From contig CBDEUK010000002.1 in the NCBI GenBank assembly GCA_965243205.1, positions 1,216,001-1,280,000 on the forward strand: a DNA stretch of 64,000 bases, given 5' to 3'. The first letter of the stretch is position 1, and every line of letters begins with the position of its first letter. The DNA comes from Gammaproteobacteria bacterium (GTDB lineage: Bacteria > Pseudomonadota > Gammaproteobacteria > Eutrophobiales > Eutrophobiaceae). A program made the position numbers and the translations under genes. Shown in pieces: positions 1-64,000 of this stretch. The notes beneath the pieces were generated by a model. The model saw only the letters and a program-made list of their open reading frames with translations. It made no database searches and was not told the DNA's origin.

Positions 1-4
1 CATT

Positions 5-1366
5 ATGGATTGTGAAGATTCAGTCGCATCTGTTGATACCGAAGACAAACTAAAAGTATATCGCAATTGGTTAGGCTTAATGAAAGGAACATTAGTTGAA
101 ACGGTTACGAAGGAAGACGACACTTTTGAACGTAAACTAGAACCTGACAGAGAATATACGGATCCTTATGGCAAACCTATAAGCTGTCATGGTCGTAGTT
201 TAATGTTAGTACGTAATGTAGGCATGCATTTAAATACCGATGCCGTTTTACTTAACGATGAACCAATTCCAGAAACCTTGTTGGATTGCATGGTCACAGC
301 ACTTGCCGCTAAACATCAAATACTAGGTAACACTAAACATAAAAATTCTCGTGCAGGTTCAGTGTATATTGTTAAACCAAAAATGCATGGGCCAGATGAA
401 GTTGCATTAGCTAATGAATTGTTTGCAATGGTTGAGGACGCTCTTGATATGGATCGCTATACATTAAAAATGGGGATTATGGATGAAGAACGAAGGACCT
501 CATTAAATTTAAAAGCGTGTATTCATTCGGCTAAACAACGTGTGGTCTTTATTAATACGGGTTTCTTGGATCGTACTGGTGATGATATTCATACCAGCAT
601 GGAAGCTGGACCTATGGTACCTAAAGAAGAGATTAAACATGCTGAATGGTTAAGTGCTTATGAAGCCTCAAACGTTCAAGTCGGTTTAGATTGCGGCTTA
701 ATGGGTAAAGCACAAATTGGTAAGGGTATGTATGCCATGCCTGATCTCTTAAACAATATGATGAAAACTAAAATTAGTCATTTAAAAGCAGGGGCAAATA
801 CTTCCTGGGTACCATCACCTATCGCCGCCACATTGCATGCCATTCATTATCATCGTTTAAATGTTCAATCGCGGCAATATGCTTTAATGCAAACACTGCA
901 TGAAAATTATATTGATGGCATATTAACGATTCCATTAATGGATCCTGATCGTAAACTGACCGAAAATGAAATTCGTCATGAAATCGAAAACAATGCTCAA
1001 GGTATTTTAGGCTATGTTTCTCGATGGGTAGGACAAGGCATCGGTTGTTCTAAAGTGCCTGATATCAATGATATTGCATTAATGGAAGATTGTGCGACTT
1101 TACGAATCTCTAGCCAACACATAGCAAACTGGTTACATCATGGTATCGCGACTAAAGACGATGTTGAAACTGCAATGAAACGTATGGCAGTAATTGTTGA
1201 TAGACAAAATCGTAATGATCCAAATTATCAAGCAATGTCAGATAAGTTTGAAAACAGTATTCCATTCCAAGCCGCAATGGATTTAGTGTTTAAAGGCAGA
1301 CAACAAGCCAACGGTTATACAGAATTCATTTTGTATGAGCGTCGTAAAGAAATGAAGGCGGTTTAA
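5..1366 (+). CDS. glcB: Malate synthase G, C-terminal part (5' end outside window)
   Basis: Motifs [71 protein letters not shown]. Confidence 0.95.
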
Positions 1367-1380
1367 TCACCGCCTTTTTA
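1355..1380 (+). terminator. Rho-independent terminator after glcB
   Basis: AAGGCGGT-ttaatc-ACCGCCTT hairpin followed by a T run. Confidence 0.7.
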
Positions 1381-1559
1381 TAGCTTATTATACATTTGCG
1401 TTAATTCTATAGTATGTAATAATCGCGCCCCATAATGACCTCGAACCTATAGAAGATTGAATAGGTTTCTCAAGTTTCTTTTTCATCCCTCAAAAAACGG
1501 CTTGATTATTGCTCTATGCGTAATCAATTGGCTACGTATGCGTTACTTATAGGAATCCC

Positions 1560-3080
1560 ATGCAAGAATTAACACCTGAAAATATAAAAACAAATTTATT
1601 AAGTGGTTTAACCGTTGCGTTAGCAATGGTACCTGAGGCTATTGCCTTTGCTTTAATCGCTCATGTATCACCTTTGACAGGACTCTATGCTGCTTTTTTA
1701 ATTTGCTTAATCACATCAGTTATCGGTGGAAGACCTGGTATGATTTCAGGTGCTGCGGGGGCATTAGCCGTGGTTATGGTGGCATTAGTTGTAGAACATG
1801 GAGTCGAATATTTATTCGCTGCGATTGTATTAATGGGTGTGTTTCAACTCATTTTTGCCGCTTGTCGGTTAGGAAAGTTTATTCGTATGGTACCCCACCC
1901 TGTCATGCTTGGGTTTGTGAATGGCTTAGCTATGGTCATTTTTCTAGCACAGTTTAATCATTTCAAAATAGAAAATGAAAATGGTATAAACCAATGGATG
2001 TCGGGTATGCCGCTTTATACCATGGCAATGTTAATAGCTATTACGATTGCTATTATTTATTTGCTACCCAAATTTACTAAAGCCATTCCATCAACCCTCG
2101 CTGCTATCTTAGTTGTTTCATTAGCTGTAATAGGTTTAGACATTGATACCAAAACCGTTGGCGACTTAGGTTCGATCGGTGGAGGCTTACCAACTTTTCA
2201 TCTTCCAGATGTTCCGTTTAATCTAGAAACCTTAAAAATTGTTTTGCCTTATTCATTGATACTCGCTGCTGTGGGATTAATCGAAACTTTATTAACCTTA
2301 AACTTGATCGATGATATGACTGACACGCGAGGAATGCCAAATACAGAGTCGATGGCACAAGGTATTGCGAATGTCGTCACAGGATTATTTGGTGGCATGG
2401 GCGGTTGTGCGATGATTGGTCAAAGTATGATTAATATTAACAACGGCGCCTTACATCGTTTATCAGGAATCGCTACCGCTGTATTTCTTTTATCATTTAT
2501 TTTATTCGCATCAACCTGGATTGAGATGATTCCATTAGCAGCATTAATTGGTGTGATGTTTGTTGTTGCAGAAAAAACATTTGAATGGGGAAGTTTTCGT
2601 TTATTCGGTCGCGTTCCTAAACCCGATATCGTTGTTGGTTTATTAGTCGCAATTATTACTGTGTTTGCAGACTTAGCGATTGCCGTGATCGTTGGTGTTA
2701 TCTTCTCAGCCTTAGTGTTTGCATGGGAACATGCCAAGCAAATCAATGTTAAATCATCAACTGATGGCAAAGGCTGGAAAAACTATGAACTGAATGGTTC
2801 TTTATTCTTTGCCTCAGTAACGGAGTTTCAAAGTTTATTCACTCCGAAAGAAGATCCAAACGATGTCGTCATTGATTTTCAAAATGCCAAGGTAATGGAT
2901 CACTCAGCGTTAGAAGCCATTGATAACTTAGCAGCAAAATATATTGAACTCGGTAAAAGTTTGCACCTAAAACATCTCAGTGCTGATTGTTTAGAATTAT
3001 TGGATAAAGCCAAAGGCATGATCGAAATAAATGTGTTAGAAGATCCTAAGTATCATATAGCGGATGATAAGTTAGGTTAA
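1560..3080 (+). CDS. SulP/SLC26-family anion transporter with C-terminal STAS domain
   Basis: LSGLTVALAMVPEAIAF, GGRPGMISGAAGA, GGCAMIGQS; STAS-like LNGSLFFAS..IDF...MDHSA. Confidence 0.92.
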   Translation: MQELTPENIKTNLLSGLTVALAMVPEAIAFALIAHVSPLTGLYAAFLICLITSVIGGRPGMISGAAGALAVVMVALVVEHGVEYLFAAIVLMGVFQLIFAACRLGKFIRMVPHPVMLGFVNGLAMVIFLAQFNHFKIENENGINQWMSGMPLYTMAMLIAITIAIIYLLPKFTKAIPSTLAAILVVSLAVIGLDIDTKTVGDLGSIGGGLPTFHLPDVPFNLETLKIVLPYSLILAAVGLIETLLTLNLIDDMTDTRGMPNTESMAQGIANVVTGLFGGMGGCAMIGQSMININNGALHRLSGIATAVFLLSFILFASTWIEMIPLAALIGVMFVVAEKTFEWGSFRLFGRVPKPDIVVGLLVAIITVFADLAIAVIVGVIFSALVFAWEHAKQINVKSSTDGKGWKNYELNGSLFFASVTEFQSLFTPKEDPNDVVIDFQNAKVMDHSALEAIDNLAAKYIELGKSLHLKHLSADCLELLDKAKGMIEINVLEDPKYHIADDKLG

Positions 3081-3130
3081 AATATCAATTGAATATAGAT
3101 TTCAATTATATACTTACTATAATATAACTA

Positions 3131-3228
3131 CATTTTTAAAACAGGAGGTTACAAAATGCCAAAACTAACTAATTACATTATACGTAACTTATTCCTTCTA
3201 ATATTCTCATATAACGCATTGTCATAGC
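3131..3228 (+). promoter_or_regulatory. Leader/attI-like module heading cassette array A (R core changed GTT>GTC)
   Basis: 48/65 nt identical, ungapped, to 60412-60476. Ends in tcaTATAA-cgcattG^TCATAGC. GTCATAGC is one mismatch from the reverse complement of GCTATAAC (3713) after the first cassette gene. Confidence 0.65.
3156..3227 (+). CDS. Putative 23-aa leader peptide MPKLTNYIIRNLFLLIFSYNALS spanning the attI-like site
   Basis: AGGAGGT SD at 3143-3149, ATG 3156, stop 6 nt before the first cassette ATG; homologous frame at 60437-60496. Confidence 0.5.
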   Translation: MPKLTNYIIRNLFLLIFSYNALS

Positions 3229-3233
3229 TAAAT

Positions 3234-3710
3234 ATGAGTGAATATTTTCATTACATTAATCATTCCAAAAAACAACGTTTTAGCATTGGTGAATTTGGAA
3301 ATTCGGATAAATTTTCTGGAATTGGATATGGTCTAAGCGCTAGAGCATTTGCACTTTTATTAACGGAATCAAATGACCATGATATTAAAATGAAAGATAC
3401 GTTGTTTGGAAGCTGGATTGGTGATGAAATTCAATGTATAGGTGATCATGGCAACATACAAGATAAATATTTTGGCTATGATGAAATCATATTTGAAATT
3501 GTGACCATGTTGATATCTGCTGGAGATTTAGAAGAAATTATTGAAGCATCAAAATTGGATAATGGGCTTTTTTCAAAACTTTGTGAATATGTATTTATGT
3601 CAAATGATAATGTCCTTGAAAACTATATTTGTAAAGCGCATGGTTTAACTTGGAAGAAAAAATATAAGGAGTTAACACCGAATTATATAAAAAATAATAA
3701 CGAGTATTAA
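3234..3710 (+). CDS. Hypothetical protein (cassette A1)
   Basis: 158-aa ORF between the attI-like site and an attC-like site; no family recognised. Confidence 0.7.
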   Translation: MSEYFHYINHSKKQRFSIGEFGNSDKFSGIGYGLSARAFALLLTESNDHDIKMKDTLFGSWIGDEIQCIGDHGNIQDKYFGYDEIIFEIVTMLISAGDLEEIIEASKLDNGLFSKLCEYVFMSNDNVLENYICKAHGLTWKKKYKELTPNYIKNNNEY

Positions 3711-3712
3711 AT

Positions 3713-3770
3713 GCTATAACTGTTTAATACAGTCGATTTTAGTATGATCAGCTGAATTTAAACTTTATAA
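3713..3770 (+). repeat. Degenerate attC site
   Basis: GCTATAAC-tgttt-AATACAGTCGA...GCTGAATT-taaac-TTTATAA; same layout as attC 60846-60903, with the R' G replaced by T. Confidence 0.65.
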
Positions 3771-3865
3771 CTATAAATACATATGGATTACTTATATCAA
3801 AGAGCTAATGTACCTAATGCAATATTATGTTCCAATAAATTGCGAAATTAGGCAGAAGAAACATC

Positions 3866-4216
3866 ATGAAAGATTTCACACTAGAACCAATTTCAGATAT
3901 TGAAGTGTTTTTAACTCAATTTTTTACAAACGGTATGTTTATTTTATACGCCTTATCAGTAATTATATTTTTAGTAGCTTGTTTTATTCTTATTTTCAAA
4001 AGCCAAGCTAATGGAAGATACTTAATGCTATATGGTCTTTTAATTTATATAGTATCTAGTATTATTTGGTTCTTAAAATATCCACCTAATAATATTACTG
4101 ATTATAATGAATCAGTTGTATTACCTCTGCCTATGTATATGTTTATGATTTCATTATCCATATTTGTATTTATTATAGGTTTTTTACGATTTGTACTTTG
4201 GGCAATAAGACGCTAG
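3866..4216 (+). CDS. Hypothetical membrane protein (cassette-like)
   Basis: 116 aa with three hydrophobic segments; preceded by ATTAGGC (R'-like). Confidence 0.65.
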   Translation: MKDFTLEPISDIEVFLTQFFTNGMFILYALSVIIFLVACFILIFKSQANGRYLMLYGLLIYIVSSIIWFLKYPPNNITDYNESVVLPLPMYMFMISLSIFVFIIGFLRFVLWAIRR

Positions 4217-4225
4217 TTATTCACA

Positions 4226-4657
4226 ATGTTGAAAATTGGATGTTCAATAATAAGTCTATGGGCCGTGTTAAATTTGTTAGCATCCCTAATTCTTGTGTTA
4301 ATTCCAGTGCTGGGTTTGGGCGAGTCTGCTCCAGCATTGTTAGAGTCTCTTTCCACTGCCACAATAAAAAATATAGACCCAAAAGTTTTATCTAATGCTA
4401 ATTCAATTGCAGTCTATGCAAATACACTGAATATTGCTGCTTCAATATCGATACTCTTTATTGTGTGGTTTGGTGTTTATAATAAAAAAAAGTGGTCGCT
4501 AGCTGCATTATTTTTAATATTAAGTTTAATGCTAAGCGCTGGTTTTTTTTCTGATTATGTATCTAAGCATGATCATATATTCATTAATATAGTATCTGGT
4601 ACAATAATATTTATTGGATTGCTATTTTCAATCTTAGGTATTTACAAACCAAAATGA
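4226..4657 (+). CDS. Hypothetical membrane protein (cassette)
   Basis: 143 aa, about four TM segments; flanked by GTTATTCA and TGAATAAC. Confidence 0.7.
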   Translation: MLKIGCSIISLWAVLNLLASLILVLIPVLGLGESAPALLESLSTATIKNIDPKVLSNANSIAVYANTLNIAASISILFIVWFGVYNKKKWSLAALFLILSLMLSAGFFSDYVSKHDHIFINIVSGTIIFIGLLFSILGIYKPK

Positions 4658-5586
4658 ATAACAATTATTCTATTCCAAAGTTAATATGGTGGTTTCAATT
4701 CAATCTCTATAGTAATAAGACAATATGTAATTTAAAATTTTTTTATTGTTTTTTGATTTTATGTACCTTAACTGGCTGTTCTGCTTTCAGACCATTAGAT
4801 AATGATTCTCCAGTTCGTGAAGATTTCAAGATCCTTCAAGAAGATAGCCGTATTTTATACAAGCCATCTGCTATCCAGAATGCTCGAACTTTAATCCAAT
4901 ATATTGACTCTTCAATTTCGGCTGTAGAACAAGTACATGGCGAAAAGTTTTCTAAACAAGTAATTATTCATGTTTGTGATACCGAAGAGTGTTTTCAACA
5001 ATATACTCATAATCATTCCACAATTGCAGCAGCTGTTAGCGAAAATGGTTTATTTTTGTCGCCTAGAGCATTTCGAGAAAACCAACAGCAGTACTTCTTA
5101 ACTCATGAACTATCACACCTTCATTTGTTTCAACAGATTTCTTTATTACGTACTTGGTATATCCCACAATGGTTTCATGAAGGACTCGCAACTATGGCTG
5201 CAGATGGTGGTGGCGGACATAAAGTAAGTAAAAAAGATGCCATTGAATACATTCAATCAGGAAAACATTTTATACCAATTCATTCTTCTGGCTTATTTGG
5301 TGAAGGAGGAGCATTTAGTAATCGATGGCCGTTAAACTATACTGCTCCAAACGATGATAAATTTCTGCAAAATATGAATTATCGGCAAGCATCGCTATTC
5401 TTAGAATATTTGTCTAAAGATAATCAGATTCAAAATGTTCTGAGAGACATTGAAAAAGGCGAAAGTTTTGAGCGCGCTTTTTTTAAAGCCTTTGATAAAA
5501 AACCAAATGAGGTATGGGATAAGTTTATACAACAATTAAACTCTAACAAGAACATTAAAAATCATTTAAAAAATGATGCAGGTTAG
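4654..5586 (+). CDS. Putative zinc metallopeptidase (gluzincin / peptidase MA-like) lipoprotein; true start uncertain
   Basis: HELSH (HExxH) plus PQWFHEGLA; lipobox-like LTGC; the first ~20 codons overlap an attC remnant. Confidence 0.7.
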   Translation: MNNNYSIPKLIWWFQFNLYSNKTICNLKFFYCFLILCTLTGCSAFRPLDNDSPVREDFKILQEDSRILYKPSAIQNARTLIQYIDSSISAVEQVHGEKFSKQVIIHVCDTEECFQQYTHNHSTIAAAVSENGLFLSPRAFRENQQQYFLTHELSHLHLFQQISLLRTWYIPQWFHEGLATMAADGGGGHKVSKKDAIEYIQSGKHFIPIHSSGLFGEGGAFSNRWPLNYTAPNDDKFLQNMNYRQASLFLEYLSKDNQIQNVLRDIEKGESFERAFFKAFDKKPNEVWDKFIQQLNSNKNIKNHLKNDAG

Positions 5587-5640
5587 ATTTATAAAATATT
5601 ACTTACATTTATATCGTAGCCTTAAGGAAATATTAAATAA

Positions 5641-6021
5641 ATGAACAAGATATTACTAATATTAATTTTAACTACATTGTCTAGTTGTGCTTCTATAAAC
5701 ACACCAAGTTCTTCTCTTATAGATAAAGTATCTGTTGTAACAGTTGGTGAAACTTCTGGTGTGCAAGAAGAGCATATTGTTTTCATTCCAGCAAATACTG
5801 AATTTCCTATCCAGTTTTCCCTAAAAGGTAATATTTTCAACAAAGATTTATCATCCACGGTAATGGCTAGTTTCAAAAAAGATCTCTATCTATATAAATA
5901 TTGGGCAAGTCTGGATGGTAAAAATTGGGTAAATTCACATCAGTTAATAGATGTTAAACCATCAGGAGGATTTGATAAATCAGGTGGTAAAGTCGAAGTT
6001 CAATTAGATTTAGCTCAATAA
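5641..6021 (+). CDS. Hypothetical lipoprotein
   Basis: MNKILLILILTTLSSC lipobox. Confidence 0.7.
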   Translation: MNKILLILILTTLSSCASINTPSSSLIDKVSVVTVGETSGVQEEHIVFIPANTEFPIQFSLKGNIFNKDLSSTVMASFKKDLYLYKYWASLDGKNWVNSHQLIDVKPSGGFDKSGGKVEVQLDLAQ

Positions 6022-6029
6022 ATGAAGCT

Positions 6030-6383
6030 ATGATGAGTATATTGCTAATATTTCTAATAGCATTTATTATTTTTAGTTCTTTTGTAATTGCGTCTTATCC
6101 TTTTTTAAAATGGTCAGGTGTAAAAACTAATCTATGGAGTAGATCTTTGAAGTTTGGTGCGGCTATTTCAGGAATTTGGCTCTTAACCCAAATCCCATTC
6201 AAAATTATTTTCGGCGGTTTTTTTGGACTAATTTTTGGCTTTTTAGCAACTTATTTTTACATCAAGGCTAAACTTGATTTAACATCAGGTAAAAATCTTA
6301 TAATTGTTTTTTTGTTACCAATTTTAGCGGGGATTATTGCAACTCCGTTATTAATAACAGTGTTTAAAAAATTTTCAACATAA
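6030..6383 (+). CDS. Hypothetical membrane protein (cassette-like)
   Basis: 117-aa hydrophobic ORF whose stop lies within an ACATAAC R'' box. Confidence 0.65.
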   Translation: MMSILLIFLIAFIIFSSFVIASYPFLKWSGVKTNLWSRSLKFGAAISGIWLLTQIPFKIIFGGFFGLIFGFLATYFYIKAKLDLTSGKNLIIVFLLPILAGIIATPLLITVFKKFST

Positions 6384-6401
6384 CCAGTCATTCCAGTCAA
6401 C
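6378..6401 (+). repeat. attC 5' half (truncated)
   Basis: ACATAAC-cagt-CATTCCAGTCAAC resembles the R''/L'' of 60846 and 62680; no 3' half seen. Confidence 0.6.
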
Positions 6402-6424
6402 TTCCTATGTCTACTTAATTTAAT

Positions 6425-6922
6425 ATGAATGATGAAATAATAGCATGGGACGGCAAGTCTACTGATGATATTAGTTCAGTGTATGAAAAGTATCATAGCA
6501 AACCTAACTTTATAGATAATATTCTCTCTCAAATACATGATGTATCTATCCAGAAAGGTGGTACATGGTTGTTGAAAAAATGGTTAGAGTCAGGAAATAA
6601 GCTTAAAGTTGAACATATAAAAATAATATATGATTCACTACATGTATTGGAGCATTGGGAATCTAAACTTCATGTACTACAAATTTTACAATATATGCCT
6701 ATAGATAGCGTTCAAAAAACCAAAGTAGAATCATTTCTTAGAATAACATTAACAGATGATAATAAATTTATAAGGGCTTGGTCTTATAATGGGTTTTATG
6801 AGCTAGCTTCTCAACATCCAGAATACATGGAAGAGGTTAAACAATTTTTCGAGATTGCGTTACAAGATGAAGCCGCTTCTGTAAAAGCTAGAATTCGGAA
6901 TATAATAAAAAAAGGTTTTTAG
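6425..6922 (+). CDS. Hypothetical helical (HEAT/ARM-like) protein
   Basis: 165 aa; NKFIRAWSYNGF and EAASVKARIRNI resemble helical-repeat proteins. Confidence 0.6.
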   Translation: MNDEIIAWDGKSTDDISSVYEKYHSKPNFIDNILSQIHDVSIQKGGTWLLKKWLESGNKLKVEHIKIIYDSLHVLEHWESKLHVLQILQYMPIDSVQKTKVESFLRITLTDDNKFIRAWSYNGFYELASQHPEYMEEVKQFFEIALQDEAASVKARIRNIIKKGF

Positions 6923-7037
6923 AAAAAATATATAAAGGCGAAGATTTTATGACTGCTTTTAATATAAATAAAACTATCATCACATTACAAAAAGCAAGTC
7001 ACTAATTACAACTTTATTCCGATAGTTAAAATTAATA

Positions 7038-8816
7038 TTAATTAATAATTTGTTGTTTAATATCGACGATCATATCCAGCAACTCTTCTAGAGTATTATC
7101 ATCAATACCATGACTGGATAATACTGAAACAAAATGTTGCACTAAAATTTTCCAGTCTTGTTCATCTATCTGCATATCATTATGCACTTCATTCATCTTC
7201 CTGCCAGTATATTTGTAAGGCCCTCCACTCATATCGCATATGTAATCAACCAAGTATTTTTTTTCCATTCTTATGCTATCTATTCCTCTATTTTGCCAAT
7301 GTCTACCTAATTGAGGATCTGAGCGTAATTTAGCTAATAAATCATCAATGAACTGTGTGATTTTAGTAATCCCACCAATTTTAGAATAAAGCGAATTTTT
7401 TTCTGGCTTTGAAATATTTAAAGATTTTATTCTTGAACTTAACGTTGACGAATTCATTCCTAGAAGCTTGGCTGCTCCATTTTCACCTGAAACACGCCAT
7501 GCCGTTCTTTCTAATGCATTAATAATATTATTTCGTTCAATTTGTTTAAGAATGATATCTGGAATAATCGTTTGTTTGTTTGAGTGGCTGATTCCATTAA
7601 AGTCAGTGCTAATTTGTTTCAGTGCTTGTTGAGGTAAAGCAAGATCAATTCTTAAGTGACCGTCGGATAAAATCACAGCTCTCTCAATCACATTTTTTAA
7701 TTCACGAATATTGCCAGGCCAGTCATAGTCTTGAAGCATGTTCAATTGCTCTTCAGTAAAACTTCCTATTTGTTTATCAAACTCTGTTTTTGCTATTTCA
7801 ACAAAATACTGTGCAAGCGGAACAATATCATCTTTTCTTTTCCTAAGAGGTGGCACCGTAATTGGAAACACACTAAGTCGATAGTAAAGATCCTCACGAA
7901 AACTCCCTTGTTCCACTTCGTGTTCTAAGTCACGGTTAGTCGCAGCAATAATACGAACATTAACTTCACGCGTTACGTTTTCCCCTACACGTTCAAATGA
8001 TTTTTGTTGAATTGAACGAAGTAATTTACTTTGTAAATCAATTGGAATTTCGCCGACTTCATCTAAAAACAAGGTTCCATTATGCGCAAGTTCAAAACGT
8101 CCGATTCTATCTTGAACTGCACCTGAAAAAGCACCTTTAACATGTCCAAAAAATTCACTTTCAAATAGTTCAGAAGGGATGGATGCGCAATTAACCGTTA
8201 TTAACGGCGCTTCTTTTCGATTACTCTTTTCATGGATAAGCCGTGCTACCATCTCTTTACCAGAACCTGACTCTCCTACAATGAGTACAGATGCATCTGT
8301 ATTAGCAACGGATTTAATCCTTTCAACCATTTGTAATAATGCAGGACTAGCACCGACCATGTCTCCAACATCTCGAATCTGTAACTTTTCTTCCCTTAAA
8401 TAATTTCGCTCCATGACCAGTTTTGAATTTAATTTGTCCAGTTCCTTTAAAGCACTTTCTTTTTCTTTTACATTTTCATAATACTTAGACACATTAATAA
8501 TGGTCCAAAGAATATCAAAATCATTTTTATGTTTATTTATGACACGTGTGTAAGCCAATAATCTTGAGGTTATATCTTGGAAATTAAATTTAAGTTCGAT
8601 TTGTCCTTGATTTAAAGAGCGTTCGTTTTTTAAAAATAATTCTAATTTCTTTAACGGCTTGAAGTGTTCAGTCATATTAGAAGCCATTAATTGTTCTGAA
8701 TCTGCATTCAATTGCTCTATGAACATATGATTAGAATTTTTAATCACACCTTTGCTATCAGTCACACAAATCATAATCGGCAGTGAATTTATATCTATCG
8801 GCTGCATATCTTTCAT
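7038..8816 (-). CDS. Sigma54-dependent enhancer-binding protein: PAS-like / AAA+ / HTH / C-terminal truncated-hemoglobin domain
   Basis: GESGSGKE, ESEFFGHVKGAFSGA, GTLFLDEVGE, FREDLYYRL, WPGNIRELKN, GAAKLLGM; then SLYSKIGG...MSGGPYKYTGRKMNEVH (group I trHb pattern). Confidence 0.9.
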   Translation of the reverse strand: MKDMQPIDINSLPIMICVTDSKGVIKNSNHMFIEQLNADSEQLMASNMTEHFKPLKKLELFLKNERSLNQGQIELKFNFQDITSRLLAYTRVINKHKNDFDILWTIINVSKYYENVKEKESALKELDKLNSKLVMERNYLREEKLQIRDVGDMVGASPALLQMVERIKSVANTDASVLIVGESGSGKEMVARLIHEKSNRKEAPLITVNCASIPSELFESEFFGHVKGAFSGAVQDRIGRFELAHNGTLFLDEVGEIPIDLQSKLLRSIQQKSFERVGENVTREVNVRIIAATNRDLEHEVEQGSFREDLYYRLSVFPITVPPLRKRKDDIVPLAQYFVEIAKTEFDKQIGSFTEEQLNMLQDYDWPGNIRELKNVIERAVILSDGHLRIDLALPQQALKQISTDFNGISHSNKQTIIPDIILKQIERNNIINALERTAWRVSGENGAAKLLGMNSSTLSSRIKSLNISKPEKNSLYSKIGGITKITQFIDDLLAKLRSDPQLGRHWQNRGIDSIRMEKKYLVDYICDMSGGPYKYTGRKMNEVHNDMQIDEQDWKILVQHFVSVLSSHGIDDNTLEELLDMIVDIKQQIIN

Positions 8817-9021
8817 ATTTGTTTTATGTCTTTTTTAATAAATTATCTAATTATAGTCATTATTTTTAATAAATTTTTTTATTAAAAATGGCAAAAAATA
8901 CTATTAAAAATACAGAAATATTAAATATTTTGTTAAATCTAATGAAAAATATATTTCTGATTTAATAAGCAAATAATCTATAAAGCATTGAATTATATAT
9001 ATTAATTTCAAAAAAACTGGC

Positions 9022-9038
9022 CTGGCATACAGTCTGCA
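9022..9038 (+). promoter_or_regulatory. Sigma54 (-24/-12) promoter
   Basis: CTGGCATACAGTCTGCA has exact GG-N10-GC spacing; divergent from a sigma54 activator gene. Confidence 0.8.
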
Positions 9039-9069
9039 AAATGATCAATGCAATTATTGATAGATAATA

Positions 9070-9555
9070 TTGGAGAAAGTAATTATGAAAAAAATTCAAA
9101 AATTTATTTTTTGTTTATTAGCGTTAGGTATTGTGAATGCCTACGCTCATGAAATGGGTTCAAATATAAAACCCATTGCATTAGGAGCTGATCAAACCAT
9201 TATTGATTTTGACAAAATAGTTTGGTCGCCGCTCGAAGTTGATGGCCTTGATAAAGGCGCTGAGATTGCGGTTATTCGTGGTGACTTAAGCAAAGACGGT
9301 AGTGAAGTTATCATAAAAACGCCTGCTGGCTATTATGTAAACATGCATTCCCATACCAGTGATGAAACCTATATTTGGCTTCATGGTGCTTATACACTGA
9401 TTAGCGAAAATGGTAAGAAACATAAATTCCCCAGTGGCAAAGGCTATATTAGTTTTCCTGGAAATGCTCCTAAACATGCTTTGACATGTGATGCAAAAGA
9501 CTACTGCTTGTTGTACGTAAAATGGTCTAGACCTTTCGACATCATATATGACTAA
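9070..9555 (+). CDS. Exported cupin-fold protein (DUF4437-like); likely start MKKIQ at ~9085
   Basis: Signal peptide ending VNAYA; cupin motif PAGY...HSHTSDE...PG..KH. Confidence 0.75.
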   Translation: MEKVIMKKIQKFIFCLLALGIVNAYAHEMGSNIKPIALGADQTIIDFDKIVWSPLEVDGLDKGAEIAVIRGDLSKDGSEVIIKTPAGYYVNMHSHTSDETYIWLHGAYTLISENGKKHKFPSGKGYISFPGNAPKHALTCDAKDYCLLYVKWSRPFDIIYD

Positions 9556-9578
9556 GAAAATGACAAGGAATAGATAAT

Positions 9579-10016
9579 ATGAAAACTAAAACAATAACTT
9601 TAAATACACTAGCCTTAATGATGATGTTTACGAGTCCAAGTGCTTTTTCAAATGACTCTTTATACAGTCGGCTTGGGGGATATGACGCAGTTGCTGCAGT
9701 GGTTGATGATTTAATGAATCGTCTTGCAAACGATCAGCAAGTTGGTCGTGTATTAAAACATATCCCAGAGTCACGTTTTAATCATATCAGACAAATGATG
9801 GTAGATTTTGTATGTGAAGCGACTGGCGGACCTTGTAAATATATCGGTCAGACTATGGAAATAGCTCATCGTGGCATGGGATTAAATGAAAGTGATTGGA
9901 AATTAACCGTGAATCATTTACAACATACATTGAGTGAGTTTAATGTCCCTACAAATGAAAAAAATGAATTAATCAATATACTTGCTACGTTAAAACCTGC
10001 AATTGTTGATAGTTAA
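9579..10016 (+). CDS. Group I truncated hemoglobin with signal peptide
   Basis: SLYSRLGGYDAVAAVVDD, VCEATGGPCKYIG..MEIAHRGM (proximal His); N-terminal signal ending SAFS. Confidence 0.9.
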   Translation: MKTKTITLNTLALMMMFTSPSAFSNDSLYSRLGGYDAVAAVVDDLMNRLANDQQVGRVLKHIPESRFNHIRQMMVDFVCEATGGPCKYIGQTMEIAHRGMGLNESDWKLTVNHLQHTLSEFNVPTNEKNELINILATLKPAIVDS

Positions 10017-10429
10017 TTTAATAGATACTCCCCAGTAGTACATAAATAAATGGAATAATTTGTAACTGGAAAAGGATTTCCTCTCCATTTACAGAAAAAA
10101 TCATTTTAATTAATTATCTATTTTTGAATTTATAAAAATGAAAATATACATATTATTTTTTTTCATATTTTTAATTATTGGTAATTTATTCTTTTTGGAA
10201 TTAATAAAAAGAAATCATCCTGGCACCGTCTATTCTTGTACGCATAAGGAAAAAATTTAATGTGATACATGCCTCTAACTAATTTAAAAGATTAGTATTA
10301 TCAAAAAAATCTTACCTTTATAAGATAGACATATTAAATAAAAATTTAATATACTAACCATTAATATAATTATTGGTTGATTTCCTATAATTAATTTTCA
10401 TCTAAAAAAATGTAATTACTTTGTAATAA

Positions 10430-11317
10430 ATGATTAATATTCTGAAAAGAATTTTCTTTCGCCTCATCTTAATACTACTTTTTCTTTACCTTACATTATT
10501 TATTCATAATAATTATTGGTCAGAAAATTATTCTCAAACAGATATAGAAAATGCCTATAGCAATTCCATTACATGGCTAATTACTAATGAAGAAAAAATT
10601 TTTAAGGAAAAAAACTCGATGTTATGGTGGTTACTTATTCAATCACTTGAACTGGAAAATGAGCCAAGACTAAAAAAACTCGTCGATAATTATTTAAATG
10701 AAAACTATTTGTTTTATGTCAACACCCCATGGCACTCACTGTTATATGATGGTTCATCAAAAATAGATTCATTGTCATTACTTGCCTCAAAAATACCTGA
10801 ATACTCTAAATATTTTGTATATGGTTATACATGTGATGTAGAACTAAAAAATTCAGAAACAATAAGAAAGCAAAATAATTTAAATTATTGTTTTATAAAT
10901 TATCCAACCTCTCCTACATGTTTTACCCATCAGCTAATGGCCTTTAGATTCATGCAAAGAGCTAACTGCAAAACAGATATCAAATTAGAAACCCATATAG
11001 AAAAAATTGCTAATTGGATTAGTTACCAACTTACATTTGATGTTCGAGTTGTAGACGTATATATTCAAAGAGTCATGATGCTCATAGATAGTGGTAATAG
11101 TTCTAAATTAAGAAAACGTTGGGTTAAACGAATTTTAATTGAGCAACTAAATGATGGAGGCTGGAGTGGGTTTCAACCATTATTATCAATAGGTAATAAT
11201 AAATTTATAGGTTTTGGATCTAGAGGCTTAGCAATGAAGTCTAATAACTCAAATTTTCATGCAACAGCTCAAGGATTATATCTTTTATCTATGCTAAAAA
11301 ATAAATATTATGAATAA
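10430..11317 (+). CDS. Hypothetical membrane-anchored protein with QxxDGGW (prenyltransferase/terpene-cyclase repeat-like) motif
   Basis: N-terminal TM; EQLNDGGW...HATAQGL near the C-terminus. Confidence 0.6.
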   Translation: MINILKRIFFRLILILLFLYLTLFIHNNYWSENYSQTDIENAYSNSITWLITNEEKIFKEKNSMLWWLLIQSLELENEPRLKKLVDNYLNENYLFYVNTPWHSLLYDGSSKIDSLSLLASKIPEYSKYFVYGYTCDVELKNSETIRKQNNLNYCFINYPTSPTCFTHQLMAFRFMQRANCKTDIKLETHIEKIANWISYQLTFDVRVVDVYIQRVMMLIDSGNSSKLRKRWVKRILIEQLNDGGWSGFQPLLSIGNNKFIGFGSRGLAMKSNNSNFHATAQGLYLLSMLKNKYYE

Positions 11318-11666
11318 TATACATATAAACTACGTTGAATTTCCTTGTAAGGATATAGATGCGACGAAACATTTTTTTTCTAATGTCTTTGGTTGGGAGT
11401 TCGAAGATTATGGGCCTGAGTATGCTGCTTTTTCAAACTCAGGTTTAGATGGTGGTTTTTTTAAATCAGATTTACGTTCTTCTGCTGCTGAAGGTTCAGC
11501 ATTGATTGTTTTATACAGTGATAACCTTGAACAAACTTTAAAGAATATAGAAACCGCTGGTTGTGAAATTTGTCAGCCTATTTTTTCTTTTCCAGGCGGA
11601 AGACGATTTCATTTTATTGAACCAAGTGGTAATGAATTAGCCGTTTGGTCAGATGTAGGAATTTAA
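11310..11666 (+). CDS. VOC/glyoxalase family protein
   Basis: INYVEFP, FGWEFEDYGPEY, FPGGRRFHFIEPSGNELAVWS. Confidence 0.9.
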   Translation: MNNIHINYVEFPCKDIDATKHFFSNVFGWEFEDYGPEYAAFSNSGLDGGFFKSDLRSSAAEGSALIVLYSDNLEQTLKNIETAGCEICQPIFSFPGGRRFHFIEPSGNELAVWSDVGI

Positions 11667-11670
11667 TATA

Positions 11671-11700
11671 AAAAAGGCGATGTATGAACATCGCCTTTTT
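11671..11700. terminator. Bidirectional Rho-independent terminator
   Basis: AAAAAGGCGATGT-atga-ACATCGCCTTTTT between convergent genes. Confidence 0.85.
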
Positions 11701-11720
11701 AGTTTTATTGTTTATTATTT

Positions 11721-12653
11721 TTAATATTCGAATCCGAATTCTTCTTTAAAACGCGCTTTAAATTCATCAGGCGTAAACTGATGATTCTGCGTTCCGTTAG
11801 AAGCAATCTTGATAGAACCAATTAATGAAGCAATACGACCAGTGGTTTCCCAATCCATGTTATTTAATAATCCATATAATAAACCCGCACGATAAGAGTC
11901 ACCACAACCTGTTGGATCATTAATCGCTGCAGGTTTTACAGATGGAATATTTATTTCTTTTCCATCTGCATAAATCACAGAACCATCACCACCCATGGTT
12001 ACAATTAATGCTTTTACTTGCTTAGAAACTTCTTCTGCGCTCAATCCAGTTCGTTCCTGCATTAATTGCCACTCGTAATCATTCACGGTGACATAACTGG
12101 CTTGTTCAATAAAAGATTTTAAATCATTACCATCAAACATTGGCATACCTTGGCCTGGGTCAAAGATAAAAGGAATACCAGCTTCTGCAAACTGTTTGGC
12201 GTGTTCAATCATGCCATCACGACCGTCAGGCGAAATAATCCCGATAGTAATTCCTTCTGCATCACTGACTTTATTTTGATGCGATAAATTCATAGCACCT
12301 GGATGAAAAGCAGTAATTTGATTATCGTCTAAATCGGTTGTAATGAATGCTTGTCCAGTAAAGTTGTTTTCTAATATAGAAATATGTTTTCGACTGATCG
12401 CATAATGATCCATCCATTCTGCATAAGGGCCAAAATCTTTTCCTACTGTCGCCATTGGCACAGGTTCTTCACCCAATAATTTTAAGTTATAGGCAATATT
12501 ACCTGCACAACCACCAAATTCTTTACGCATCTCTGGTACTAAGAAAGAAACGTTTATCATATGAACCTTATCTGGCAGGATATGATTTTTAAATTGATCG
12601 GGAAATACCATGATATGGTCGTAAGCGAAAGAGCCACAAATTAAAGCAGACAT
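11721..12653 (-). CDS. PfkB-family carbohydrate/nucleoside (adenosine) kinase
   Basis: GSFAYD, FGGCAGNIAY, DPTGCGDSYRAG. Confidence 0.9.
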   Translation of the reverse strand: MSALICGSFAYDHIMVFPDQFKNHILPDKVHMINVSFLVPEMRKEFGGCAGNIAYNLKLLGEEPVPMATVGKDFGPYAEWMDHYAISRKHISILENNFTGQAFITTDLDDNQITAFHPGAMNLSHQNKVSDAEGITIGIISPDGRDGMIEHAKQFAEAGIPFIFDPGQGMPMFDGNDLKSFIEQASYVTVNDYEWQLMQERTGLSAEEVSKQVKALIVTMGGDGSVIYADGKEINIPSVKPAAINDPTGCGDSYRAGLLYGLLNNMDWETTGRIASLIGSIKIASNGTQNHQFTPDEFKARFKEEFGFEY

Positions 12654-12725
12654 ATTTAATCCTAATGTTGTTAAGTTAAAATCTGGAACTGAAAATTATA
12701 GGGAAAGTAAGATGATTGCAAATAT

Positions 12726-14147
12726 TTATCGATTTTTCTGTAGCCAAACAACATAATCATTTTTAAATGTGTCTGGATATTGCTGTTCAAAATCATGCCA
12801 TCGATTTAAATTTTCGAATAATGATTGAGTTTGATATTGTTTGGAAAATTCTTGGTATATCGTTTTATCTGTTAACTCTAACCCTAAAAGCTGAGAATTA
12901 AGTTGTCCAAGCATGTTTTTTATCTCAATCAGATCATAATGATTTTCATAGCGATGAAACAACATATCTCTGACACCAGACATATAATAATAATCTTTTA
13001 ACTCAATTAGTTTTTCAAAGCCATCTATTTTGATCAAATCATGTCGTAATGAACGTATAACTTCATCAGACTCTGAATATTGTTTTTCTTGAATATAATT
13101 AACCGATTTACGTATAGTTCTTCTTGCTAACTCACTGTATAAATTAAATCGCAATATACCTTGAACTGATAATTGATTAATAAACATTTCAAGTGCTTTT
13201 TGTGGTTTAGCAATATGTGATAAAACTCCCATGCAGTCAATAAAATCGAACTGAATATTGAGTTGGTCTATGTCCATCAAATCCATTTGAATAAATTCAA
13301 TATTATTGAATTGTAATTCCATTGCTTTTCGTTTTGCATAGGCCAGACTAGAAAGGCTTAAATCGATACTAATGATTTTAGAGTTGGAAAATCGTGATGC
13401 ATGTTCAATACTTAGCAAACCTGTACCACAACCAATAACAAGAACAGTTTCAGGTATATTTTTTAGCGTATATTGCATATTATCGAATAAGGATTGCTCG
13501 ATAAAAACATCAATACTCTGTTCAGTTACATCACTTATTTTAAACCATCTTGGATAGGGGTTTCTTTCATAGTGTTGTTTAACATTCTTTGTAATATCAT
13601 GCGTTAAACGACTTGTTTTTTTTATTGTATTTTTTAATTCATCCTCTGTTCGAGTATCCGTAATCTGATATTTGATAAGATTTTCAATTTCTATCGGAAA
13701 TGTATTTTTCGAATTTATTAATTTAACAATCTGTTTTTCTGATTGTATATTTTTATAACAAGCAATGATTAAAACCCTTAACCATACGATCGATTCAGGA
13801 AATTCAATAGTTTGTTGAGAAAATATATCTAAATAAAACTTTTCCTGTTCACTAACAAAAAAAACATATTCTGTATTGAAACATTGTTTCGATAAAATCG
13901 ATAAAAACAATTGTAGATTAAGAATATTTAATTGTTCGAATTCTTGTTCAAAGATTAAATTAAGTAATGATTTTCTGAAAGACGTTAGAAATATTTCAAT
14001 TTGATAATCAGAAATAATATTGAACGTTAAATAATTAACTATTTCTTCATCGATTAGAGAAGCAATTAAATTATCGTTAATCGATAATGATTCAATATTA
14101 TTTGTTTGGGCAATGGCCTTAAGTCGTTGTTTACCCTCAGCAGACAT
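12726..14147 (-). CDS. Class I SAM-dependent methyltransferase
   Basis: YERNPYPRW, VLVIGCGTG, IDLSLSSLAYAKRK, FDFIDCMGVL. Confidence 0.85.
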   Translation of the reverse strand: MSAEGKQRLKAIAQTNNIESLSINDNLIASLIDEEIVNYLTFNIISDYQIEIFLTSFRKSLLNLIFEQEFEQLNILNLQLFLSILSKQCFNTEYVFFVSEQEKFYLDIFSQQTIEFPESIVWLRVLIIACYKNIQSEKQIVKLINSKNTFPIEIENLIKYQITDTRTEDELKNTIKKTSRLTHDITKNVKQHYERNPYPRWFKISDVTEQSIDVFIEQSLFDNMQYTLKNIPETVLVIGCGTGLLSIEHASRFSNSKIISIDLSLSSLAYAKRKAMELQFNNIEFIQMDLMDIDQLNIQFDFIDCMGVLSHIAKPQKALEMFINQLSVQGILRFNLYSELARRTIRKSVNYIQEKQYSESDEVIRSLRHDLIKIDGFEKLIELKDYYYMSGVRDMLFHRYENHYDLIEIKNMLGQLNSQLLGLELTDKTIYQEFSKQYQTQSLFENLNRWHDFEQQYPDTFKNDYVVWLQKNR

Positions 14148-14162
14148 ATTAAAAAGTATCTT

Positions 14163-15332
14163 TTACGGATGACTTACTCGCCAAAGTTTGCCAGCACCAT
14201 CATCAGAAATTAATAGAGAACCATCATTCATTTGGACTAAACCTACTGGACGCCCCCAAACTCTTTTTGAATCTGGAGAAATTAACCATCCTGTTAAAAA
14301 ATCTTCAGGACCAGTAATGGCTTGACCCTCTTTAAAAGGAACAAAAGCTATTTTATACCCTGCACGTTCCGAACGATTCCAAGAACCGTGCAAAGCAATG
14401 AAAGCGCCATTATGATATTTCTTAGGAAATGCATCGGCCGTATAAAATAAAACATCCATAGCTCCAACGTGTCCGCCTAATAAAACCGTTGGATATAATG
14501 TTTTTGCAACAAGATCTGGTGCTTCATCTTCGCGTCGTGGATCTTCATGAGGCCCGATATAAGCATAAGGCCAGCCATAAAACCCACCTCGTTTTACTTG
14601 GGTAAAGAAGTCAGGTACTAAATCATCCCCTAAGCCATCACGTTCATGAGAGGTTACCCATAGTTGTTTAGTTGAAGGATGAAAACGCATACCAACCGCA
14701 TTACGTATACCACTGGCATAGAGTTCATAACCAGTACCATCTAAGTTATATCTTGTTATAGCTGCTCTAGCTTCTGGTTCTCCTGCACTAACATTCGATC
14801 GAGAACCAATACTTAAATATAACTTTTGTTCTTGTTCATTAATAAGAATGCTGCGAGTTTTATGGCCTGAATTATATTTTTTTATATTAATAATGTTCTC
14901 AGGTTCGCCAACTGACTGTTCTAGACCATTATAAGGATAACGTCTTACATAATTAACATCCGCAACATAAAGCCAGTCTTTGTATAAGGCCAAACCAAAA
15001 GGCTGATTCAATCGTTTGATTAAAACCTGTTTTTGTTTATCTTTAATGATATAAATTTTTCCATCGTCCATATCAGAAAGAATAATTTCATCGCCTTTAC
15101 CATTAATCATATAACGCGGGCCATCGAAACCATCCATGTATTCTTCAACCTTAAACCCATTTGGTACAGTTAGTGTTGCATCCTTTGGACGGTTCACTGT
15201 AAAGCCTGGGTTAACGGATGATTTTGTAGCATAAGGCTTTGGTAGCTCTTGCCAATTAACAGGTAATGGATTTTCGGCCCAAGCATTGAAACTGAAAATG
15301 CAAATCAATAATAAACCTATGCTGTATTTCAT
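14163..15332 (-). CDS. Glucose/sorbosone dehydrogenase-like beta-propeller, exported
   Basis: Signal peptide; GIRNAVG, ERDGLGDDLVPD, GFYGWPYAY, HGSWNR, GRPVG..DGSLLISDDG. Confidence 0.88.
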   Translation of the reverse strand: MKYSIGLLLICIFSFNAWAENPLPVNWQELPKPYATKSSVNPGFTVNRPKDATLTVPNGFKVEEYMDGFDGPRYMINGKGDEIILSDMDDGKIYIIKDKQKQVLIKRLNQPFGLALYKDWLYVADVNYVRRYPYNGLEQSVGEPENIINIKKYNSGHKTRSILINEQEQKLYLSIGSRSNVSAGEPEARAAITRYNLDGTGYELYASGIRNAVGMRFHPSTKQLWVTSHERDGLGDDLVPDFFTQVKRGGFYGWPYAYIGPHEDPRREDEAPDLVAKTLYPTVLLGGHVGAMDVLFYTADAFPKKYHNGAFIALHGSWNRSERAGYKIAFVPFKEGQAITGPEDFLTGWLISPDSKRVWGRPVGLVQMNDGSLLISDDGAGKLWRVSHP

Positions 15333-15344
15333 AGCTTATCCTCG

Positions 15345-18203
15345 TTATGCGCTTTTCTTTTGACTAGTTGGTTCTTTAAAACGTTCTAAAACGGGTAATA
15401 AAAAACGACCTGTATGGGAGCGTTCAATTTCACACACTTGTTCAGGTGTCCCAGAGGCAATAATTTCTCCACCTTTGTCACCGCCTTCAGGGCCGAGATC
15501 AATGATCCAATCGGCTGTCTTGATCACATCAAGATTATGTTCAATAACAACAACCGTATTACCGTGGTCACGCAAACGATGTAATACATGTAATAGTTGT
15601 TGGATATCATAAAAATGTAATCCTGTAGTAGGTTCATCTAAGATATATAATGTTTTACCTGTATCTCGTTTCGATAGTTCACGAGATAATTTCACACGTT
15701 GAGCTTCTCCACCTGAAAGAGTCGTCGCGTTTTGTCCTATCTTAATATACGACAAACCAACATCAATTAAAGTTTGTAACTTTCTTGCAATAACAGGAAC
15801 GGCATCAAAAAAGACTCGTCCATCTTCAACCGTCATATCCAATACTTCAGCAATAGTTTTGCCTTTATATAATATATCCAGAGTTTCGCGGTTGTATCGC
15901 TTACCATTACAAACATCACACGCAACATAAATATCGGGTAAGAAGTGCATTTCTACTTTAATAACACCATCACCTTGGCAAGCTTCGCATCGCCCACCTT
16001 TGACATTAAAACTAAAACGTCCAGGTTTATAACCGCGTGAACGCGCTTCTTGAGTCGCTGCAAATAATTCGCGGATAGGGGTGAAAACACCCGTATAGGT
16101 TGCAGGGTTTGAACGTGGTGTTCTACCGATAGGACTTTGATCAATATCAACCACTTTATCAAACTGTTCCAAGCCTTCAATCGATTCATACGCTGCACTA
16201 CTAGCACTGGCTTTATTTAATTCTTTGGCAACAATCTTATAAAGCGTTTCATTAATTAAGGTTGATTTACCAGAACCCGAAACACCTGTAATCGCAGTCA
16301 TAAGTCCAACGGGAATTTCTAAATCAACACTTTTTAAATTATTACCTGTTGCGCCAGATAGTTTTAAAATCTGTTCTGTATCATACGGCGTTCTGTTTTC
16401 AGGAATTTCAATACGTTTTCTACCTGACAAATATTGCCCTGTTAATGACGTTTTATGTTTAAGTAATTGCTCAGGCGTACCTTGTGCAACAATCTCTCCT
16501 CCATGCACGCCAGCACCTGGACCAATATCGATAACATAATCAGCTTCTAAAATCGCTTCATCATCGTGTTCGACCACAATTACCGTGTTTCCTAAATCAC
16601 GTAAATGTTTTAGTGTTGTCAATAAACGTTGATTATCACGTTGATGCAAACCAATCGAGGGTTCATCCAACACATACATCACCCCAACCAAACCTGCACC
16701 AATCTGACTGGCTAAACGAATACGTTGCGCTTCACCACCTGATAAGGTGTCGGCACTGCGATCCAATGTTAAATAATCTAAACCCACATTAATTAAAAAT
16801 TGCAAACGATCGCCAACTTCTTTCAGTATTTTTTCCGCAATCTTTCCACGGCTACCTTTTATATTGAGTGAATCAAAAAATTGTTTGGATTTTTCGATTT
16901 GCATGGAAGTGATTTCAGGTAAGGTAATGCCTTCTATAAAGACATTCCTGGCGGCTTCATTTAATCTCGAACCATTACAATCAGGACATGGTTTATTATT
17001 TTGAAATTTGGCTAACTCATCACGCACCATATTGGAATCGGTATCGCGATAACGTCGTTCCATATTTGGAATCACACCTTCAAATACATGTTTACGTTTC
17101 ACCGTACCGCGGCGCTCATTCAAATATTCAAACTGAATTAACTCTTCACCACTTCCATAAAGAATGATGTTTTGTATTTCTTCAGATAAATCACAAAAAT
17201 TGGTATCGATATCAAATTTATAATGTTTCGCTAAAGACTGGATTAATTGAAAATAATACGCATTGCGTCGATCCCAACCGCGTATCGCACCGCCAGGTAA
17301 ACTTAACTCTGGATTCTGCACTACATAGTCTGGATCAAAGAATTGTAGTTGACCTAAGCCGTCACAAGTCGGACAGGCACCAACCGGATTATTAAAAGAA
17401 AATAATCGTGGTTCGAGTTCGCTTATGCTATATCCACATTCCGGGCAGGCAAACTTAGCAGAGAATACCAATTCAGCTGTCTCATCATTATCCATTGAAA
17501 CGACCTTCACGATACCATCAGAAAGTTTCAGTGCCGTTTCAAATGATTCTGCTAAACGTAATTTAATATCATCGCGAATCTTAAAACGATCCACCACCAC
17601 TTCGATATTGTGTTTTTTATGCAATTCTAATTCTGGTGGTTGATCCAATTCATACACTTCACCATCAATGCGAGCACGAATAAAACCCTGTGCATATAAG
17701 CTATCTAAAAGCTGTACATGCTCACCTTTTCGCTCTTGCACTACTGGTGCAAGTAGCATCAATTTTTCACCTTCTTCTCTGGTTAATAATTGATCCACCA
17801 TCTGACTGATGGTTTGAGCCTCAAGTAGATGTTTATGTGTAGGACAGCGCGGTTGTCCTACACGAGCGAATAATAATCGAAGATAGTCGTAAATTTCGGT
17901 GATAGTACCAACAGTTGAACGTGGATTGTGAGAAGTGGATTTTTGTTCAATGGAAATCGCTGGAGATAAACCCTCAATATGATCAACATCGGGTTTTTCC
18001 ATCATCGATAAAAATTGCCGAGCATACGCGGATAACGATTCTACATAACGGCGCTGGCCTTCTGCGTAGATAGTATCAAACGCTAGAGAGGATTTACCTG
18101 AACCCGATAAACCAGTAATAACAATCAATTTATCGCGGGGAATATCTAAATCAATGTTCTTCAAATTGTGGGTACGTGCGCCCCGGATCAGGATTTTATC
18201 CAT
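15345..18203 (-). CDS. uvrA: Excinuclease ABC subunit A
   Basis: [23 protein letters not shown], two ABC modules and zinc fingers. Confidence 0.98.
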
Positions 18204-18237
18204 GAATGATAATCTACTTAGCCGAAAAAAATTTAAA

Positions 18238-18253
18238 CTGGTATTATAAACGG
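18238..18253. promoter_or_regulatory. Possible degenerate LexA (SOS) box upstream of uvrA
   Basis: CTGG-TATTATAA-ACGG versus consensus CTGT-N8-ACAG; overlaps TATAAT on the uvrA strand. Confidence 0.35.
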
Positions 18254-18360
18254 TTCTGGTGTTTCCATCCTTAATAATTCACAAAAAGATTTATAATGGT
18301 ATTCATTTATAATCTTTCGAGATTAGAAATACCTGATAATGATAATAACTATAATCCTAT

Positions 18361-19608
18361 TTGCTGTTTGTACTTGAAACCATGAGTAAAATGAGTCCGT
18401 TAGAAATTCGTTCCAGTTTGTCCCTAGGCTTAATATTTTTTTTACGAATGTTCGGCTTGTTTTTGATCTTGCCGGTTTTTTCACTGTTTGCCTTAGACAT
18501 CCAACACGCGACACCAACTCTAGTCGGCTTTGCATTAGGGATTTATGGCCTTACACAGGCTATGTTTCAGATCCCTTTTGGCATGTTATCCGATCGTTTT
18601 GGCCGCAAACCTATGATTACTATTGGGTTGATTGTCTTTTTTGTCGGCAGTGTTATCGCTGGTAGTTCAGAAAATATTTATTGGTTAATTATTGGTCGGG
18701 CTTTGCAAGGTGCTGGCGCGGTTGCCTCTGTTATCATGGCTTTGCTTGCGGATAATGTTTCCACAGAACATCGCACTAAAGCAATGGCAATGATTGGTAT
18801 GAGCGTTGGTTTAGCATTTTTATTATCGTTTGTCGTTGGGCCTATGCTATCTGAATATTTAGGACTCTCTGGCTTATTCTTCATGACCGCAATCATTGCT
18901 TTAATCGCTCTTGTGGTATTACATTTTATCGTTCCTAACAGTCAACAAACATTTCATAAAGAAACTGAATTGGATCTTTCACAACTATCCATAGTGATTC
19001 GTGATAAAGGATTACTCAGTTTAGATTTGGGTATTTTTATTCTACACCTTATTTTAACGGCGAATTTTATTGTGATACCGATTATTTTATTTGAAAATCT
19101 AGGTATCCATAGTGCCGAGCATTGGCAAATCTATTTACCGGCAATGCTGCTGGCTATTACGATTATGATACCGTTCGTTTTAATTGCAGATAAAAAACAA
19201 AAAGGGCCTATTTTTTATCTGATGATGATAGGCGTTTTATTATTTTCGCAATTTGGTTTCTTTTTGATAGGACATGATTACTGGCTAGTCTTTTTATTCT
19301 TAACTTTATTCTTTACTGCATTTAATTTTTTAGAAGCCTCATTACCTGCACTAATTTCCAAAACAGTAGCTCCAGAAAGAAAAGGCACAGCATTAGGAAT
19401 TTATTCCACATCTCAATTTATGGGATCATTCATAGGAGGCATTTTAGGTGGCTATGCCTTCAGTCGATTTGGCATTTCTAGTGTGTTTATGCTCAGTGCT
19501 GGATTTATCAGTCTGTGGCTACTGCTCACATTCTTTTCATTAGATTTACTCGATACGAATAAAAAAATAGTCAGCAACAAGGCTGAAATTCTGAGCGGAA
19601 AAGGTTAA
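18361..19608 (+). CDS. yajR: MFS transporter, YajR-like; likely start ~18382
   Basis: RMFGLFLILPV, SDRFGRKP, FNFLEASLP, GIYSTSQF; uvrA-MFS-ssb synteny. Confidence 0.85.
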   Translation: MLFVLETMSKMSPLEIRSSLSLGLIFFLRMFGLFLILPVFSLFALDIQHATPTLVGFALGIYGLTQAMFQIPFGMLSDRFGRKPMITIGLIVFFVGSVIAGSSENIYWLIIGRALQGAGAVASVIMALLADNVSTEHRTKAMAMIGMSVGLAFLLSFVVGPMLSEYLGLSGLFFMTAIIALIALVVLHFIVPNSQQTFHKETELDLSQLSIVIRDKGLLSLDLGIFILHLILTANFIVIPIILFENLGIHSAEHWQIYLPAMLLAITIMIPFVLIADKKQKGPIFYLMMIGVLLFSQFGFFLIGHDYWLVFLFLTLFFTAFNFLEASLPALISKTVAPERKGTALGIYSTSQFMGSFIGGILGGYAFSRFGISSVFMLSAGFISLWLLLTFFSLDLLDTNKKIVSNKAEILSGKG

Positions 19609-19639
19609 AGTAATACGATTATAAACTTGGAGGAAATTC

Positions 19640-20098
19640 ATGGCCCGCGGCATAAATAAAGTAATATTAGTTGGTAATCTCGGTAACGATCCTGACGTAC
19701 GTTACACACAAGATGGCCGTGCTATTGCCAATGTCAGCATAGCAACATCTGAATCATGGAAAGACAAAAATACAGGTGAAACCGTTGATAGAACTGAATG
19801 GCATCGCGTGGTCTTTTTTAATCGTCTTGGTGAAATCGTTGCGGAATACTTAAAGAAAGGCTCACAAATTTACGTAGAAGGCCGTTTACAAACTCGTAAA
19901 TGGCAAGATAAAGAAGGTAATGATCGTTACACCACTGAAATCGTGGCAAATGAAATGCAAATGCTAGGCGGTCGCTCTATGGGAGGCGGTTCTGCAGATT
20001 CTGCACCTATGAACAATACTCCTGACTCAGACTCTATGAGCGGTCAAAGTGCTCCAGCACCTGCAGATGATAGTTTTGATGATGATATTCCTTTCTAG
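19640..20098 (+). CDS. ssb: Single-stranded DNA-binding protein
   Basis: [15 protein letters not shown] ... DDDIPF tail. Confidence 0.98.
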
Positions 20099-20127
20099 GA
20101 ATATCATCTTTCAAACATTAGAAAAAA

Positions 20128-23100
20128 TTACTCCAAAATTTTTGGCTCTGAAATACAATAGCCTTGCCCGTAATCAATACCAATTTCGTGTAACTTTTGT
20201 TTAATCTCTTGAGTTTCCACAAACTCAGCGATGGTCTTCATTCCCATCACACCAGCAACATCTTTAATTGAACGAACCATTTCATAATCCACTTGATCAT
20301 CTGCAATATCTCTTACAAATGACCCATCGATTTTAAGATAATCAACTGGCAACTGTTTTAAGTAAGCAAACGAAGAAACACCACTGCCAAAATCATCTAG
20401 GGCAAACATGCAACCTACACTTTTAATGGTTTGCATTAAACTTAAAGCCGTAGAAATATTTGAGATTGCTGCAGTCTCTGTGATTTCGAAACAAATTTTA
20501 TCTGGCGGAACATTCGTCTCATAAAGTTTCTGTAACACAGAATCAAGATATTGAATGTTATTCATTGAGTGTCCAGAAATATTTATAGAACACATTTTAA
20601 TATCATCCAATCGATGAGTATTGGACGTCATCCATTCTAATACTTGATTAAACACCCAAGTATCAATTTTAACGGCGAGGTTATAACGTTCAGCAGATGG
20701 CATAAAAGAAGATGGTGTAATTAATTTATTATCTTCATCCAACATTCTTAGAAGAACTTCAAATCGTTCGCCTTTTGAATCTTTATTAAATGGTGAGATG
20801 CTTTCGATAGCTTGGTGATACAATACAAATCGTTCTTCATCCAAAGCCTGATTAATAATAGCTGCCCATTGTACTTGTCCATGTTTGCCGGAAATTTCTG
20901 GATCGTCTGGTGTATAGATATGAACACGATTACGCCCAGCATCTTTGGCCGCATAACAAGCCACATCAGCTTCACGTAGAATAGAATTAAGGGATTTACT
21001 TTCACCTGGAGAAATTGGCACCAAGCCAATACTAACACCTAAAATAAAGCGTTTGCCTTCCCAAATATAACGAAACTCTTCGATATACTTTCTCATTTCA
21101 TTGGCAACACGTTGTGCTTGTTCCAAAGTGCAGTGTTCCATTAAGATGCCGAACTCATCACCGCCCAGCCTTGCTAAAGTATCACGCTTACGAACCGCAT
21201 TACTTAAGATGCCACTGATCTGTCTTAGTAATTCGTCACCTGCTAAATGACCACAAGTATCATTAACGATTTTAAATTGATCGAGGTCTAAATAACATAA
21301 TGCATGATGAGCAGTATTTTTATCATTAGAACTCAAGACACGTTCAAGTCTTCTTTCAAATTCAGCACGATTAACTAAACCTGTTAAAGAGTCATGACTC
21401 GCTTGATAACTCAATTGCTCTGATAAACGTTTGTTTTCTGAAATATCTTCGCAAACAATTAAAATTCTTAACTCATCATTAACGTTATCTTTAATTGAGC
21501 GAATGGTGTATCTGACCCAGATATTACCACCACTTTTAACTTTCTTCTCAAACTCGGCATTTTGGATTGAACCAATATCTGTCAATGAATCATTAATACG
21601 GGCTCTAACGTCATCAATGTAAACTTTATCAATGATTGAAAAAATCGTCTCGCCTAGGATATCAACTTCTGAATATCCTAGTTGACTGGTCACATGGTTA
21701 TTTAACGATAAGATAATGCCATCTTTATCTAGGCTAAAAAGCATTAATGGATTATCTTGGTATAATGCTCTAAACCTTTCTTCACTCGTTTTTAAAGCTT
21801 TTTCAACTTTCTTCTTATCAGTAATATCGGTCATCGACCCCATAACGCGTATAGGTTTTTTGTAATCGTCATACATTATATAAGCACGATCATTGACTGT
21901 TATATAACGTCCATCAATTTGTTTTAAGCGATACTCTCTATTCCAATAATTTTCTTTATTATTAACTGCATCCCTAAAACTCTCATAAGTGGAATCTCGA
22001 TCTTTAGGGTGGATAACCGTTAACCAATCCGCTAATTCTGAAGAAGAATATAGATTTGCAAAATCCTTATCATTACGCCAAACTTTTTTAGTTAATAAAT
22101 TCCAATCGTATAATGAGTCACTGGTCGCCATAGCAATCAAACGAAATCGCTCTTCGTTTTGAGCCAGAATATTTTTAAGGTTTTCTGAGGCAGAAACATC
22201 ACGAATTGATAAGACAATTCCATTGATACTATTGTCAGATGAACGGCTTGGTGAATATAAAATACTAATATCACTTTCACCTTTAGGAAGCGTAACTCTT
22301 AATTTATCTTGCTTTATCTGTCCTTCAAGTGTTTTTTCCAAATACGGTTTAATTTTTGAATTAAATAAATCCGTACTCCATAACTCATCCATTTTTTTAT
22401 TCTCAATAAAATTCTTGGAACACTGGAACATTTCCAAATAAATTTTATTGGCGTATAAAATTTTAAAATCTTTATCCAGAAATAGTATTGATTCTTCTAC
22501 AACAGAAAGCGCGTCATCAACACGTTTCAGACTGGTTTCTGTTTCTTTTTGTTTGGTAACATCTTTAACTAGGAAAATTAATTCTTTAACTGAATTAATC
22601 TCTGAATATTGAATATTAATATCCGCAGAGTAAAAACTACCATCTTGACGATTGATAATTGTATTAATGCTAATAAGCTCGGATTCATTGTTTTGTAATT
22701 CTTTTATTACGGCTTCAATTTTTTCATCAGAAAATTCTGGAAGTATATTTAAATAATGTTGATTTTTTAGCTCATTTAAATCATAAGCAATATTTTCCCT
22801 GGCCCCAGAATTAGCATAAGTAAATTGACGTTTATCGATATCAAATACAAAAAACTCACTTAAAGACTGCTCTAAAATTTTACCTAGCCTATCTTCGGTA
22901 TATTGGCTCATGCGTTTTTGAGTAATATTATTACTCACAACATAAATTTCGAGCAGCTCATTATTAGATCCCATTTTCGGGATCATGGTCACTTCATAAA
23001 ACTTATCTTTTAAAGAACCTTGTCCTGCATATTCAAACTGAACATGTTCACCTTTTTTAACTATTGCTAAAAAATCATGCAGTTTTTCAAATTCTACAGA

Positions 23101-24507
23101 GCCAACAATTTCTTCTAATGATTTTCCAATAGTTAAATGGTTTGAAGAATTAAACTCTTTACTATAAGCATCATTATAAAATTTCAATTTTAAATTAGCG
23201 TCATAACAAGAAATACTAATAGACAAAATGTCACATAATTTTTGTATATCTTCTATGTCGACGTTTCCGATCGGCACATCATTAACTAAATTTGGATATT
23301 GCTCAGTTGTTACAATCGAAAATATATATGGTACTTTTTCATCAACGACCATGATTGATGAAATAGTCATAGAATCTTTTTGATCGAGTTTATTTCTATA
23401 TTCGATCGATTTATCTTGAATGCGGCCTTCAGATTTTAATTTTTCACTGAACTCACGGAATGTTGAATCAGAAAAAATATTAACATCTAAAATATTACGA
23501 CCAAGTATGTCTTCTTTTTGAAATCCTGTTAAGTTAGTAAAAGCAGGATTAATTTTTGTCACTATTCCATCGTTTAATTGAATAGCAAAAACGGGGCTTG
23601 GAATAGAATCAAAAATTTTGAAAATACGTTTGCGACTATTATTGGCAACTTGCTCCTCTACCTTATTAGTAGATACATCAACACTCACACCACGTAATCG
23701 ATATACATTCTGATTTTCATCTTTAATAACGGTAATATTTTCATGTATCCATACATACTGATTATGTTTATTTTTAATTCTGTAACTAATTTCAAAATCT
23801 TTGCCCTGCTTAATCGAAGCAAGACAAATATCCAATATTCCTTGTAAATCTTCAGGGTGAATAAAATCAGAATTAAATTTAATTGACCCCAACCATTCAT
23901 CTGCTGAATATCCAAGCACATGACTTAATGAATCACCAATAAAATTGTATTTAAAATCTGGGTAACTACATTCCCAAAAAACAGCGTTTAGACCATCTAT
24001 CAATGATTGATATTGAGCATGTTCCTTAAGGATCGTGCTTGGAACGTATGATTGACTTAATTCAGTTTTTTGTAGTGATTGAATACTTGCTTCTTGTGAT
24101 AACTCGGAAGGGTTAACCAAATCAACGATGCAATAGCAAAAATAAAGTGAGTCATTTTTCTGTAATCCTTTCATTAAAACAACTTTAAGAAAGAATTCAT
24201 CGCCTGATTTAGTATTGGCTTTGAATACACCTTCACTGCGACCAGTTGCCTTCATCTCAACAAAAAGGTCGATGGATTTACTGCAATCTTCCGTAATACA
24301 TAACTCAGACAGTGACATGCCGATCATTTCGGACGATAAATAACCAAATAATTCGGCAAATTGTTTATTGACGCTCAGAAACTGAGCATTGCTATCCAAA
24401 CGGGCAACACGCTCTAACGCATCTTGAAATAAATCTTGATACGTACCTTGAGTTGCCGGTTCTGCCTGCGTCGTTTTTGAAGGTGATTCTGAACCTTCAT
24501 CAGCCAT
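20128..24507 (-). CDS. Multi-PAS diguanylate cyclase/phosphodiesterase (GGDEF-EAL)
   Basis: Several PAS/PAC repeats; HDSLTGL, RLGGDEF, EVLLR, FEITE, ALDDFGSG, LKIDGSF. Confidence 0.93.
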   Translation of the reverse strand: MADEGSESPSKTTQAEPATQGTYQDLFQDALERVARLDSNAQFLSVNKQFAELFGYLSSEMIGMSLSELCITEDCSKSIDLFVEMKATGRSEGVFKANTKSGDEFFLKVVLMKGLQKNDSLYFCYCIVDLVNPSELSQEASIQSLQKTELSQSYVPSTILKEHAQYQSLIDGLNAVFWECSYPDFKYNFIGDSLSHVLGYSADEWLGSIKFNSDFIHPEDLQGILDICLASIKQGKDFEISYRIKNKHNQYVWIHENITVIKDENQNVYRLRGVSVDVSTNKVEEQVANNSRKRIFKIFDSIPSPVFAIQLNDGIVTKINPAFTNLTGFQKEDILGRNILDVNIFSDSTFREFSEKLKSEGRIQDKSIEYRNKLDQKDSMTISSIMVVDEKVPYIFSIVTTEQYPNLVNDVPIGNVDIEDIQKLCDILSISISCYDANLKLKFYNDAYSKEFNSSNHLTIGKSLEEIVGSVEFEKLHDFLAIVKKGEHVQFEYAGQGSLKDKFYEVTMIPKMGSNNELLEIYVVSNNITQKRMSQYTEDRLGKILEQSLSEFFVFDIDKRQFTYANSGARENIAYDLNELKNQHYLNILPEFSDEKIEAVIKELQNNESELISINTIINRQDGSFYSADINIQYSEINSVKELIFLVKDVTKQKETETSLKRVDDALSVVEESILFLDKDFKILYANKIYLEMFQCSKNFIENKKMDELWSTDLFNSKIKPYLEKTLEGQIKQDKLRVTLPKGESDISILYSPSRSSDNSINGIVLSIRDVSASENLKNILAQNEERFRLIAMATSDSLYDWNLLTKKVWRNDKDFANLYSSSELADWLTVIHPKDRDSTYESFRDAVNNKENYWNREYRLKQIDGRYITVNDRAYIMYDDYKKPIRVMGSMTDITDKKKVEKALKTSEERFRALYQDNPLMLFSLDKDGIILSLNNHVTSQLGYSEVDILGETIFSIIDKVYIDDVRARINDSLTDIGSIQNAEFEKKVKSGGNIWVRYTIRSIKDNVNDELRILIVCEDISENKRLSEQLSYQASHDSLTGLVNRAEFERRLERVLSSNDKNTAHHALCYLDLDQFKIVNDTCGHLAGDELLRQISGILSNAVRKRDTLARLGGDEFGILMEHCTLEQAQRVANEMRKYIEEFRYIWEGKRFILGVSIGLVPISPGESKSLNSILREADVACYAAKDAGRNRVHIYTPDDPEISGKHGQVQWAAIINQALDEERFVLYHQAIESISPFNKDSKGERFEVLLRMLDEDNKLITPSSFMPSAERYNLAVKIDTWVFNQVLEWMTSNTHRLDDIKMCSINISGHSMNNIQYLDSVLQKLYETNVPPDKICFEITETAAISNISTALSLMQTIKSVGCMFALDDFGSGVSSFAYLKQLPVDYLKIDGSFVRDIADDQVDYEMVRSIKDVAGVMGMKTIAEFVETQEIKQKLHEIGIDYGQGYCISEPKILE

Positions 24508-24729
24508 TGGAAAATTCCATACAGTACTAAATTAATTATTTTTTTGTATTTTGGGACTAGTTATTCAGTTGGGAAAATATCATAAACCCTTAAATCTTCG
24601 AGAAATATTTTCCTAATTTAAAGATATAGCACATAGGAAATATAGCAATAGGAAATTTTATGGAATCAGGTTAACAGTTTCTACTTCTGATCATCAAAAA
24701 TTAAGCAGAACTGTTAGAGTATGACTGGC

Positions 24730-25212
24730 TTATCGCACCCTATATATAGGCGGAGCGCCATCTGCTGCGGTCTGATAAGTCACTGAAAACTCATCAAAAG
24801 CTGCCATAGCCGATGAAAAATCTTTGTCTTCGCGTAAGGCAAATGCATCGATTCCACAACGGAGCATATAAAATAACTGATCATGCAGCACGTCACCCAA
24901 AGCCCTTAACTCACCTTTGTAGTCATAGCGATCGCGTAATAAGCGAGCATGGCTATAGCAACGGCCATCGGCAAAAGCTGGGAATTGCAGGCCAATCAGC
25001 TCAAATTTTTCAATATGTTCTACAACATCTTCAATGTCATCCGCCCCATTCAAAACAATCGTAACTTTCCCTGTATGTTTTTCTAGCTCAGCCTGATTCT
25101 CTTTCCAATACGAGAATGGCAGCATGATATCGCCACTAGGCAATGAGCCTTCAACTTCTGCAATAAACTGCCAACTATCTTCTAAAATTTGCTTATTTTT
25201 TATTATCTTCAT
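24730..25212 (-). CDS. DUF934 family protein (sulfite reductase partner)
   Basis: FPAFADGR.YS.ARLLR, ELRALGDVL.DQL..M.RCG; start set at MKIIKN downstream of cysI. Confidence 0.85.
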   Translation of the reverse strand: MKIIKNKQILEDSWQFIAEVEGSLPSGDIMLPFSYWKENQAELEKHTGKVTIVLNGADDIEDVVEHIEKFELIGLQFPAFADGRCYSHARLLRDRYDYKGELRALGDVLHDQLFYMLRCGIDAFALREDKDFSSAMAAFDEFSVTYQTAADGAPPIYRVR

Positions 25213-25222
25213 ATCAACTCTT

Positions 25223-26875
25223 CTATTGAGGATAGACTCGCTCTTTAAATGGCTCGATACCAATACGGCGATAAGTCTCCAGAAAAATTTCCTCACCTTC
25301 ACGCTGCTCTAAATAGACGTCTAAAATATCTCCAATAACATCTGCGACTCGTTCTTTATCCACTGCAGGACCTAAACGATCACCAAGTACTGCATCATTT
25401 TCTGCTGATCCGCCCAACGTTAACTGATAAAACTCAATACCTTTCTTATCCACACCCAAAATGCCAATATGCCCTACATGATGGTGGCCACAAGCGTTCA
25501 TACAACCCGACATTTTGACTTTGATATCGCCAATATCATGTAAGAAATCCATATCATCAAATTTCTTGTTTATCTGTTCAGCAATACCAATAGAACTAGC
25601 ATTAGCAAGTGCACAAAAATCTAACCCAGGGCAACAAATCATATCCGTTAATAATCCGATATTTGGAGTCGCAAGGTCATTGGCGTCTAGCTTTTGCCAC
25701 AATGCATATAAATCAGCTTGTTTGATATGTGGTAGAACCAGATTTTGATCGTGAGTAACAACGATTTCGCCATAACTGAATTCATCTGCCAAATCTGCAA
25801 TGATATCCATTTGCTCATCAGTTGCATCGCCAGGCGCTATATCAGGCGATTTCAATGAAATGATAGCGATTTTATAACCAGCCGCTTTATGATCACGTAA
25901 GTTACGCCCCGCCCATGCAGCAAATGCAGAATCTTTTGCCAAATTCTCAGTATAAGTACTATCAAGTGCTGCTTTAGGATCAAAATTTGGTAATGTGAAA
26001 AAGCCTTGCATACGCTTGATTTCTTTTTCACCTAACTTAAGCACGTCTTCTTTTATCTGTTGCCACTCAGCTTCCACCATTTCGGTAAATTTTTCTTTTC
26101 CAGTTTCATTCACCAAAATTTTGATACGTGCTTTATACTTGTTATCACGTCGTCCATATTGATTATAAACACGCAATATAGCCTCTAGATAAGACAATAA
26201 ATATTCTTTCTCTAAAAATTCACGGATAACTTTGCCAATTACAGGTGTTCTACCTAAACCACCGCCGACTAATACTTTAAAACCTACCTCGCCTTGATCA
26301 TTTTTGACTAGATATAAACCTATATCATGCACTTGAACTGCAGCTCGATCGTTTTCTGCACCAGACACAGCAATTTTGAATTTACGTGGAAGATAAGCAA
26401 ACTCAGGATGAAAGGTTGACCATTGGCGAATCATTTCACAATACGGACGTGGATCTTCTAATTCATCAGGGGCAATACCTGCAAACTGATCTGAGGTGGT
26501 ATTACGTATACAGTTACCACTGGTTTGAATGGCATGCATTTGTACAGTGGCTAAATCAGCCAAGATATCTGGAACTGTTTCTAATTTCGGCCAGTTATAT
26601 TGAATATTTTGACGCGTACTGAAATGACCGTAGCCTTTATCGTATTTTCGAGCAATGTGAGCAAGCATGCGTAGCTGCTTTGAAGATAGCAAACCATAAG
26701 GAATAGCTACTCGTAACATTGGAGCATGCGTTTGCACGTACAAACCATTCATAAGACGTAATGGCCTATACTCGTCTTCCGCTAATTCGCCTGCTAAATA
26801 TCGTCTCGTTTGATCTCGAAATTGCGCAACTCGTTCATCAACAATCGTTTGATCGTAATTATCGTATTGATACAT
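25223..26875 (-). CDS. cysI: Nitrite/sulfite reductase hemoprotein (CysI-like)
   Basis: GHFSTRQNIQ, TSGNCIRN, LPRKFKIA, CCPGLDFC, SGCMNACGHH. Confidence 0.9.
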   Translation of the reverse strand: MYQYDNYDQTIVDERVAQFRDQTRRYLAGELAEDEYRPLRLMNGLYVQTHAPMLRVAIPYGLLSSKQLRMLAHIARKYDKGYGHFSTRQNIQYNWPKLETVPDILADLATVQMHAIQTSGNCIRNTTSDQFAGIAPDELEDPRPYCEMIRQWSTFHPEFAYLPRKFKIAVSGAENDRAAVQVHDIGLYLVKNDQGEVGFKVLVGGGLGRTPVIGKVIREFLEKEYLLSYLEAILRVYNQYGRRDNKYKARIKILVNETGKEKFTEMVEAEWQQIKEDVLKLGEKEIKRMQGFFTLPNFDPKAALDSTYTENLAKDSAFAAWAGRNLRDHKAAGYKIAIISLKSPDIAPGDATDEQMDIIADLADEFSYGEIVVTHDQNLVLPHIKQADLYALWQKLDANDLATPNIGLLTDMICCPGLDFCALANASSIGIAEQINKKFDDMDFLHDIGDIKVKMSGCMNACGHHHVGHIGILGVDKKGIEFYQLTLGGSAENDAVLGDRLGPAVDKERVADVIGDILDVYLEQREGEEIFLETYRRIGIEPFKERVYPQ

Positions 26876-27002
26876 ATATTCTTGTCTAACCCATCAATTT
26901 TCAAGGGCAGAGAAGATAGCAAGCTGCGCTTATAAAGAAAAGAATAAAATTTATCTATCGATAGAAGGATTTGTAATTAAAAGACAGGTAAAAACAGAGT
27001 AA

Positions 27003-27221
27003 TTAATGGTGAAAACGATACTGTGTGATCAAGGAACGACCTTTTCGCGTTAAATAGCCTTCATCATCGAGATAGCCCATATCAATCGCTTTTAAATACA
27101 CTTGTCTGGAATTATTAATGCGAGATGGATACATCAAGCCCTCGCCGTATTGCGATTCTAGTAAAGCAGCGATTTGTGTTTCAATTGATTCCTTGGCGGC
27201 ATCATTACGAACTTCGGACAT
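27003..27221 (-). CDS. Small hypothetical protein
   Basis: 72-aa ORF with AGAGG SD; GYLDDEGYLTRKGR suggests a winged-helix wing. Confidence 0.6.
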   Translation of the reverse strand: MSEVRNDAAKESIETQIAALLESQYGEGLMYPSRINNSRQVYLKAIDMGYLDDEGYLTRKGRSLITQYRFHH

Positions 27222-27400
27222 CTTAAATTCAACCTCTAAATTAATGAGTTCGTTATGGATAATTATGGTGTGAAAAATCCATTACAAAATTTATTTATAT
27301 ATATTAGATACTTATATAGTTAAATGAAAGTTATTAGTCAAGTATTGTTTGATGCTATTGTGATCAAGGTACGTTTTAACTTTCATTTGTATAAAAAAGT

Positions 27401-27427
27401 TTATCGACCATCATCAGACTATATTTA
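27401..27427 (-). promoter_or_regulatory. Sigma28 (FliA)-type promoter candidate
   Basis: Minus strand TAAA-N15-GTCGATAA (consensus TAAA-N15-GCCGATAA). Confidence 0.55.
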
Positions 27428-27501
27428 GAAATAAAAATTCACTACAGACCTTTCTAAGAAAAGGCGTGATGATAAACAAAGTATTAATTGGAAATGACGA
27501 T

Positions 27502-28614
27502 TTAAGGTAAGTGTTGTTTAGCCAAATAGTCGTGAGAGGACATTTCGTTTAAACGGCTGATAGTACGCTTAAAAGGTTCAGCCAGGCGTTTACCGGTATA
27601 AATTCCTTCTGCTTTCGATTCGGCAGTAATTATAAGTTTGACGTTTCGATCATAAAATTCATCCACCGCCGTCATAAAACGTTTTACTTGGTCGACCACC
27701 AAATCATCCAGGATAGGCAGATTTGCCAGTAACACGGTTTGGAATAAGCGCGCCATTTCGATGTAATCAGCAGCACCTCTAGGTCCATCACATAGAGCCT
27801 CGAATTCGAACCAGACAACACTATCCGCAATTCGAATAGTCTGAATTGGCCGCCCTTCTATCTCAATGATCTTATTTTGCGTGCCGACATCAGGAGCAAT
27901 ATGCTCAAAATTTGTCTCTAACATCGCATAAGCATTTTCGTCTAAAGGATAGTGATAAATTTCGGCCTTATCTAAAAACTGTAGTCGATAGTCTGTACCA
28001 GAATCAACATTTACGACTTTGGTAAATTTCTTGAGCAAGTCAATCGCCGGCAAAAACCGTTCGCGTTGTAAACCACCAGAATACAAATCATCGGGAATTT
28101 GGTTTGACGTCGTAATTAACGTAACACCTCTATCAAACAAGCCCTGCAACAAACCAGCTAATAACATCGCATCTGTAATATCAGCAACATGAAATTCATC
28201 AAAACATATAACTTCAGTATCGCGAGCTATTTCTTCGGCAATGATTTCAAGTGGATTCGTAACATCCTTCAAAGATTTAAGTTTGTCATGCACCATGTGC
28301 ATAAAACGATGAAAGTGCATGCGCATTTTTTGTTCGAATGGCAAGCAATCAAAAAACAAATCGACTAAATATGTTTTACCTCGACCAACACCACCCCAAA
28401 AATACAAACCTCGAACGCTATTAGAAGATTGTTTAGAAAAAATGGTTTTGAATTTCGAAAGCAAATTATCATTTGAACCACGATTCTCATTACGCTTTAG
28501 CAATTCTTTAAAAACCCGATTCAGTTCCTCGACCGCGATTTTTTGTGCTGCATCCGATTCAATTTCATTGTTATCTAAGGCAGCTTGATAAGATTTAAGA
28601 GGCGTATTAATCAT
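27502..28614 (-). CDS. zapE: AFG1-family ATPase / cell division protein ZapE
   Basis: GLYFWGGVGRGKT, HFHRFM, CFDEFHVADITDAM. Confidence 0.93.
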   Translation of the reverse strand: MINTPLKSYQAALDNNEIESDAAQKIAVEELNRVFKELLKRNENRGSNDNLLSKFKTIFSKQSSNSVRGLYFWGGVGRGKTYLVDLFFDCLPFEQKMRMHFHRFMHMVHDKLKSLKDVTNPLEIIAEEIARDTEVICFDEFHVADITDAMLLAGLLQGLFDRGVTLITTSNQIPDDLYSGGLQRERFLPAIDLLKKFTKVVNVDSGTDYRLQFLDKAEIYHYPLDENAYAMLETNFEHIAPDVGTQNKIIEIEGRPIQTIRIADSVVWFEFEALCDGPRGAADYIEMARLFQTVLLANLPILDDLVVDQVKRFMTAVDEFYDRNVKLIITAESKAEGIYTGKRLAEPFKRTISRLNEMSSHDYLAKQHLP

Positions 28615-28647
28615 TACAGACCATTAAAAACTTTGTAAACTGAATTT

Positions 28648-29334
28648 ATGTTTATTATTTTCATCATTGTCCTAGTTTTAATTATTATTTTTGGCCCACA
28701 ACTTTGGGTGAAATACACCCTAAAACGCTACAGTGACCCAATTGCCTCTCTTCCAGGAACTGGAGGCGAATTAGCGAAACACTTATTAAACCGTTTAGAG
28801 ATCAATAACGTCAAGGTCGAAGAAGGAAAAACTGACGAGAATCTATACGATTCTCACAATAAAATTGTGAAATTAGCACCCGACGTTCATAACGAAAAGT
28901 CACTCACCGCGGTCACTATCGCAGCACATGAAGTCGGTCATGCTATTCAAGACCATGTTAATTATGCACCAATGAGAGTTCGCGAAAAGCTAGCTAGAGT
29001 AACTTTTATCCTTGAAAAAATTGCAGCTGTTCTATTAATTAGTGTGCCGTTTATTTCTTTATTAACCCGAATACCTCAATTAGGTATTGTGACGTTTCTT
29101 TGTGGGATTTGTATTTTGGGTTTACCCATCTTATTACACTTAATCACTCTACCTGTTGAATTTGATGCTAGTTTCAATCGTGCGTTACCCGTCTTAGAAC
29201 AAGGAAATTACTTGCCTGACAAAGCAATGCCGATTGCCAATAAAATCTTAACAGCAGCAGCGTTAACTTATGTTTCAGCTTCACTGATGAGTTTATTGAA
29301 TTTTTATCGATGGATTGCAATCTTACGCAGATAA
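28648..29334 (+). CDS. Neutral zinc metallopeptidase (YugP-like)
   Basis: AAHEVGHAIQ, TLPVEFDASFNRA, AAALTYV. Confidence 0.88.
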   Translation: MFIIFIIVLVLIIIFGPQLWVKYTLKRYSDPIASLPGTGGELAKHLLNRLEINNVKVEEGKTDENLYDSHNKIVKLAPDVHNEKSLTAVTIAAHEVGHAIQDHVNYAPMRVREKLARVTFILEKIAAVLLISVPFISLLTRIPQLGIVTFLCGICILGLPILLHLITLPVEFDASFNRALPVLEQGNYLPDKAMPIANKILTAAALTYVSASLMSLLNFYRWIAILRR

Positions 29335-29337
29335 TAT

Positions 29338-30408
29338 TTAAAACAAACTCATCTGAGATTTGAAACAGTCTGGATTGAATAGAACCGTATCTAACTTTAT
29401 GCGCTGTTTATTTAAATTAAGTTTATTGCAAATTAACTTAAAACGTTGAGAAATGATCTCAGCATAATTGCCTTGACCTGATTGTCTGCGTCCAAATTCA
29501 CTATCATTCTCTTTGCCGCCTCTTATATCTTTTACCATATTCATAACATGTTGCGCTTTAAGCGGTTCATGTAAGTCTAGCCATTCTTTAAAAATTGGTT
29601 TTACTTCCATTGGCAGTCTTAACATCACATAACCCGCATTATTAACACCACAATCTGCAGCTTTGATTAGAACTTCTTCCATTTCAGTATCATTAATCAC
29701 TGGTATCACTGGGGCAAACATTATACCTGTAGGAATATTATGTTTGTTGAGGTTTTCTAAAGCCTTTAATCGGCTATGTGGCGCAGTTGCTCGTGGTTCG
29801 AGTTTTCTAGCCAGTTCATTTTTTAATGTGGTTATGGAAATAAAAATTTGTACTAATTCTTTTTCTGCCATTTCAGCCAATAGATCAATATCTCTTTCGA
29901 CTAAATTATTTTTAGTGACAATCGTTAACGGATGATCACAAGCATGCAGCACTTCAATGACCTCACGTGTAATTTTATATTCACGTTCTATGGGTTGATA
30001 GGGATCAGTATTAGTTCCTAACGCCATTGGTGAGCATTGATAATTCGTTTTTGTTAATTCTTTTTTCAATAATGTTGCTGCATTCGGTTTGGCAAACAAC
30101 TTCGATTCAAAATCTATCCCTGGCGATAGATCCATATAAGCATGTGCTGGGCGTGCATAACAATAAGAACAACCATGTTCACAACCACGATACGGATTAA
30201 TCGATTGGCTAAAAGGAATATCGGGTGATTGATTACGTGTGATAATCGTTTTTGCATTTTCAATCGTGACTTCCGTTTTAATCTTTTGCTGTTCTTCGTC
30301 GACTGTTTCCCAACCATCGTCAATATCCTCATATTCGAAAGATGAATATCGGTTATCAATTAAGGCTGATGTACCACGACCTTTAACTTTTTTAGCTTTG
30401 GATTTCAT
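29338..30408 (-). CDS. PA0069-family (spore photoproduct lyase-like) radical SAM protein
   Basis: INPYRGCEHGCSYCYAR (CxxxCxxC), GTNTDPYQPIE. Confidence 0.9.
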   Translation of the reverse strand: MKSKAKKVKGRGTSALIDNRYSSFEYEDIDDGWETVDEEQQKIKTEVTIENAKTIITRNQSPDIPFSQSINPYRGCEHGCSYCYARPAHAYMDLSPGIDFESKLFAKPNAATLLKKELTKTNYQCSPMALGTNTDPYQPIEREYKITREVIEVLHACDHPLTIVTKNNLVERDIDLLAEMAEKELVQIFISITTLKNELARKLEPRATAPHSRLKALENLNKHNIPTGIMFAPVIPVINDTEMEEVLIKAADCGVNNAGYVMLRLPMEVKPIFKEWLDLHEPLKAQHVMNMVKDIRGGKENDSEFGRRQSGQGNYAEIISQRFKLICNKLNLNKQRIKLDTVLFNPDCFKSQMSLF

Positions 30409-30488
30409 CTAATTTTCATTCAAATAGATTAAACTGATGATGGTGTTTCTCTGGCTGTGAAGATGTTATTCACGTAAAATCACGACCC

Positions 30489-31817
30489 GTGGATATGACT
30501 ATTTTATTCTCTTTTCTCGAACAGATCGCGCTTCCTGTTTTAATCCTTCTAAGTGTGTGGATTCTTTATCGATTATTCCGATCGCAACGCAATGAAGAGA
30601 TACTAACTCGTATTGAAAAACGCATGGAAGAAAATCAATCACGTATTGATCAAATCGAACAACAATTGTTTCGAACTGAACGCGATCAAGCAAGACACAT
30701 TATTGAACTGCGCGAAAAAATGCTCGGTTCATTTGGCGCTCAAGGAGAATCTCTAAGTTCTAAACTGGCTTCACATCAAACCAGTTTCGCAGAGCGCCAG
30801 ACCGACGGCATCAAACAGCTCTACGATAGCCTGCAACATGGCATGACTGAAATCCAAAAACAAGTCAGTGAAGCTCTAAAAATTAATATGGAATCATTGG
30901 GCAAACGTGTTGATGGACTAACTGAAAAAACCGAGCAACGTTTACATGAAATTGGCGGCCTAGTTGAAAAACGTTTAGAAGAAGGATTCAAAAAAACTAC
31001 AGAAACCTTCACCGATATTTTAAAGCGTTTGGCTTTGATCGATGAAGCTCAGAAAAAGATCACAGAACTTTCTTCGGAAGTTGTTAGCTTACAAGAAATC
31101 CTTGCCGATAAACGCTCACGAGGTGCTTTTGGGGAAGTACAGTTAAATGCATTGATCGCTAATGTCATGCCCGAAAACAGTTATGCAATCCAATACAGTT
31201 TACCCAATGGCAAAATTGCTGATTGCGCTCTGTTCTTACCCGAACCGACCGGCACTATCGCGATTGATTCGAAATTTCCATTGGAAAGCTACCGAACCAT
31301 GACCGATTTTAATGCGACTGATATCGATCGCAAACAAGCCGAAAAACAATTTAAACGTGATATTCAAAAACACATCGATGATATTGCAGCAAAATATATC
31401 CTTCCTGGTGTTACTTCCGATGGCGCCATTATGTTCTTACCTGCAGAAGCGGTGTTTGCTGAGATTCAAGCCAAGCATGGCGACCTTGTTGATTACGCAC
31501 ATTCTGCACATGTTTGGCTAGTCTCGCCGACAACTCTTTGGGCAACATTGAATACCGCACGTGCTGTATTAAAAGATGCAGAAACCCGTGAACAGGTCGA
31601 TATTATTCAAGAGCACTTAGTGTATTTAGCCAAAGATTTTCAGCGCTTCCAAAAACGCATGGATGATCTCGCCAAACACATCAACCAAGCGCAAGCAGAT
31701 GTTGAGCAAGTCAACACTTCTGCCAAGAAAATTAGCTCACGATTTGAAAAAATTGAGCGCTTGGAACTGGATAACGAGAGTGATGTCACATTAACTATAG
31801 AAAATCATAAAAAGTGA
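30489..31817 (+). CDS. rmuC: DNA recombination protein RmuC
   Basis: N-terminal TM and coiled coil; RGAFGEVQL, IDSKFPLE, MFLPAEAVF, VSPTTL. Confidence 0.92.
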   Translation: MDMTILFSFLEQIALPVLILLSVWILYRLFRSQRNEEILTRIEKRMEENQSRIDQIEQQLFRTERDQARHIIELREKMLGSFGAQGESLSSKLASHQTSFAERQTDGIKQLYDSLQHGMTEIQKQVSEALKINMESLGKRVDGLTEKTEQRLHEIGGLVEKRLEEGFKKTTETFTDILKRLALIDEAQKKITELSSEVVSLQEILADKRSRGAFGEVQLNALIANVMPENSYAIQYSLPNGKIADCALFLPEPTGTIAIDSKFPLESYRTMTDFNATDIDRKQAEKQFKRDIQKHIDDIAAKYILPGVTSDGAIMFLPAEAVFAEIQAKHGDLVDYAHSAHVWLVSPTTLWATLNTARAVLKDAETREQVDIIQEHLVYLAKDFQRFQKRMDDLAKHINQAQADVEQVNTSAKKISSRFEKIERLELDNESDVTLTIENHKK

Positions 31818-31880
31818 CGCTAACTAAATGACATTTCATGTTTTTTTGTTACACTTAATTAAATATGCATTGCAACAATA

Positions 31881-32699
31881 TTGATGAATAACCGATTTTT
31901 AAAAGCTATCATATTCGATATGGACGGTACCCTCGCTAATACCGAGGAAATTCATCGACTCGCCTTTAATCAGGCCTTTGAAGAGTTTTCCCTGCCCATT
32001 CATTGGAGCGAAATAACCTACGCCGAATTATTAGCGATCTCAGGTGGTCGCCAACGTACCTATAAATTCATTATTGATAATCATATCGACGTCAAAAATG
32101 TTGATGATCTAAGGGAATTCGTTGCTGAAGTCCATAAACGTAAATCGGAAATCTACCGAGAGATGCTAACAGATGGCCGTTTAAAATTACGCAATGGTGT
32201 TCGACGTTTAATCATGGAAGCGAAACAGAAAAAAATTCGTCTCGCCATTGCCACAAGTTCTTCATTAGCCAATGTCCATACACTATTAAAAACCACACTT
32301 GGCGAACACAGTATCGAATGGTTCGATAGTATCGTCAGTTGTGATTTAATTGCGGATCAAAAACCATCCCCTGCTGTTTATCAATATGCCTTAGCTGAAC
32401 TTGGTATTGCACCAGAAAACAGCGTCGCGATTGAAGATACTTATAATGGCAATGAATCAGCTAAAGCAGCAGGTTTGCGAAGCATTATTACCACTCATAA
32501 TTTTACAATTGATAGTGATTTTACTGGCGCAGCATTAGTACTCGATCAACTTGGTGAACCTGAAATGCCTTTCATTCAATCCGCAGGCGAACCACAGACG
32601 AAAACCTATGTTGATATCGACATGTTAGAATCTTTATTGATCCCTCAAAGCCAAGAAACTCAGGCCCAACACTGGCATCCAGATGTAGCCTTCGGTTAA
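31881..32699 (+). CDS. HAD-superfamily hydrolase, CbbY-like
   Basis: IFDMDGTLANTE..HRLAFN, GGRQR, KPSPAVY, AIED. Confidence 0.85.
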   Translation: MMNNRFLKAIIFDMDGTLANTEEIHRLAFNQAFEEFSLPIHWSEITYAELLAISGGRQRTYKFIIDNHIDVKNVDDLREFVAEVHKRKSEIYREMLTDGRLKLRNGVRRLIMEAKQKKIRLAIATSSSLANVHTLLKTTLGEHSIEWFDSIVSCDLIADQKPSPAVYQYALAELGIAPENSVAIEDTYNGNESAKAAGLRSIITTHNFTIDSDFTGAALVLDQLGEPEMPFIQSAGEPQTKTYVDIDMLESLLIPQSQETQAQHWHPDVAFG

Positions 32700-32780
32700 T
32701 AAACCGTTCCCCATTTCTAATTTTTTATATTTTCTTAATTTGATTCTGTTTTCATAGATAGAATCCGATAGAATTGTCTC

Positions 32781-33707
32781 ATGACTCTTACCGAACTTCG
32801 TTACATAACCGCTGTTGCTCGAGAAAAACATTTTGGCAAAGCGGCTGAAGCATGCTTTGTTAGCCAACCCACTTTAAGCGTTGCGGTTAAGAAGTTAGAA
32901 GATGAATTAGACGTCGCTCTATTTGAACGACATCAACACGAAATTCATATCACCGATGTTGGTAAAAAAATCATTGCTCAAGCACAAACGGTTCTGGAAG
33001 CAGCAGAAGAAATAAAACAAATATCACTAGAATCTAAAAACGAACTCAGTGGCGAATTACGTTTGGGAACCATCTACACTATTGGCCCTTATCTATTACC
33101 AAAGATCATTGCTTCAATTAACCAAATGGCGCCTGAACTTACTTTATTAATAGAAGAAGATTACACAAAAAACTTAGCCGATAAATTACGTCAAGGTGAA
33201 CTCGATGCTGTCATCGTTTCAACGCCATTTGATGAACCTGCTGTTGATACAATTAATTTGTATAGTGAACCGTTTACTGTTGTTTTACCAAAAGGACATA
33301 CATTAACGACAAAGAAAAAATTAAAGCTCGAAGAATTATTCGATGAATCCCTCTTACTATTAAAGAGTGGGAACTGCTTTCGTGACCAAGTATTAAACGC
33401 CTGCATGAGTTGCCAAGGCGTTGAACTCTCAAAGACTCAAATGCAAAAAACCCTAGAAGGCAGTTCAATTGAAACCATTCGGCAAATGGTTGCGGCAGGT
33501 GTTGGCATCACCGTACTTCCTTGTACATCGATTAACCCTAATGATGATATGAAGAATTTACTCGAATACAGAGAACTAACTAAACCAACTCCTGAACGAG
33601 AAGTGATACTCGCTTACCGTAAATCTTATCCTCGAACTTTAATCATCAACTTACTACAAACTGTAGTAAATAAAGCCAAGCTGAATAATGTGACTAAGGC
33701 TAATTAA
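32781..33707 (+). CDS. oxyR: LysR-family peroxide sensor OxyR
   Basis: MTLTELRY...HFGKAAEACFVSQPTLS; GNCFRDQVLNAC (C199/C208-type pair); EGSSIETIRQMVAAG. Confidence 0.85.
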   Translation: MTLTELRYITAVAREKHFGKAAEACFVSQPTLSVAVKKLEDELDVALFERHQHEIHITDVGKKIIAQAQTVLEAAEEIKQISLESKNELSGELRLGTIYTIGPYLLPKIIASINQMAPELTLLIEEDYTKNLADKLRQGELDAVIVSTPFDEPAVDTINLYSEPFTVVLPKGHTLTTKKKLKLEELFDESLLLLKSGNCFRDQVLNACMSCQGVELSKTQMQKTLEGSSIETIRQMVAAGVGITVLPCTSINPNDDMKNLLEYRELTKPTPEREVILAYRKSYPRTLIINLLQTVVNKAKLNNVTKAN

Positions 33708-35076
33708 TCACAATAAATAGCGCAGAGTTTTTCCTCACAATCCTTAGTAATAAAGGCTGCTTTATTGCATTAACCACTTGATTAAACTCATCGAGATTAC
33801 TAATGCGTTGCTGATTCACTGAAGTAATCACATCACCTTCACGTAAACCACTGGCTCTCGCCGCAGTGCCTCTTTCTACTGCAAACACATAAACACCTTT
33901 TACCTTATCGTAATAAGGATTGTCTTCTTCGATTTCAGATAATGTAACTCCAGCTAAACGCTCATTACGAACATTATTCGGGCTAGCTTGACTATCATTT
34001 TTACTAACGGCTGCAACAACAATCGTAGTTTGTCCTTCACGCAAAATTTCAAAACGTGCTTTTTGTCCAACCGGCAATAAACCAATTCTATGGCGCACAT
34101 CACTTGCACTTTTAACCTGCTTGCCATCAATAGATACAATGACATCTCCTGCCTTGAAACCCGCCTTATCGGCTGGCGAACCTTCGAGCACACGATTGAT
34201 GACCGCGCCTTGTTGTTTTTGTAGTCCAAACGCTTCCGCTAATTCAGGGCTTAAGTCTTGTAACTGTACGCCTAAGTACCCTCGTTCAACTTCGCCGTTC
34301 TCAACTAACTGCTCCATAATATTCAGCGCAACGTTTACTGGAATCGCAAAACCAATTCCTATATTGCCACCACTGCGTGAAAAGATTGCGGTATTAATAC
34401 CGACCAATTCGCCACGTAAATTAACCAATGCGCCGCCAGAGTTCCCAGGGTTAATTGAAGCATCGGTTTGAATAAAGTCTTCATAACCTTCTATACCTAA
34501 GCCACTACGGTTTAATGCGCTAACAATTCCGGTCGTAACTGTTTGACCTAAGCCAAAAGGATTACCGATAGCGACTACAAAATCGCCCACTCTTAATTCA
34601 TCTGAATCGGTCGTTTTAATATCGGTCAAGTTATCTGCTTTTACTTTAATAACAGCAACATCGGTTTCAGGATCAGTACCAACAATTTCTGCTTCATGTT
34701 GTTTGCCATCACGTAACGTCACCATGATTTCGACCGCATTCGCAATCACGTGGTTATTAGTTAATATTAACCCTCGTTCTGCATCAACAATCACACCTGA
34801 ACCTAAACTTTGAGTTTTGCGCTCTGTCGGCATATTAGGAAAATCAAAAAAGCGACGAAAAAAAGGATCATTAAATAATGGGTTTTGACGAACCTTCACT
34901 CGACCTTCGGTCGCAATATTCACAACCGCAGGCGTAATGTTTTCCAACATAGGCGCTAAAGTTGGTAACGCTTGGCCATCAACCGTTGCCGGAAGAGCAG
35001 CCTGAGTTGCTTGAAAAGGTATAAATGATAAGGGTAATAATAATAAAAGTTTAAGAAATTGATTAATACGATTCAT
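33700..35076 (-). CDS. degQ: HtrA/DegQ periplasmic serine protease with two PDZ domains
   Basis: TNNHV, DVAVI, IQTDASINPGNSGGAL. Confidence 0.92.
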   Translation of the reverse strand: MNRINQFLKLLLLLPLSFIPFQATQAALPATVDGQALPTLAPMLENITPAVVNIATEGRVKVRQNPLFNDPFFRRFFDFPNMPTERKTQSLGSGVIVDAERGLILTNNHVIANAVEIMVTLRDGKQHEAEIVGTDPETDVAVIKVKADNLTDIKTTDSDELRVGDFVVAIGNPFGLGQTVTTGIVSALNRSGLGIEGYEDFIQTDASINPGNSGGALVNLRGELVGINTAIFSRSGGNIGIGFAIPVNVALNIMEQLVENGEVERGYLGVQLQDLSPELAEAFGLQKQQGAVINRVLEGSPADKAGFKAGDVIVSIDGKQVKSASDVRHRIGLLPVGQKARFEILREGQTTIVVAAVSKNDSQASPNNVRNERLAGVTLSEIEEDNPYYDKVKGVYVFAVERGTAARASGLREGDVITSVNQQRISNLDEFNQVVNAIKQPLLLRIVRKNSALFIVIN

Positions 35077-35205
35077 CTGTATGTAGTTCCAAAATTTTGT
35101 TCAATGATTTTATTGTTTAGGAAAAAAAACCAAGAAAAAGTTCATCGATAAGAATTATTCAATATAGATTGGGTAAGAAATTTATTTTTCAATACATCAA
35201 TATGA

Positions 35206-35850
35206 CTAAATCCAATAAGACGTCTTGGTCATTATTTTTGAAGTGAACCCCATCAGGAGTTTTATAGGAGTTGGTAATTCTGCCGCTCCATAATTGGCTG
35301 CTTTATCTCGGTGTTCCGCTTCATCTTTTTGCATTTGATGTAGTATCGCTTCTGTTTTTTTATCGGCTTCTGGTAAATCGGCTAAATGCGATTGTAAATG
35401 ATCAATCACTTGTTTCTCGGTTTCTTCAATAAATCCAAGACTCCATTTATCCCCCACTAATCCTGCGATGGCGCCAATAGAAAAAGAGCCAACATACCAA
35501 ACTGGATCTAAATAACTGGTACGACTATTTAACTCATCCAATCGACGCCGACACCAATGCAGGTGATCGACTTCTTCTTCGGCCGATTCCTGCATCGCTT
35601 GTTTCACCGAATCGTCTTTTGCAACCAATGCCTGACCCAAATACAAAGCCTGAGCGGAAACCTCACCTGCATGGTTAACGCGCATATAACCTTCTACCTT
35701 GGATTGGGCATCTTTATTTAATCGCGTTTCAGGAATAGATTCGGCCGGATAGGGTCGGTTTGGCGAATGATTCGCACCTGCTAAAGCTGAAATCTGGCTA
35801 TCAAAGCCGATGATTAGCTTATCAAGCATTGAGTATTGTAATTTAGCCAT
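35206..35850 (-). CDS. coq7: Demethoxyubiquinone hydroxylase Coq7
   Basis: MRVNHAGEVSAQALY, EEVDHL, ETEKQV..HL, DEAEH di-iron motifs. Confidence 0.93.
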   Translation of the reverse strand: MAKLQYSMLDKLIIGFDSQISALAGANHSPNRPYPAESIPETRLNKDAQSKVEGYMRVNHAGEVSAQALYLGQALVAKDDSVKQAMQESAEEEVDHLHWCRRRLDELNSRTSYLDPVWYVGSFSIGAIAGLVGDKWSLGFIEETEKQVIDHLQSHLADLPEADKKTEAILHQMQKDEAEHRDKAANYGAAELPTPIKLLMGFTSKIMTKTSYWI

Positions 35851-35940
35851 CGTTTAAATATTTGAAATGCATGTTTTCTCTAATTTTATCATAGAGTTAG
35901 CAAGATAAAATGTTAATATATTCAAGCCTTGGAAATAGTA

Positions 35941-35969
35941 TTGACAGCATCCTGCTTGATCCGTACCAT
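35941..35969 (+). promoter_or_regulatory. Sigma70 promoter of rplM-rpsI
   Basis: TTGACA-N17-TACCAT followed by a C-rich discriminator. Confidence 0.75.
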
Positions 35970-36015
35970 TCCCCCTCTTTTTTTGACCTAAATATTAGAA
36001 TTTTCACGAAACACA

Positions 36016-36444
36016 ATGAATACATATAGCCCAAAAGCATCCGAAATTACTCGCGATTGGTACGTGCTAGATGCTGCTGACAAACCACTTGGTCGTGTCG
36101 CTAGCGAAATTGCCAAGCGTCTACAAGGTAAGCACAAACCAACTTACGCTAAACATATGGATATGGGCGATTATATCGTTGTGATTAACGCTCAGAAAAT
36201 TGCTGCTACTGGCAATAAAATGAAAGACAAGATGTATCATCGCCACACGGGTTTCCCTGGTGGTCTTAAATCCATCAGCCTTGAAAAATTGTTAGCATAC
36301 AAACCTGAAAAAGCGATTGAAACTGCTGTCAAAGGCATGCTTCCAAAAGGCCCTTTAGGTCGTGAGATGTATCGTAAACTTCGTGTTTATGCCGGCGAGC
36401 AACATAACCATGCTGCTCAACAACCAAAACCATTAGAAATCTAA
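36016..36444 (+). CDS. rplM: 50S ribosomal protein L13
   Basis: [26 protein letters not shown]. Confidence 0.98.
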
Positions 36445-36454
36445 TTAAATAGTT

Positions 36455-36847
36455 ATGAGCGAACAAGTTTATTACAGTACTGGCCGTCGTAAGAGTTCTG
36501 CAGCCAGAGTATTCCTAAAAAAGGGTAGCGGTAACGTCGTTATCAACAACAAAACCTTAGATCAATATTTCGGTCGCGAAACAGGTCGTATGATTGTTCG
36601 CCAACCACTAGAAGAAGTGGATATGGTTGAAAATTTTGATATTAACATCACAGTGAAAGGTGGTGGTATTTCAGGCCAAGCAGGCGCTATTCGACATGGA
36701 ATTACTCGAGCCTTAATCGAATACGATGAATCACTACGTAAACCATTACGTGCAGCTGGTTTTGTAACCCGTGATGCTCGTGAAGTTGAACGTAAGAAAA
36801 TCGGTCTTCATAAAGCCCGTAAACGTCCTCAATTCAGTAAACGTTAA
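36455..36847 (+). CDS. rpsI: 30S ribosomal protein S9
   Basis: [30 protein letters not shown]. Confidence 0.98.
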
Positions 36848-36863
36848 TCTAATACGTTTACGC

Positions 36864-36892
36864 AAAAAAGAGAGCTTCGGCTCTCTTTTTTT
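36864..36892. terminator. Rho-independent terminator (UUCG loop), bidirectional
   Basis: AAAAAAGAGAGC-TTCG-GCTCTCTTTTTTT. Confidence 0.9.
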
Positions 36893-36903
36893 ATGTCTTC
36901 GAT

Positions 36904-37368
36904 TTATCCTTGTTTGGATTTTATTAAAAGCCATTTATCGAGATGCTCGGCAAAGGTTTTTCTATCCTGTTGACTGATGGCTGCAGGCCCATCTGTTTGC
37001 ACACCACTATTTCGTAATGTTTCCATAAAATCTCGCACACTCAATCGTGATTTAATATTTTCTTTTGTAAACGATTCGCCTCTTGGACTCAAAGCTGTAA
37101 CACCTTTTGCAATGACTGCATCAGCTAATGGAATATCATTAGTAATCACTAAATCACCTGCATTCATTCTTTTAACGATTTCATTATCTGCAACATCGAA
37201 TCCAGTGGATACTTGAATACTCCGAAGAAATTCTGATGGCGGTGTTTTTATATATTGGTTTGCGATGAGTGTTACAGAGATTTTGGTTCGAATAGCAGCT
37301 CTGAAAATAATTTCTTTTATCACTATGGGCCAGGCATCAGTATCAACCCTATCAACCCAAATCTACAT
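36904..37368 (-). pseudogene. yaiI: YaiI/YqxD (DUF188) family gene with stop at codon 2
   Basis: Reads [24 protein letters not shown] versus family MxIWVDADACPV.IKE; TAG at 37363-37365 and a 9-bp tandem duplication at 37341-37358. Confidence 0.75.
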
Positions 37369-37503
37369 TTCTTAAAATCTCACGAATTAACAAATTGATA
37401 ATTTAATCTTAAATAAAAATTAACTCTATGGAACTTTATAATGATAAAGTTCACTTAAATTCTCTATGTAAAAGTAATTAACACTAATCATCTTATACAG
37501 TTT

Positions 37504-38430
37504 ATGGAAAACATCATATCTATTTCACAATTAAGCAAACGCTATGACTCAGGTTTTGAAGCGTTGAAAAATATTAATCTTGAAATTCATAAGGGTGAGA
37601 TATTTGCTTTGCTTGGCCCTAACGGCGCTGGTAAGACTACCTTAATTAGTACCATTTGCGGAATTGTGAACCCAAGCGGTGGAGAAGTATCAGTCGATGA
37701 CCATAACATCATCGATGACTTTAGAGTAACTCGTTCCAAAATTGGTTTAGTTCCACAAGAACTATCCACCGATATGTTTGAAACGGTTTGGAATACCGTG
37801 AATTTTAGTCGTGGTTTATTTGGCAAACCGGAAAATCATGCCTATGTAGAAAAAGTATTACGCGACTTATCCTTATGGGATAAAAAAGATTCTAAGATCA
37901 TGCAACTTTCAGGCGGTATGAAACGCCGCGTCATGATTGCCAAAGCCTTATCTCATGAACCCGGAGTGTTATTTTTAGATGAGCCTACTGCTGGGGTTGA
38001 TGTAGAACTTCGAAAAGATATGTGGGAATTGGTACGTAATTTACGTGAACAAGGCGTTACCATCATTTTAACAACACATTACATTGAAGAAGCCGAAGAA
38101 ATGGCTGATCGTATTGGTATTATTAATCATGGTGAAATCATTATGGTAGAAGAAAAAAATACCTTAATGAAACAACTTGGAAAACGTCAAGTTAGTTTGC
38201 ATCTACAAGAAGCCATTACAAACATACCTCTTCAATTAAATGCATTTAATTTGGAAATTTCAGAAGATGGATATGAATTGAAATACACATTCGATTCATT
38301 AAACGAACAATCCAATCTGCCTGAATTATTAAAACAACTGAGCGAACTCAATATTGAATTTAAAGATATACATTCCAGTGAAAGTTCATTAGAAGATATC
38401 TTTGTAGATCTAGTAAGAAAACCATCATGA
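37504..38430 (+). CDS. ABC-2 type transporter ATP-binding protein (YadG-like)
   Basis: [26 protein letters not shown]. Confidence 0.92.
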
Positions 38431-39188
38431 ATATACATGCCATTAAAGCCATTTATAAATTTGAAATGGCGCGTACTTTAAGAACCTTAATGCAAAGCAT
38501 TGCATCGCCTGTGTTATCAACCTCACTTTATTTTGTGGTTTTTGGTGCTGCTATTGGATCACGCATGGGAGAAATTGAAGGCGTGAGTTATGGTGCGTTC
38601 ATTATTCCGGGTTTAATTATGTTATCCCTACTGAACGAAAGTATCTCCAATGCTTCATTTGGAATCTACATGCCTAAATTTACTGGCACTATCTATGAAA
38701 TTCATTCGGCACCAATTTCTTGGATAGAAATATTAATTGGTTTTGTCGGCGCTGCGACAACGAAGTCTGTAGTTCTTGGGTTATTGATCTTAGTCACTGC
38801 AAAATTATTCGTTGATTATGAAATAGCCTATCCATTTTATATGTTTGGTTTTTTAGTAATCACTGCCCTAAGTTTCAGTTTATTTGGATTCATTTTAGGT
38901 GTTTGGGCCGATAGTTTTGAAAAACTACAAGTGGTTCCAATGATGATTATCACTCCACTGACATTTTTAGGCGGTAGTTTCTATTCCATCAGTATGTTGC
39001 CTCCTGTTTGGCAAACCATTACCTTGTTTAATCCAGTGGTTTATTTAATCAGTGGTTTCCGCTGGAGCTTTTATGGAATTTCAGATGTCCATATCTTTGT
39101 CAGCTTAGCAATGATTTCCATATTTTTGATAATTTGCTTAAGTATCATTTGGTGGATATTTAAAACAGGTTATAAACTCAAACAATAA
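38427..39188 (+). CDS. ABC-2 type transporter permease (YadH-like)
   Basis: Six TM segments, [22 protein letters not shown]; ATGA overlap with the ATPase gene. Confidence 0.9.
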
Positions 39189-39190
39189 AA

Positions 39191-39223
39191 AAACCGCTAT
39201 GGATAAATCCATAACGGTTTCTT
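39191..39223. terminator. Bidirectional terminator-like hairpin
   Basis: AAACCGCTATGGAT-aa-ATCCATAACGGTTT between convergent genes. Confidence 0.65.
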
Positions 39224-39241
39224 GTTACAACCTTTAAATAT

Positions 39242-39586
39242 TTAATCAGCAGCAGTTGATAACAGACTTTTTAAAGCAACCACTAACATAGCTGGTGCGA
39301 CTAAGGCGGTTAGATGAGTCAATACACGTGTCACCTCATCACCAATTCCTGGCAAACCTGAAGCTGAACTAACTGAAAGTAATAACGCAATGCCTGCGAC
39401 TAAAAAACCAGTATGTTCACCATCTGTTACATTCAAAAAACCAACTACCAAACCTAAAATTAGTAGTGCTAAAGCCACATATGGAACACTAATAAATGCG
39501 GAGACTACAGCAATAATTAAACCGACCAGAAATGCAATTTTTCCAATTGTTAAACTTCCCATTGAACTCCCCCTTTTTATATTCAT
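39242..39586 (-). CDS. Small hypothetical membrane protein (likely start MGSLT)
   Basis: About four TM segments; LGLVVGFLNVT..E, VAPAMLVVALK. Confidence 0.75.
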   Translation of the reverse strand: MNIKRGSSMGSLTIGKIAFLVGLIIAVVSAFISVPYVALALLILGLVVGFLNVTDGEHTGFLVAGIALLLSVSSASGLPGIGDEVTRVLTHLTALVAPAMLVVALKSLLSTAAD

Positions 39587-39859
39587 ATTGTTGTTAATTT
39601 GAGTCTTTCTGATTTAGATAAATATCTATAGCAAATTGACTTATTGAATCTTAAGGTAAATCCATTCTAAATGCACCATTTTGATGCATACGTTCATGAG
39701 AATTAACCTGTAATACTGAATTTCCTCAGATAAATTAATCTAATTAAGGCATATTTTTCGCTAGCAACTATTAAAGTTTTTCTCTGAGCAACCGCTATTG
39801 TTCCTAAGATTAGTGGCCGAAGGGCTAATTGTAACAATGGACAACGAAAGGAAATTATT

Positions 39860-41503
39860 ATGAAATCCAGTGATTTATTCATTAAGTGTCTTGAAAATGA
39901 AGGTGTTGAATACATTCTCGGTGTACCTGGAGAGGAGAATCTAGACTTCCTAGAGTCTCTACGTCACTCCACACAAATCAAACTCATACTAACAAGACAT
40001 GAACAATCCGCTGGGTTCATGGCCGCAACAATTGGCCGTTTGACTGGCAAACTTGGAGTTTGCTTATCAACACTAGGGCCAGGTGCAACGAATTTTGTAA
40101 CTGCTGCGGCCTACGCACAGCTTGGTGCGATGCCAATGTGTATGATCACGGGACAAAAACCGGTTCATTCCAGTAAGCAAGGCCATTTCCAAATCATCGA
40201 TGCTGTTGACATGATGCGCCCTATCACCAAATTTACAAAATCCATTGGACGGGGCGATCGCATACCAACCGTTATCCGAGAGGCATTCAAAGTCGCTGAG
40301 GATGAACGTCCTGGAGCCGTTCATATCGAGCTACCTGAAGATGTGGCTCATGAAGAAACTAAAACGAACCCCATTCCAGTCACCCATGTAAGACGTCCCG
40401 ATGCAAATGATAAAGCGGTAGCAATTGCACTTGAGATGATTGAAAAAGCTAAGTCACCCCTAATTTTAATAGGTGCTGGTGCAAATCGTAAACGTATATC
40501 AAAAATGCTATGTCAATTTATCGATAAAACATCCATGCCATTTTTTGATACTCAAATGGGTAAAGGCGTGGTTCCTGAAGATCACCCTTTATTTTTAGGT
40601 ACTGCGGCTTTATCGGATAATGATTATTTACATTGTGCCATTGACCGCGCAGATTTAATTATTAATGTCGGACATGATGTTGTTGAAAAACCTCCATTCT
40701 TTATGGAAGAAGGCGGAACGCAAGTAATACATATCAATTATTCACCAGCGGATATCGATGAAGTCTATTTTCCTCAACATGAAGTAATTGGTGACATCGC
40801 TAATGCGATGTGGCAATTGGTTGAAAAAATTACACCTCAAGACCATTGGGATTTTTCTTACTACCGCACAGTCAAGGATTATGTGGATGAAAAAATATCT
40901 GAAAACAGTAATGATGAACGTTTCCCTATCATCCCACAAAAATTTGTCGCCGACATACGCTCAGTTATGGGCGCAGAAGACATCATTGCATTAGATAATG
41001 GTATTTATAAAGTATGGTTTGCGCGTAACTACCGTGCTTTGGCACCGAATACTGTTTTATTAGATAACGCATTAGCGACGATGGGTGCAGGTTTACCTTC
41101 TGCAATGGCAGCTAAAATGGTTTATCCAGATCGTAAAGTCATCGCAATTTGCGGTGATGGTGGCTTTATGATGAACAGTCAGGAACTAGAAACAGCTGTT
41201 CGCATGAAACTCGACTTAGTTATCGTCGTATTAAATGACAGTGCTTACGGCATGATCAAATGGAAGCAACATGGAATGGGGTTTGAAGACTTTGGACTTG
41301 ATTACAATAACCCCGACTTTGTTCAATATGCCGAAAGTTACGGTGCTAAAGGTCATCGTATCAATAGCAACCCTGAATTTAAAGAAACCTTAGAAAAATG
41401 CCAAGCCGATGGTGGTGTGCACTTAATTGATTTACCAGTTGATTATTCTGAAAACATTAGAGTATTAACGGAAGAATTAAGAAACAAAGCTTGTATTTTA
41501 TAA
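39860..41503 (+). CDS. Thiamine-diphosphate enzyme, acetolactate synthase large-subunit-like
   Basis: GVPGEENL, RHEQSAGFMA, TLGPGATN, GDGGFMMN..E...LND. Confidence 0.9.
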   Translation: MKSSDLFIKCLENEGVEYILGVPGEENLDFLESLRHSTQIKLILTRHEQSAGFMAATIGRLTGKLGVCLSTLGPGATNFVTAAAYAQLGAMPMCMITGQKPVHSSKQGHFQIIDAVDMMRPITKFTKSIGRGDRIPTVIREAFKVAEDERPGAVHIELPEDVAHEETKTNPIPVTHVRRPDANDKAVAIALEMIEKAKSPLILIGAGANRKRISKMLCQFIDKTSMPFFDTQMGKGVVPEDHPLFLGTAALSDNDYLHCAIDRADLIINVGHDVVEKPPFFMEEGGTQVIHINYSPADIDEVYFPQHEVIGDIANAMWQLVEKITPQDHWDFSYYRTVKDYVDEKISENSNDERFPIIPQKFVADIRSVMGAEDIIALDNGIYKVWFARNYRALAPNTVLLDNALATMGAGLPSAMAAKMVYPDRKVIAICGDGGFMMNSQELETAVRMKLDLVIVVLNDSAYGMIKWKQHGMGFEDFGLDYNNPDFVQYAESYGAKGHRINSNPEFKETLEKCQADGGVHLIDLPVDYSENIRVLTEELRNKACIL

Positions 41504-41534
41504 AGAGAACAAAAGAGGCTTTTCGTCTTAACGT

Positions 41535-43385
41535 TTAATTTACGTTCTGATGAAAAGTCTCTTGTTTATTTGAAGTGGCTTTCTTGGTTTCATGATATTC
41601 CCTAAAAGCATGAGCTATATCTTTACCCATTAACTTTTCAAGAATTTTCATATCCGTTTGTCTAAAATCTACTACGATTAAGCCATCAACTACATCGTTG
41701 AATTGTGGATCGATATTAAACCCTAAAAATTGACCACCTAATCTTAAATATTGTTTTACTAAAACTGGTATCCCTTTCTTATCCGATTCAATTTGTGAAA
41801 CCATATCGGAAACCAATTCAATATCATTGACCACTCGAAGGTCATCCGTTTGCCATCGATAACGTTGTTTGGATTTAAACGGATTGCGAGCTCTAACATA
41901 TTTTGCAAACTCTTTATTAAAAGAATTATTTTTTAAAGCACCGATGATCAATTTTTGTGATTCAATTTTATAATCACGACTAATACTAACTGGGCCAAAA
42001 AGAATTGGGTATTCTCGTTGCATTGCGACGTAGGCCGAAATGCCTTTCCATAATATGTTCAACGGCTGAAAGGATTTTTGATATTCAATCCGTATAAAAG
42101 AACGACCAAGCTCGATTGCATTATGTAATTGTGGGATGAGTTTGTTCTTATAATGAAAAAGACTATAGGTGTATAAGCCCTTTTTACCATATTTCTTAAT
42201 GATATCGCTAGCGATGCCTAAACGGTAAGCACCAATTACTTCTTGTTTCTTTGTATTCCAAATAAACAAATGCATGTAATAAGAATCGTAAAGATCAATA
42301 TCGATTTTTTTCCCTGTACCTTCACCAACGGCACGAAAAGTTAGCTCTCGTAATCTTCCGATCTCTTGCATAAGCCAAGGAATTTGCTCGGCCTTGGCAT
42401 AATAAACCGATAAGTCCCCAGAGGTAATTAAACATTGTGAATCGGCTATTTTATTAACTTCTGACGTTAAAACATCTACATCGGGTTGTTGAATAATATT
42501 TTCAAAGCTATCCGATGAAACTATGTGTTGGCTCTGTTTTGTATTTACTTCGGCGAGCATATAGGTACGTAGTTTTAAATAACTCATTAACTCTTCAGAG
42601 TTGTTCAATTTCATTAACTTACTATTGGGAATTTCTTTACCAACCTGTAAGCGAATAGTTTTACCAATTTTTTTCAATAGCTCCCTAGGCAATAAACAAG
42701 TCCTGAGCAGAGGATGAATTAAGCCCATAACATTGAACAGCAAACTATTCCTGCCATGAAAATAAACTGGATTGACTGAAGCACCTGACAAAGTAATTAA
42801 ACGTCCAATGGTTGGATTCCATTCACTATCCATAATTCGCATTTTTTTAAAACTAAAATTAGAAACTTCGCCAGCCGGGAAAACTAATAAGAGGCCACCT
42901 TGTTTTAACCAGTTAAGCGATTCTTTTAACGGTTTCATGTTTCTTCGATGAGAATTTTCTGTTGCAAATGGATCAACCGATATAAAACAGTCTGCAACCT
43001 CAGGTATTTTAGAAAGATGATAATTTGCCATGACTTTCACATCATCACGATGTTCTCGTAATAGCATTGTTAAAATAACACCATCAAGCGCACCAAATGG
43101 ATGGTTCGCAACTACAACTACAGGCCCTTGTTTAGGAATATTACTGAATTCAGTCTTATTAATATCCAAGTTAACTTTCAATATATCCAAAATAGAACGG
43201 AATGTTTTATCGCTATCAGAAGTATCTGAAAGTTTATGATAATAGTTATTTATATCAGCCAAACCTGAAACAGATTCTAAACCACGTTCAATCAAACGGC
43301 TGGTCTTAGCAAATGATTTTGCAGGCAGAAGACCTGCTAGTGAAAAAGGATTGTTTTTAGCGTTATTTTGCATATTGCCCAACAT
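41535..43385 (-). CDS. Fused lysophospholipid acyltransferase + GNAT N-acyltransferase (OlsF-like aminolipid synthase)
   Basis: VVANHPFGALDG and FPAGEV (acyltransferase); EIGRLRELTFRAVGEG, GAYRLG, ELGRSF (GNAT). Confidence 0.8.
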   Translation of the reverse strand: MLGNMQNNAKNNPFSLAGLLPAKSFAKTSRLIERGLESVSGLADINNYYHKLSDTSDSDKTFRSILDILKVNLDINKTEFSNIPKQGPVVVVANHPFGALDGVILTMLLREHRDDVKVMANYHLSKIPEVADCFISVDPFATENSHRRNMKPLKESLNWLKQGGLLLVFPAGEVSNFSFKKMRIMDSEWNPTIGRLITLSGASVNPVYFHGRNSLLFNVMGLIHPLLRTCLLPRELLKKIGKTIRLQVGKEIPNSKLMKLNNSEELMSYLKLRTYMLAEVNTKQSQHIVSSDSFENIIQQPDVDVLTSEVNKIADSQCLITSGDLSVYYAKAEQIPWLMQEIGRLRELTFRAVGEGTGKKIDIDLYDSYYMHLFIWNTKKQEVIGAYRLGIASDIIKKYGKKGLYTYSLFHYKNKLIPQLHNAIELGRSFIRIEYQKSFQPLNILWKGISAYVAMQREYPILFGPVSISRDYKIESQKLIIGALKNNSFNKEFAKYVRARNPFKSKQRYRWQTDDLRVVNDIELVSDMVSQIESDKKGIPVLVKQYLRLGGQFLGFNIDPQFNDVVDGLIVVDFRQTDMKILEKLMGKDIAHAFREYHETKKATSNKQETFHQNVN

Positions 43386-44424
43386 GTTCTTTATTCATAT
43401 CTTCTGAACCATCGATAAACGATATTTTTTCAATTGGAGCAAGATTTTCCAAAAAAGTTTGCGCACTATTATGCCATGTAAATTTACTCGAATAATCAAT
43501 ACAATCCTCAGAATTCAATTTCATGGCATCTAAGCAAGCTCGTTTTAGATTATCTGATAAAATACCTGAAAATCCATTTTTCACAACATCAATCGGTCCT
43601 GTGACAGGATACGCTGCTACAGGCAAACCACAAGCCATAGCCTCTAATAATACAATGCCAAACGTATCCGTTAAGCTTGGAAAGACAAATACATCGGAAG
43701 CTGCTACATGTTGGGCTAATTCTTCACCAAATTTATAACCCGTATAATGTGCATCTGGAAACTTTTGCTTTAATTTTTCTAGATACGGTCCATCACCGAT
43801 TATTAACTTACTACCGGGTAAATCTAAAGATAAGAATGCTTCAATATTTTTCTCAACGGCAATACGTCCCATATGAACAAAGATAGGGCGTGGTAAATCA
43901 AGAAAACTTTTATCTCTGGGTTTGAATATTTCAGAATTGACACCACGCGACCATATCACCACATTCTTAAAACCATTTTCTTCTAGACGTTGTTTCATGT
44001 GATTGGTTGGTACAAAGGTATGTGCAGCTTTTTCATGAAAACGTCTGATGTATGCATAACTCCAACTTAACGGTATTGGCACTCTGGCTTTTATATATTC
44101 AGGAAACTGAGTGTGATAAGAAGTTGTAAACGAAATATTATGTTTTAAGCAATATCGTCTTGCCGCAGTGCCTATTGGTCCTTCAGTCGCAACATGTACA
44201 GCATCAGGCTTTATACGTTTGAGTAAACGCGAAACTTTGCGGCCTGGTAATAATGCTAACCGTATCGAAGGATAGGTTGGGCAAGGAATAGTCTTAAAAT
44301 CTTGTGGGGTAATGAATCGAACATCGTGCCCCATACGAATCAGTTCTTCAGAAACATTCTCGTAGGTGCGCACAACACCATTCACTTGTGGACGCCAAGC
44401 GTCGGTAGCTATAACGATTTTCAA
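43363..44424 (-). CDS. GT4 glycosyltransferase (Agt-like glycolipid synthase)
   Basis: TDAWRPQVNGVV, HVATEGPIG, YHTQFPEY, FPSLTDTFGIVLLEAMACG. Confidence 0.88.
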   Translation of the reverse strand: MKIVIATDAWRPQVNGVVRTYENVSEELIRMGHDVRFITPQDFKTIPCPTYPSIRLALLPGRKVSRLLKRIKPDAVHVATEGPIGTAARRYCLKHNISFTTSYHTQFPEYIKARVPIPLSWSYAYIRRFHEKAAHTFVPTNHMKQRLEENGFKNVVIWSRGVNSEIFKPRDKSFLDLPRPIFVHMGRIAVEKNIEAFLSLDLPGSKLIIGDGPYLEKLKQKFPDAHYTGYKFGEELAQHVAASDVFVFPSLTDTFGIVLLEAMACGLPVAAYPVTGPIDVVKNGFSGILSDNLKRACLDAMKLNSEDCIDYSSKFTWHNSAQTFLENLAPIEKISFIDGSEDMNKEHVGQYAK

Positions 44425-44428
44425 AGTA

Positions 44429-45223
44429 TTAGGCGGCTGCGAGCTCGAGTTTTTTCAATTGTTCTTGTTGATCGGTCCAATGCAATATTTGCAATGACCC
44501 ATCGTGGGTTTCGACTAATGATGTACAACTTTCAACCCAATCACCACAGTTACAATAAATAATATCTTCAAAATGTGTAATCTCAGCGTGATGAATATGA
44601 CCAGAGATTATACCATCAACTTCGTGGGTCTTTGCAGCATGCGATAAAGCTTTTTCAAAATTGCTGATGTAATTCACAGCATTTTTTACTCGAGCTTTTA
44701 ACATTTTTGCTAATGACCAATAGGGAAAGCCCATGCGACGTCTTATAAAATTCACCCAACCATTCACTTTCAATAACATGTCGTAAAGACCGCTACCAAT
44801 TAATGCTAACATTTTTGAATTGGTGACAACGGCATCAAATTGGTCACCATGAATCACTAAAAACTTTTTACCGCAATTGGTCTCGTGAATCACTTCATCT
44901 ACCAATTCCAAATTACCAAATACTAAACCTGAGTAATCACGTAAAAACTCATCATGATTTCCAGTTACATAAATAATTTTAGTGCCGTGTTTCGCTTTAC
45001 CAAGGATAGTTCGAATCACATCATTGTGAGCTTGTGGCCAGTATAATTTTTTCTTTATCTGCCACATATCGATAATATCCCCAACCAAATAGAGATAATC
45101 GCAACGGGTAGAACGTAAAAAGTCCAAAAGGTATTCAGCACTACAACCGGAAAAACCTAAATGAACATCTGAAATAAAAATAGAACGATAGTAGGTTGGC
45201 TCGATCTTAGTGACGTTATCCAT
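44429..45223 (-). CDS. LpxH-like metallophosphoesterase, probably PlcP-type phospholipase C
   Basis: ISDVHLG, LVGDIID, GNHDE, HGDQFD, GHIHHA, N.GDWVES; adjacent GT4 gene and Pho boxes. Confidence 0.8.
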   Translation of the reverse strand: MDNVTKIEPTYYRSIFISDVHLGFSGCSAEYLLDFLRSTRCDYLYLVGDIIDMWQIKKKLYWPQAHNDVIRTILGKAKHGTKIIYVTGNHDEFLRDYSGLVFGNLELVDEVIHETNCGKKFLVIHGDQFDAVVTNSKMLALIGSGLYDMLLKVNGWVNFIRRRMGFPYWSLAKMLKARVKNAVNYISNFEKALSHAAKTHEVDGIISGHIHHAEITHFEDIIYCNCGDWVESCTSLVETHDGSLQILHWTDQQEQLKKLELAAA

Positions 45224-45271
45224 ACGAATTTACTCGCAGTATTTAAGACGCGCATAGTGTCAATCAAGATC

Positions 45272-45311
45272 ATGACAAATCAGTTTAATTTTTGTTACAA
45301 AATGATGAAAC
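45272..45311 (-). promoter_or_regulatory. Pho box array (PhoB-type, four half-sites with 11-bp period)
   Basis: Minus strand GTTTCAT-catt-TTGTAAC-aaaa-ATTAAAC-tgat-TTGTCAT versus consensus CTGTCAT-N4. Confidence 0.7.
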
Positions 45312-45379
45312 TATTACCTTTTTATAATCAATAAGATCACAATTTAAATAGTGAAAGCTTAATTAATTGATCATCGAAA

Positions 45380-45406
45380 TGCCATAGAGCATCAAGCTCT
45401 ATGGCA
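45380..45406 (-). terminator. Hairpin terminator downstream of htpX
   Basis: TGCCATAGAGC-N5-GCTCTATGGCA perfect 11-bp stem. Confidence 0.65.
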
Positions 45407-45431
45407 AGGATCTAGTTATATAAACTCTATA

Positions 45432-46322
45432 TTAAAAAGGCATTTTTTGAAGAGCTGCAATTCTTTCTTCTAGTGGGGGATGGGTCATTGTTAATTTTTT
45501 AAGTCCCATTGATCCTAACAAACCACCATTAATTCCAAACGCCTGCATTGCAGCAGGTAATTGTGCAGGTTTGGAAACATTTTGTAATCGTTGTAATGCT
45601 CTGACCATTTTATCGCGACTGGACAGTTTAGCGCCGCCTTCATCAGCACGGTATTCTCTATAACGACTAAACCATCGAACGATTAAGGTTGCTAAAAAAC
45701 CTAATACCGTTTGCGCTATCATATAGGTAACGCTATAACCAATCCCTCGACCAAAACCATAACCTGAACGGTTATATCCATCCCCTCTTCGATCGACCAT
45801 GCTGGAAATAATCTGCGCAAATACAATAACAAAGGTATTTAATACGCCTTGTAATAAGGACAACGTCACCATATCACCATTCGCAACATGGCTAACTTCA
45901 TGACCCAACACTGCCTCTACTTCACCTTTATCCATGGTGTTTAATAAACCTGTACTAACTGCAACCAACGCTGCGTTTTTATTGGCTCCAGTCGCAAATG
46001 CATTGGGCGCATCCGAGTTAAAAATTGCAACTTCAGGTCGACCAATTCCAGCAGCATCTGCTTGGCGATATACGGTGTCGACTAACCATTTTTCAAGATC
46101 ATTGCTAGGGTTTTCGATAACAACTGCGCCTGATGAGCGTTTTGCCATAGACTTAGACATCATTAAAGAAATGAAGGAGCCAGCCATCCCCATAATGCCA
46201 GCCATAATTAACATTGGCGTCCAGCTCATACCAGGTTGATTCAAACCCAATACATTTATAATCACACCTAGTACAAACAAAACTGCCATGTTTGTACCAA
46301 GGAATAACCCTAATCTCATCAT
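45432..46322 (-). CDS. htpX: Membrane zinc protease HtpX
   Basis: PNAFATG, GHEVSHVANGDMVT, FSRYREYRAD, THPPLEERI. Confidence 0.95.
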   Translation of the reverse strand: MMRLGLFLGTNMAVLFVLGVIINVLGLNQPGMSWTPMLIMAGIMGMAGSFISLMMSKSMAKRSSGAVVIENPSNDLEKWLVDTVYRQADAAGIGRPEVAIFNSDAPNAFATGANKNAALVAVSTGLLNTMDKGEVEAVLGHEVSHVANGDMVTLSLLQGVLNTFVIVFAQIISSMVDRRGDGYNRSGYGFGRGIGYSVTYMIAQTVLGFLATLIVRWFSRYREYRADEGGAKLSSRDKMVRALQRLQNVSKPAQLPAAMQAFGINGGLLGSMGLKKLTMTHPPLEERIAALQKMPF

Positions 46323-46370
46323 TGTTCTATGCTCCTAGAATGCGTAAATTTTTAATGTAAAGAATGTATT

Positions 46371-46931
46371 TTAAGGTAATGTGACTAAACAAGAATCTAA
46401 GTTTGCTCTTTTTGTCTGAGGTATTTCCTTTGCGTAACCGTACCAAATAATACCAACCACATATTCCTGTTCAGGATCCAACCAAGCCAATTCATAAAAT
46501 CTCGGATCTCGAATCACGTCACCTGTAGACCATTTACAACCAATTTTATGACTCCATAAATACAATGAAAAATTCTGAATAGCACAAGCAACAGCAGCGT
46601 AATCCTCTTGTTTTCTTAGTTCATCATCACTTTTATCACATGTTACGATCAGCCATCCTGGTATGGACTGCCATCGCTTAAGTTTTTTTTCTGCTGTTGC
46701 ATTATCAAACTTGGCTTCGAATAGCTGATAACTTAAATCGCATATGGCTTGCTGTGTTTCCTCGCCAACTAAATAAAAATGCCAAGGTTCAGTTAAATGA
46801 TGATTTGGGGCCTGTTGAGCAAGTTTTAAAGCATTAAAGATTATTTCTGGATCAGGGATAGGATCATTTAAAAACTCATGAATTGTCCTTCGTTCTTGTA
46901 TCACGCTCTCAATACTGATTGGTTCTGACAT
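46371..46931 (-). CDS. Nitroreductase family protein (YdjA-like)
   Basis: ERRTIHEF, APNHHLTEPWHF, ACAIQN, GCKWSTG. Confidence 0.85.
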   Translation of the reverse strand: MSEPISIESVIQERRTIHEFLNDPIPDPEIIFNALKLAQQAPNHHLTEPWHFYLVGEETQQAICDLSYQLFEAKFDNATAEKKLKRWQSIPGWLIVTCDKSDDELRKQEDYAAVACAIQNFSLYLWSHKIGCKWSTGDVIRDPRFYELAWLDPEQEYVVGIIWYGYAKEIPQTKRANLDSCLVTLP

Positions 46932-47265
46932 ATCATCTCACTTTAATTCAGTTTCATAAGTCATTAAATTTACATAATTTTGACGGCAATAACGTCAAGT
47001 CATTGGCGGATTTTTAATCAGTTACATCCTACGTTATTGCAGTCATAGTTGTATATTTAAAATTGTTTAGCTATCTAGGTATTTAAGACCTAAAAAGCAA
47101 ATAAGCAGTTCATTTATATAGTATTTTTTTGTTGTTTATACCCTCAAACCAAGGCTTTCAAAATATAAAATGTTAACAAATTCCCATATAAAATAAATTT
47201 GGCTCAAGATTTGCGTTAACCATGTCGATAGTAATTTTAATGCAGTATTTTGCCGGAGCCACGTT

Positions 47266-47520
47266 ATGAAAGCTGAAAATTTAGTCAACGAATACCCTGA
47301 AATGGAAGAAGCAGATGCTTTTCAATCGGTTACTCGTTTAATTGCGATGAACGCAATGGTAGAAGCTGCACGAATGGGAAAAGAGGGGGAAAAATTCGCC
47401 CACTTAACTCAACAGATGATTGATTTAGCAAGAGATGCGTCAGCAGATGATGCATTAATGGCTGATATGATAGAAAAACAAATTCAATCTATCAAAAGCC
47501 TAAAACCTTCCTCAGAATAA
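47266..47520 (+). CDS. Small protein resembling a chemoreceptor (MCP) signalling tip
   Basis: TRLIAMNAMVEAARMGKEGEKFA versus MCP TNLLALNAAIEAARAGE.GRGFA; GGAG SD. Confidence 0.65.
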   Translation: MKAENLVNEYPEMEEADAFQSVTRLIAMNAMVEAARMGKEGEKFAHLTQQMIDLARDASADDALMADMIEKQIQSIKSLKPSSE

Positions 47521-47537
47521 TCTAAAGAAAATCTGAT

Positions 47538-48602
47538 TTACTCCATAGACATTTCTTGATATCCAGCGATATGTCCCGTCGCATTATTTAGTACTCGTTG
47601 TATATTTTCTATCACTACCTCAGGGGCTTCCAAATGAATGCTATGCCCACTATTTTTCACAATTACCTGCCAGCTATTAGAACTTAAATTTGTTAATTCC
47701 GTTTGCATATCTTGCCACACTGTTTCAAGTGAGTACTTACCATCGACAGAAGGCAATTGAGATATTCCTCTAGTTAATACTGCTAATGGAATTTCAGCCG
47801 GGAAAGTTTTTAATTCATTGACCTCTTTTGCACTGTGCTTAAAAGACCGTAATTCTTGCATCTGGGCATAAATAGCTTTTCGGTTAGAATTTAATAAAGC
47901 CCAATAGCGTTGCTGCTTAGTCATTTTTGATAAATCATACTCAGGTACTTTAATCAGTGTCTTCCTGTCAGCTTTAGGTAATTCATCAAGTTCTTTTAGA
48001 CGATCAATTTGATCAGGATGAGAAGACTCAACTAAAACCATTCCTGCAACCTTTTTAGGAAATAAACCTGCAAAATATTGCATGGTATAACCACCAAAAG
48101 AGTGTCCCACTAAAACATAAGGTCCCGAAATTTCAGCCTTTAATAACACACCATAAAGCTCTTCGACGATAGTTGAGGTTAATCTGGGTGATGGACCAGC
48201 ATCGCTCATTCCATAGCCGGCACGATCAAAAATGCATGTACGGGTCGTTTTTGATATTTCAGTGGCAATTGACAACCAATTTGCAGAAGAATCTGCAATA
48301 CCTCCATCAAATAAAACGGTAGGACTGCCCTCTCCTTGGCAATGGAAATACAGACGGTAATTATCCATCATTGCGTATTTACCTTTGGGTTCTTCGTATT
48401 CATCCATCACGTCCCATAGCTCTTCAGATATTGAGCTGGATGTATAAAAAGAACTTATCAGTAATATTGATATTGGAAGGAATAGTTTGTTTTTACAATT
48501 CATTATAATCTTCTTTATTAATGATATTTTCATACTAGATGACGTCCTAAAATCGATCCAGTGTTTAGCCAATAGGAAACTGGGTAGTAGCCTGATGTAC
48601 AA
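47538..48602 (-). CDS. Alpha/beta hydrolase, exported; likely start near MNCKN
   Basis: DRAGYGMSD, GHSFGG, GHSIH. Confidence 0.88.
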   Translation of the reverse strand: MYIRLLPSFLLAKHWIDFRTSSSMKISLIKKIIMNCKNKLFLPISILLISSFYTSSSISEELWDVMDEYEEPKGKYAMMDNYRLYFHCQGEGSPTVLFDGGIADSSANWLSIATEISKTTRTCIFDRAGYGMSDAGPSPRLTSTIVEELYGVLLKAEISGPYVLVGHSFGGYTMQYFAGLFPKKVAGMVLVESSHPDQIDRLKELDELPKADRKTLIKVPEYDLSKMTKQQRYWALLNSNRKAIYAQMQELRSFKHSAKEVNELKTFPAEIPLAVLTRGISQLPSVDGKYSLETVWQDMQTELTNLSSNSWQVIVKNSGHSIHLEAPEVVIENIQRVLNNATGHIAGYQEMSME

Positions 48603-48666
48603 GACAGAAAATTAACGTTTTTTAATGTTATAGTGATTAAAATTCCTATAACTTGCATGTTTTTAT

Positions 48667-49158
48667 ATGACAGAGGTGATACTAATGGCAATTGAAGAAG
48701 GCAAAGCTGCTCCAGCCTTTACTCTTAAAGACAGCGACGGCAATAAAGTCGCATTGAAAGATTTTAAAGGACAAGATGTGATCGTATATTTTTATCCTAA
48801 AGACGACACACCAGGATGTACAAAACAAGCCTGTGGTTTTAGAGATAATTGGAAAGCACTACAAAAAACTGGGGCGGTTATCTTAGGTATTTCGCCCGAC
48901 GATGAAGAATCTCATCAAAAATTTATAAAAAAATACAAACTCCCATTTACTCTATTATGCGATCCTGACAAAAAAGTCATGACCAAATACGAAGCCTTTG
49001 GTGAGAAAATGATGTACGGTAAAAAAGTAACTGGTGTCATTCGTTCAACTGTATGGGTAGGTCCTAACGGTAAAGTAAAAAAACATTGGAAGAAAGTACC
49101 TAAAGCTGCCGATCATCCTGATAAAGTGTTGGAAGCTCTACTAGCCGACCAAGAATAA
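48667..49158 (+). CDS. bcp: Peroxiredoxin Q / BCP
   Basis: YFYPKDDTPGCTKQACGFRD. Confidence 0.93.
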   Translation: MTEVILMAIEEGKAAPAFTLKDSDGNKVALKDFKGQDVIVYFYPKDDTPGCTKQACGFRDNWKALQKTGAVILGISPDDEESHQKFIKKYKLPFTLLCDPDKKVMTKYEAFGEKMMYGKKVTGVIRSTVWVGPNGKVKKHWKKVPKAADHPDKVLEALLADQE

Positions 49159-49616
49159 TGCAAACTGAGCAAACTGATCTAAAAAGAACCGCTCAAATAA
49201 TAGGTTATCTAGGCTTGCTGCCATTTGCGACAGGCCTAGTAGCTTTATTTCTAATCAATGATGATTCCTTGTTTATTCTTATCACTCATTTAATTGTTTA
49301 CTATTCTGCAGTAATAATTGTTTTTGTGTCTGCAGTTCATTGGGGCTATGTGATTTCAAATAATAACGTTTCTGAACATTCAAGACGTATCATCATATCC
49401 ATTATTCCAAGTTTACTGGCCTGTATCTTCTTAATGTTGCCAACTCAAACATCTCTTGCTTGTTTCTTTTTTTGTTTTATCCTTTGGCAAAAGTACGAAG
49501 AAACGATACAAGCCCATATACAATTTCCCGATTGGTATGTGTTACTTCGTAAACACTTAAGTTATACCGTTGCTGCTCTCCTATTACTTGCTTGGCTTAT
49601 CTGTCTTAACGCATAA
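49158..49616 (+). CDS. DUF3429-like membrane protein
   Basis: GYLGLLPF, YSAVIIVFVSAVHWG, PDWYVLLRKHLS. Confidence 0.78.
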   Translation: MQTEQTDLKRTAQIIGYLGLLPFATGLVALFLINDDSLFILITHLIVYYSAVIIVFVSAVHWGYVISNNNVSEHSRRIIISIIPSLLACIFLMLPTQTSLACFFFCFILWQKYEETIQAHIQFPDWYVLLRKHLSYTVAALLLLAWLICLNA

Positions 49617-49795
49617 CAAAGCTTATTTGTTCATTTTTTTGGAATTTTTCCTAATTTTCGGTATATTCCAAGACAAACTAAATTTCTTTCTATAAAAGAA
49701 ATAATCAAACTAATGGCTTTAACAATAGGACAGATGGTGTTAATGAGCATATATTTTGATTACATCCTTCCAGCAATTTTCAAGGAGACATTCTA

Positions 49796-51031
49796 ATGTT
49801 TCGCGTATTGTTGCTATTACTCGCTTTCTTTTTATTGTGTTACTTCTGCATAACTCATTGTTCACCTGAAATTGAAAATGATGTGCTTACTAATGCGAAT
49901 GCAACTTTAATTGCAGAAAACCAAACTGAAAATATCGTAGCTACGGTTGATGGTCGAGATATCATATTAACTGGCCAAGTTGATACAGAAGAAGAAAAAA
50001 ATCATATTTTGGATGCCATTCAAAATACAACTGGCGTTAGGGTTGTGGATCACACAATTGCCTTAACACCTAAACCTTTCGCAAGACCAGAGCCCGTCGT
50101 TGTAGTTCAAGAATCTGAGCCTGAACCAATTGCTGATATATCTGAACCACAACCAACTGAACCAGAATCTATTGAGCCACAAGAAATAGCGGCGGTTGAA
50201 CCAGAGCCAGAACCTCAAAGTGAACCTGAACCTACACCCGAAGCTGAACCTGAAATCGAAACCGTTTATATCGAACCTGGTCTGCCTTTATCGAAACTCT
50301 ATACCAGCATTTCTAAAGATGCTGAACAATATAATTTAGCCGGATACCTACAAAATGAATCAAGCAAGCAGAGTTTACTTAAACAATTAGGTAAGCAATA
50401 TAAGATCAATGACAACTTAAAACTAACAAAGCTTGAAAGCGAATGGCCAGCCAGTTGGACGGTGGTTGTTTCTCAAGTCGCTAATGAATTATCAAAATTA
50501 GAAAATGGTTTAGCCTCGATTAAACCAAATGAAATTATAATCACTGGCAATGCTAACGATCATAAAATCCGCGATCAAATTGAAAAACAATTAAGGCAAT
50601 CCATACCAAATTCATGGGCAATGGATTTTGATATTGATATCCCATTATCAGAAACCAGTAGTGCTTGTGAAACTGAAATTCAAAACTTACTCAATCAAGA
50701 AACGATAAATTTCAGACTTAATAGTGCTGACATAAGCATTGAAAGCACACAGTTACTTGATTCAATTATTGGTAATATAAAAACATGTTCCCAAGCCAAA
50801 TTTTTAATTGAAGGCCATACTGATTCCATTGGTGATAAAGCTTATAACCAACAGCTTAGTGAATGGCGTGCTGAAGCAGTTAAAGATTATTTAGTCTCTA
50901 AAGGCGTTTCTGCTCAAAGAATATCTACCAAAGGTTTTGGTGAAACTCGACCAATTGCGAAGAACACAACAATCAAAGGCCGCTCGCAAAACCGGCGTAT
51001 TGAATTTGTTGTTTTAGGAGAATCACAATGA
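49796..51031 (+). CDS. BON-domain + OmpA-family peptidoglycan-binding protein with Pro/Glu-rich linker
   Basis: VDGRDIILTG (BON), EPEP repeats, IEGHTDSIG..YNQQLSEWRA, GFGETRP, NRRIEF. Confidence 0.85.
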   Translation: MFRVLLLLLAFFLLCYFCITHCSPEIENDVLTNANATLIAENQTENIVATVDGRDIILTGQVDTEEEKNHILDAIQNTTGVRVVDHTIALTPKPFARPEPVVVVQESEPEPIADISEPQPTEPESIEPQEIAAVEPEPEPQSEPEPTPEAEPEIETVYIEPGLPLSKLYTSISKDAEQYNLAGYLQNESSKQSLLKQLGKQYKINDNLKLTKLESEWPASWTVVVSQVANELSKLENGLASIKPNEIIITGNANDHKIRDQIEKQLRQSIPNSWAMDFDIDIPLSETSSACETEIQNLLNQETINFRLNSADISIESTQLLDSIIGNIKTCSQAKFLIEGHTDSIGDKAYNQQLSEWRAEAVKDYLVSKGVSAQRISTKGFGETRPIAKNTTIKGRSQNRRIEFVVLGESQ

Positions 51032-51654
51032 TATATCTTATGTTTCAGATGTTTTTATGCTTGGGCATATCTTTTTTAATAGGTTTTCTATTAGGCGGAC
51101 TAATTTCTTACAAAATAATTAAAGAAAAACTCCAAAATCAAATAAATATGTTAGGTGTTCAACTAAAAAGCTGTAAAGATAAATGTGCCTCTTTGGAACA
51201 AGATGATTCGAAAAGCCAACTTGATGCCATTGCTAATGAACTTTCTGCATTGAAAACTTCTATCACTGAAAAAGATGAAACCATTGCAACATTGGAATCG
51301 CAATTAAAAATCAGCCAACAAACTAAAGAACGTTCTGGAGGCAGTTTATTAGAACGTGCCGACTTTGATGAACATCGCCCTAAAATTTATGAAGATATGC
51401 CAAAACATTTCTTCACCAGCCGACCAACCAAGGTTGATGATTTAAAACGCATATCAGGTGTTGGACCTGTTTTAGAAAAAACCTTAAATGATTTAGGCAT
51501 CTACCAATTTAGACAAATCGCTTTGTTTAACCAAGAAGATATCGATTGGGTTTCAAAACACTTAGAACAATTCAAAGGTCGAATTGAACGTGATGATTGG
51601 GTCAATCAAGCACATGAACTGTATAAGGAAAAATACGGTAAGGATCCTGAATAA
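51028..51654 (+). CDS. Membrane-anchored coiled-coil protein with C-terminal helix-hairpin-helix domain
   Basis: N-terminal TM; DDLKRISGVGPVLEKTLNDLGIYQFRQIA...GRIERDDWVNQA. Confidence 0.75.
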   Translation: MIYLMFQMFLCLGISFLIGFLLGGLISYKIIKEKLQNQINMLGVQLKSCKDKCASLEQDDSKSQLDAIANELSALKTSITEKDETIATLESQLKISQQTKERSGGSLLERADFDEHRPKIYEDMPKHFFTSRPTKVDDLKRISGVGPVLEKTLNDLGIYQFRQIALFNQEDIDWVSKHLEQFKGRIERDDWVNQAHELYKEKYGKDPE

Positions 51655-51676
51655 TCATACTTATCGCTAGTTATCT

Positions 51677-52177
51677 ATGAGTCGCTGGCGTCCTCCAGCT
51701 AAAAAGTCCTCTGCCTATATTACGCCTCAAGGTTATAAACAACTTGAGGATGAATATAAAACCTTGTGGGAAAAGCGTGCTGAAGTCACTGTTGCTGTCA
51801 CGGCCGCTGCGGCTGAAGGCGACCGTTCAGAAAACGCCGAGTACATTTATCGCAAAAAACAATTACGCGAGATTGATCGACGCATCACCTATTTACAAAA
51901 ACGCATGCCCAAGCTAACGGTTGTTGATAAAACCGCTGATGATGGAAAAATATATTTTGGATGTTCAGTCACATTGGAAGAGTTAGATTCTGGTAATGAA
52001 GTATCTTATAAAATTGTTGGGGCTGATGAAATTGATACTGAAAACAATTATATCAGTATCGATGCTCCTTTATCTCGTGCCCTACTCGGCAAATCAATCG
52101 ACGATGACATCGTTATCACAATCAATGGAGACACAAAAGAATATATCGTATTAGAAATACAATCTGAACAAGGTTAG
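51677..52177 (+). CDS. greB: Transcription elongation factor GreB
   Basis: YITPQG, AAAEGDRSENAEYIYRKKQLREIDRR, ISIDAPLSRALLGK. Confidence 0.92.
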   Translation: MSRWRPPAKKSSAYITPQGYKQLEDEYKTLWEKRAEVTVAVTAAAAEGDRSENAEYIYRKKQLREIDRRITYLQKRMPKLTVVDKTADDGKIYFGCSVTLEELDSGNEVSYKIVGADEIDTENNYISIDAPLSRALLGKSIDDDIVITINGDTKEYIVLEIQSEQG

Positions 52178-52231
52178 TTTGCCCTTTTTACAATTCAAAA
52201 ATAAATCCGTACCATATCCGATATTATAAAC

Positions 52232-52708
52232 TTGGAGACATTAGAAATGAGTTGGAATCTTTATTTATCGGGAGAAATTCATACTGATTGGCGCGAACGT
52301 ATTGCTGAAGGTATTAAACAAAATAATTTGCCCATCACCTTGTCATCACCTATTACCGACCACGAATCCAGTGATGATTGTGGTGATCGAATCTTAGGTG
52401 CTGAAGATGCAGCATTTTGGAAAGACCATAAGGCGTCGAAAATTAATTCGATCCGCACCCGTAACTTAATTGAAAAAGCTGATGTAGTTGTCGTGCGATT
52501 TGGCGATAAATACAAACAATGGAATGCAGCTTTTGATGCAGGATATGCAGCAGCGTTAGGCAAACCTATGATCACATTACATGACCCTGCGCTAACTCAT
52601 GCGTTAAAAGAAGTGGATGCCGCAGCACTTGCCGTCAGTGAAACACCTGAACAAGTTGTTAATATTATGAAATATGTCATTGCGGGCGAACTTCCTTTAG
52701 CGAATTGA
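52232..52708 (+). CDS. YtoQ family protein
   Basis: YLSGEIHTDWR, VRFGDKYKQWNAAFDAG, HALKEVD. Confidence 0.88.
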   Translation: METLEMSWNLYLSGEIHTDWRERIAEGIKQNNLPITLSSPITDHESSDDCGDRILGAEDAAFWKDHKASKINSIRTRNLIEKADVVVVRFGDKYKQWNAAFDAGYAAALGKPMITLHDPALTHALKEVDAAALAVSETPEQVVNIMKYVIAGELPLAN

Positions 52709-52712
52709 TAAT

Positions 52713-53249
52713 ATGCTTATTTATCTCGAAGTTATTTTACTGATTGTCGGCTTGCCTATTCTTTGGCTGATCGTCAGTTATAACTTATTAGTTCGAGATA
52801 AAAACCGTGTTCTCAGTGCATGGTCAGATATTGATGTGCAACTCAAACGTCGTCATGACTTAATTCCTAAATTAATTGAAGCCGTTAAACAATATGCAAA
52901 ATATGAATCCGACACAATGGCTGCCGTTACTCAACTGCGTACAGAGAGTGAACGACTAGAAGATGTGAAACAAAAAGCTGGCGTTGAAGAAAGTATCTCA
53001 ATAAACCTTTTAAAAATCATTGCTATTGCAGAAGACTACCCTGAACTCAAAGCCAACAATTCATTTTTAGATCTACAAAAACAACTGACCGATGTTGAAA
53101 ACACTATTCAATATGCACGTCGTTATTACAATGGCGCTGTACGCAATTTAAATATACGCATCGAACAATTCCCTGATATGTTCGTTGCGAAGTTTTTTAA
53201 TTATCAAAAAGCTGATTTTTTTGAGTTCGATGAAACATCGAGTCGTTAA
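52713..53249 (+). CDS. lemA: LemA family protein
   Basis: AWSDIDVQLKRRHDLIP, EDYPELKAN, ARRYYNGAVR. Confidence 0.93.
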   Translation: MLIYLEVILLIVGLPILWLIVSYNLLVRDKNRVLSAWSDIDVQLKRRHDLIPKLIEAVKQYAKYESDTMAAVTQLRTESERLEDVKQKAGVEESISINLLKIIAIAEDYPELKANNSFLDLQKQLTDVENTIQYARRYYNGAVRNLNIRIEQFPDMFVAKFFNYQKADFFEFDETSSR

Positions 53250-55134
53250 ATGATAAAATATCTCTATTCTTTCTTATTTCTTATCTTTCAATAGTTTTGC
53301 TCAAGAACGTATTACCCATTTTCACAGTGAAATACGTGTTGATAAAAATTCCGAAATGCAAGTAACTGAACATATCGACGTTATTGCTGGCGGCATAAAA
53401 ATCAAACGTGGCATTTATCGTGACTTCCCTACCAAATACAAAGATCGATTTAATAATAATTACAATGTAGGTTTCGATGTTAAATCGGTATTACGTAATG
53501 ACTATACCGAAGATTATCATACCAAGCCTCAATCAAATGGTGTACGGGTCTATTTTGGCAATAAGGATCGAACTCTTTCTAAAGGACAACATAAATATTT
53601 ATTACGTTATACGACGAATCGACAATTAGGTTTCTTTGAAAATCATGATGAATTGTATTGGAACGTGACAGGGAATGACTGGGATTTTCCAATCGACAAA
53701 GCCAGTGCAGAAATTTATCTCCCCGATGGTGTTCCAAGAGATAAGATTACGCTGGAAGCTTACACCGGTTACCAAGGTGATAAAGGACAAGATTTTCAAG
53801 CTCACATAGGGGTAGGAAATAAAATCACCTTCGAAACAACTCGCCCTCTAAAAAGTAGAGAAGGTTTAACGATCGTAGTGAGCTTCCCAAAAGGATATAT
53901 AGACGAACCCACCGCGCAAGAAAAACTTGCTTATTTGTTTAATGATAATAAACATTTATTTTATGGGTTTATTGGTCTTTTAGTTTTATTAGCTTATTAC
54001 GTCTATAGTTGGTTAAACGTCGGCAAAGATCCCGAAAAAGGTGTGGTTATACCGATTTATCATCCACCTCATAATTATTCGCCAGCATCTATGCGTTTTA
54101 TAGAACGTATGTCTTATGATAATAATTGTTTTGCCAGCGCAATTATTAACTTAGCTGTGAAAGGTTTTTTAACTATAAAAGAAAATTCCAGTAAAAATTA
54201 TGTAATTACAAAAACCGGGCAATCAGCGGATATGGCTCCAGGAGAAAAAGCCCTCAGTGATTCATTATTTAGTAGTGGTGATAGTATTACTCTAAAACAA
54301 TCTAATCATTCACGCATAAGCTCTGCAATCAGTGCCCATAAATCCTCTTTAAAAAATGATTATGAAAAAAAATATTTTATTAAAAATACAGCCTATTTTG
54401 TTATCGGTATTTTAATTAGCATTATTGTTCTATCCGTTATTTTATTTAGTAAATCAAGCGCTGGAGGAAACCCTGAAGCTTTATTTTTTATCTTATGGCT
54501 AACGCCTTGGACTTTTGCTTGTATGGCGATGCTTAAACAAGTTTGGAATCATTACTCGACAGGTAATTATGGTGGTATGTTTGGTAGTTTATTGTTTGTG
54601 GGGCCATTCTTATTTTTTGAAGTGATGGCAATAATCATGTTTGCTGCTCTTACTTCAATTTCACTCATTGCTATGCTTCTAATAGTTTGTGGTGTCAATT
54701 ATTGTTTTTATGAATGGTTAAAAAAACCTACTTATGCAGGACGCAAACTATTGGATAAAGTAGAAGGCTTTCGTGAATATATTGAATTGGCTGAAAAGCA
54801 AGAACTCGATTACAAACACCCCAAAGGAAAATCACCAGAGTTATTCGAAGAATATTTACCTTATGCACTTGCACTGAATGTTGAAGATAGTTGGGCTCGA
54901 CAATTTGCTGATGTACTAAAAAGTACAACGATCAATGGTGAAGATTATTCACCTTCTTGGTACAGTGGTAGACATTGGAACCATTCCAATATTTCTGGTT
55001 TTACATCGTCATTAAATTCTAATTTATCTTCGGCTATTACATTTTCATCAACCGCACCAGGTTCATCTTCTGGCAGCGGTGGTGGCGGCTTCTCTGGAGG
55101 TGGCGGTGGTGGCGGTGGCGGTGGTGGCTGGTAA
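53250..55134 (+). CDS. DUF2207-family membrane protein with apparent 5' frameshift
   Basis: DELYWNVTG, E.YLPYALAL, Gly-rich GGGGGGW tail; open frame extends back to LSFNSFAQERITHF, but ATG 53250 is out of frame. Confidence 0.8.
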
Positions 55135-55145
55135 GCTTAAACTGA

Positions 55146-56096
55146 TTAATGCTTTACTAATTCAGCGCCATAAATATGCAGTTCATTTAATTCTTTTGCA
55201 TAGTTTGTAAAAAAACCTATCGCGGCCATTTTAGTTAAATCCATTTTACGTGTTGCAGGCGCATTATAAATATCATCAATGGATAAATTAATTATGCTAT
55301 TACCAGGCTGTATTTCTATTGCACGACTAAATCGATCATTGTTATCGTACTTATTATTTAAGTGAGGTAAATCATGTACTCGACAATAAATAGATAAAGC
55401 TTTGTCACTTGGATTAAATACTTTTATTTTCACTTCATCATAATCTTCCCAATCTAAAGGAAAAAAACCCATAAACAAGGTTGAATACTCTGCTTTAGAA
55501 AAAACCACTTTAAAATAACTTTTAGAATCAATTAAAATTTTCTTAAACGAATGAATTTTTTTTGTTTCAAATTTTGTACTTTCAAATGGTAACGAAGGAT
55601 CGATTAATATTGGAAAGTTTTGATACGTATAATAATCATTGACTGGATATAAAACGATTTTTTTATGTTGGAATAGAGTTCCAGAAACAATCAGTATAAT
55701 TAATGGCACTCTTAATGATTTTAATACAGTATTTTTTTTATTCGAATGGATTAAGACAGCTAAGCTTGTACCCGTCAAATCACTGACCACATCTCCCATA
55801 TCAGCATCCCTTCCCACCAACGTCTGCATAAATTCAATAAAGAGACCAAATACTAAAGCAATAAATAATAAGACCAAAAATTGAACAATGAACGATAAAG
55901 CTCGAAGTGGTTTAATAAATCTTAGACAAAGATAGGTCCAAATATAAAACGCAACAACATGACCAAAATTCCATACACCACCAAACAAACGTGTGTAATT
56001 AAAATCAAAACGAGAGGTAAAACTAAAAATCAATGCAATCACTGCCAAAGCAATGATTGTACGATCAGTATTATTAAGCTTAGTATTTTCGAGCAA
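55146..56096 (-). CDS. VanZ-family membrane protein with C-terminal soluble domain
   Basis: WNFGHVVAF, IEFMQTLVGRDADMGDVVSDL. Confidence 0.75.
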   Translation of the reverse strand: MLENTKLNNTDRTIIALAVIALIFSFTSRFDFNYTRLFGGVWNFGHVVAFYIWTYLCLRFIKPLRALSFIVQFLVLLFIALVFGLFIEFMQTLVGRDADMGDVVSDLTGTSLAVLIHSNKKNTVLKSLRVPLIILIVSGTLFQHKKIVLYPVNDYYTYQNFPILIDPSLPFESTKFETKKIHSFKKILIDSKSYFKVVFSKAEYSTLFMGFFPLDWEDYDEVKIKVFNPSDKALSIYCRVHDLPHLNNKYDNNDRFSRAIEIQPGNSIINLSIDDIYNAPATRKMDLTKMAAIGFFTNYAKELNELHIYGAELVKH

Positions 56097-56108
56097 AAAA
56101 GATTACAA

Positions 56109-56564
56109 CTATGAGATTTGTTTATTATCGTCTTCTGTCTTATTAGACTTACTATAACCCGTATCTTGACGATTAATATTCACAGCATGTTTTTGTTGAT
56201 AAACATCAAATACTTTATCTGCGGTTAAACCTGCGCAAATCATTGCTGACACTAAAAAATGTAATATATCGATCAGTTCGACTCGGATATTCTGTAAATC
56301 GATTTCATCTTTACTCCACCATTTCCATAATAACTCTTCGTCCAACTCAATAACTTCTTCGCCCATCGCCTTTGTGTAATTGCGCAGCCACTGATTCGGT
56401 AACTCATTCACTTTTAACTTGCCGTCTTCCACCGCATCAAAAATCGATTTCATATTTAATGGCGCACCGTCTAAATCCTTAAGATTATTTTTATTAAAAA
56501 CATAATCATTCAAATCGGTTTGCATCTCGAAGATTTTACTTAACATATCTTGGCTATCAGTCAT
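56109..56564 (-). CDS. Dimeric (all-alpha) dUTPase-family protein
   Basis: EEVIEL..E..WKWWS, VELIDILHF, YQQKHAVNINRQDTGY. Confidence 0.8.
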   Translation of the reverse strand: MTDSQDMLSKIFEMQTDLNDYVFNKNNLKDLDGAPLNMKSIFDAVEDGKLKVNELPNQWLRNYTKAMGEEVIELDEELLWKWWSKDEIDLQNIRVELIDILHFLVSAMICAGLTADKVFDVYQQKHAVNINRQDTGYSKSNKTEDDNKQIS

Positions 56565-56700
56565 TATTGTGTCCTGTGTTATACGAGGAAGAATTTAAAC
56601 GGCTGATATCTTATCATCGAATTGCAAAAGAGATGAAGTTCAGCATCGTTTTTTTTGCTATAATCGCATCTCCTCATAACATGTTTGAAACTTCCCAGCG

Positions 56701-58599
56701 ATGGCCTTAGTAACACTCGATTCCGTTTCCATTGAATTCGGCGAACAAAAAATTCTCAACGAAGCCTCATTAGCGATTGAAGCTAATGAACGGATTTGCA
56801 TCATCGGTCGTAATGGCGCGGGTAAATCGACCTTATTAAAACTGATCCATGGAGAAATCGAACCCGATTCTGGCAAAATTCAGCGTCAGAACACGATTCG
56901 CATCAGTCAATTACAACAAAAGCTACCGCAAGAATTGGATTTAACTGTCAGTGAATACGTCAAAACCGGGTTAGCCGATTTACAAATCAAGTTGGATCGT
57001 TACTCCAAATTATCCGAACAAGAATTGGATGATGCTGGGATGCGTGAAATGGTCGAACTACAACAAGACATTGAAGCGCATGGTGGTTGGAGTATTGACC
57101 AACGTGTCGAGACCATACTCTCTGAACTTGAATTACCTGTTGAGCTACAACTCAAAAGGCTGTCAGGTGGTTGGCAACGTCGAGTTTCTTTAGCAAGGTC
57201 TTTAGTCAGTAATCCTGATTTATTATTACTCGATGAACCAACCAACCATCTCGATCTCAGCACAATTCAATGGTTAGAAAAACGCATCAATGGATTCAAA
57301 GGCAGCATTTTATTTATTACTCATGACCGTGCATTTTTAAAACGCTTGGCCAACCGCATTATCGAACTCGACCGCGGCAAACTAAGTAGTTGGCCTGGTG
57401 GTTACGAAAAATATCTTTCGAATAAAGAACAAGCTTTAGAAGATGAACAAAAGAACAATGCCTTATTCGATAAACGTTTAGCCGAAGAAGAAGCTTGGAT
57501 TCGTCAAGGCATCAAAGCACGTCGCACTCGTAATGAAGGTAGAGTTCGAGCATTAATGGAAATGCGTAAAGAATATGCGAAACGTATTAAGCCACAAGCA
57601 AAAGCCCGAGTATATGTCGAAGAAGCAGAAAACTCTGGACGCAAAGTGATCGAAGCCCGTAATCTAGAGCATGGTTATGAAGGCAAAACCTTAATCGATG
57701 GTTTATCGATCAAAGTCATGCGAGGCGATCGAATTGGCTTAGTCGGTAACAATGGTGTAGGTAAAAGTACCTTATTAAAAATTCTGTTAGCTAAAATTCA
57801 GCCCGATGCAGGCATTGTAAAACATGGCACTAATTTAGAAATTGCCTACTTCGATCAATTACGTCGACAAATCGACCCAGAAAAAACTGTTGCAGAGTTT
57901 GTAGGTGATGATCAAGAGTACGTCAAAATAAATGGTAAAGAGCGACATGTGATTGGTTATCTGAAAGGTTTTTTATTCAGTCCAAAACGCGCCATGAGTA
58001 AACTAAAAGTCTTATCTGGTGGTGAACACAACCGCGTCATCTTAGCCAAGTTATTAATTCGACCAAGTAACTTATTGGTATTAGATGAACCCACTAATGA
58101 TTTAGATGTTGAAACCATGGAAGTATTGGAAGAAAAGCTGTGTGAATATAAAGGCACCTTAATTGTGGTAAGTCATGATAGAGAATTTTTAGATAACGTA
58201 GTCACCAGTATTTTAGTATTTGAATCGTCAGGTAAAATCGAACCCTACGTAGGTGGTTTCAGTGATTGGGAACGACATGGCAAACAATTAGCTGAAACCG
58301 ATCATATAAAAATGCAACACGATGCTAATGCAAACAAAAAAAATCAACGCAGCAGCAATAAAAAACTCAGTTATAAATTGCAATTAGAATTAGATGGCTT
58401 GCCAGAAATCATTGAAAATATAGAAGACGAAATTAAATCATTACAAGAAACCGTTAACTCAACCGAATTCTTTGAAAAGTCTTATGATGAACAAGCCCCT
58501 ACTCTAAAGACTTTATCTGAAAAACAAACTCTACTTGAACAATCCGTTGATCGTTGGTCTGAACTCGAAGCTGAACAAGAACGACTTGCAGGAAATTAA
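56701..58599 (+). CDS. uup: ABC-F ATPase Uup
   Basis: Two ABC domains, EEAWIRQGIKARRTRNEGRVRAL linker, KKLSYKLQ C-terminal domain. Confidence 0.92.
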   Translation: MALVTLDSVSIEFGEQKILNEASLAIEANERICIIGRNGAGKSTLLKLIHGEIEPDSGKIQRQNTIRISQLQQKLPQELDLTVSEYVKTGLADLQIKLDRYSKLSEQELDDAGMREMVELQQDIEAHGGWSIDQRVETILSELELPVELQLKRLSGGWQRRVSLARSLVSNPDLLLLDEPTNHLDLSTIQWLEKRINGFKGSILFITHDRAFLKRLANRIIELDRGKLSSWPGGYEKYLSNKEQALEDEQKNNALFDKRLAEEEAWIRQGIKARRTRNEGRVRALMEMRKEYAKRIKPQAKARVYVEEAENSGRKVIEARNLEHGYEGKTLIDGLSIKVMRGDRIGLVGNNGVGKSTLLKILLAKIQPDAGIVKHGTNLEIAYFDQLRRQIDPEKTVAEFVGDDQEYVKINGKERHVIGYLKGFLFSPKRAMSKLKVLSGGEHNRVILAKLLIRPSNLLVLDEPTNDLDVETMEVLEEKLCEYKGTLIVVSHDREFLDNVVTSILVFESSGKIEPYVGGFSDWERHGKQLAETDHIKMQHDANANKKNQRSSNKKLSYKLQLELDGLPEIIENIEDEIKSLQETVNSTEFFEKSYDEQAPTLKTLSEKQTLLEQSVDRWSELEAEQERLAGN

Positions 58600-58604
58600 T
58601 TCAC

Positions 58605-59489
58605 TTGAATAAACAATTTCTCATTCATGGTGCCTTACCTGGCTTTGGTTCTGCTTTGTGTTTTGCCGTTATGGCAAGTTTAATAAAAATCGCCGCTCAA
58701 GATCTTTCATCACAACAATTAGTATTTTTTCGCGCCGTGATTGGTCTTATCATTATTTTACCTATCATCATTTATAAAGGATTTGGTTTTATAAAAACGA
58801 ATAAATTAAAATTACATATCTTTCGTGGTTTAGTCAGTATTTGTGCTATGTCGTGTTTCTTTTATTCCATCAGTCATATCGGAATTTCAGAGGCAACGTT
58901 ATTAAATGCTACATCACCGTTATTCATTGGTTTGTTGGCTAGTTGGTTTCTGAAAGAAAAATTAGATGGTTACAGCCTTGTTGCCTTACCACTTGGATTT
59001 ATTGGAGTAGCTTTTATTTTAAAACCAGGTACGGAATTATTTAATATCGCATCAGTAATCGGATTGGCTTCAGGTTTGTTTATAGGCGGCGCAAAAATCC
59101 TGGTTCGATATATGTCAGATACGGAACCTGTCTTGCGTACAGTTTTTTACTTTAGTGTGTTTTCTACCATATATGCAGCCATTCCAATGTTATGGTTATG
59201 GCAGCCGCCAACTCAACAAGCCATTTACATTATGATCCTTGCGAGTATATGCGCAACAGGTGGACAAACCTTATTAACGTATTCATTTACTCATAATGAA
59301 GCTATCAGTGTTGCACCCTTCACCTATGTGACCGTGATGATTGCCACCTTAATCGGTTGGATAGTATGGAATGAATTACCCGATTTAGGTTCAACTTTTG
59401 GTATTATTCTAGTTATCGTTTCGTGTTTGATTATTATAATGCAAAAGAAATTACCTAATCCTTGGAAAAAGAAACAACCACCAGTATGA
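58605..59489 (+). CDS. DMT/EamA-family transporter
   Basis: About ten TM segments; LVFFR, FLKEK, APFTY..GWIVWNELP. Confidence 0.88.
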   Translation: MNKQFLIHGALPGFGSALCFAVMASLIKIAAQDLSSQQLVFFRAVIGLIIILPIIIYKGFGFIKTNKLKLHIFRGLVSICAMSCFFYSISHIGISEATLLNATSPLFIGLLASWFLKEKLDGYSLVALPLGFIGVAFILKPGTELFNIASVIGLASGLFIGGAKILVRYMSDTEPVLRTVFYFSVFSTIYAAIPMLWLWQPPTQQAIYIMILASICATGGQTLLTYSFTHNEAISVAPFTYVTVMIATLIGWIVWNELPDLGSTFGIILVIVSCLIIIMQKKLPNPWKKKQPPV

Positions 59490-60316
59490 AGGTCTACGAC
59501 TTACATACGCATACCTTACATTCTGATGGTAAGTTATCGGTTGAAGATTTAATCAATCGTGCCAAAGAAAAAGGCGTGGACGTTCTCTCCATTACCGATC
59601 ATGATACGATAAAAGCATATCAAGAGATTTCTGAGTTACAACAAGATAACTTACATATTATCCCAGGTATTGAATTTTCGACCTACTGGAAAAAGATCGG
59701 CATACATATTCTTGGGTTAAATTTGGATTTAACCTCCAAAATCTTAAACGATACTATTCAACAACAATTAGAACTTCGCGAACAACGTGCTATAAAAATA
59801 GTAAATCGACTGAATCAAAAACATTCACTCGAGATTGATTATAACGAATTAAAATCATTTGCTAATACCGATAACATCGGCCGACCACATATTGCCGAAT
59901 ACTTAATCGAACAGAAAAAAATTAAAAACTTTAACCAAGCCTTTGATAAATATCTTAGCAATAAAAAACTCGGTGAAGTGAAATACGAATGGTTAGACTT
60001 AGAAACCATTGTCAAAACAATTACCAAAGCTAACGGCATAGCCGTGATTGCTCACCCACTAAAATATAAATTAACCCGTACGAAATTAATTGAACTGATA
60101 ACAGACTTTAAAACATTTGGTGGTAAAGGGATCGAAATAGTATCAGGCAGGCAAGATCCATATCAAACTAAAGCCTTGCTTAAAATAACCCAACAACAAG
60201 AACTCTACGGTTCCTGTGGTTCTGACTTCCACACCCCAACAACCCCTTGGTCTGAATTAGGCAAGTTTGAAAAATTACCTAATGATTGTATGTCAATCTG
60301 GGAATTGTTTAACTAA
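59486..60316 (+). CDS. PHP-domain phosphoesterase (YciV/RNase AM-like)
   Basis: DLHTHTLHSDG, ITDHDT, GIEFS, GRPH, AHP, GSDFH; ATGA overlap with the DMT stop. Confidence 0.9.
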   Translation: MKVYDLHTHTLHSDGKLSVEDLINRAKEKGVDVLSITDHDTIKAYQEISELQQDNLHIIPGIEFSTYWKKIGIHILGLNLDLTSKILNDTIQQQLELREQRAIKIVNRLNQKHSLEIDYNELKSFANTDNIGRPHIAEYLIEQKKIKNFNQAFDKYLSNKKLGEVKYEWLDLETIVKTITKANGIAVIAHPLKYKLTRTKLIELITDFKTFGGKGIEIVSGRQDPYQTKALLKITQQQELYGSCGSDFHTPTTPWSELGKFEKLPNDCMSIWELFN

Positions 60317-60324
60317 ACACTTAG

Positions 60325-60353
60325 TTGACACTACTATTACCAACATATAGATT
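60325..60353 (+). promoter_or_regulatory. Candidate cassette promoter (Pc)
   Basis: TTGACA-N17-TAGATT pointing into array B. Confidence 0.6.
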
Positions 60354-60411
60354 TTAGATATTGAGGAATTAAACCCGTATAACAGAAACGCAAAAAAATC
60401 TTCTCAGAAAT

Positions 60412-60497
60412 CATTTGAAAAAAAGGAGGTTGCAAAACGCTCAAGTCAATGAATTCCATTATAAGGAATTCATTCCCGTATAATAGACTGTTATGAG
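60412..60497 (+). promoter_or_regulatory. Leader/attI-like module heading cassette array B
   Basis: Homologous to 3131-3195; simple site cccgTATAA-tagactG^TTATGAG; TTATGAGT is the reverse complement of ACTCATAA (60844) at the end of the first cassette. Confidence 0.7.
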
Positions 60498-60888
60498 TAA
60501 ATTTATAAATAATACAATATTAATTATCTTACTTCTCGTGAGTAATACTTTGTTCGCTGAAATAGAATCAGTTGATATATTCAATGGTGAATTTCAGCAT
60601 ATATTAAAAATTCAAGAAGAACCAAAAATTTCCAAATTCAATAAACTTTGGAAAACTAAGAAGGAAATGAAAGTCAAAATAAAAATAAATTGGGCACTAG
60701 GATACAGACTTTATTTAAGAGGAGACTCTGACTCAGGTCTTTGGCTATGCTATGACGGTTGGTTAATGCCATTGTCGGCAAAAACAAAGTCTGGCTTATA
60801 TAAGTTAGAATCTAACTCCAATTTTGAAGCTTTATTTAGCCCAACTCATAATAAACCATTCCAGCCGACCGCTTACACGGCCGGCTGA
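60493..60888 (+). CDS. Hypothetical exported protein (cassette B1), reads into its attC
   Basis: Signal peptide ending TLFA; C-terminal HNKPFQPTA is attC-encoded. Confidence 0.7.
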   Translation: MSKFINNTILIILLLVSNTLFAEIESVDIFNGEFQHILKIQEEPKISKFNKLWKTKKEMKVKIKINWALGYRLYLRGDSDSGLWLCYDGWLMPLSAKTKSGLYKLESNSNFEALFSPTHNKPFQPTAYTAG

Positions 60889-60903
60889 ATTCAACCGTTA
60901 GGT
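60846..60903 (+). repeat. attC site B1
   Basis: TCATAAT-aaacc-ATTCCAGCCG...CGGCTGAATT-caacc-GTTAGGT. Confidence 0.85.
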
Positions 60904-60928
60904 TTCAAATAACAAAAAAGGAGAAATT

Positions 60929-61450
60929 ATGTCTGCAATCATGGTAGATATTGAAAGCGACGGACCAATCCCAGGAGATTATTCAATGGTTTCCTTTGGT
61001 GCAGTCATTGTTGATCAAAAATTAGATAAAACGTTTTACGGTAAAATTAAACCAATAAGTGAGAAATGGATACCTGAAGCGCTCGCTGTTTCAGGTCATA
61101 CTCGTGAGGAAACTCTCGAGTTTGGAGAACCGGTGAAAGTAATGGGAGACTTTGCGAGCTGGTTGAAAGAAAATAGTAATGGTAAACCAATATTCTATAG
61201 CGATAATAATGGTTTTGATTGGCAATTTATCAATTGGTACTTTCACCACTTTACTGGAAGTAACCCCTTTGGGTTTAGCTCTACGAATTTAGGGTCTTTA
61301 TACAAAGGTATGGTAAAAGATATATTCAAAAACTTTAAACATCTGAGAAAAACAAAACATACTCACAATCCAGTAGATGATGCATTGGGTAATGCTGAAG
61401 CACTTTTGCACTTAAAGAATGAGATGGGTTTAAAAATTAGTCTTAAGTAA
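60929..61450 (+). CDS. DEDDh 3'-5' exonuclease-family protein (cassette B2)
   Basis: MVDIESDGP, DNNGFDWQF, HTHNPVDDA; GGAG SD. Confidence 0.85.
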   Translation: MSAIMVDIESDGPIPGDYSMVSFGAVIVDQKLDKTFYGKIKPISEKWIPEALAVSGHTREETLEFGEPVKVMGDFASWLKENSNGKPIFYSDNNGFDWQFINWYFHHFTGSNPFGFSSTNLGSLYKGMVKDIFKNFKHLRKTKHTHNPVDDALGNAEALLHLKNEMGLKISLK

Positions 61451-61535
61451 CCTAACAAGTTGCTCAAGTATACTCCGCCAGCTATGCTGGCTCCGCGGGA
61501 CGCGCAAAAGCGTACCCATTAGCAAAGCGTTATGT
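61450..61535 (+). repeat. attC site B2
   Basis: ACCTAAC-aag-TTGCTCAA...TTAGCAA-agc-GTTATGT; extra C in L''; GC-rich central hairpins. Confidence 0.88.
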
Positions 61536-61553
61536 AAAAGGAGGTCGTGGTAA

Positions 61554-62204
61554 GTGACATGGTATGCAGCAGAAATTCTTGCGGAGCCTAGACCTGAGCT
61601 CTTGCAACGCCTAAGCGCATCGCCCTTACTATTAAAGCATCTCTATTTGCTAAAGGGAGAGTGTAACTATGAATTTCACAGCTCTGAAGTTGCGCATTCG
61701 TTTCCTGAACTTGGAATATTAGTGGCTGGCCATTTTTTTGAACCAGGAACACATGGCGAAAGCTGGTTTGACGAGAATTTTATCTCATGGCACGAGTTTT
61801 CTTCTCCTCCTTCACCAAGCTTAAGTTCACTTCTTAATAGATTAAAAGAAATAGAACCCATTGAGGCAGATGATTTTCCGCCTGAGGCCTTTCTGGGGTA
61901 CGTCGAAGCTCTATCAAGAGAATGCAAAGCTAACATTGGTTTTTATAATTGCTTTATGTGGGGTGGTGATATTGAATATGAGGTCACGTATCTATTTCTA
62001 CCAAATCAAGAGCCATCAGCGTTAATAACGAAAACCGGTATTGGCCACACAGTAGTAAGTCCCACGGATATCACTAACGTCAAAGGAAAAGATGCGTTGC
62101 AAAGCACATTGGTATATTTTGGGCTAGAGTTAGAGCAACCATTTTTTGCTCCTCATACTCGGGGTTTTAACTGGTCCCCTTATGCTTGTCATAAAATCAC
62201 ATAA
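61554..62204 (+). CDS. Hypothetical protein (cassette B3)
   Basis: 216-aa ORF, GTG start after AGGAGG; visibly more GC-rich than its neighbours. Confidence 0.7.
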   Translation: MTWYAAEILAEPRPELLQRLSASPLLLKHLYLLKGECNYEFHSSEVAHSFPELGILVAGHFFEPGTHGESWFDENFISWHEFSSPPSPSLSSLLNRLKEIEPIEADDFPPEAFLGYVEALSRECKANIGFYNCFMWGGDIEYEVTYLFLPNQEPSALITKTGIGHTVVSPTDITNVKGKDALQSTLVYFGLELEQPFFAPHTRGFNWSPYACHKIT

Positions 62205-62273
62205 TAATTGTATTCACATGGAAAATTTGTTCTGCTACACGCCGCAAATTCCCGGCGATGCAGTACGTTAGGC
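62199..62273 (+). repeat. attC site B3
   Basis: ACATAAT...TGTATTCAC..GAAAATTTG...CAAATTCC..GCGATGCA-gtac-GTTAGGC. Confidence 0.8.
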
Positions 62274-62276
62274 TTT

Positions 62277-62672
62277 ATGAAAATCTTATTTTTAATTTTA
62301 TTAATCTCAATATCTTCTTGTTCAAAAGTAGATAATGAATATAAATCATTAATTGGGCATTGGACTTGGCATGTTGAGGATCAAGGATTTGGAGAATCTG
62401 GCTTTGTTAAACTTAATAAAGACAAAACCTACACATATTTAATTGAGTCATGGAATCCTACTGAAAAGTTAGCTTTAGATTTCACAGAAAACAATATGAA
62501 CTATTGGCATATAAATAATGAATCTATTTGTTTCAGTAATTCAAAAAATATTGATAGTATTTTAGAAAATAATTGTATATTTCAAATTAAATACTTAGGC
62601 AATTCAATATATAAGCCTTTTATTAAAGGTATTTTTTTACAAGGAGAAATAGAATTAAAGAAAGTAAAATGA
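62277..62672 (+). CDS. Hypothetical lipoprotein (cassette B4)
   Basis: MKILFLILLISISSC lipobox; LIGHW lipocalin-like motif; start placed just after R'. Confidence 0.7.
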   Translation: MKILFLILLISISSCSKVDNEYKSLIGHWTWHVEDQGFGESGFVKLNKDKTYTYLIESWNPTEKLALDFTENNMNYWHINNESICFSNSKNIDSILENNCIFQIKYLGNSIYKPFIKGIFLQGEIELKKVK

Positions 62673-62679
62673 CATTAAA

Positions 62680-62711
62680 GCCTAAAAACTCATTCCAGCG
62701 AACCGCTAGCT
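62680..62711 (+). repeat. Collapsed attC site B4
   Basis: GCCTAAA-aact-CATTCCAGCGAACC-GCTAGCT; L' half missing. Confidence 0.7.
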
Positions 62712-62715
62712 AGCA

Positions 62716-63609
62716 ATGAAAATTTTTCAAAGAAATCACATCAAAAAAATCACGATTATTTTACTTGTATTATTTGCATTAATTTTTAGCACATCCTGGC
62801 ATGTAGGAGGGAAACTTGTTGCTTCTACTAATCATCCTGTTTCGCCTCCAATAGATCTTAATATTTCTAAGTTTTCTATCGAAAGCGAATCTGGAGCTCA
62901 TATCGCTGGTTGGCATATCCCTCTAGATGATCCTAAAGGTATAGTTATGTTGTTACATGGGATTAGAAGCTCACGTTCTGCAATGATCGAGCGCGCACGT
63001 TTATTTAATAGAAACGGCTTTGCGGTAATGATGATCGACTTTCAAGCTCATGGTGAAAGCCTAGGTGAAACCATTACAATTGGTCATCTTGAGAAACATG
63101 ATGTTGTTGCTTTAGTTAATTATACTCGGAAATTATATGCATCTTTACCAATCGTCACTTTAGGAGTTTCAATGGGAGGAGCTGCAGCCTTACTCGCATC
63201 ACCGCTAAATGTAGACGCACTAATTCTCGAATCGGTATACCCTGACATACGAACAGCGGTAAAAAACAGAGTTCGAAAACGCGTTGGGCCACTCTATTGG
63301 ATACCATCTGAATTACTTCTGGCCCAACTGGGCCCCAGACTAGGAATAGAACTACACGAGCTACGACCAATTGATTACATAGAGAAAGTTAATTGCCCTG
63401 TATTCATAATTTCAGGCCTTGAAGATCAACATACTACTATCGAAGACACAAATACTATTTTCGAAAATGCCGCTCAACCAAAAGAATTATGGTTGATAGA
63501 GAATGCAGGGCATATTGATTTATATAACGCTGCCAAAGAGGAATATGAATCTAAAATAATCAATTTTCTCAATGAACATATTGAAGTACTAAATCAAGAT
63601 ACCAGCTAA
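62716..63609 (+). CDS. Alpha/beta hydrolase (cassette B5)
   Basis: LLHGIR, DFQAHGES, GVSMGG, GLEDQH, AGHIDL. Confidence 0.9.
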   Translation: MKIFQRNHIKKITIILLVLFALIFSTSWHVGGKLVASTNHPVSPPIDLNISKFSIESESGAHIAGWHIPLDDPKGIVMLLHGIRSSRSAMIERARLFNRNGFAVMMIDFQAHGESLGETITIGHLEKHDVVALVNYTRKLYASLPIVTLGVSMGGAAALLASPLNVDALILESVYPDIRTAVKNRVRKRVGPLYWIPSELLLAQLGPRLGIELHELRPIDYIEKVNCPVFIISGLEDQHTTIEDTNTIFENAAQPKELWLIENAGHIDLYNAAKEEYESKIINFLNEHIEVLNQDTS

Positions 63610-63660
63610 CAAATCATCCTAGCCGATCGCTAACGTGACAAACTAGATTCGAATTTTATA
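63604..63660 (+). repeat. Degenerate attC site B5
   Basis: AGCTAAC-aaatc-ATCCTAGCCGATCGC resembles the B1 5' half; 3' half eroded. Confidence 0.55.
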
Positions 63661-63677
63661 TATAAGAGAGTTAAATA

Positions 63678-64000
63678 ATGTTTATAGTATCAATTATTGT
63701 AGCAAGTGTTTTAAGCTTCGTAGCCCTACTTCATTTTTATTGGTCATTCGGTGGGTTATATGGATTACACTCAGCAGGTCCTAAATTAGAAGGAGAAAAA
63801 GATTTTGTTCCTCCTAAATTTATTATTTTTATAGTTGCATGTTTAATAGCGGGACTTGCCGCACTCGCTATTCTATTAGAAGTTCCAAATATACCTTTTA
63901 AAAATATGCTGACTTATATTGGATACTTAGTATCAGTAGTTTTTATTCTTCGTTCTATCGGTGATTTTAAGTATGTTGGATTTTTTAAGACTATATATAA
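63678..64000 (+). CDS. DUF3995-like membrane protein, partial (cassette B6; absent from the ORF track)
   Basis: Manual translation MFIVSII...LHFYWSFGG...LRSIGDFKYVGFFK; runs off the window. Confidence 0.75.
   Translation, partial: MFIVSIIVASVLSFVALLHFYWSFGGLYGLHSAGPKLEGEKDFVPPKFIIFIVACLIAGLAALAILLEVPNIPFKNMLTYIGYLVSVVFILRSIGDFKYVGFFKTIY

What the first reader, a model, noticed from the sequence alone, without database searches (positions are those of the whole stretch)
3131..3228. Same attI-like leader module heads two separate integrase-less cassette arrays 57 kb apart
Seen: 3131-3195 aligns without gaps to 60412-60476 (48/65 identical; shared blocks CATTT, AGGAGGTT.CAAAA.GC, AATT.CATTATA.G.AA.T.ATTCC). 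Both run into TATAA-N6-G^T(T/C)AT, immediately followed by a cassette whose far end is the complementary R'' box. Each module sits directly downstream of an ordinary chromosomal gene (sulP; PHP phosphoesterase), with only ~150-180 bp before the first cassette, so there is no room for intI. Known: integrons normally carry intI beside attI, the class 1 attI simple site has the same TAA-7nt-TTA geometry, and CALINs are attC clusters without an integrase. Inference: this genome carries several dispersed 'satellite' attI platforms that capture and express cassettes using an integrase supplied in trans, rather than random fragments of one array.
Basis: partly seen in the sequence, partly recalled or inferred. 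Interest (0 to 1): 0.9.

Follow-up and report, generated by a model that had tools for sequence, protein, structure and literature searches.

The report
Orphan integron attI heads on cassette arrays
Two diverged copies of an integron entry site, each with its ribosome-binding site and a short leader reading frame but no integrase gene, head two decaying gene-cassette arrays, and the same genome holds at least three more such heads.

Summary
Window 3131-3195 and 60412-60476 are 48/65 identical (60/86 with one 12-nt, in-frame gap up to the cassette boundary). They are the only two copies in the 2.79-Mb genome.

Each copy contains AGGAGGTT, a short leader ORF, two direct repeats (TTCC..TATAA), and an inverted core TATAAY-N5-GTYAT. 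Each ends exactly where a cassette begins. The first 8 nt of each cassette match its own attC R'' box at 7/8.

The module is not an attC, a dif site or an Rfam RNA.

Support for an attI reading:
- The core of copy 2 matches, in register, the attI beside a long-form integron integrase in a same-genus genome and another genus. This link is modest.
- A second leader family in this genome, heading two more integrase-less arrays, is clearly homologous to the attI beside intI in two related genera.
- A third junction matches a third attI type.
- The same-genus relative carries 99%-identical duplicates of truncated intI plus attI.

Against current activity:
- The genome's single intI is 0.7 Mb away and has a dissimilar attI.
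- No cognate integrase or remnant is present.
- Both arrays show mutated crossover and R'' bases and relic attCs.

Verdict: orphan attI expression heads of decayed integron arrays. Capture in trans today is unproven and unlikely at these two loci.

The parts
1560..3080 (+). sulP-type sulfate permease with STAS domain; co-oriented gene directly upstream of module copy 1
   Evidence: Pfam Sulfate_transp 9.1e-48, STAS 3.1e-07
3131..3220 (+). Module A copy 1: attI-like head, from the start of homology to the base before the crossover G
   Evidence: 48/65 ungapped and 60/86 gapped identity to copy 2; unique pair in the genome
3143..3150 (+). Shine-Dalgarno block AGGAGGTT
   Evidence: Coordinates. 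The octamer occurs 40 times in the genome on both strands, and 4 of these lie 58-70 nt before the four orphan crossovers
3156..3227 (+). Leader ORF: ATG 8 nt after the SD, 23 codons, stop TAG lying inside the first cassette's core
   Evidence: The cassette ATG at 3234 has no SD of its own
3171..3183 (+). Direct repeat 1 (AATTACATTATAC), counterpart of 60452-60465
   Evidence: Comparable TTCC..TATAA repeats occur in the attIs of relatives
3208..3228 (+). Core site: L-box CATATAAC, 5-nt spacer, crossover G(3221)|TCATAGC. The crossover triplet reads GTC, not GTT
3222..3770 (+). Cassette 1 of the left array: ORF 3234-3710 (no Pfam family) plus relic attC 3714-3770, whose R' reads TTTAT
   Evidence: attC model 17.4 bits, E 0.018 in the 4.1-kb region and E 0.28 in the window; Pfam
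4656..4712 (+). Relic attC
   Evidence: 13.4 bits, E 0.17 in the 4.1-kb region
6378..6432 (+). Relic attC: left half conserved, right half decayed
   Evidence: 11.3 bits
59462..60316 (+). PHP-domain phosphoesterase; co-oriented gene upstream of module copy 2
   Evidence: Pfam PHP 2.8e-11; ortholog in G001 at 57% identity
60374..60386 (+). Upstream copy of CCCGTATAAYAGA, a 12/13 direct repeat of 60475-60487
60412..60489 (+). Module A copy 2: attI-like head
60424..60431 (+). Shine-Dalgarno block AGGAGGTT
60437..60496 (+). Leader frame, 19 codons, in the same frame as copy 1. ACG stands where copy 1 has ATG, and an in-frame ATG lies at 60449. The stop TGA overlaps the cassette ATG (ATGA)
60452..60465 (+). 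Direct repeat 1 (AATTCCATTATAAG); also the 5' arm of a GAATTCC/GGAATTC hairpin
60476..60497 (+). Core site: CCGTATAAT-AG-ACT, crossover G(60490)|TTATGAG. 15 of 17 bases match the attI beside long intI in G001 and G013, in register
60491..60903 (+). Cassette 1 of the right array: ORF 60493-60888 and attC 60846-60903
   Evidence: attC model 74.6 bits; R'' reads CTCATAAT, with AAT instead of AAC
60898..61535 (+). Cassette 2: exonuclease-like ORF 60929-61450; attC of another type at 61450-61535
   Evidence: Pfam Rv2179c-like and RNase_T. GTTAGGT is complementary to ACCTAAC at 7/7. attC model 16.7 bits
61530..62273 (+). Cassette 3: ORF 61554-62204; R'' ACATAAT at 62199-62205; R' GTTAGGC at 62267-62273
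   Evidence: Read by eye, coordinates; not detected by the attC model
62268..62712 (+). Cassette 4, with a truncated attC whose R'' GCCTAAA is at 62680-62686
62716..63661 (+). Alpha/beta-hydrolase ORF and decayed attC 63604-63661
   Evidence: Pfam Hydrolase_4 1.1e-17; attC model 40.6 bits

Best explanation
The module is the cassette-proximal part of an integron attI region that has no integrase gene beside it. It contains a strong ribosome-binding site, a short leader reading frame that runs across the site and stops in or at the first cassette, two direct repeats, and an inverted core whose right arm carries the crossover G|TT.

Two diverged copies sit just behind co-oriented host genes (sulP and PHP), and each heads a cassette array. 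Different cassettes were recombined into each copy at the same base, so the site once worked as an attI.

Today the attI type's own integrase class is not found in the genome, and the recombination-critical bases of both arrays have decayed. The heads most likely survive as expression devices. Transcription would read in from the upstream gene or a weak local promoter. The leader frame would bring ribosomes to a first-cassette start codon that has no ribosome-binding site of its own, as ORF-11 does in attI1.

Shown:
- the homology of the pair;
- the cassette boundaries;
- the absence of intI and of intI remnants;
- the decay of the arrays;
- attI homology of the sister family B.

Inferred:
- attI ancestry of family A, from a short in-register match;
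- translational coupling;
- loss of recombination activity.
For: (1) The pair is real and unique: 48/65 and 60/86 identity, blastn E 1.5e-4 genome-wide, and nhmmer finds only these two copies.

(2) Each module ends at a cassette boundary defined independently by the cassette's own attC. The R''/R' complement is 7/8 in both. The same test gives 8/8 at the resident attI and at most internal boundaries.

(3) The two first cassettes are unrelated, and the arrays share no cassettes (tblastx and blastn found nothing). The junction was therefore used at least twice.

(4) Leader architecture: SD AGGAGGTT, start 8 nt later, the same frame kept across a 12-nt (4-codon) indel, and a stop supplied by the cassette core. 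The first-cassette ATG lies 3 or 13 nt after the crossover and has no SD. This matches the description of ORF-11 in attI1 in PMC8876359 (passages read).

(5) Of the 40 AGGAGGTT octamers in the genome, 4 lie 58-70 nt before the four orphan crossovers.

(6) Family B, in the same genome at C2:265774(-) and C2:57093(+), heads two more intI-less arrays. It matches the attI region beside intI in G007:C4 and G003:C231 (nhmmer E 2.5e-22 and 3.5e-23; blastn 77% over 152 nt ending at ATA|GTTA).

(7) The core of copy 2 (CCGTATAAT..ACT|GTT) is 15/17 identical and in register with the attI beside long intI in G001:C37 (same genus) and G013.
- A core profile of 9 such attIs, built without the module, ranks this junction 3rd in the genome, and the hit ends exactly at G|TT.
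- In an ungapped 18-nt in-register test, 8 of 154,476 GT[TC] sites reach its 13 matches.

(8) No intI remnant lies within 12 kb of any orphan head (tblastn at E up to 50). No long-IntI N-terminal match is found in G000.

(9) Decay:
- the crossover reads GTC in copy 1;
- R'' reads AAT, AAT or AAA in 3 of 4 right-array cassettes;
- some attCs are truncated or relic.

(10) G001 carries two 99%-identical duplicates of the first ~345 nt of long intI plus attI, each behind a co-oriented gene. This shows how such heads arise.
Against: - The link of family A to a known attI rests on a short stretch. The profile hit is not significant genome-wide (8.4 bits, E 11).
- A profile of the full G001 and G013 attIs does not retrieve either copy.
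- Free local alignment against shuffles gives p of only 0.015-0.06 for copy 2, and nothing for copy 1.
- Copy 2 has ACG where the leader start should be, and family B copy 265 has ATT. Translational coupling may therefore be impaired in half of the heads.
- 4 of 7 distinct long-IntI attIs examined show no leader ORF under my criteria.
- Promoter-like matches are no more frequent than in shuffles.
- No expression data were available.
Confidence: 0.62

Rival explanations
1. One reading: the modules are working satellite attI platforms that still capture cassettes, using an integrase supplied in trans by the single intI 0.7 Mb away.
For: - Different first cassettes sit at the same crossover in the two copies.
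- The repeats and core are the best-conserved blocks of the module besides the SD.
- In G001, one truncated-intI plus attI duplicate (C10) is 99% identical to the master up to the crossover and then carries a different first cassette.
- In G001, the other duplicate (C31) shares cassettes with the master in a mosaic whose break lies right after an attC GTTA.
- The resident IntI is intact (503 bits to TIGR02249).
Against: - The resident attI is dissimilar to the module (local alignment z 0.1 and -1.3).
- The resident IntI is only 60% identical to the catalytic core of the long IntIs that own this attI type.
- Copy 1 has GTC at the crossover.
- 3 of 4 R'' boxes in the right array have lost AAC, and the left array has only relic attCs.
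- The G001 pattern can equally be explained by events at the master copy before duplication.
Confidence: 0.2
2. The cassettes entered at non-classical genomic sites (attG or secondary sites) that happen to lie at the end of two paralogous small leader genes. The module would never have been part of an integron.
For: - Cassette insertion outside att sites is documented (bioRxiv 10.1101/2022.09.11.507474, passages read).
- The family A link to a known attI is statistically modest.
- The PHP-lipA site is empty in G001.
Against: - Two independent insertions at the same base of two paralogous sequences require a specific site.
- The core of copy 2 matches the relatives' attI in register.
- The parallel family B is demonstrably an attI.
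- The module was not found as a free-standing element. The pattern gave 0 hits in 400 class genomes other than G000, and 0 in genome contigs and metagenome contigs.
Confidence: 0.08
3. The conserved module is a regulatory leader (small peptide, attenuator or structured RNA) unrelated to recombination.
For: - The reading frame is kept across a 4-codon indel, with CGT/AGG and TTG/CTG synonymous differences.
- Copy 2 folds into a hairpin with z -2.52.
Against: - There is no Rfam family.
- The fold of copy 1 has z -1.14.
- The peptide is not conserved with the leaders of relatives, whereas the DNA core is.
- The module ends exactly at cassette boundaries.
Confidence: 0.05
4. The module is a degenerate attC of a lost upstream cassette, or a Xer/dif-like site.
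For: - TATAAC-like boxes lie 87-101 nt upstream of the core in both loci.
- The core has an inverted-repeat layout typical of tyrosine-recombinase sites.
Against: - The attC covariance model gives no hit on either strand at E up to 10.
- No long hairpin forms.
- No site within 7 mismatches of the dif consensus lies at the modules. The genome's dif-like site is at C2:339097.
Confidence: 0.03

Closest known systems
CALIN (cluster of attC sites lacking an integron integrase; Cury et al. 2016, PMC4889954, passages read)
   Same: [quoted passage not shown] Proposed origins include integrase loss.
   Different: That paper could not look for attI because it is unknown for most integrons, and it found intI pseudogenes near only 15 of 279 CALINs. 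Here the head of the array is identified as attI-derived, no intI trace remains, and several heads of three attI types coexist in one genome.
attI1 with ORF-11 of class 1 integrons (review PMC8876359, passages read)
   Same: An SD and start codon lie inside attI. A short ORF spans the crossover, its stop is supplied by the first cassette's core, and it couples translation to cassettes lacking their own initiation region.
   Different: There is no sequence similarity. The ORFs are longer (18-32 codons). The setting is chromosomal, there is no adjacent intI, and two of the four heads have non-ATG codons at the start position.
attI beside long-form IntI in G001:C37 and G013:C208
   Same: The core CCGTATAAT..ACT|GTT, two TCC.TATAA direct repeats, and an SD-led leader ORF.
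   Different: Only about 17 nt are clearly alike. The spacing between repeats differs (19 and about 31 nt against 26 nt), and the leader peptides are unrelated. Those sites have a 465-codon intI next to them.
attG / secondary-site insertions and SALINs (Loot et al., bioRxiv 10.1101/2022.09.11.507474, passages read)
   Same: Cassettes sit outside a complete integron and are expressed from host signals.
   Different: attG sites share no sequence beyond a short consensus. Here the heads are conserved, paralogous and attI-like.
Xanthomonas CALINs at conserved loci and degraded intI at ilvD (bioRxiv 10.1101/2025.06.18.660453, passages read)
   Same: Arrays persist after loss of integrase activity, and CALINs sit next to particular host genes.
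   Different: No attI analysis of CALIN heads appears in the passages I read. Here intI is wholly absent from the loci.

Membership tests
integron attI site | Lies immediately 5' of the first cassette, with the crossover at a conserved G|TT | tested here: met
   Boundaries were fixed by the R'' complement at 7/8 each. Copy 2 has GTT. Copy 1 has GTC, a one-base departure.
integron attI site | Adjacent integron-integrase gene, usually divergent | tested here: not met
   Only one intI in the genome, at C2:1953335-1954276. No remnant within 12 kb of the heads.
integron attI site | Homology to a site that stands beside an intI | tested here: inconclusive
   The core of copy 2 is 15/17 in register with the G001 and G013 attI, and 8 of 154,476 sites do as well. 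Full-length profiles fail, and copy 1 is linked only through copy 2. For sister family B this feature is met (E about 1e-22).
integron attI site | Integrase binding to L/R boxes and direct repeats; recombination with attC | not testable with these tools
   Sequence layout only: TATAAY-N5-GTYAT and two TTCC..TATAA repeats.
CALIN | [quoted passage not shown] | tested here: met
   Right array: 74.6 and 40.6 bits plus 16.7 bits. Left array: only relics at 17.4, 13.4 and 11.3 bits, so membership of the left array is inconclusive.
ORF-11-type attI leader (translational coupling) | SD plus start inside attI; ORF crosses the crossover; stop from the cassette core; first cassette lacks its own SD | tested here: met
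   Copy 1 meets all parts. Copy 2 meets all but the start codon, which is ACG. The function itself was not tested.
attC site | R''-L''...L'-R' imperfect hairpin recognised by an attC covariance model | tested here: not met
   Model R1, built from 19 resident attCs, gives no hit on the modules at E up to 10 with filters off. The model is specific to the resident attC family. A general model was not available.
Xer/dif-type site | Match to the dif consensus arms with a 6-8 nt centre | tested here: not met
   The modules are not among the sites within 7 mismatches. The dif-like site is at C2:339097.
known structured RNA (Rfam) | Match to an Rfam model at gathering score | tested here: not met
   0 matches in the window.

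The most novel reading that the evidence does not exclude
This lineage runs a distributed integron. Units made of attI plus a stub of intI are duplicated behind host genes, as seen at 99% identity in the same-genus genome. They lose the stub and persist as integrase-less entry and expression heads. One genome then holds five or six heads of three attI types. Selection keeps them for their leader-ORF expression function, and they can still be loaded in trans whenever a compatible integrase is present in the cell, whether resident or brought in by transfer.
Probability: 0.2. Interest if true: 0.8.

Novelty: new variant of a known kind. Interest (0 to 1): 0.55.

Why it matters
How CALINs arise is an open question. 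Proposed routes are integrase loss, rearrangement, and insertion at genomic sites. Standard tools cannot see attI outside classes 1-3, so the heads of CALINs have gone unexamined.

Here the heads can be typed by homology to intI-adjacent sites in relatives. They show that several arrays in one small genome each carry their own attI with an ORF-11-like leader.

If this is general, many CALINs are self-contained expression units, and possibly entry sites, rather than debris. The leader-ORF coupling known from class 1 integrons would then be a widespread, ancestral feature of chromosomal attI sites.

Tried and rejected
Tried without result, or rejected:
- **Rfam and tRNA.** Rfam at gathering threshold gave 0 matches. 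The tRNA scan found none.
- **attC reading of the module.** Rejected: no hit of model R1.
- **dif/Xer reading.** Rejected.
- **Third blastn candidate, C2:920346.** It lies inside a coding region, so chance.
- **Module pattern searches.** The pattern was found only in G000 among 401 class genomes. It gave 0 hits in genome contigs and 0 in metagenome contigs. The pattern demands exact matches, so diverged copies would be missed.
- **IntI-relative loci.** 80 loci from genome contigs (57-67% identity) show no similarity to leaders A or B.
- **Profiles built from relatives' attIs.** The profile of the G001 and G013 attIs, and the profile of 9 long-IntI attIs, did not retrieve the modules at significant E-values.
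- **Local alignment against shuffles.** Copy 1 was not significant against any attI. The shuffle there was mononucleotide, not dinucleotide.
- **In-register look-alikes.** C1:312678 and C1:143299 lie in coding sequence, so chance.
- **Left-locus synteny.** Unresolved. sulP has no close ortholog in G001 (31% identity), and the sigma-54 activator has many paralogs.
- **Shared cassettes.** None found between the two arrays.
- **Promoter scan.** Counts were within the shuffle range. A TTGACA-17-TAGATT match at 60325-60353 is noted only as a lead.
- **RNA folds.** z -1.14 and -2.52.
- **Expression data.** No RNA holder was listed.
- **Taxon.** Not determined. The genome lacks a DotI/IcmL match, but nothing rang anywhere in that search, so the result is weak.
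- **The search of earlier findings.** Closed.
- **Supplements.** Supplementary files of papers were not opened. They may hold attI or CALIN tables that bear on novelty.
- **Novelty searches.** These were 38 papers, 15 listed; 10 papers, 8 listed; 319 papers, 12 listed. I read passages of four papers and the abstract and outline of one. I cannot claim that attI-headed CALINs are not in print.

Full report
**1. The observation**

One 12-nt gap carries the alignment to the cassette boundary, giving 60 of 86 identical over 3131-3228 against 60412-60497. Against the whole 2.79-Mb genome (G000, 2 contigs, 36.7% G+C) the reciprocal blastn match has E 1.5e-4. The next candidate (E 0.023) lies in a coding region. 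A profile of the pair finds no third copy; the next hit has E 19. The pair is real and unique.

**2. Anatomy of the module**

Both copies contain:
- AGGAGGTT at 3143-3150 and 60424-60431.
- A short reading frame in the same register.
- A repeat AATT(A/C)CATTATA.
- A second, similar box C(A/G)TATAA(C/T).
- Five bases later, G|T(C/T)AT.

In copy 1 the frame starts at an ATG 8 nt after the SD, has 23 codons, and stops at a TAG lying 4-6 nt past the crossover G. In copy 2 the aligned start is ACG, with an in-frame ATG four codons later. That frame has 19 codons, and its TGA overlaps the ATG of the first cassette ORF.

The 12-nt length difference between the copies is four codons. Two codon pairs differ synonymously: CGT/AGG and TTG/CTG.

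The first-cassette start codons lie 13 and 3 nt after the crossover and have no SD.

**3. The boundaries and the arrays**

I built a covariance model from 19 attC sites of this genome. In the window it finds these sites:

| Position | Score (bits) |
|---|---|
| 60846-60903 | 74.6 |
| 63604-63661 | 40.6 |
| 61450-61535 | 16.7 |
| 3714-3770 | 17.4 |
| 4656-4712 | 13.4 |
| 6378-6432 | 11.3 |

The modules are not hit on either strand.

A cassette's first bases should be complementary to its own R'' box.
- GTCATAGC (3221-3228) against GCTATAAC (3713-3720) gives 7/8.
- GTTATGAG (60490-60497) against CTCATAAT (60845-60852) gives 7/8.
- The same test gives 8/8 at the resident attI and at most internal boundaries elsewhere.

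The modules therefore end exactly where cassettes begin. The two first cassettes are unrelated, and the arrays share nothing.

Both arrays are worn:
- The crossover in copy 1 reads GTC.
- R'' reads AAT, AAT and AAA in three of four right-array cassettes.
- One attC is cut in half.
- The left array has only relics.

**4. The rest of the genome**

There is one integron integrase, at C2:1953335-1954276 (503 bits). It has a canonical attI and at least seven model-detected attCs (C2:1954813-1957585). Its attI bears no likeness to the module.

attC sites of the same family are scattered over about ten further loci. I traced their first-cassette boundaries and found the following.

*Family B.* A second leader family sits at C2:265774(-) and C2:57093(+).
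- It is about 130 nt long.
- It has AAGGAGGTT 63-68 nt before the crossover.
- It has a leader frame ending at or overlapping the first-cassette start.

*Type C.* The junction at C1:268945 reads TGTCTAATTATA|GTTA, against TGTCTAGTTATA|GTTA at the resident attI.

*The SD octamer.* AGGAGGTT occurs 40 times in the genome, and four of these are in the four leaders.

**5. Relatives**

Integron integrases are common in the family: 9 of 26 genomes searched, G000 included, have one. G001, the only other genome of the genus, has three.

*Family B.* It matches the region between intI and the first cassette in G007:C4 and G003:C231 (nhmmer E 2.5e-22 and 3.5e-23). The alignments run up to ATA|GTTA. Family B is therefore an attI.

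*Type C.* The junction is 30/37 identical (my count, read) to the attI of G001:C4.

- G001:C37 and G013:C208 carry a long integrase with an open frame of 464-465 codons. Its N-terminal extension gives a weak Phage_int_SAM_4 match.
- Their attI ends ...GGATTCCGTATAATCAACT|GTT, with a second TCCGTATAAT repeat 26 nt upstream and an SD-led leader ORF of 30-32 codons.
- Copy 2 reads ...ATTCCCGTATAATAGACT|GTT, which is 15 of 17 identical in register.
- A core profile of nine such attIs, built without the module, ranks this junction third in the genome, and the hit ends at the crossover. The score itself (8.4 bits, E 11) is not significant genome-wide.
- In an ungapped 18-nt in-register test, 8 of 154,476 GT[TC] sites do as well. 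The two of the others that I looked at lie in coding sequence.
- Profiles of the whole attI fail to retrieve the module.
- Copy 1 is tied in only through copy 2.

I rate attI ancestry of family A as likely, not proven.

**6. How such heads arise**

G001 holds two further copies of the first ~345 nt of the long intI plus the attI. They are 99% identical to the master, and each sits behind a co-oriented host gene.
- The C31 copy shares the first cassette with the master. The break falls right after an attC GTTA. A second shared block lies deeper in the arrays.
- The C10 copy is identical to the master up to the crossover and then carries a different cassette.

Attached stubs of intI are thus seen in a close relative. 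In G000 no stub remains within 12 kb of any head, and the long-IntI extension is not found.

The integrons of G007, G001 and G013 map to G000 positions 521-541 kb, 1812-1818 kb and 1394-1399 kb. None of these is a G000 orphan locus.

PHP is followed after 44 nt by DUF2288 and lipA in G001. In G000 they are 9.6 kb apart. The head and array form the first part of that insert. Hydrolase, globin, SirB and photolyase genes form the rest.

**7. Reading**

The module is an orphan attI head. It once received cassettes at G|TT. Its cognate integrase class is not found, the resident IntI is only 60% identical to that class, and the arrays are decaying.

The sharply conserved parts are the SD, the frame, the repeats and the core. 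The leader layout matches what is described for ORF-11 in attI1:
- SD and start inside attI;
- an ORF across the crossover;
- a stop from the cassette core;
- coupling to cassettes that lack their own initiation region (PMC8876359, passages).

I therefore take expression of the first cassette as the present function, and recombination as the past function.

**8. Against what is known**

Cury et al. define CALINs. They list integrase loss, rearrangement and secondary-site insertion as origins. They note that attI is unknown for most integrons, and they found intI pseudogenes near 15 of 279 CALINs (PMC4889954, passages).

Loot et al. show insertion at attG sites and suggest that small CALINs and SALINs may arise that way (bioRxiv 10.1101/2022.09.11.507474, passages).

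The Xanthomonas study reports CALINs at conserved loci (passages).

In the papers I read, none types the heads of CALINs as attI. My searches were partial, and supplements were closed, so I claim only that I did not find it.

**9. Limits**

- There are only two copies of the module, so neither selection on the peptide nor RNA structure can be tested.
- The attC model is specific to the resident family.
- The third and fourth right-array attCs were read by eye.
- No expression data were available.
- The taxon was not determined.

Noticed in passing
G000:C2:265774 (L036:4274, minus strand) and G000:C2:57093 (L035:3093): A second leader family (B) heads two further integrase-less arrays whose attCs are well preserved (81, 77, 61 and 53 bits; 66 and 70 bits). 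It is homologous to the attI beside intI in G007:C4 and G003:C231.
   Followed up: yes
G000:C1:268945 (L037) and G000:C2:386589 (L038): Two single-cassette loci have junctions that resemble the resident or G001:C4-type attI: TGTCTAATTATA|GTTA and CATCTAATATCT|GTTATGAG. The second cassette starts with the same 11 nt as the cassette after module copy 2.
   Followed up: partly
L131/L149 (G001:C37), L137/L150 (G013:C208), L141/L155 (G003:C157) and others: A long form of integron integrase (about 465 codons) carries a roughly 145-residue N-terminal extension. The extension gives a weak Phage_int_SAM_4 match, and it was found in 10 of 80 family genomes other than G000, including truncated copies.
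   Followed up: partly
L159 (G001:C10) and L160 (G001:C31): Two 99%-identical duplicates of the first ~345 nt of long intI plus attI, each behind a co-oriented host gene. One carries a different first cassette from the crossover on.
   Followed up: yes
L141 (G003:C157), L142 (G003:C231), L136 (G007:C4): Two integrons with different attI types in G003, both on short contigs, are followed by an apparently identical first-cassette start (GTTATAAAAAATTGTAATAC...). A near-identical start follows the attI in G007.
   Followed up: no
G000:C2:339097-339124 and C2:349964-349991 (outside the window): A dif-like site lies 10.9 kb from a second site that shares the centre and right arm only. This layout is expected for an element integrated by Xer recombination.
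   Followed up: no
window 7038-8816 (-), 9070-10016 (+); L045:822-1247: A sigma-54 activator has an N-terminal PAS domain and a C-terminal bacterial-globin domain. It lies next to a cupin gene and a separate globin gene. Another globin gene lies in the insert after the right array.
   Followed up: no
window 60845-60852, 62199-62205, 62680-62686: Three of the four R'' boxes in the right array have lost the final C of AAC (AAT, AAT, AAA), while their other six or seven bases still complement the cassette starts.
   Followed up: partly
window 3000-7000: G+C drops to 27-32%, against about 37% elsewhere. Seven co-oriented ORFs in this stretch have no significant Pfam family; one has two matches below the curated cut-offs.
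   Followed up: partly

Follow-up and report, generated by a model that had tools for sequence, protein, structure and literature searches.

Introduction

Translation signals within a cassette entry site have been described for attI1 of clinical class 1 integrons (review PMC8876359). There ORF-11, a short ORF with an SD sequence, delivers ribosomes to cassettes that lack an initiation region (Hanau-Bercot et al. 2002, as reported in PMC8876359), and amino-acid changes in ORF-11 are described in the review as having a slight effect only. Cassettes or attC sites without an integrase are known as CALINs and SALINs (Cury et al. 2016, PMC4889954; Loot et al. 10.1101/2022.09.11.507474). The definition of a CALIN, as these sources give it, contains no head, and attI is reported there as unknown for most integrons, having been sought only near intI. 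In the literature searched, leader ORFs embedded in attI were not found for chromosomal or integrase-less arrays. The expression of promoter-less, SD-less cassettes in chromosomal arrays and CALINs is the problem that the heads described below would address.

The window analysed here, 64,000 nucleotides of a gammaproteobacterial genome (G000:C2:1216001-1280000), contains two cassette arrays, A and B, which follow genes for a SulP protein and a PHP-domain protein, respectively. All evidence on heads comes from this one genome, G000. We see about an even chance that the leader ORF of array A forms part of a head module of ~95–170 nt, reaching from a housekeeping gene to the first gene of an integrase-less array, which would deliver ribosomes in the manner of ORF-11.

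The likeness to attI1 is one of described geometry, not of sequence comparison. As with ORF-11, ORF-17 and ORF-18 of class 1 integrons, the putative cassette entry site contains a short ORF equipped, in A, with an SD and an ATG. As reported for ORF-11, the frame appears to extend as far as the inferred cassette boundary, with its stop in or close to the 7-bp core (GTTATGA contains the TGA of B), the first cassette has no initiation region of its own and starts a few bases from the stop, and the peptide appears unimportant; the slight effect of amino-acid changes in ORF-11 fits the absence of peptide conservation in these heads. Heads A and B differ from ORF-11 in having no adjacent integrase, in an ORF of 23 (head A) rather than 11 codons and in the loss of the start from one of the two homologous copies; the stop of head A lies left of or at the presumed boundary and is not supplied by the cassette core. 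CALINs and SALINs share the presence of attC sites or cassettes without an integrase, whereas the arrays here have recognisable, partly homologous heads, two of which (G and H, below) carry the attI simple site with one change. Sites termed attG (10.1101/2022.09.11.507474) likewise hold cassettes outside an integron, beside host genes able to drive transcription, but as described they share a GWT consensus only. Here between 24 nt (head B and a locus C) and ~100 nt (A/B and a second pair, E/F) are kept left of the junction, an extent that favours specific sites, inherited or duplicated, over random secondary ones. Finally, leader-peptide attenuation, reported for erm, cat and aac/aad cassettes behind attI1 (PMC8876359), also involves a short upstream ORF and hairpins at the start region. 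The present heads have neither conserved alternative pairings nor a known stalling motif nor an inducer, and the structures of A and B are not homologous.

Heads of arrays A and B

Table 1. Positions of the features of heads and arrays A and B in the window (^ marks the inferred crossover)
Feature	Position	Strand	Remarks
Head A spacer	3081..3142	+	from SulP stop codon (3078-3080) to SD box
SD box AGGAGGT, head A	3143-3149	+	6 nt 5' of ATG 3156
Leader ORF	3156..3227	+	ATG 3156, TAG 3225-3227; 23 codons; in frame with next gene
Junction-proximal block, head A	3209..3227	+	CATATAAC-GCATT-GTCATAG; diverged counterpart of B/C core (alignments)
First gene of array A	3234..3710	+	158 aa, no Pfam family, SD-less start
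Array A	3234..6922	+	seven same-strand small ORFs; attC remnants only, decayed
Promoter-like site TTGACA-17-TAGATT	60325..60353	+	10/12 matches, consensus match only; just 3' of PHP-domain gene stop (60316)
Direct repeat CCCGTATAACAGA	60374..60386 and 60475-60487	+	two copies in head B
SD box AGGAGGT, head B	60424..60430	+	no canonical start codon 4-12 nt 3'
Frame homologous to leader ORF	60437..60496	+	ACG for ATG; internal ATG 60449; TGA 60494-60496
Perfect 10-bp inverted repeat, 7-nt loop	60448..60474	+	holds internal ATG; A keeps 7/10 pairs (by eye)
24-nt core TCATTCCCGTATAATAGACTG^TTA	60470..60493	+	common to B and locus C; putative recombination core
First cassette gene of array B	60493..60888	+	131 aa, signal-peptide-like N-terminus (by eye), SD-less start
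Complete attC of first cassette, array B	60849..60903	+	same type as genome's integron; E 1e-16 (region-limited search)
Truncated attC, array B	62687-62710 and 63607-63644		E 6.4e-4 and 3.2e-6 (region-limited search)

The sequence-only reading of this DNA had described an AGGAGGT box followed by an ORF that stops 6 nt before an SD-less cassette ATG, and all of these elements were verified (Table 1). The leader ORF of head A encodes MPKLTNYIIRNLFLLIFSYNALS and matches no Pfam or NCBIfam family. No purine-rich SD precedes the cassette ATG at 3234, 6 nt 3' of the leader TAG; this start is confirmed by one homologue, which at 46% identity begins with the same 10 residues, MSEYFHYINH. In the alignment with head B, the SD box of head A falls within the best-kept block, AAAA.AGGAGGTT.CAAAA, while the similarity of the spacer is patchy. 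The spacer contains no terminator-like site and, in a scan of 2900-3900, no plus-strand promoter-like site was present 5' of the ORF. At the presumed crossover the junction-proximal block reads GTC, not GTT, and the exact cassette boundary of head A is uncertain.

A homologous copy lies at 60424-60496, in front of array B. In local alignment 48 of 65 nt are identical, with a score of 45 against 17.9 +/- 2.6 in dinucleotide shuffles, none of 2000 reaching it, and the two copies are reciprocal best non-self matches in the 2.79-Mb genome (nhmmer E 0.0024 and 0.39). The SD block is the best-kept part (18 of 20 nt around AGGAGGTT); the remainder is ~70% identical. A and B differ by a single 12-nt in-frame indel. 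This indel, the homologous frame and the five synonymous codon pairs (K, R, N, N, L) noted earlier are all present, together with the stop pair TAG/TGA. The frame in B, translated as TLKSMNSIIRNSF/PYNRLL before its stop, has been kept open, but ACG stands in place of the ATG, a change that the earlier description omitted. Its sole in-frame ATG, at 60449, lies 18 nt from the SD and within the 10-bp hairpin. While copy A is intact, copy B is without a canonical start, and is either decaying or weakly initiating. Its TGA overlaps the cassette ATG as ATGA.

Cassette arrays and integrase

Sites of the attC type were found with a profile made from seven attC of the genome's integron. The remnants in array A lie at 6381-6401 (E 0.0023, region-limited search) and 3745-3766 (E 0.98). 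With one complete and two truncated sites, array B is a CALIN in the sense of at least two attC with no intI nearby; array A is one only weakly. The genome has a single integron integrase (TIGR02249, 503 bits; G000:C2:1953335-1954276), which is 53% identical to IntI1 and lies ~675 kb from array B. As the window holds no intI, heads A and B are not located in an attI beside intI. Arrays A and B are joined by at least eight further loci of the genome that contain attC sites or cassettes remote from intI. XerCD/dif-like and Tn7-end-like readings were considered by eye and dropped; the arrays contain no matching recombinase or transposase genes. A candidate copy of the module at the distal end of array A (6984-7025) was dropped too: unrelated windows score 27-28 against its 29, and MAFFT fails to align it.

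Heads elsewhere in the genome

The genome has a second homologous pair of heads (z 27), E (G000:C2:57017) and F (C2:265845, minus strand), neither of which is homologous to A or B (z -1.4 to 1.4). Both contain AGGAGGTT followed after 8 nt by ATG (E) or ATT (F), so that the start or near-cognate codon stands 6 nt from the SD in A and B and 8 nt from it in E and F. Head E encodes a 26-codon ORF whose TAA overlaps the ATG of an SD-less first cassette by 8 nt (TATGAGTAA). A canonical initiation region is present in A and E and is replaced by ACG in B and by ATT in F; two of the four SD-bearing paired heads are therefore unable to initiate normally. In all four, no stop interrupts the ORF frame between the SD-proximal start position and the junction. 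The other frames have 1 to 5 stops each, with the exception of the second frame of F, which is open almost as far. An SD-less first cassette lies within coupling distance in A (6 nt), B (ATGA) and E (8-nt overlap).

Because E and F were first spotted through a scan for AGGAGGT, SD enrichment was recounted on loci defined by attC alone. AGGAGG occurs in the 190-nt head of 4 of 10 such dispersed loci (B, E, F and I), against 0.013 expected per head (binomial P 5e-6, or 1.7e-4 with homologous pairs counted once), and also in A. The head beside intI has neither AGGAGG nor an SD-led ORF. AGGAGGT alone does not reliably mark where translation begins in this genome: its 132 sites on both strands include only 11 that precede a start with an ORF of at least 50 codons, and 85 that have no start at 4-10 nt. 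Nor is the geometry uniform across heads, since the SD-led 26-codon ORF of head I stops 68 nt before the first cassette ATG and the ORF of head G runs ~40 nt beyond the cassette ATG. Homology of head A with G and I was considered and set aside; short blocks are alike, further in-frame indels would be implied, and with z values of 1.8 and 0.4 it was not used.

Leader peptide and searches for further copies

Selection on the peptide, which the sequence-only reading had held possible, finds little in its favour. Of 20 aligned A/B codons, 11 encode the same residue, 6 of these being synonymous, and 9 are non-synonymous. The identity has a column-shuffle P of 0.03-0.04 and the synonymous count a P of ~0.05, both uncorrected for three frames; under a random-mutation null, P is 0.008-0.010. 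Codon positions 1, 2 and 3 account for 5, 9 and 8 of the 22 differences, so that there is no third-position excess. For E/F the peptide permutation P is 0.08 (again uncorrected for three frames). The ORF frame does have the most identical residues, 11 against 5 and 7 in the other frames for A/B and 11 against 8 and 8 for E/F. Peptides A and B have the motifs IIRN and YN.L in common, and their best-kept codons, the C-terminal SFPYNRLL, coincide with the 24-nt DNA core. With marginal P values, no third-position excess and the start of B lost, evidence for conservation of the peptide as such is weak.

The peptide had also been called conserved. A and B are indeed homologous, but they are two copies only, and no further full copy was found in 126 family genomes, species representatives or metagenomes. 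The pattern TCATTCCCGTATAAYAGACTRTTA (up to 3 mismatches) occurs in the family genomes only at the two known G000 places, and BLAST of both heads within the genus (2 genomes) gave matches at chance level only. Contigs of species-representative genomes held four matches to the A/B pattern, all in unrelated taxa and contexts, and metagenome contigs two matches to the B/C pattern, in GC-rich unrelated contexts. The first protein of array A was found in G000 alone among 400 scored genomes of the class. The stretch is present in 4 sequencing runs, all from one sample and study that may be its source, and no RNA run was listed as containing it. Reads from 4 other runs with the same species label (80% likeness) gave fragments of 31-50 nt that leave the head uncovered and are evidence neither way.

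RNA structure

The 10-bp inverted repeat of B is predicted to fold as RNA at -10.7 kcal/mol (z -4.6), the value for its counterpart in A being 0 kcal/mol; a hairpin conserved between A and B was therefore rejected, being strong in B and energetically absent in A. In longer predicted hairpins the cassette AUG region pairs inside the ORF. That of B, at 60439-60498, reaches -16.6 kcal/mol (z -4.2, 0/200 shuffles as good), and that of A, at 3200-3246, reaches -8.2 kcal/mol (z -1.7, 9/200 shuffles as good), so that the support for the predicted A hairpin is marginal. Folds of E, F and G were not better than shuffles (z 0.06, 0.57 and -0.83). Pairing of the SD in A with a downstream CCUUCU was discarded, as CCUUCU lies inside the A-specific 12-nt insert and is unshared. 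Rfam gave no match at gathering score in the window and none at E <= 1 around A; around B there was one sub-threshold antisense match, with 21.5 bits against 47.

The 24-nt core and locus C

The 24-nt core of head B recurs at locus C (G000:C2:1615347-1615370; B-C z 9.0), and these two places, in one of 126 family genomes, are its only occurrences there. B and C share the side left of the junction and diverge to the right of the core. Locus C lacks the SD and the remainder of the ORF, and its core is continuous in frame with a Sel1-repeat cassette gene. An attI simple site is made up of a pair of boxes in inverse orientation, with G^TTRRRY at its crossover; candidate boxes, assigned by eye, read GTATAAT-AGACT-G^TTATGA in B, GTATAAC-AGACT-A^TTAGGT in C and ATATAAC-GCATT-G^TCATAG in A. 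With respect to the inferred crossover, the TGA of B lies inside GTTATGA and the TAG of A in GTCATAG, where the boundary is uncertain; the stop of E lies 19 nt past G^TTATGT, over the cassette ATG, and the TAG of F ends at the G of G^TTAGCT. A reading of the motif TCATTCC in the core as a relic of an attC left half was dropped, because AA.T.ATTCC occurs 102 times in the genome and the match is uninformative.

Proposed function of the heads

In the mechanism proposed here, the strong SD of the head would draw ribosomes, which would translate the short frame through the junction-proximal core and stop translating either at the SD-less start of the first cassette or a few bases upstream of it. 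The first cassette gene would then be translated by termination-reinitiation and/or by the melting of local structure. The features of importance would be the SD, the start, the open frame and the place of the stop, and not the amino-acid sequence. We infer both translation of the leader ORF and its coupling to the first cassette; the observations behind this are the anatomy, the A/B homology, the recurrence of the design in the unrelated E/F pair and the SD enrichment at heads. The idea of ribosome delivery had been put forward in the sequence-only reading. It gains support from the independent repetition of the design in E and F, as well as from the geometry and the SD enrichment, and loses some from the missing canonical start in B and F. 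If the heads work as proposed, integrase-less arrays would be expression platforms with their own ribosome-delivery device rather than silent debris, and such a device would have evolved at least twice in one genome.

An unlikely, though still quite conceivable, alternative is that the open frame is incidental, and that the module is kept as DNA (a recombination or protein-binding core, a direct repeat, a promoter), with the SD-like box working untranslated as a standby or transcript-stabilising site or being a relic. SD sequences in 5' UTRs have been proposed as transcript stabilisers, according to the review (PMC8876359). The SFPYNRLL codons are the 24-nt core, which locus C has without SD or ORF start; CCCGTATAAYAGA occurs also ~100 nt upstream in B, out of frame; B and F have lost the ATG yet keep the SD box; and the distribution of A/B differences over codon positions is as expected on this reading. 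Several features are harder to reconcile with an incidental frame: in four of four heads the start or near-cognate codon keeps one ideal distance from the SD within each pair and is followed by a frame without stops up to the junction; this frame has the most identical residues of the three in both pairs; and the stop codons of A, B and E stand at the cassette start or overlap it. That A and B have no function, and are decaying relics of one ancestral sequence such as the 5' end of an old cassette or gene, is very improbable: the decayed attC remnants of array A, the lost ATG of B and the restriction to two full copies would suit it, but the unrelated E/F pair repeats the design, array heads are strongly enriched in the SD, and the SD block is better kept than the rest of the A/B alignment.

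Two further alternatives give the leader ORF a regulatory or coding role. In one, it is a translational attenuator, the stalling or passage of ribosomes setting a hairpin that masks the first cassette start, so that expression is regulated. Such attenuation has been described for cassettes at attI1 (PMC8876359), and the extended hairpin of B, paired with the cassette AUG region, is strong, its equivalent in A being weaker. The two hairpins, however, differ in their pairing partners, which are not homologous, no alternative pairing of an anti-terminator-like kind was found, significant structure is lacking in E, F and G, there is no Rfam family, and the orphan cassette genes suggest no inducer; attenuation is accordingly improbable. 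A functional peptide under purifying selection, either a small hydrophobic peptide or a nascent-chain regulator, we regard as quite improbable. The 11 shared residues with their 6 synonymous codons, the IIRN and YN.L motifs and the in-frame indel are what it would predict, but the P values carry no correction for the three frames or the earlier choice of frame, the third-position excess is lacking, the start of B is lost, and the YN.L codons are explained by the DNA core common to locus C. Heads E, G and I encode unrelated peptides, and neither a family match nor a copy outside the genome was found.

Relation to attI and the integrase

The site through which the leader ORF runs had been called attI-like. 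Its position and anatomy suit attI, but it shows no significant similarity to the attI of this genome: against the attI beside intI, heads A and B have z values of -1.0 and -1.4, with 271/300 and 299/300 shuffles equal or better. The label, and a role of the core in recombination, are thus putative and are drawn from position and anatomy. Heads H and G, on the other hand, match the intI-adjacent attI with z values of 6.7 and 4.7, and their simple site, TGTCTAATTATAG^TTA, differs from its TGTCTAGTTATAG^TTA by one change. Allowing one mismatch, the simple-site pattern has matches in 11 of 126 genomes including G000, about the rate of a reversed-pattern control. Matches were inspected at 13 places and accepted by eye if the flank TTAGGGTGTCTA was shared or intI was adjacent; those accepted are L055, L061, L062, L067 and L057, and from a further set L071, L074 and L075.

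A wider scheme, which we consider distinctly unlikely as yet, is that of a distributed integron, in which one or few integrases would serve many integrase-less attI-type heads after housekeeping genes, several with their own expression module (promoter-like site, strong SD and leader ORF ending on the first cassette start). Were it true, ATG as opposed to the near-cognate ACG and ATT would tune translation of the first cassette head by head. In a sister species (G001), the head that follows the orthologous gene carries a first cassette different from that of head H, a DUF4062 protein being encoded at one and an AAA_15/OLD-TOPRIM protein at the other. This difference is an indirect hint of recombination by IntI, for a head type other than A/B, and together with the simple sites of G and H it suggests that attI-type sites may persist, and exchange cassettes, without an adjacent integrase.

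Genomic setting of the arrays

The source genome (G000; contigs C1 and C2) comprises 2.79 Mb at 36.7% G+C and holds one complete integron, consisting of intI, an attI and at least seven attC sites; at least eight additional loci carry attC sites distant from intI. In the window, C2:1216001-1280000, both copies of the leader ORF, A and B, lie between a housekeeping gene, encoding a SulP transporter at head A and a PHP-domain protein at head B, and a series of small orphan genes all on one strand. Array B is identified as a cassette array by its attC sites, one complete and two truncated, which match in type those of the complete integron. Array A has only decayed attC remnants, half-sites at E 0.0023 and E 0.98 in a region-limited search. 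From their sequence, the arrays fit the definition of CALINs (attC clusters without an integron integrase), array A only weakly. In the only other genome of the genus, G001, the PHP protein is 57% identical in amino acids to its G000 counterpart and its gene directly precedes the genes that border the far side of array B in G000; head B and its array are therefore an insertion relative to G001.

Positions of array heads and associated features (window positions unprefixed, others by G000 contig; a slash marks the junction)
Feature	Position	Strand	Description
Head A, SD box	3143-3149	+	AGGAGGT, from sequence
Head A, leader ORF	ATG 3156; TAG 3225-3227	+	23 codons, MPKLTNYIIRNLFLLIFSYNALS, from sequence
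Array A, first gene	ATG 3234	+	158 aa; 6 nt past leader TAG, without purine-rich SD
Copy B	60424-60496	+	AGGAGGT box, 6 nt, ACG instead of ATG
Head E	C2:57017-57112		AAGGAGGTT, 8 nt, ATG; upstream of integrase-less attC array
Head F	C2:265845	-	AAGGAGGTT, 8 nt, ATT; upstream of another integrase-less attC array
Head I	C2:386426		AGGAGGA, 8 nt (9 from GGAGG core), ATG, 26-codon ORF
Locus C core	C2:1615347-1615370		24-nt end of head B bearing two changes, TCATTCCCGTATAAYAGACTRTTA; downstream of 145-aa gene
Head G	C1:268933-268948		simple site TGTCTAATTATAG/TTA
Head H	C1:206807-206822		simple site TGTCTAATTATAG/TTA
attI adjoining intI	C2:1954416-1954431		
intI of complete integron	C2:1953335-1954276		503 bits to TIGR02249; 53% identical to IntI1

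The leader ORF and its two copies

The sequence-only reading had described an SD-led ORF at head A that stops just ahead of an SD-less cassette start, and this is exactly what the sequence holds. The first gene of array A has a single homologue among 5.8 billion clustered proteins, at 46% identity; because their first ten residues are identical, the gene is genuine and its start correctly placed. The homologous frame claimed for head B is present as TLKSMNSIIRNSFPYNRLL, its TGA overlapping the ATG of the following gene (ATGA), but it opens with ACG. Codon alignment also bore out what had been listed for A and B, an in-frame indel of 12 nt and five synonymous codon pairs.

The best local alignment of the copies is identical at 48 of 65 nt and scores 45, against 17.9 ± 2.6 for shuffled sequences (0 of 2000 as high), and genome-wide the two are mutual best non-self nhmmer matches (E 0.0024 and 0.39). 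Their similarity is genuine; its best-preserved block is AAAA.AGGAGGTT.CAAAA (18/20). No further full head copy was found in 126 family genomes or, by BLAST, in the genus, and the species collection and metagenomes, each scanned with one pattern, gave chance matches only. The analysis of A and B is based on one genome and two full copies, and the sequencing runs containing the head region come from one sample only.

A perfect 10-bp inverted repeat at 60448-60474, with two GAATTC words inside (RNA -10.7 kcal/mol, z -4.6), may bind a protein or be a structure specific to B; copy A preserves 7 of its 10 pairs, with one compensatory change from C-G to A-T. At its far end, array A has a stretch, 6984-7025, that recalls the middle part of head A (TTACAAAA.GC..AAG.C.CTAATTACA .. 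ACTTTATTCC), but its score of 29 is no better than that of unrelated windows (27-28), and it was rejected. A sigma-54 activator at 7038-8816 (-) carries a PAS domain at its N-terminus and a bacterial-globin domain at its C-terminus (PF01152, residues 475-591), and is divergent from a cupin-like gene, 9070-9555 (+), and a 145-aa ORF, 9579-10016 (+).

Other heads in the genome and its relatives

Heads E and F are strongly homologous (z 27), and neither is homologous to A or B. The TAA closing the 26-codon ORF of E overlaps the first cassette's SD-less ATG, the TAG of the F frame ends at the G of G/TTAGCT, and the ORF of I stops 68 nt upstream of the first cassette ATG. The simple site of G and H, both integrase-less, differs by one change from the attI next to intI; AGGAGG is absent from both heads, and a palindrome, GTTATAAC, lies 25-30 nt left of the simple site in G, H and G001 (sites L057 and L074). 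A likeness of head A to G and I, noticed by eye, was not significant and was left unused. Elsewhere, an attC site at G000:C2:763204-763256 (-) lies about 70 nt past a gene assigned by eye as tRNA-like; the sequence right at that gene's 3' end, ..CCAATTATAG/TTTCC, resembles the attI simple site.

In relatives the attI type that adjoins intI in G000 occurs both next to intI and at sites distant from it. The intI-attI junction on G001:C7 (L057), about 200 nt with the first bases of intI, recurs on G001:C4 (L074), a contig that gave no integrase match; this suggests duplication or loss of intI as one route to orphan heads. The genes upstream of head H and of the head at G001:C35 (L067) are orthologous, ending in HLCDDM and HICDEM, whereas the first cassettes encode a DUF4062 protein and an AAA_15/OLD-TOPRIM protein respectively, both defence-like; this hints that cassettes turn over at a head that no integrase adjoins. 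First genes start with ATGAGT behind A, B, E and I, with ATGAGA behind F, and in relatives with ATGAGC (L057) and ATGAGT (L062). Behind integrase-less heads, ATGAG opens five of eight first genes; among 940 SD-supported ORF starts genome-wide its share is 9.3% (binomial 3e-4, post hoc).

A peptide, a DNA site or a ribosome-delivery device

Peptide-level selection on the leader had also been proposed. A and B differ at 22 of 60 aligned nt (5, 9 and 8 by codon position), and the ORF frame keeps the same residue in 11 of 20 codons, stop counted, six of them through synonymous changes, against 5 and 7 identical residues in the remaining frames. Uncorrected for frame choice, column shuffling put P at 0.03-0.04 for identity and near 0.05 for the number of synonymous changes, and a random-mutation null at 0.008 and 0.010; E and F, equally uncorrected, share 11 of 18 residues with 3 synonymous changes (P 0.08 and 0.19), against 8 and 8 in the other frames. 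Of the proposal there remains a frame that is the best of three (P 0.03-0.05, uncorrected), a weak sign of a kept frame; the comparison is not evidence for a conserved peptide, part of the signal falling within a DNA core common to C. The leader peptides at heads E, G and I bear no relation to the A peptide, and none of the four matched Pfam or NCBIfam. A functional peptide is very improbable.

The main rival, an incidental frame in a module preserved as a DNA site whose SD-like box works without ORF translation, is unlikely but deserves more weight. Locus C (G000:C2:1615311-1616015) speaks for it, a single Sel1-repeat cassette where the B-type core, in frame with the cassette ORF, is followed by the Sel1-repeat gene and a truncated attC. 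Left of the core B and C are unrelated, right of it they carry different cassettes, and AAGAGT stands where other heads show ATGAGT. Since the core recurs here with its frame, SFPYNRLL, open into the cassette gene, the C-terminal third of the leader 'peptide' is a DNA core situated where the cassette begins, with boxes read by eye as GTATAAY-AGACT-R/TTA; junction positions and box assignments are readings from sequence. Against an SD-plus-ORF design, ATG is missing in half of the four paired heads (A/B, E/F), and AGGAGGT is no usual gene-start signal in G000, as a start with an ORF of at least 50 codons follows only 11 of its 132 sites. For the design speaks the box itself: with 378 occurrences of AGGAGG on both strands, 0.013 are expected per 190-nt head, and it is found in the heads of four of ten dispersed loci defined by attC alone (B, E, F and I; binomial P 5e-6, or 1.7e-4 with homologous pairs counted once). 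It is also present in head A and absent from the head adjoining intI. The box stands 67-79 nt to the left of the junction, as read from sequence, in A, B, E and F, and a start or near-cognate codon 6 or 8 nt past it opens a frame that continues to the junction. An attenuator is improbable and plain decay highly so. ORF-11-like delivery of ribosomes to the first cassette, ORF-11 being a short ORF in attI1 of class 1 integrons, has about an even chance of being correct.

In such delivery, transcripts would come in from the gene upstream; between SulP and the leader ORF no terminator-like site was found, and at head B a promoter-like site at 60325-60353 may be an additional source. The strong SD would place ribosomes on the short ORF, where they would terminate 6 nt ahead of the SD-less start (A) or directly over it (B, E), and the first cassette gene would be translated through reinitiation. 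The translating ribosome might also open hairpins predicted between the cassette AUG region and the ORF interior (A, -8.2 kcal/mol, z -1.7; B, -16.6, z -4.2). This step is weak, because the partners are not homologous between A and B and no significant structure was predicted at E, F or G.

Comparison with known systems

According to PMC8876359, ORF-11, ORF-17 and ORF-18 of attI1 have their own SD and ATG, reach the crossover, stop within or close to the core, and help cassettes that lack an initiation region, the peptide sequence being unimportant. The leader ORF matches this geometry as described there, but no intI adjoins the heads, so on that defining context they fall outside the attI1 type. 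A limited literature search turned up no account of leader ORFs of this kind in chromosomal or integrase-less arrays; the available part of PMC4889954 describes CALINs without heads, attI having been sought near intI only. At attG sites, genomic secondary sites for cassette insertion, random insertion leaves only a GWT consensus in common, according to 10.1101/2022.09.11.507474, whereas the present heads share a conserved left flank of 24 to ~100 nt, which random attG insertion does not explain.
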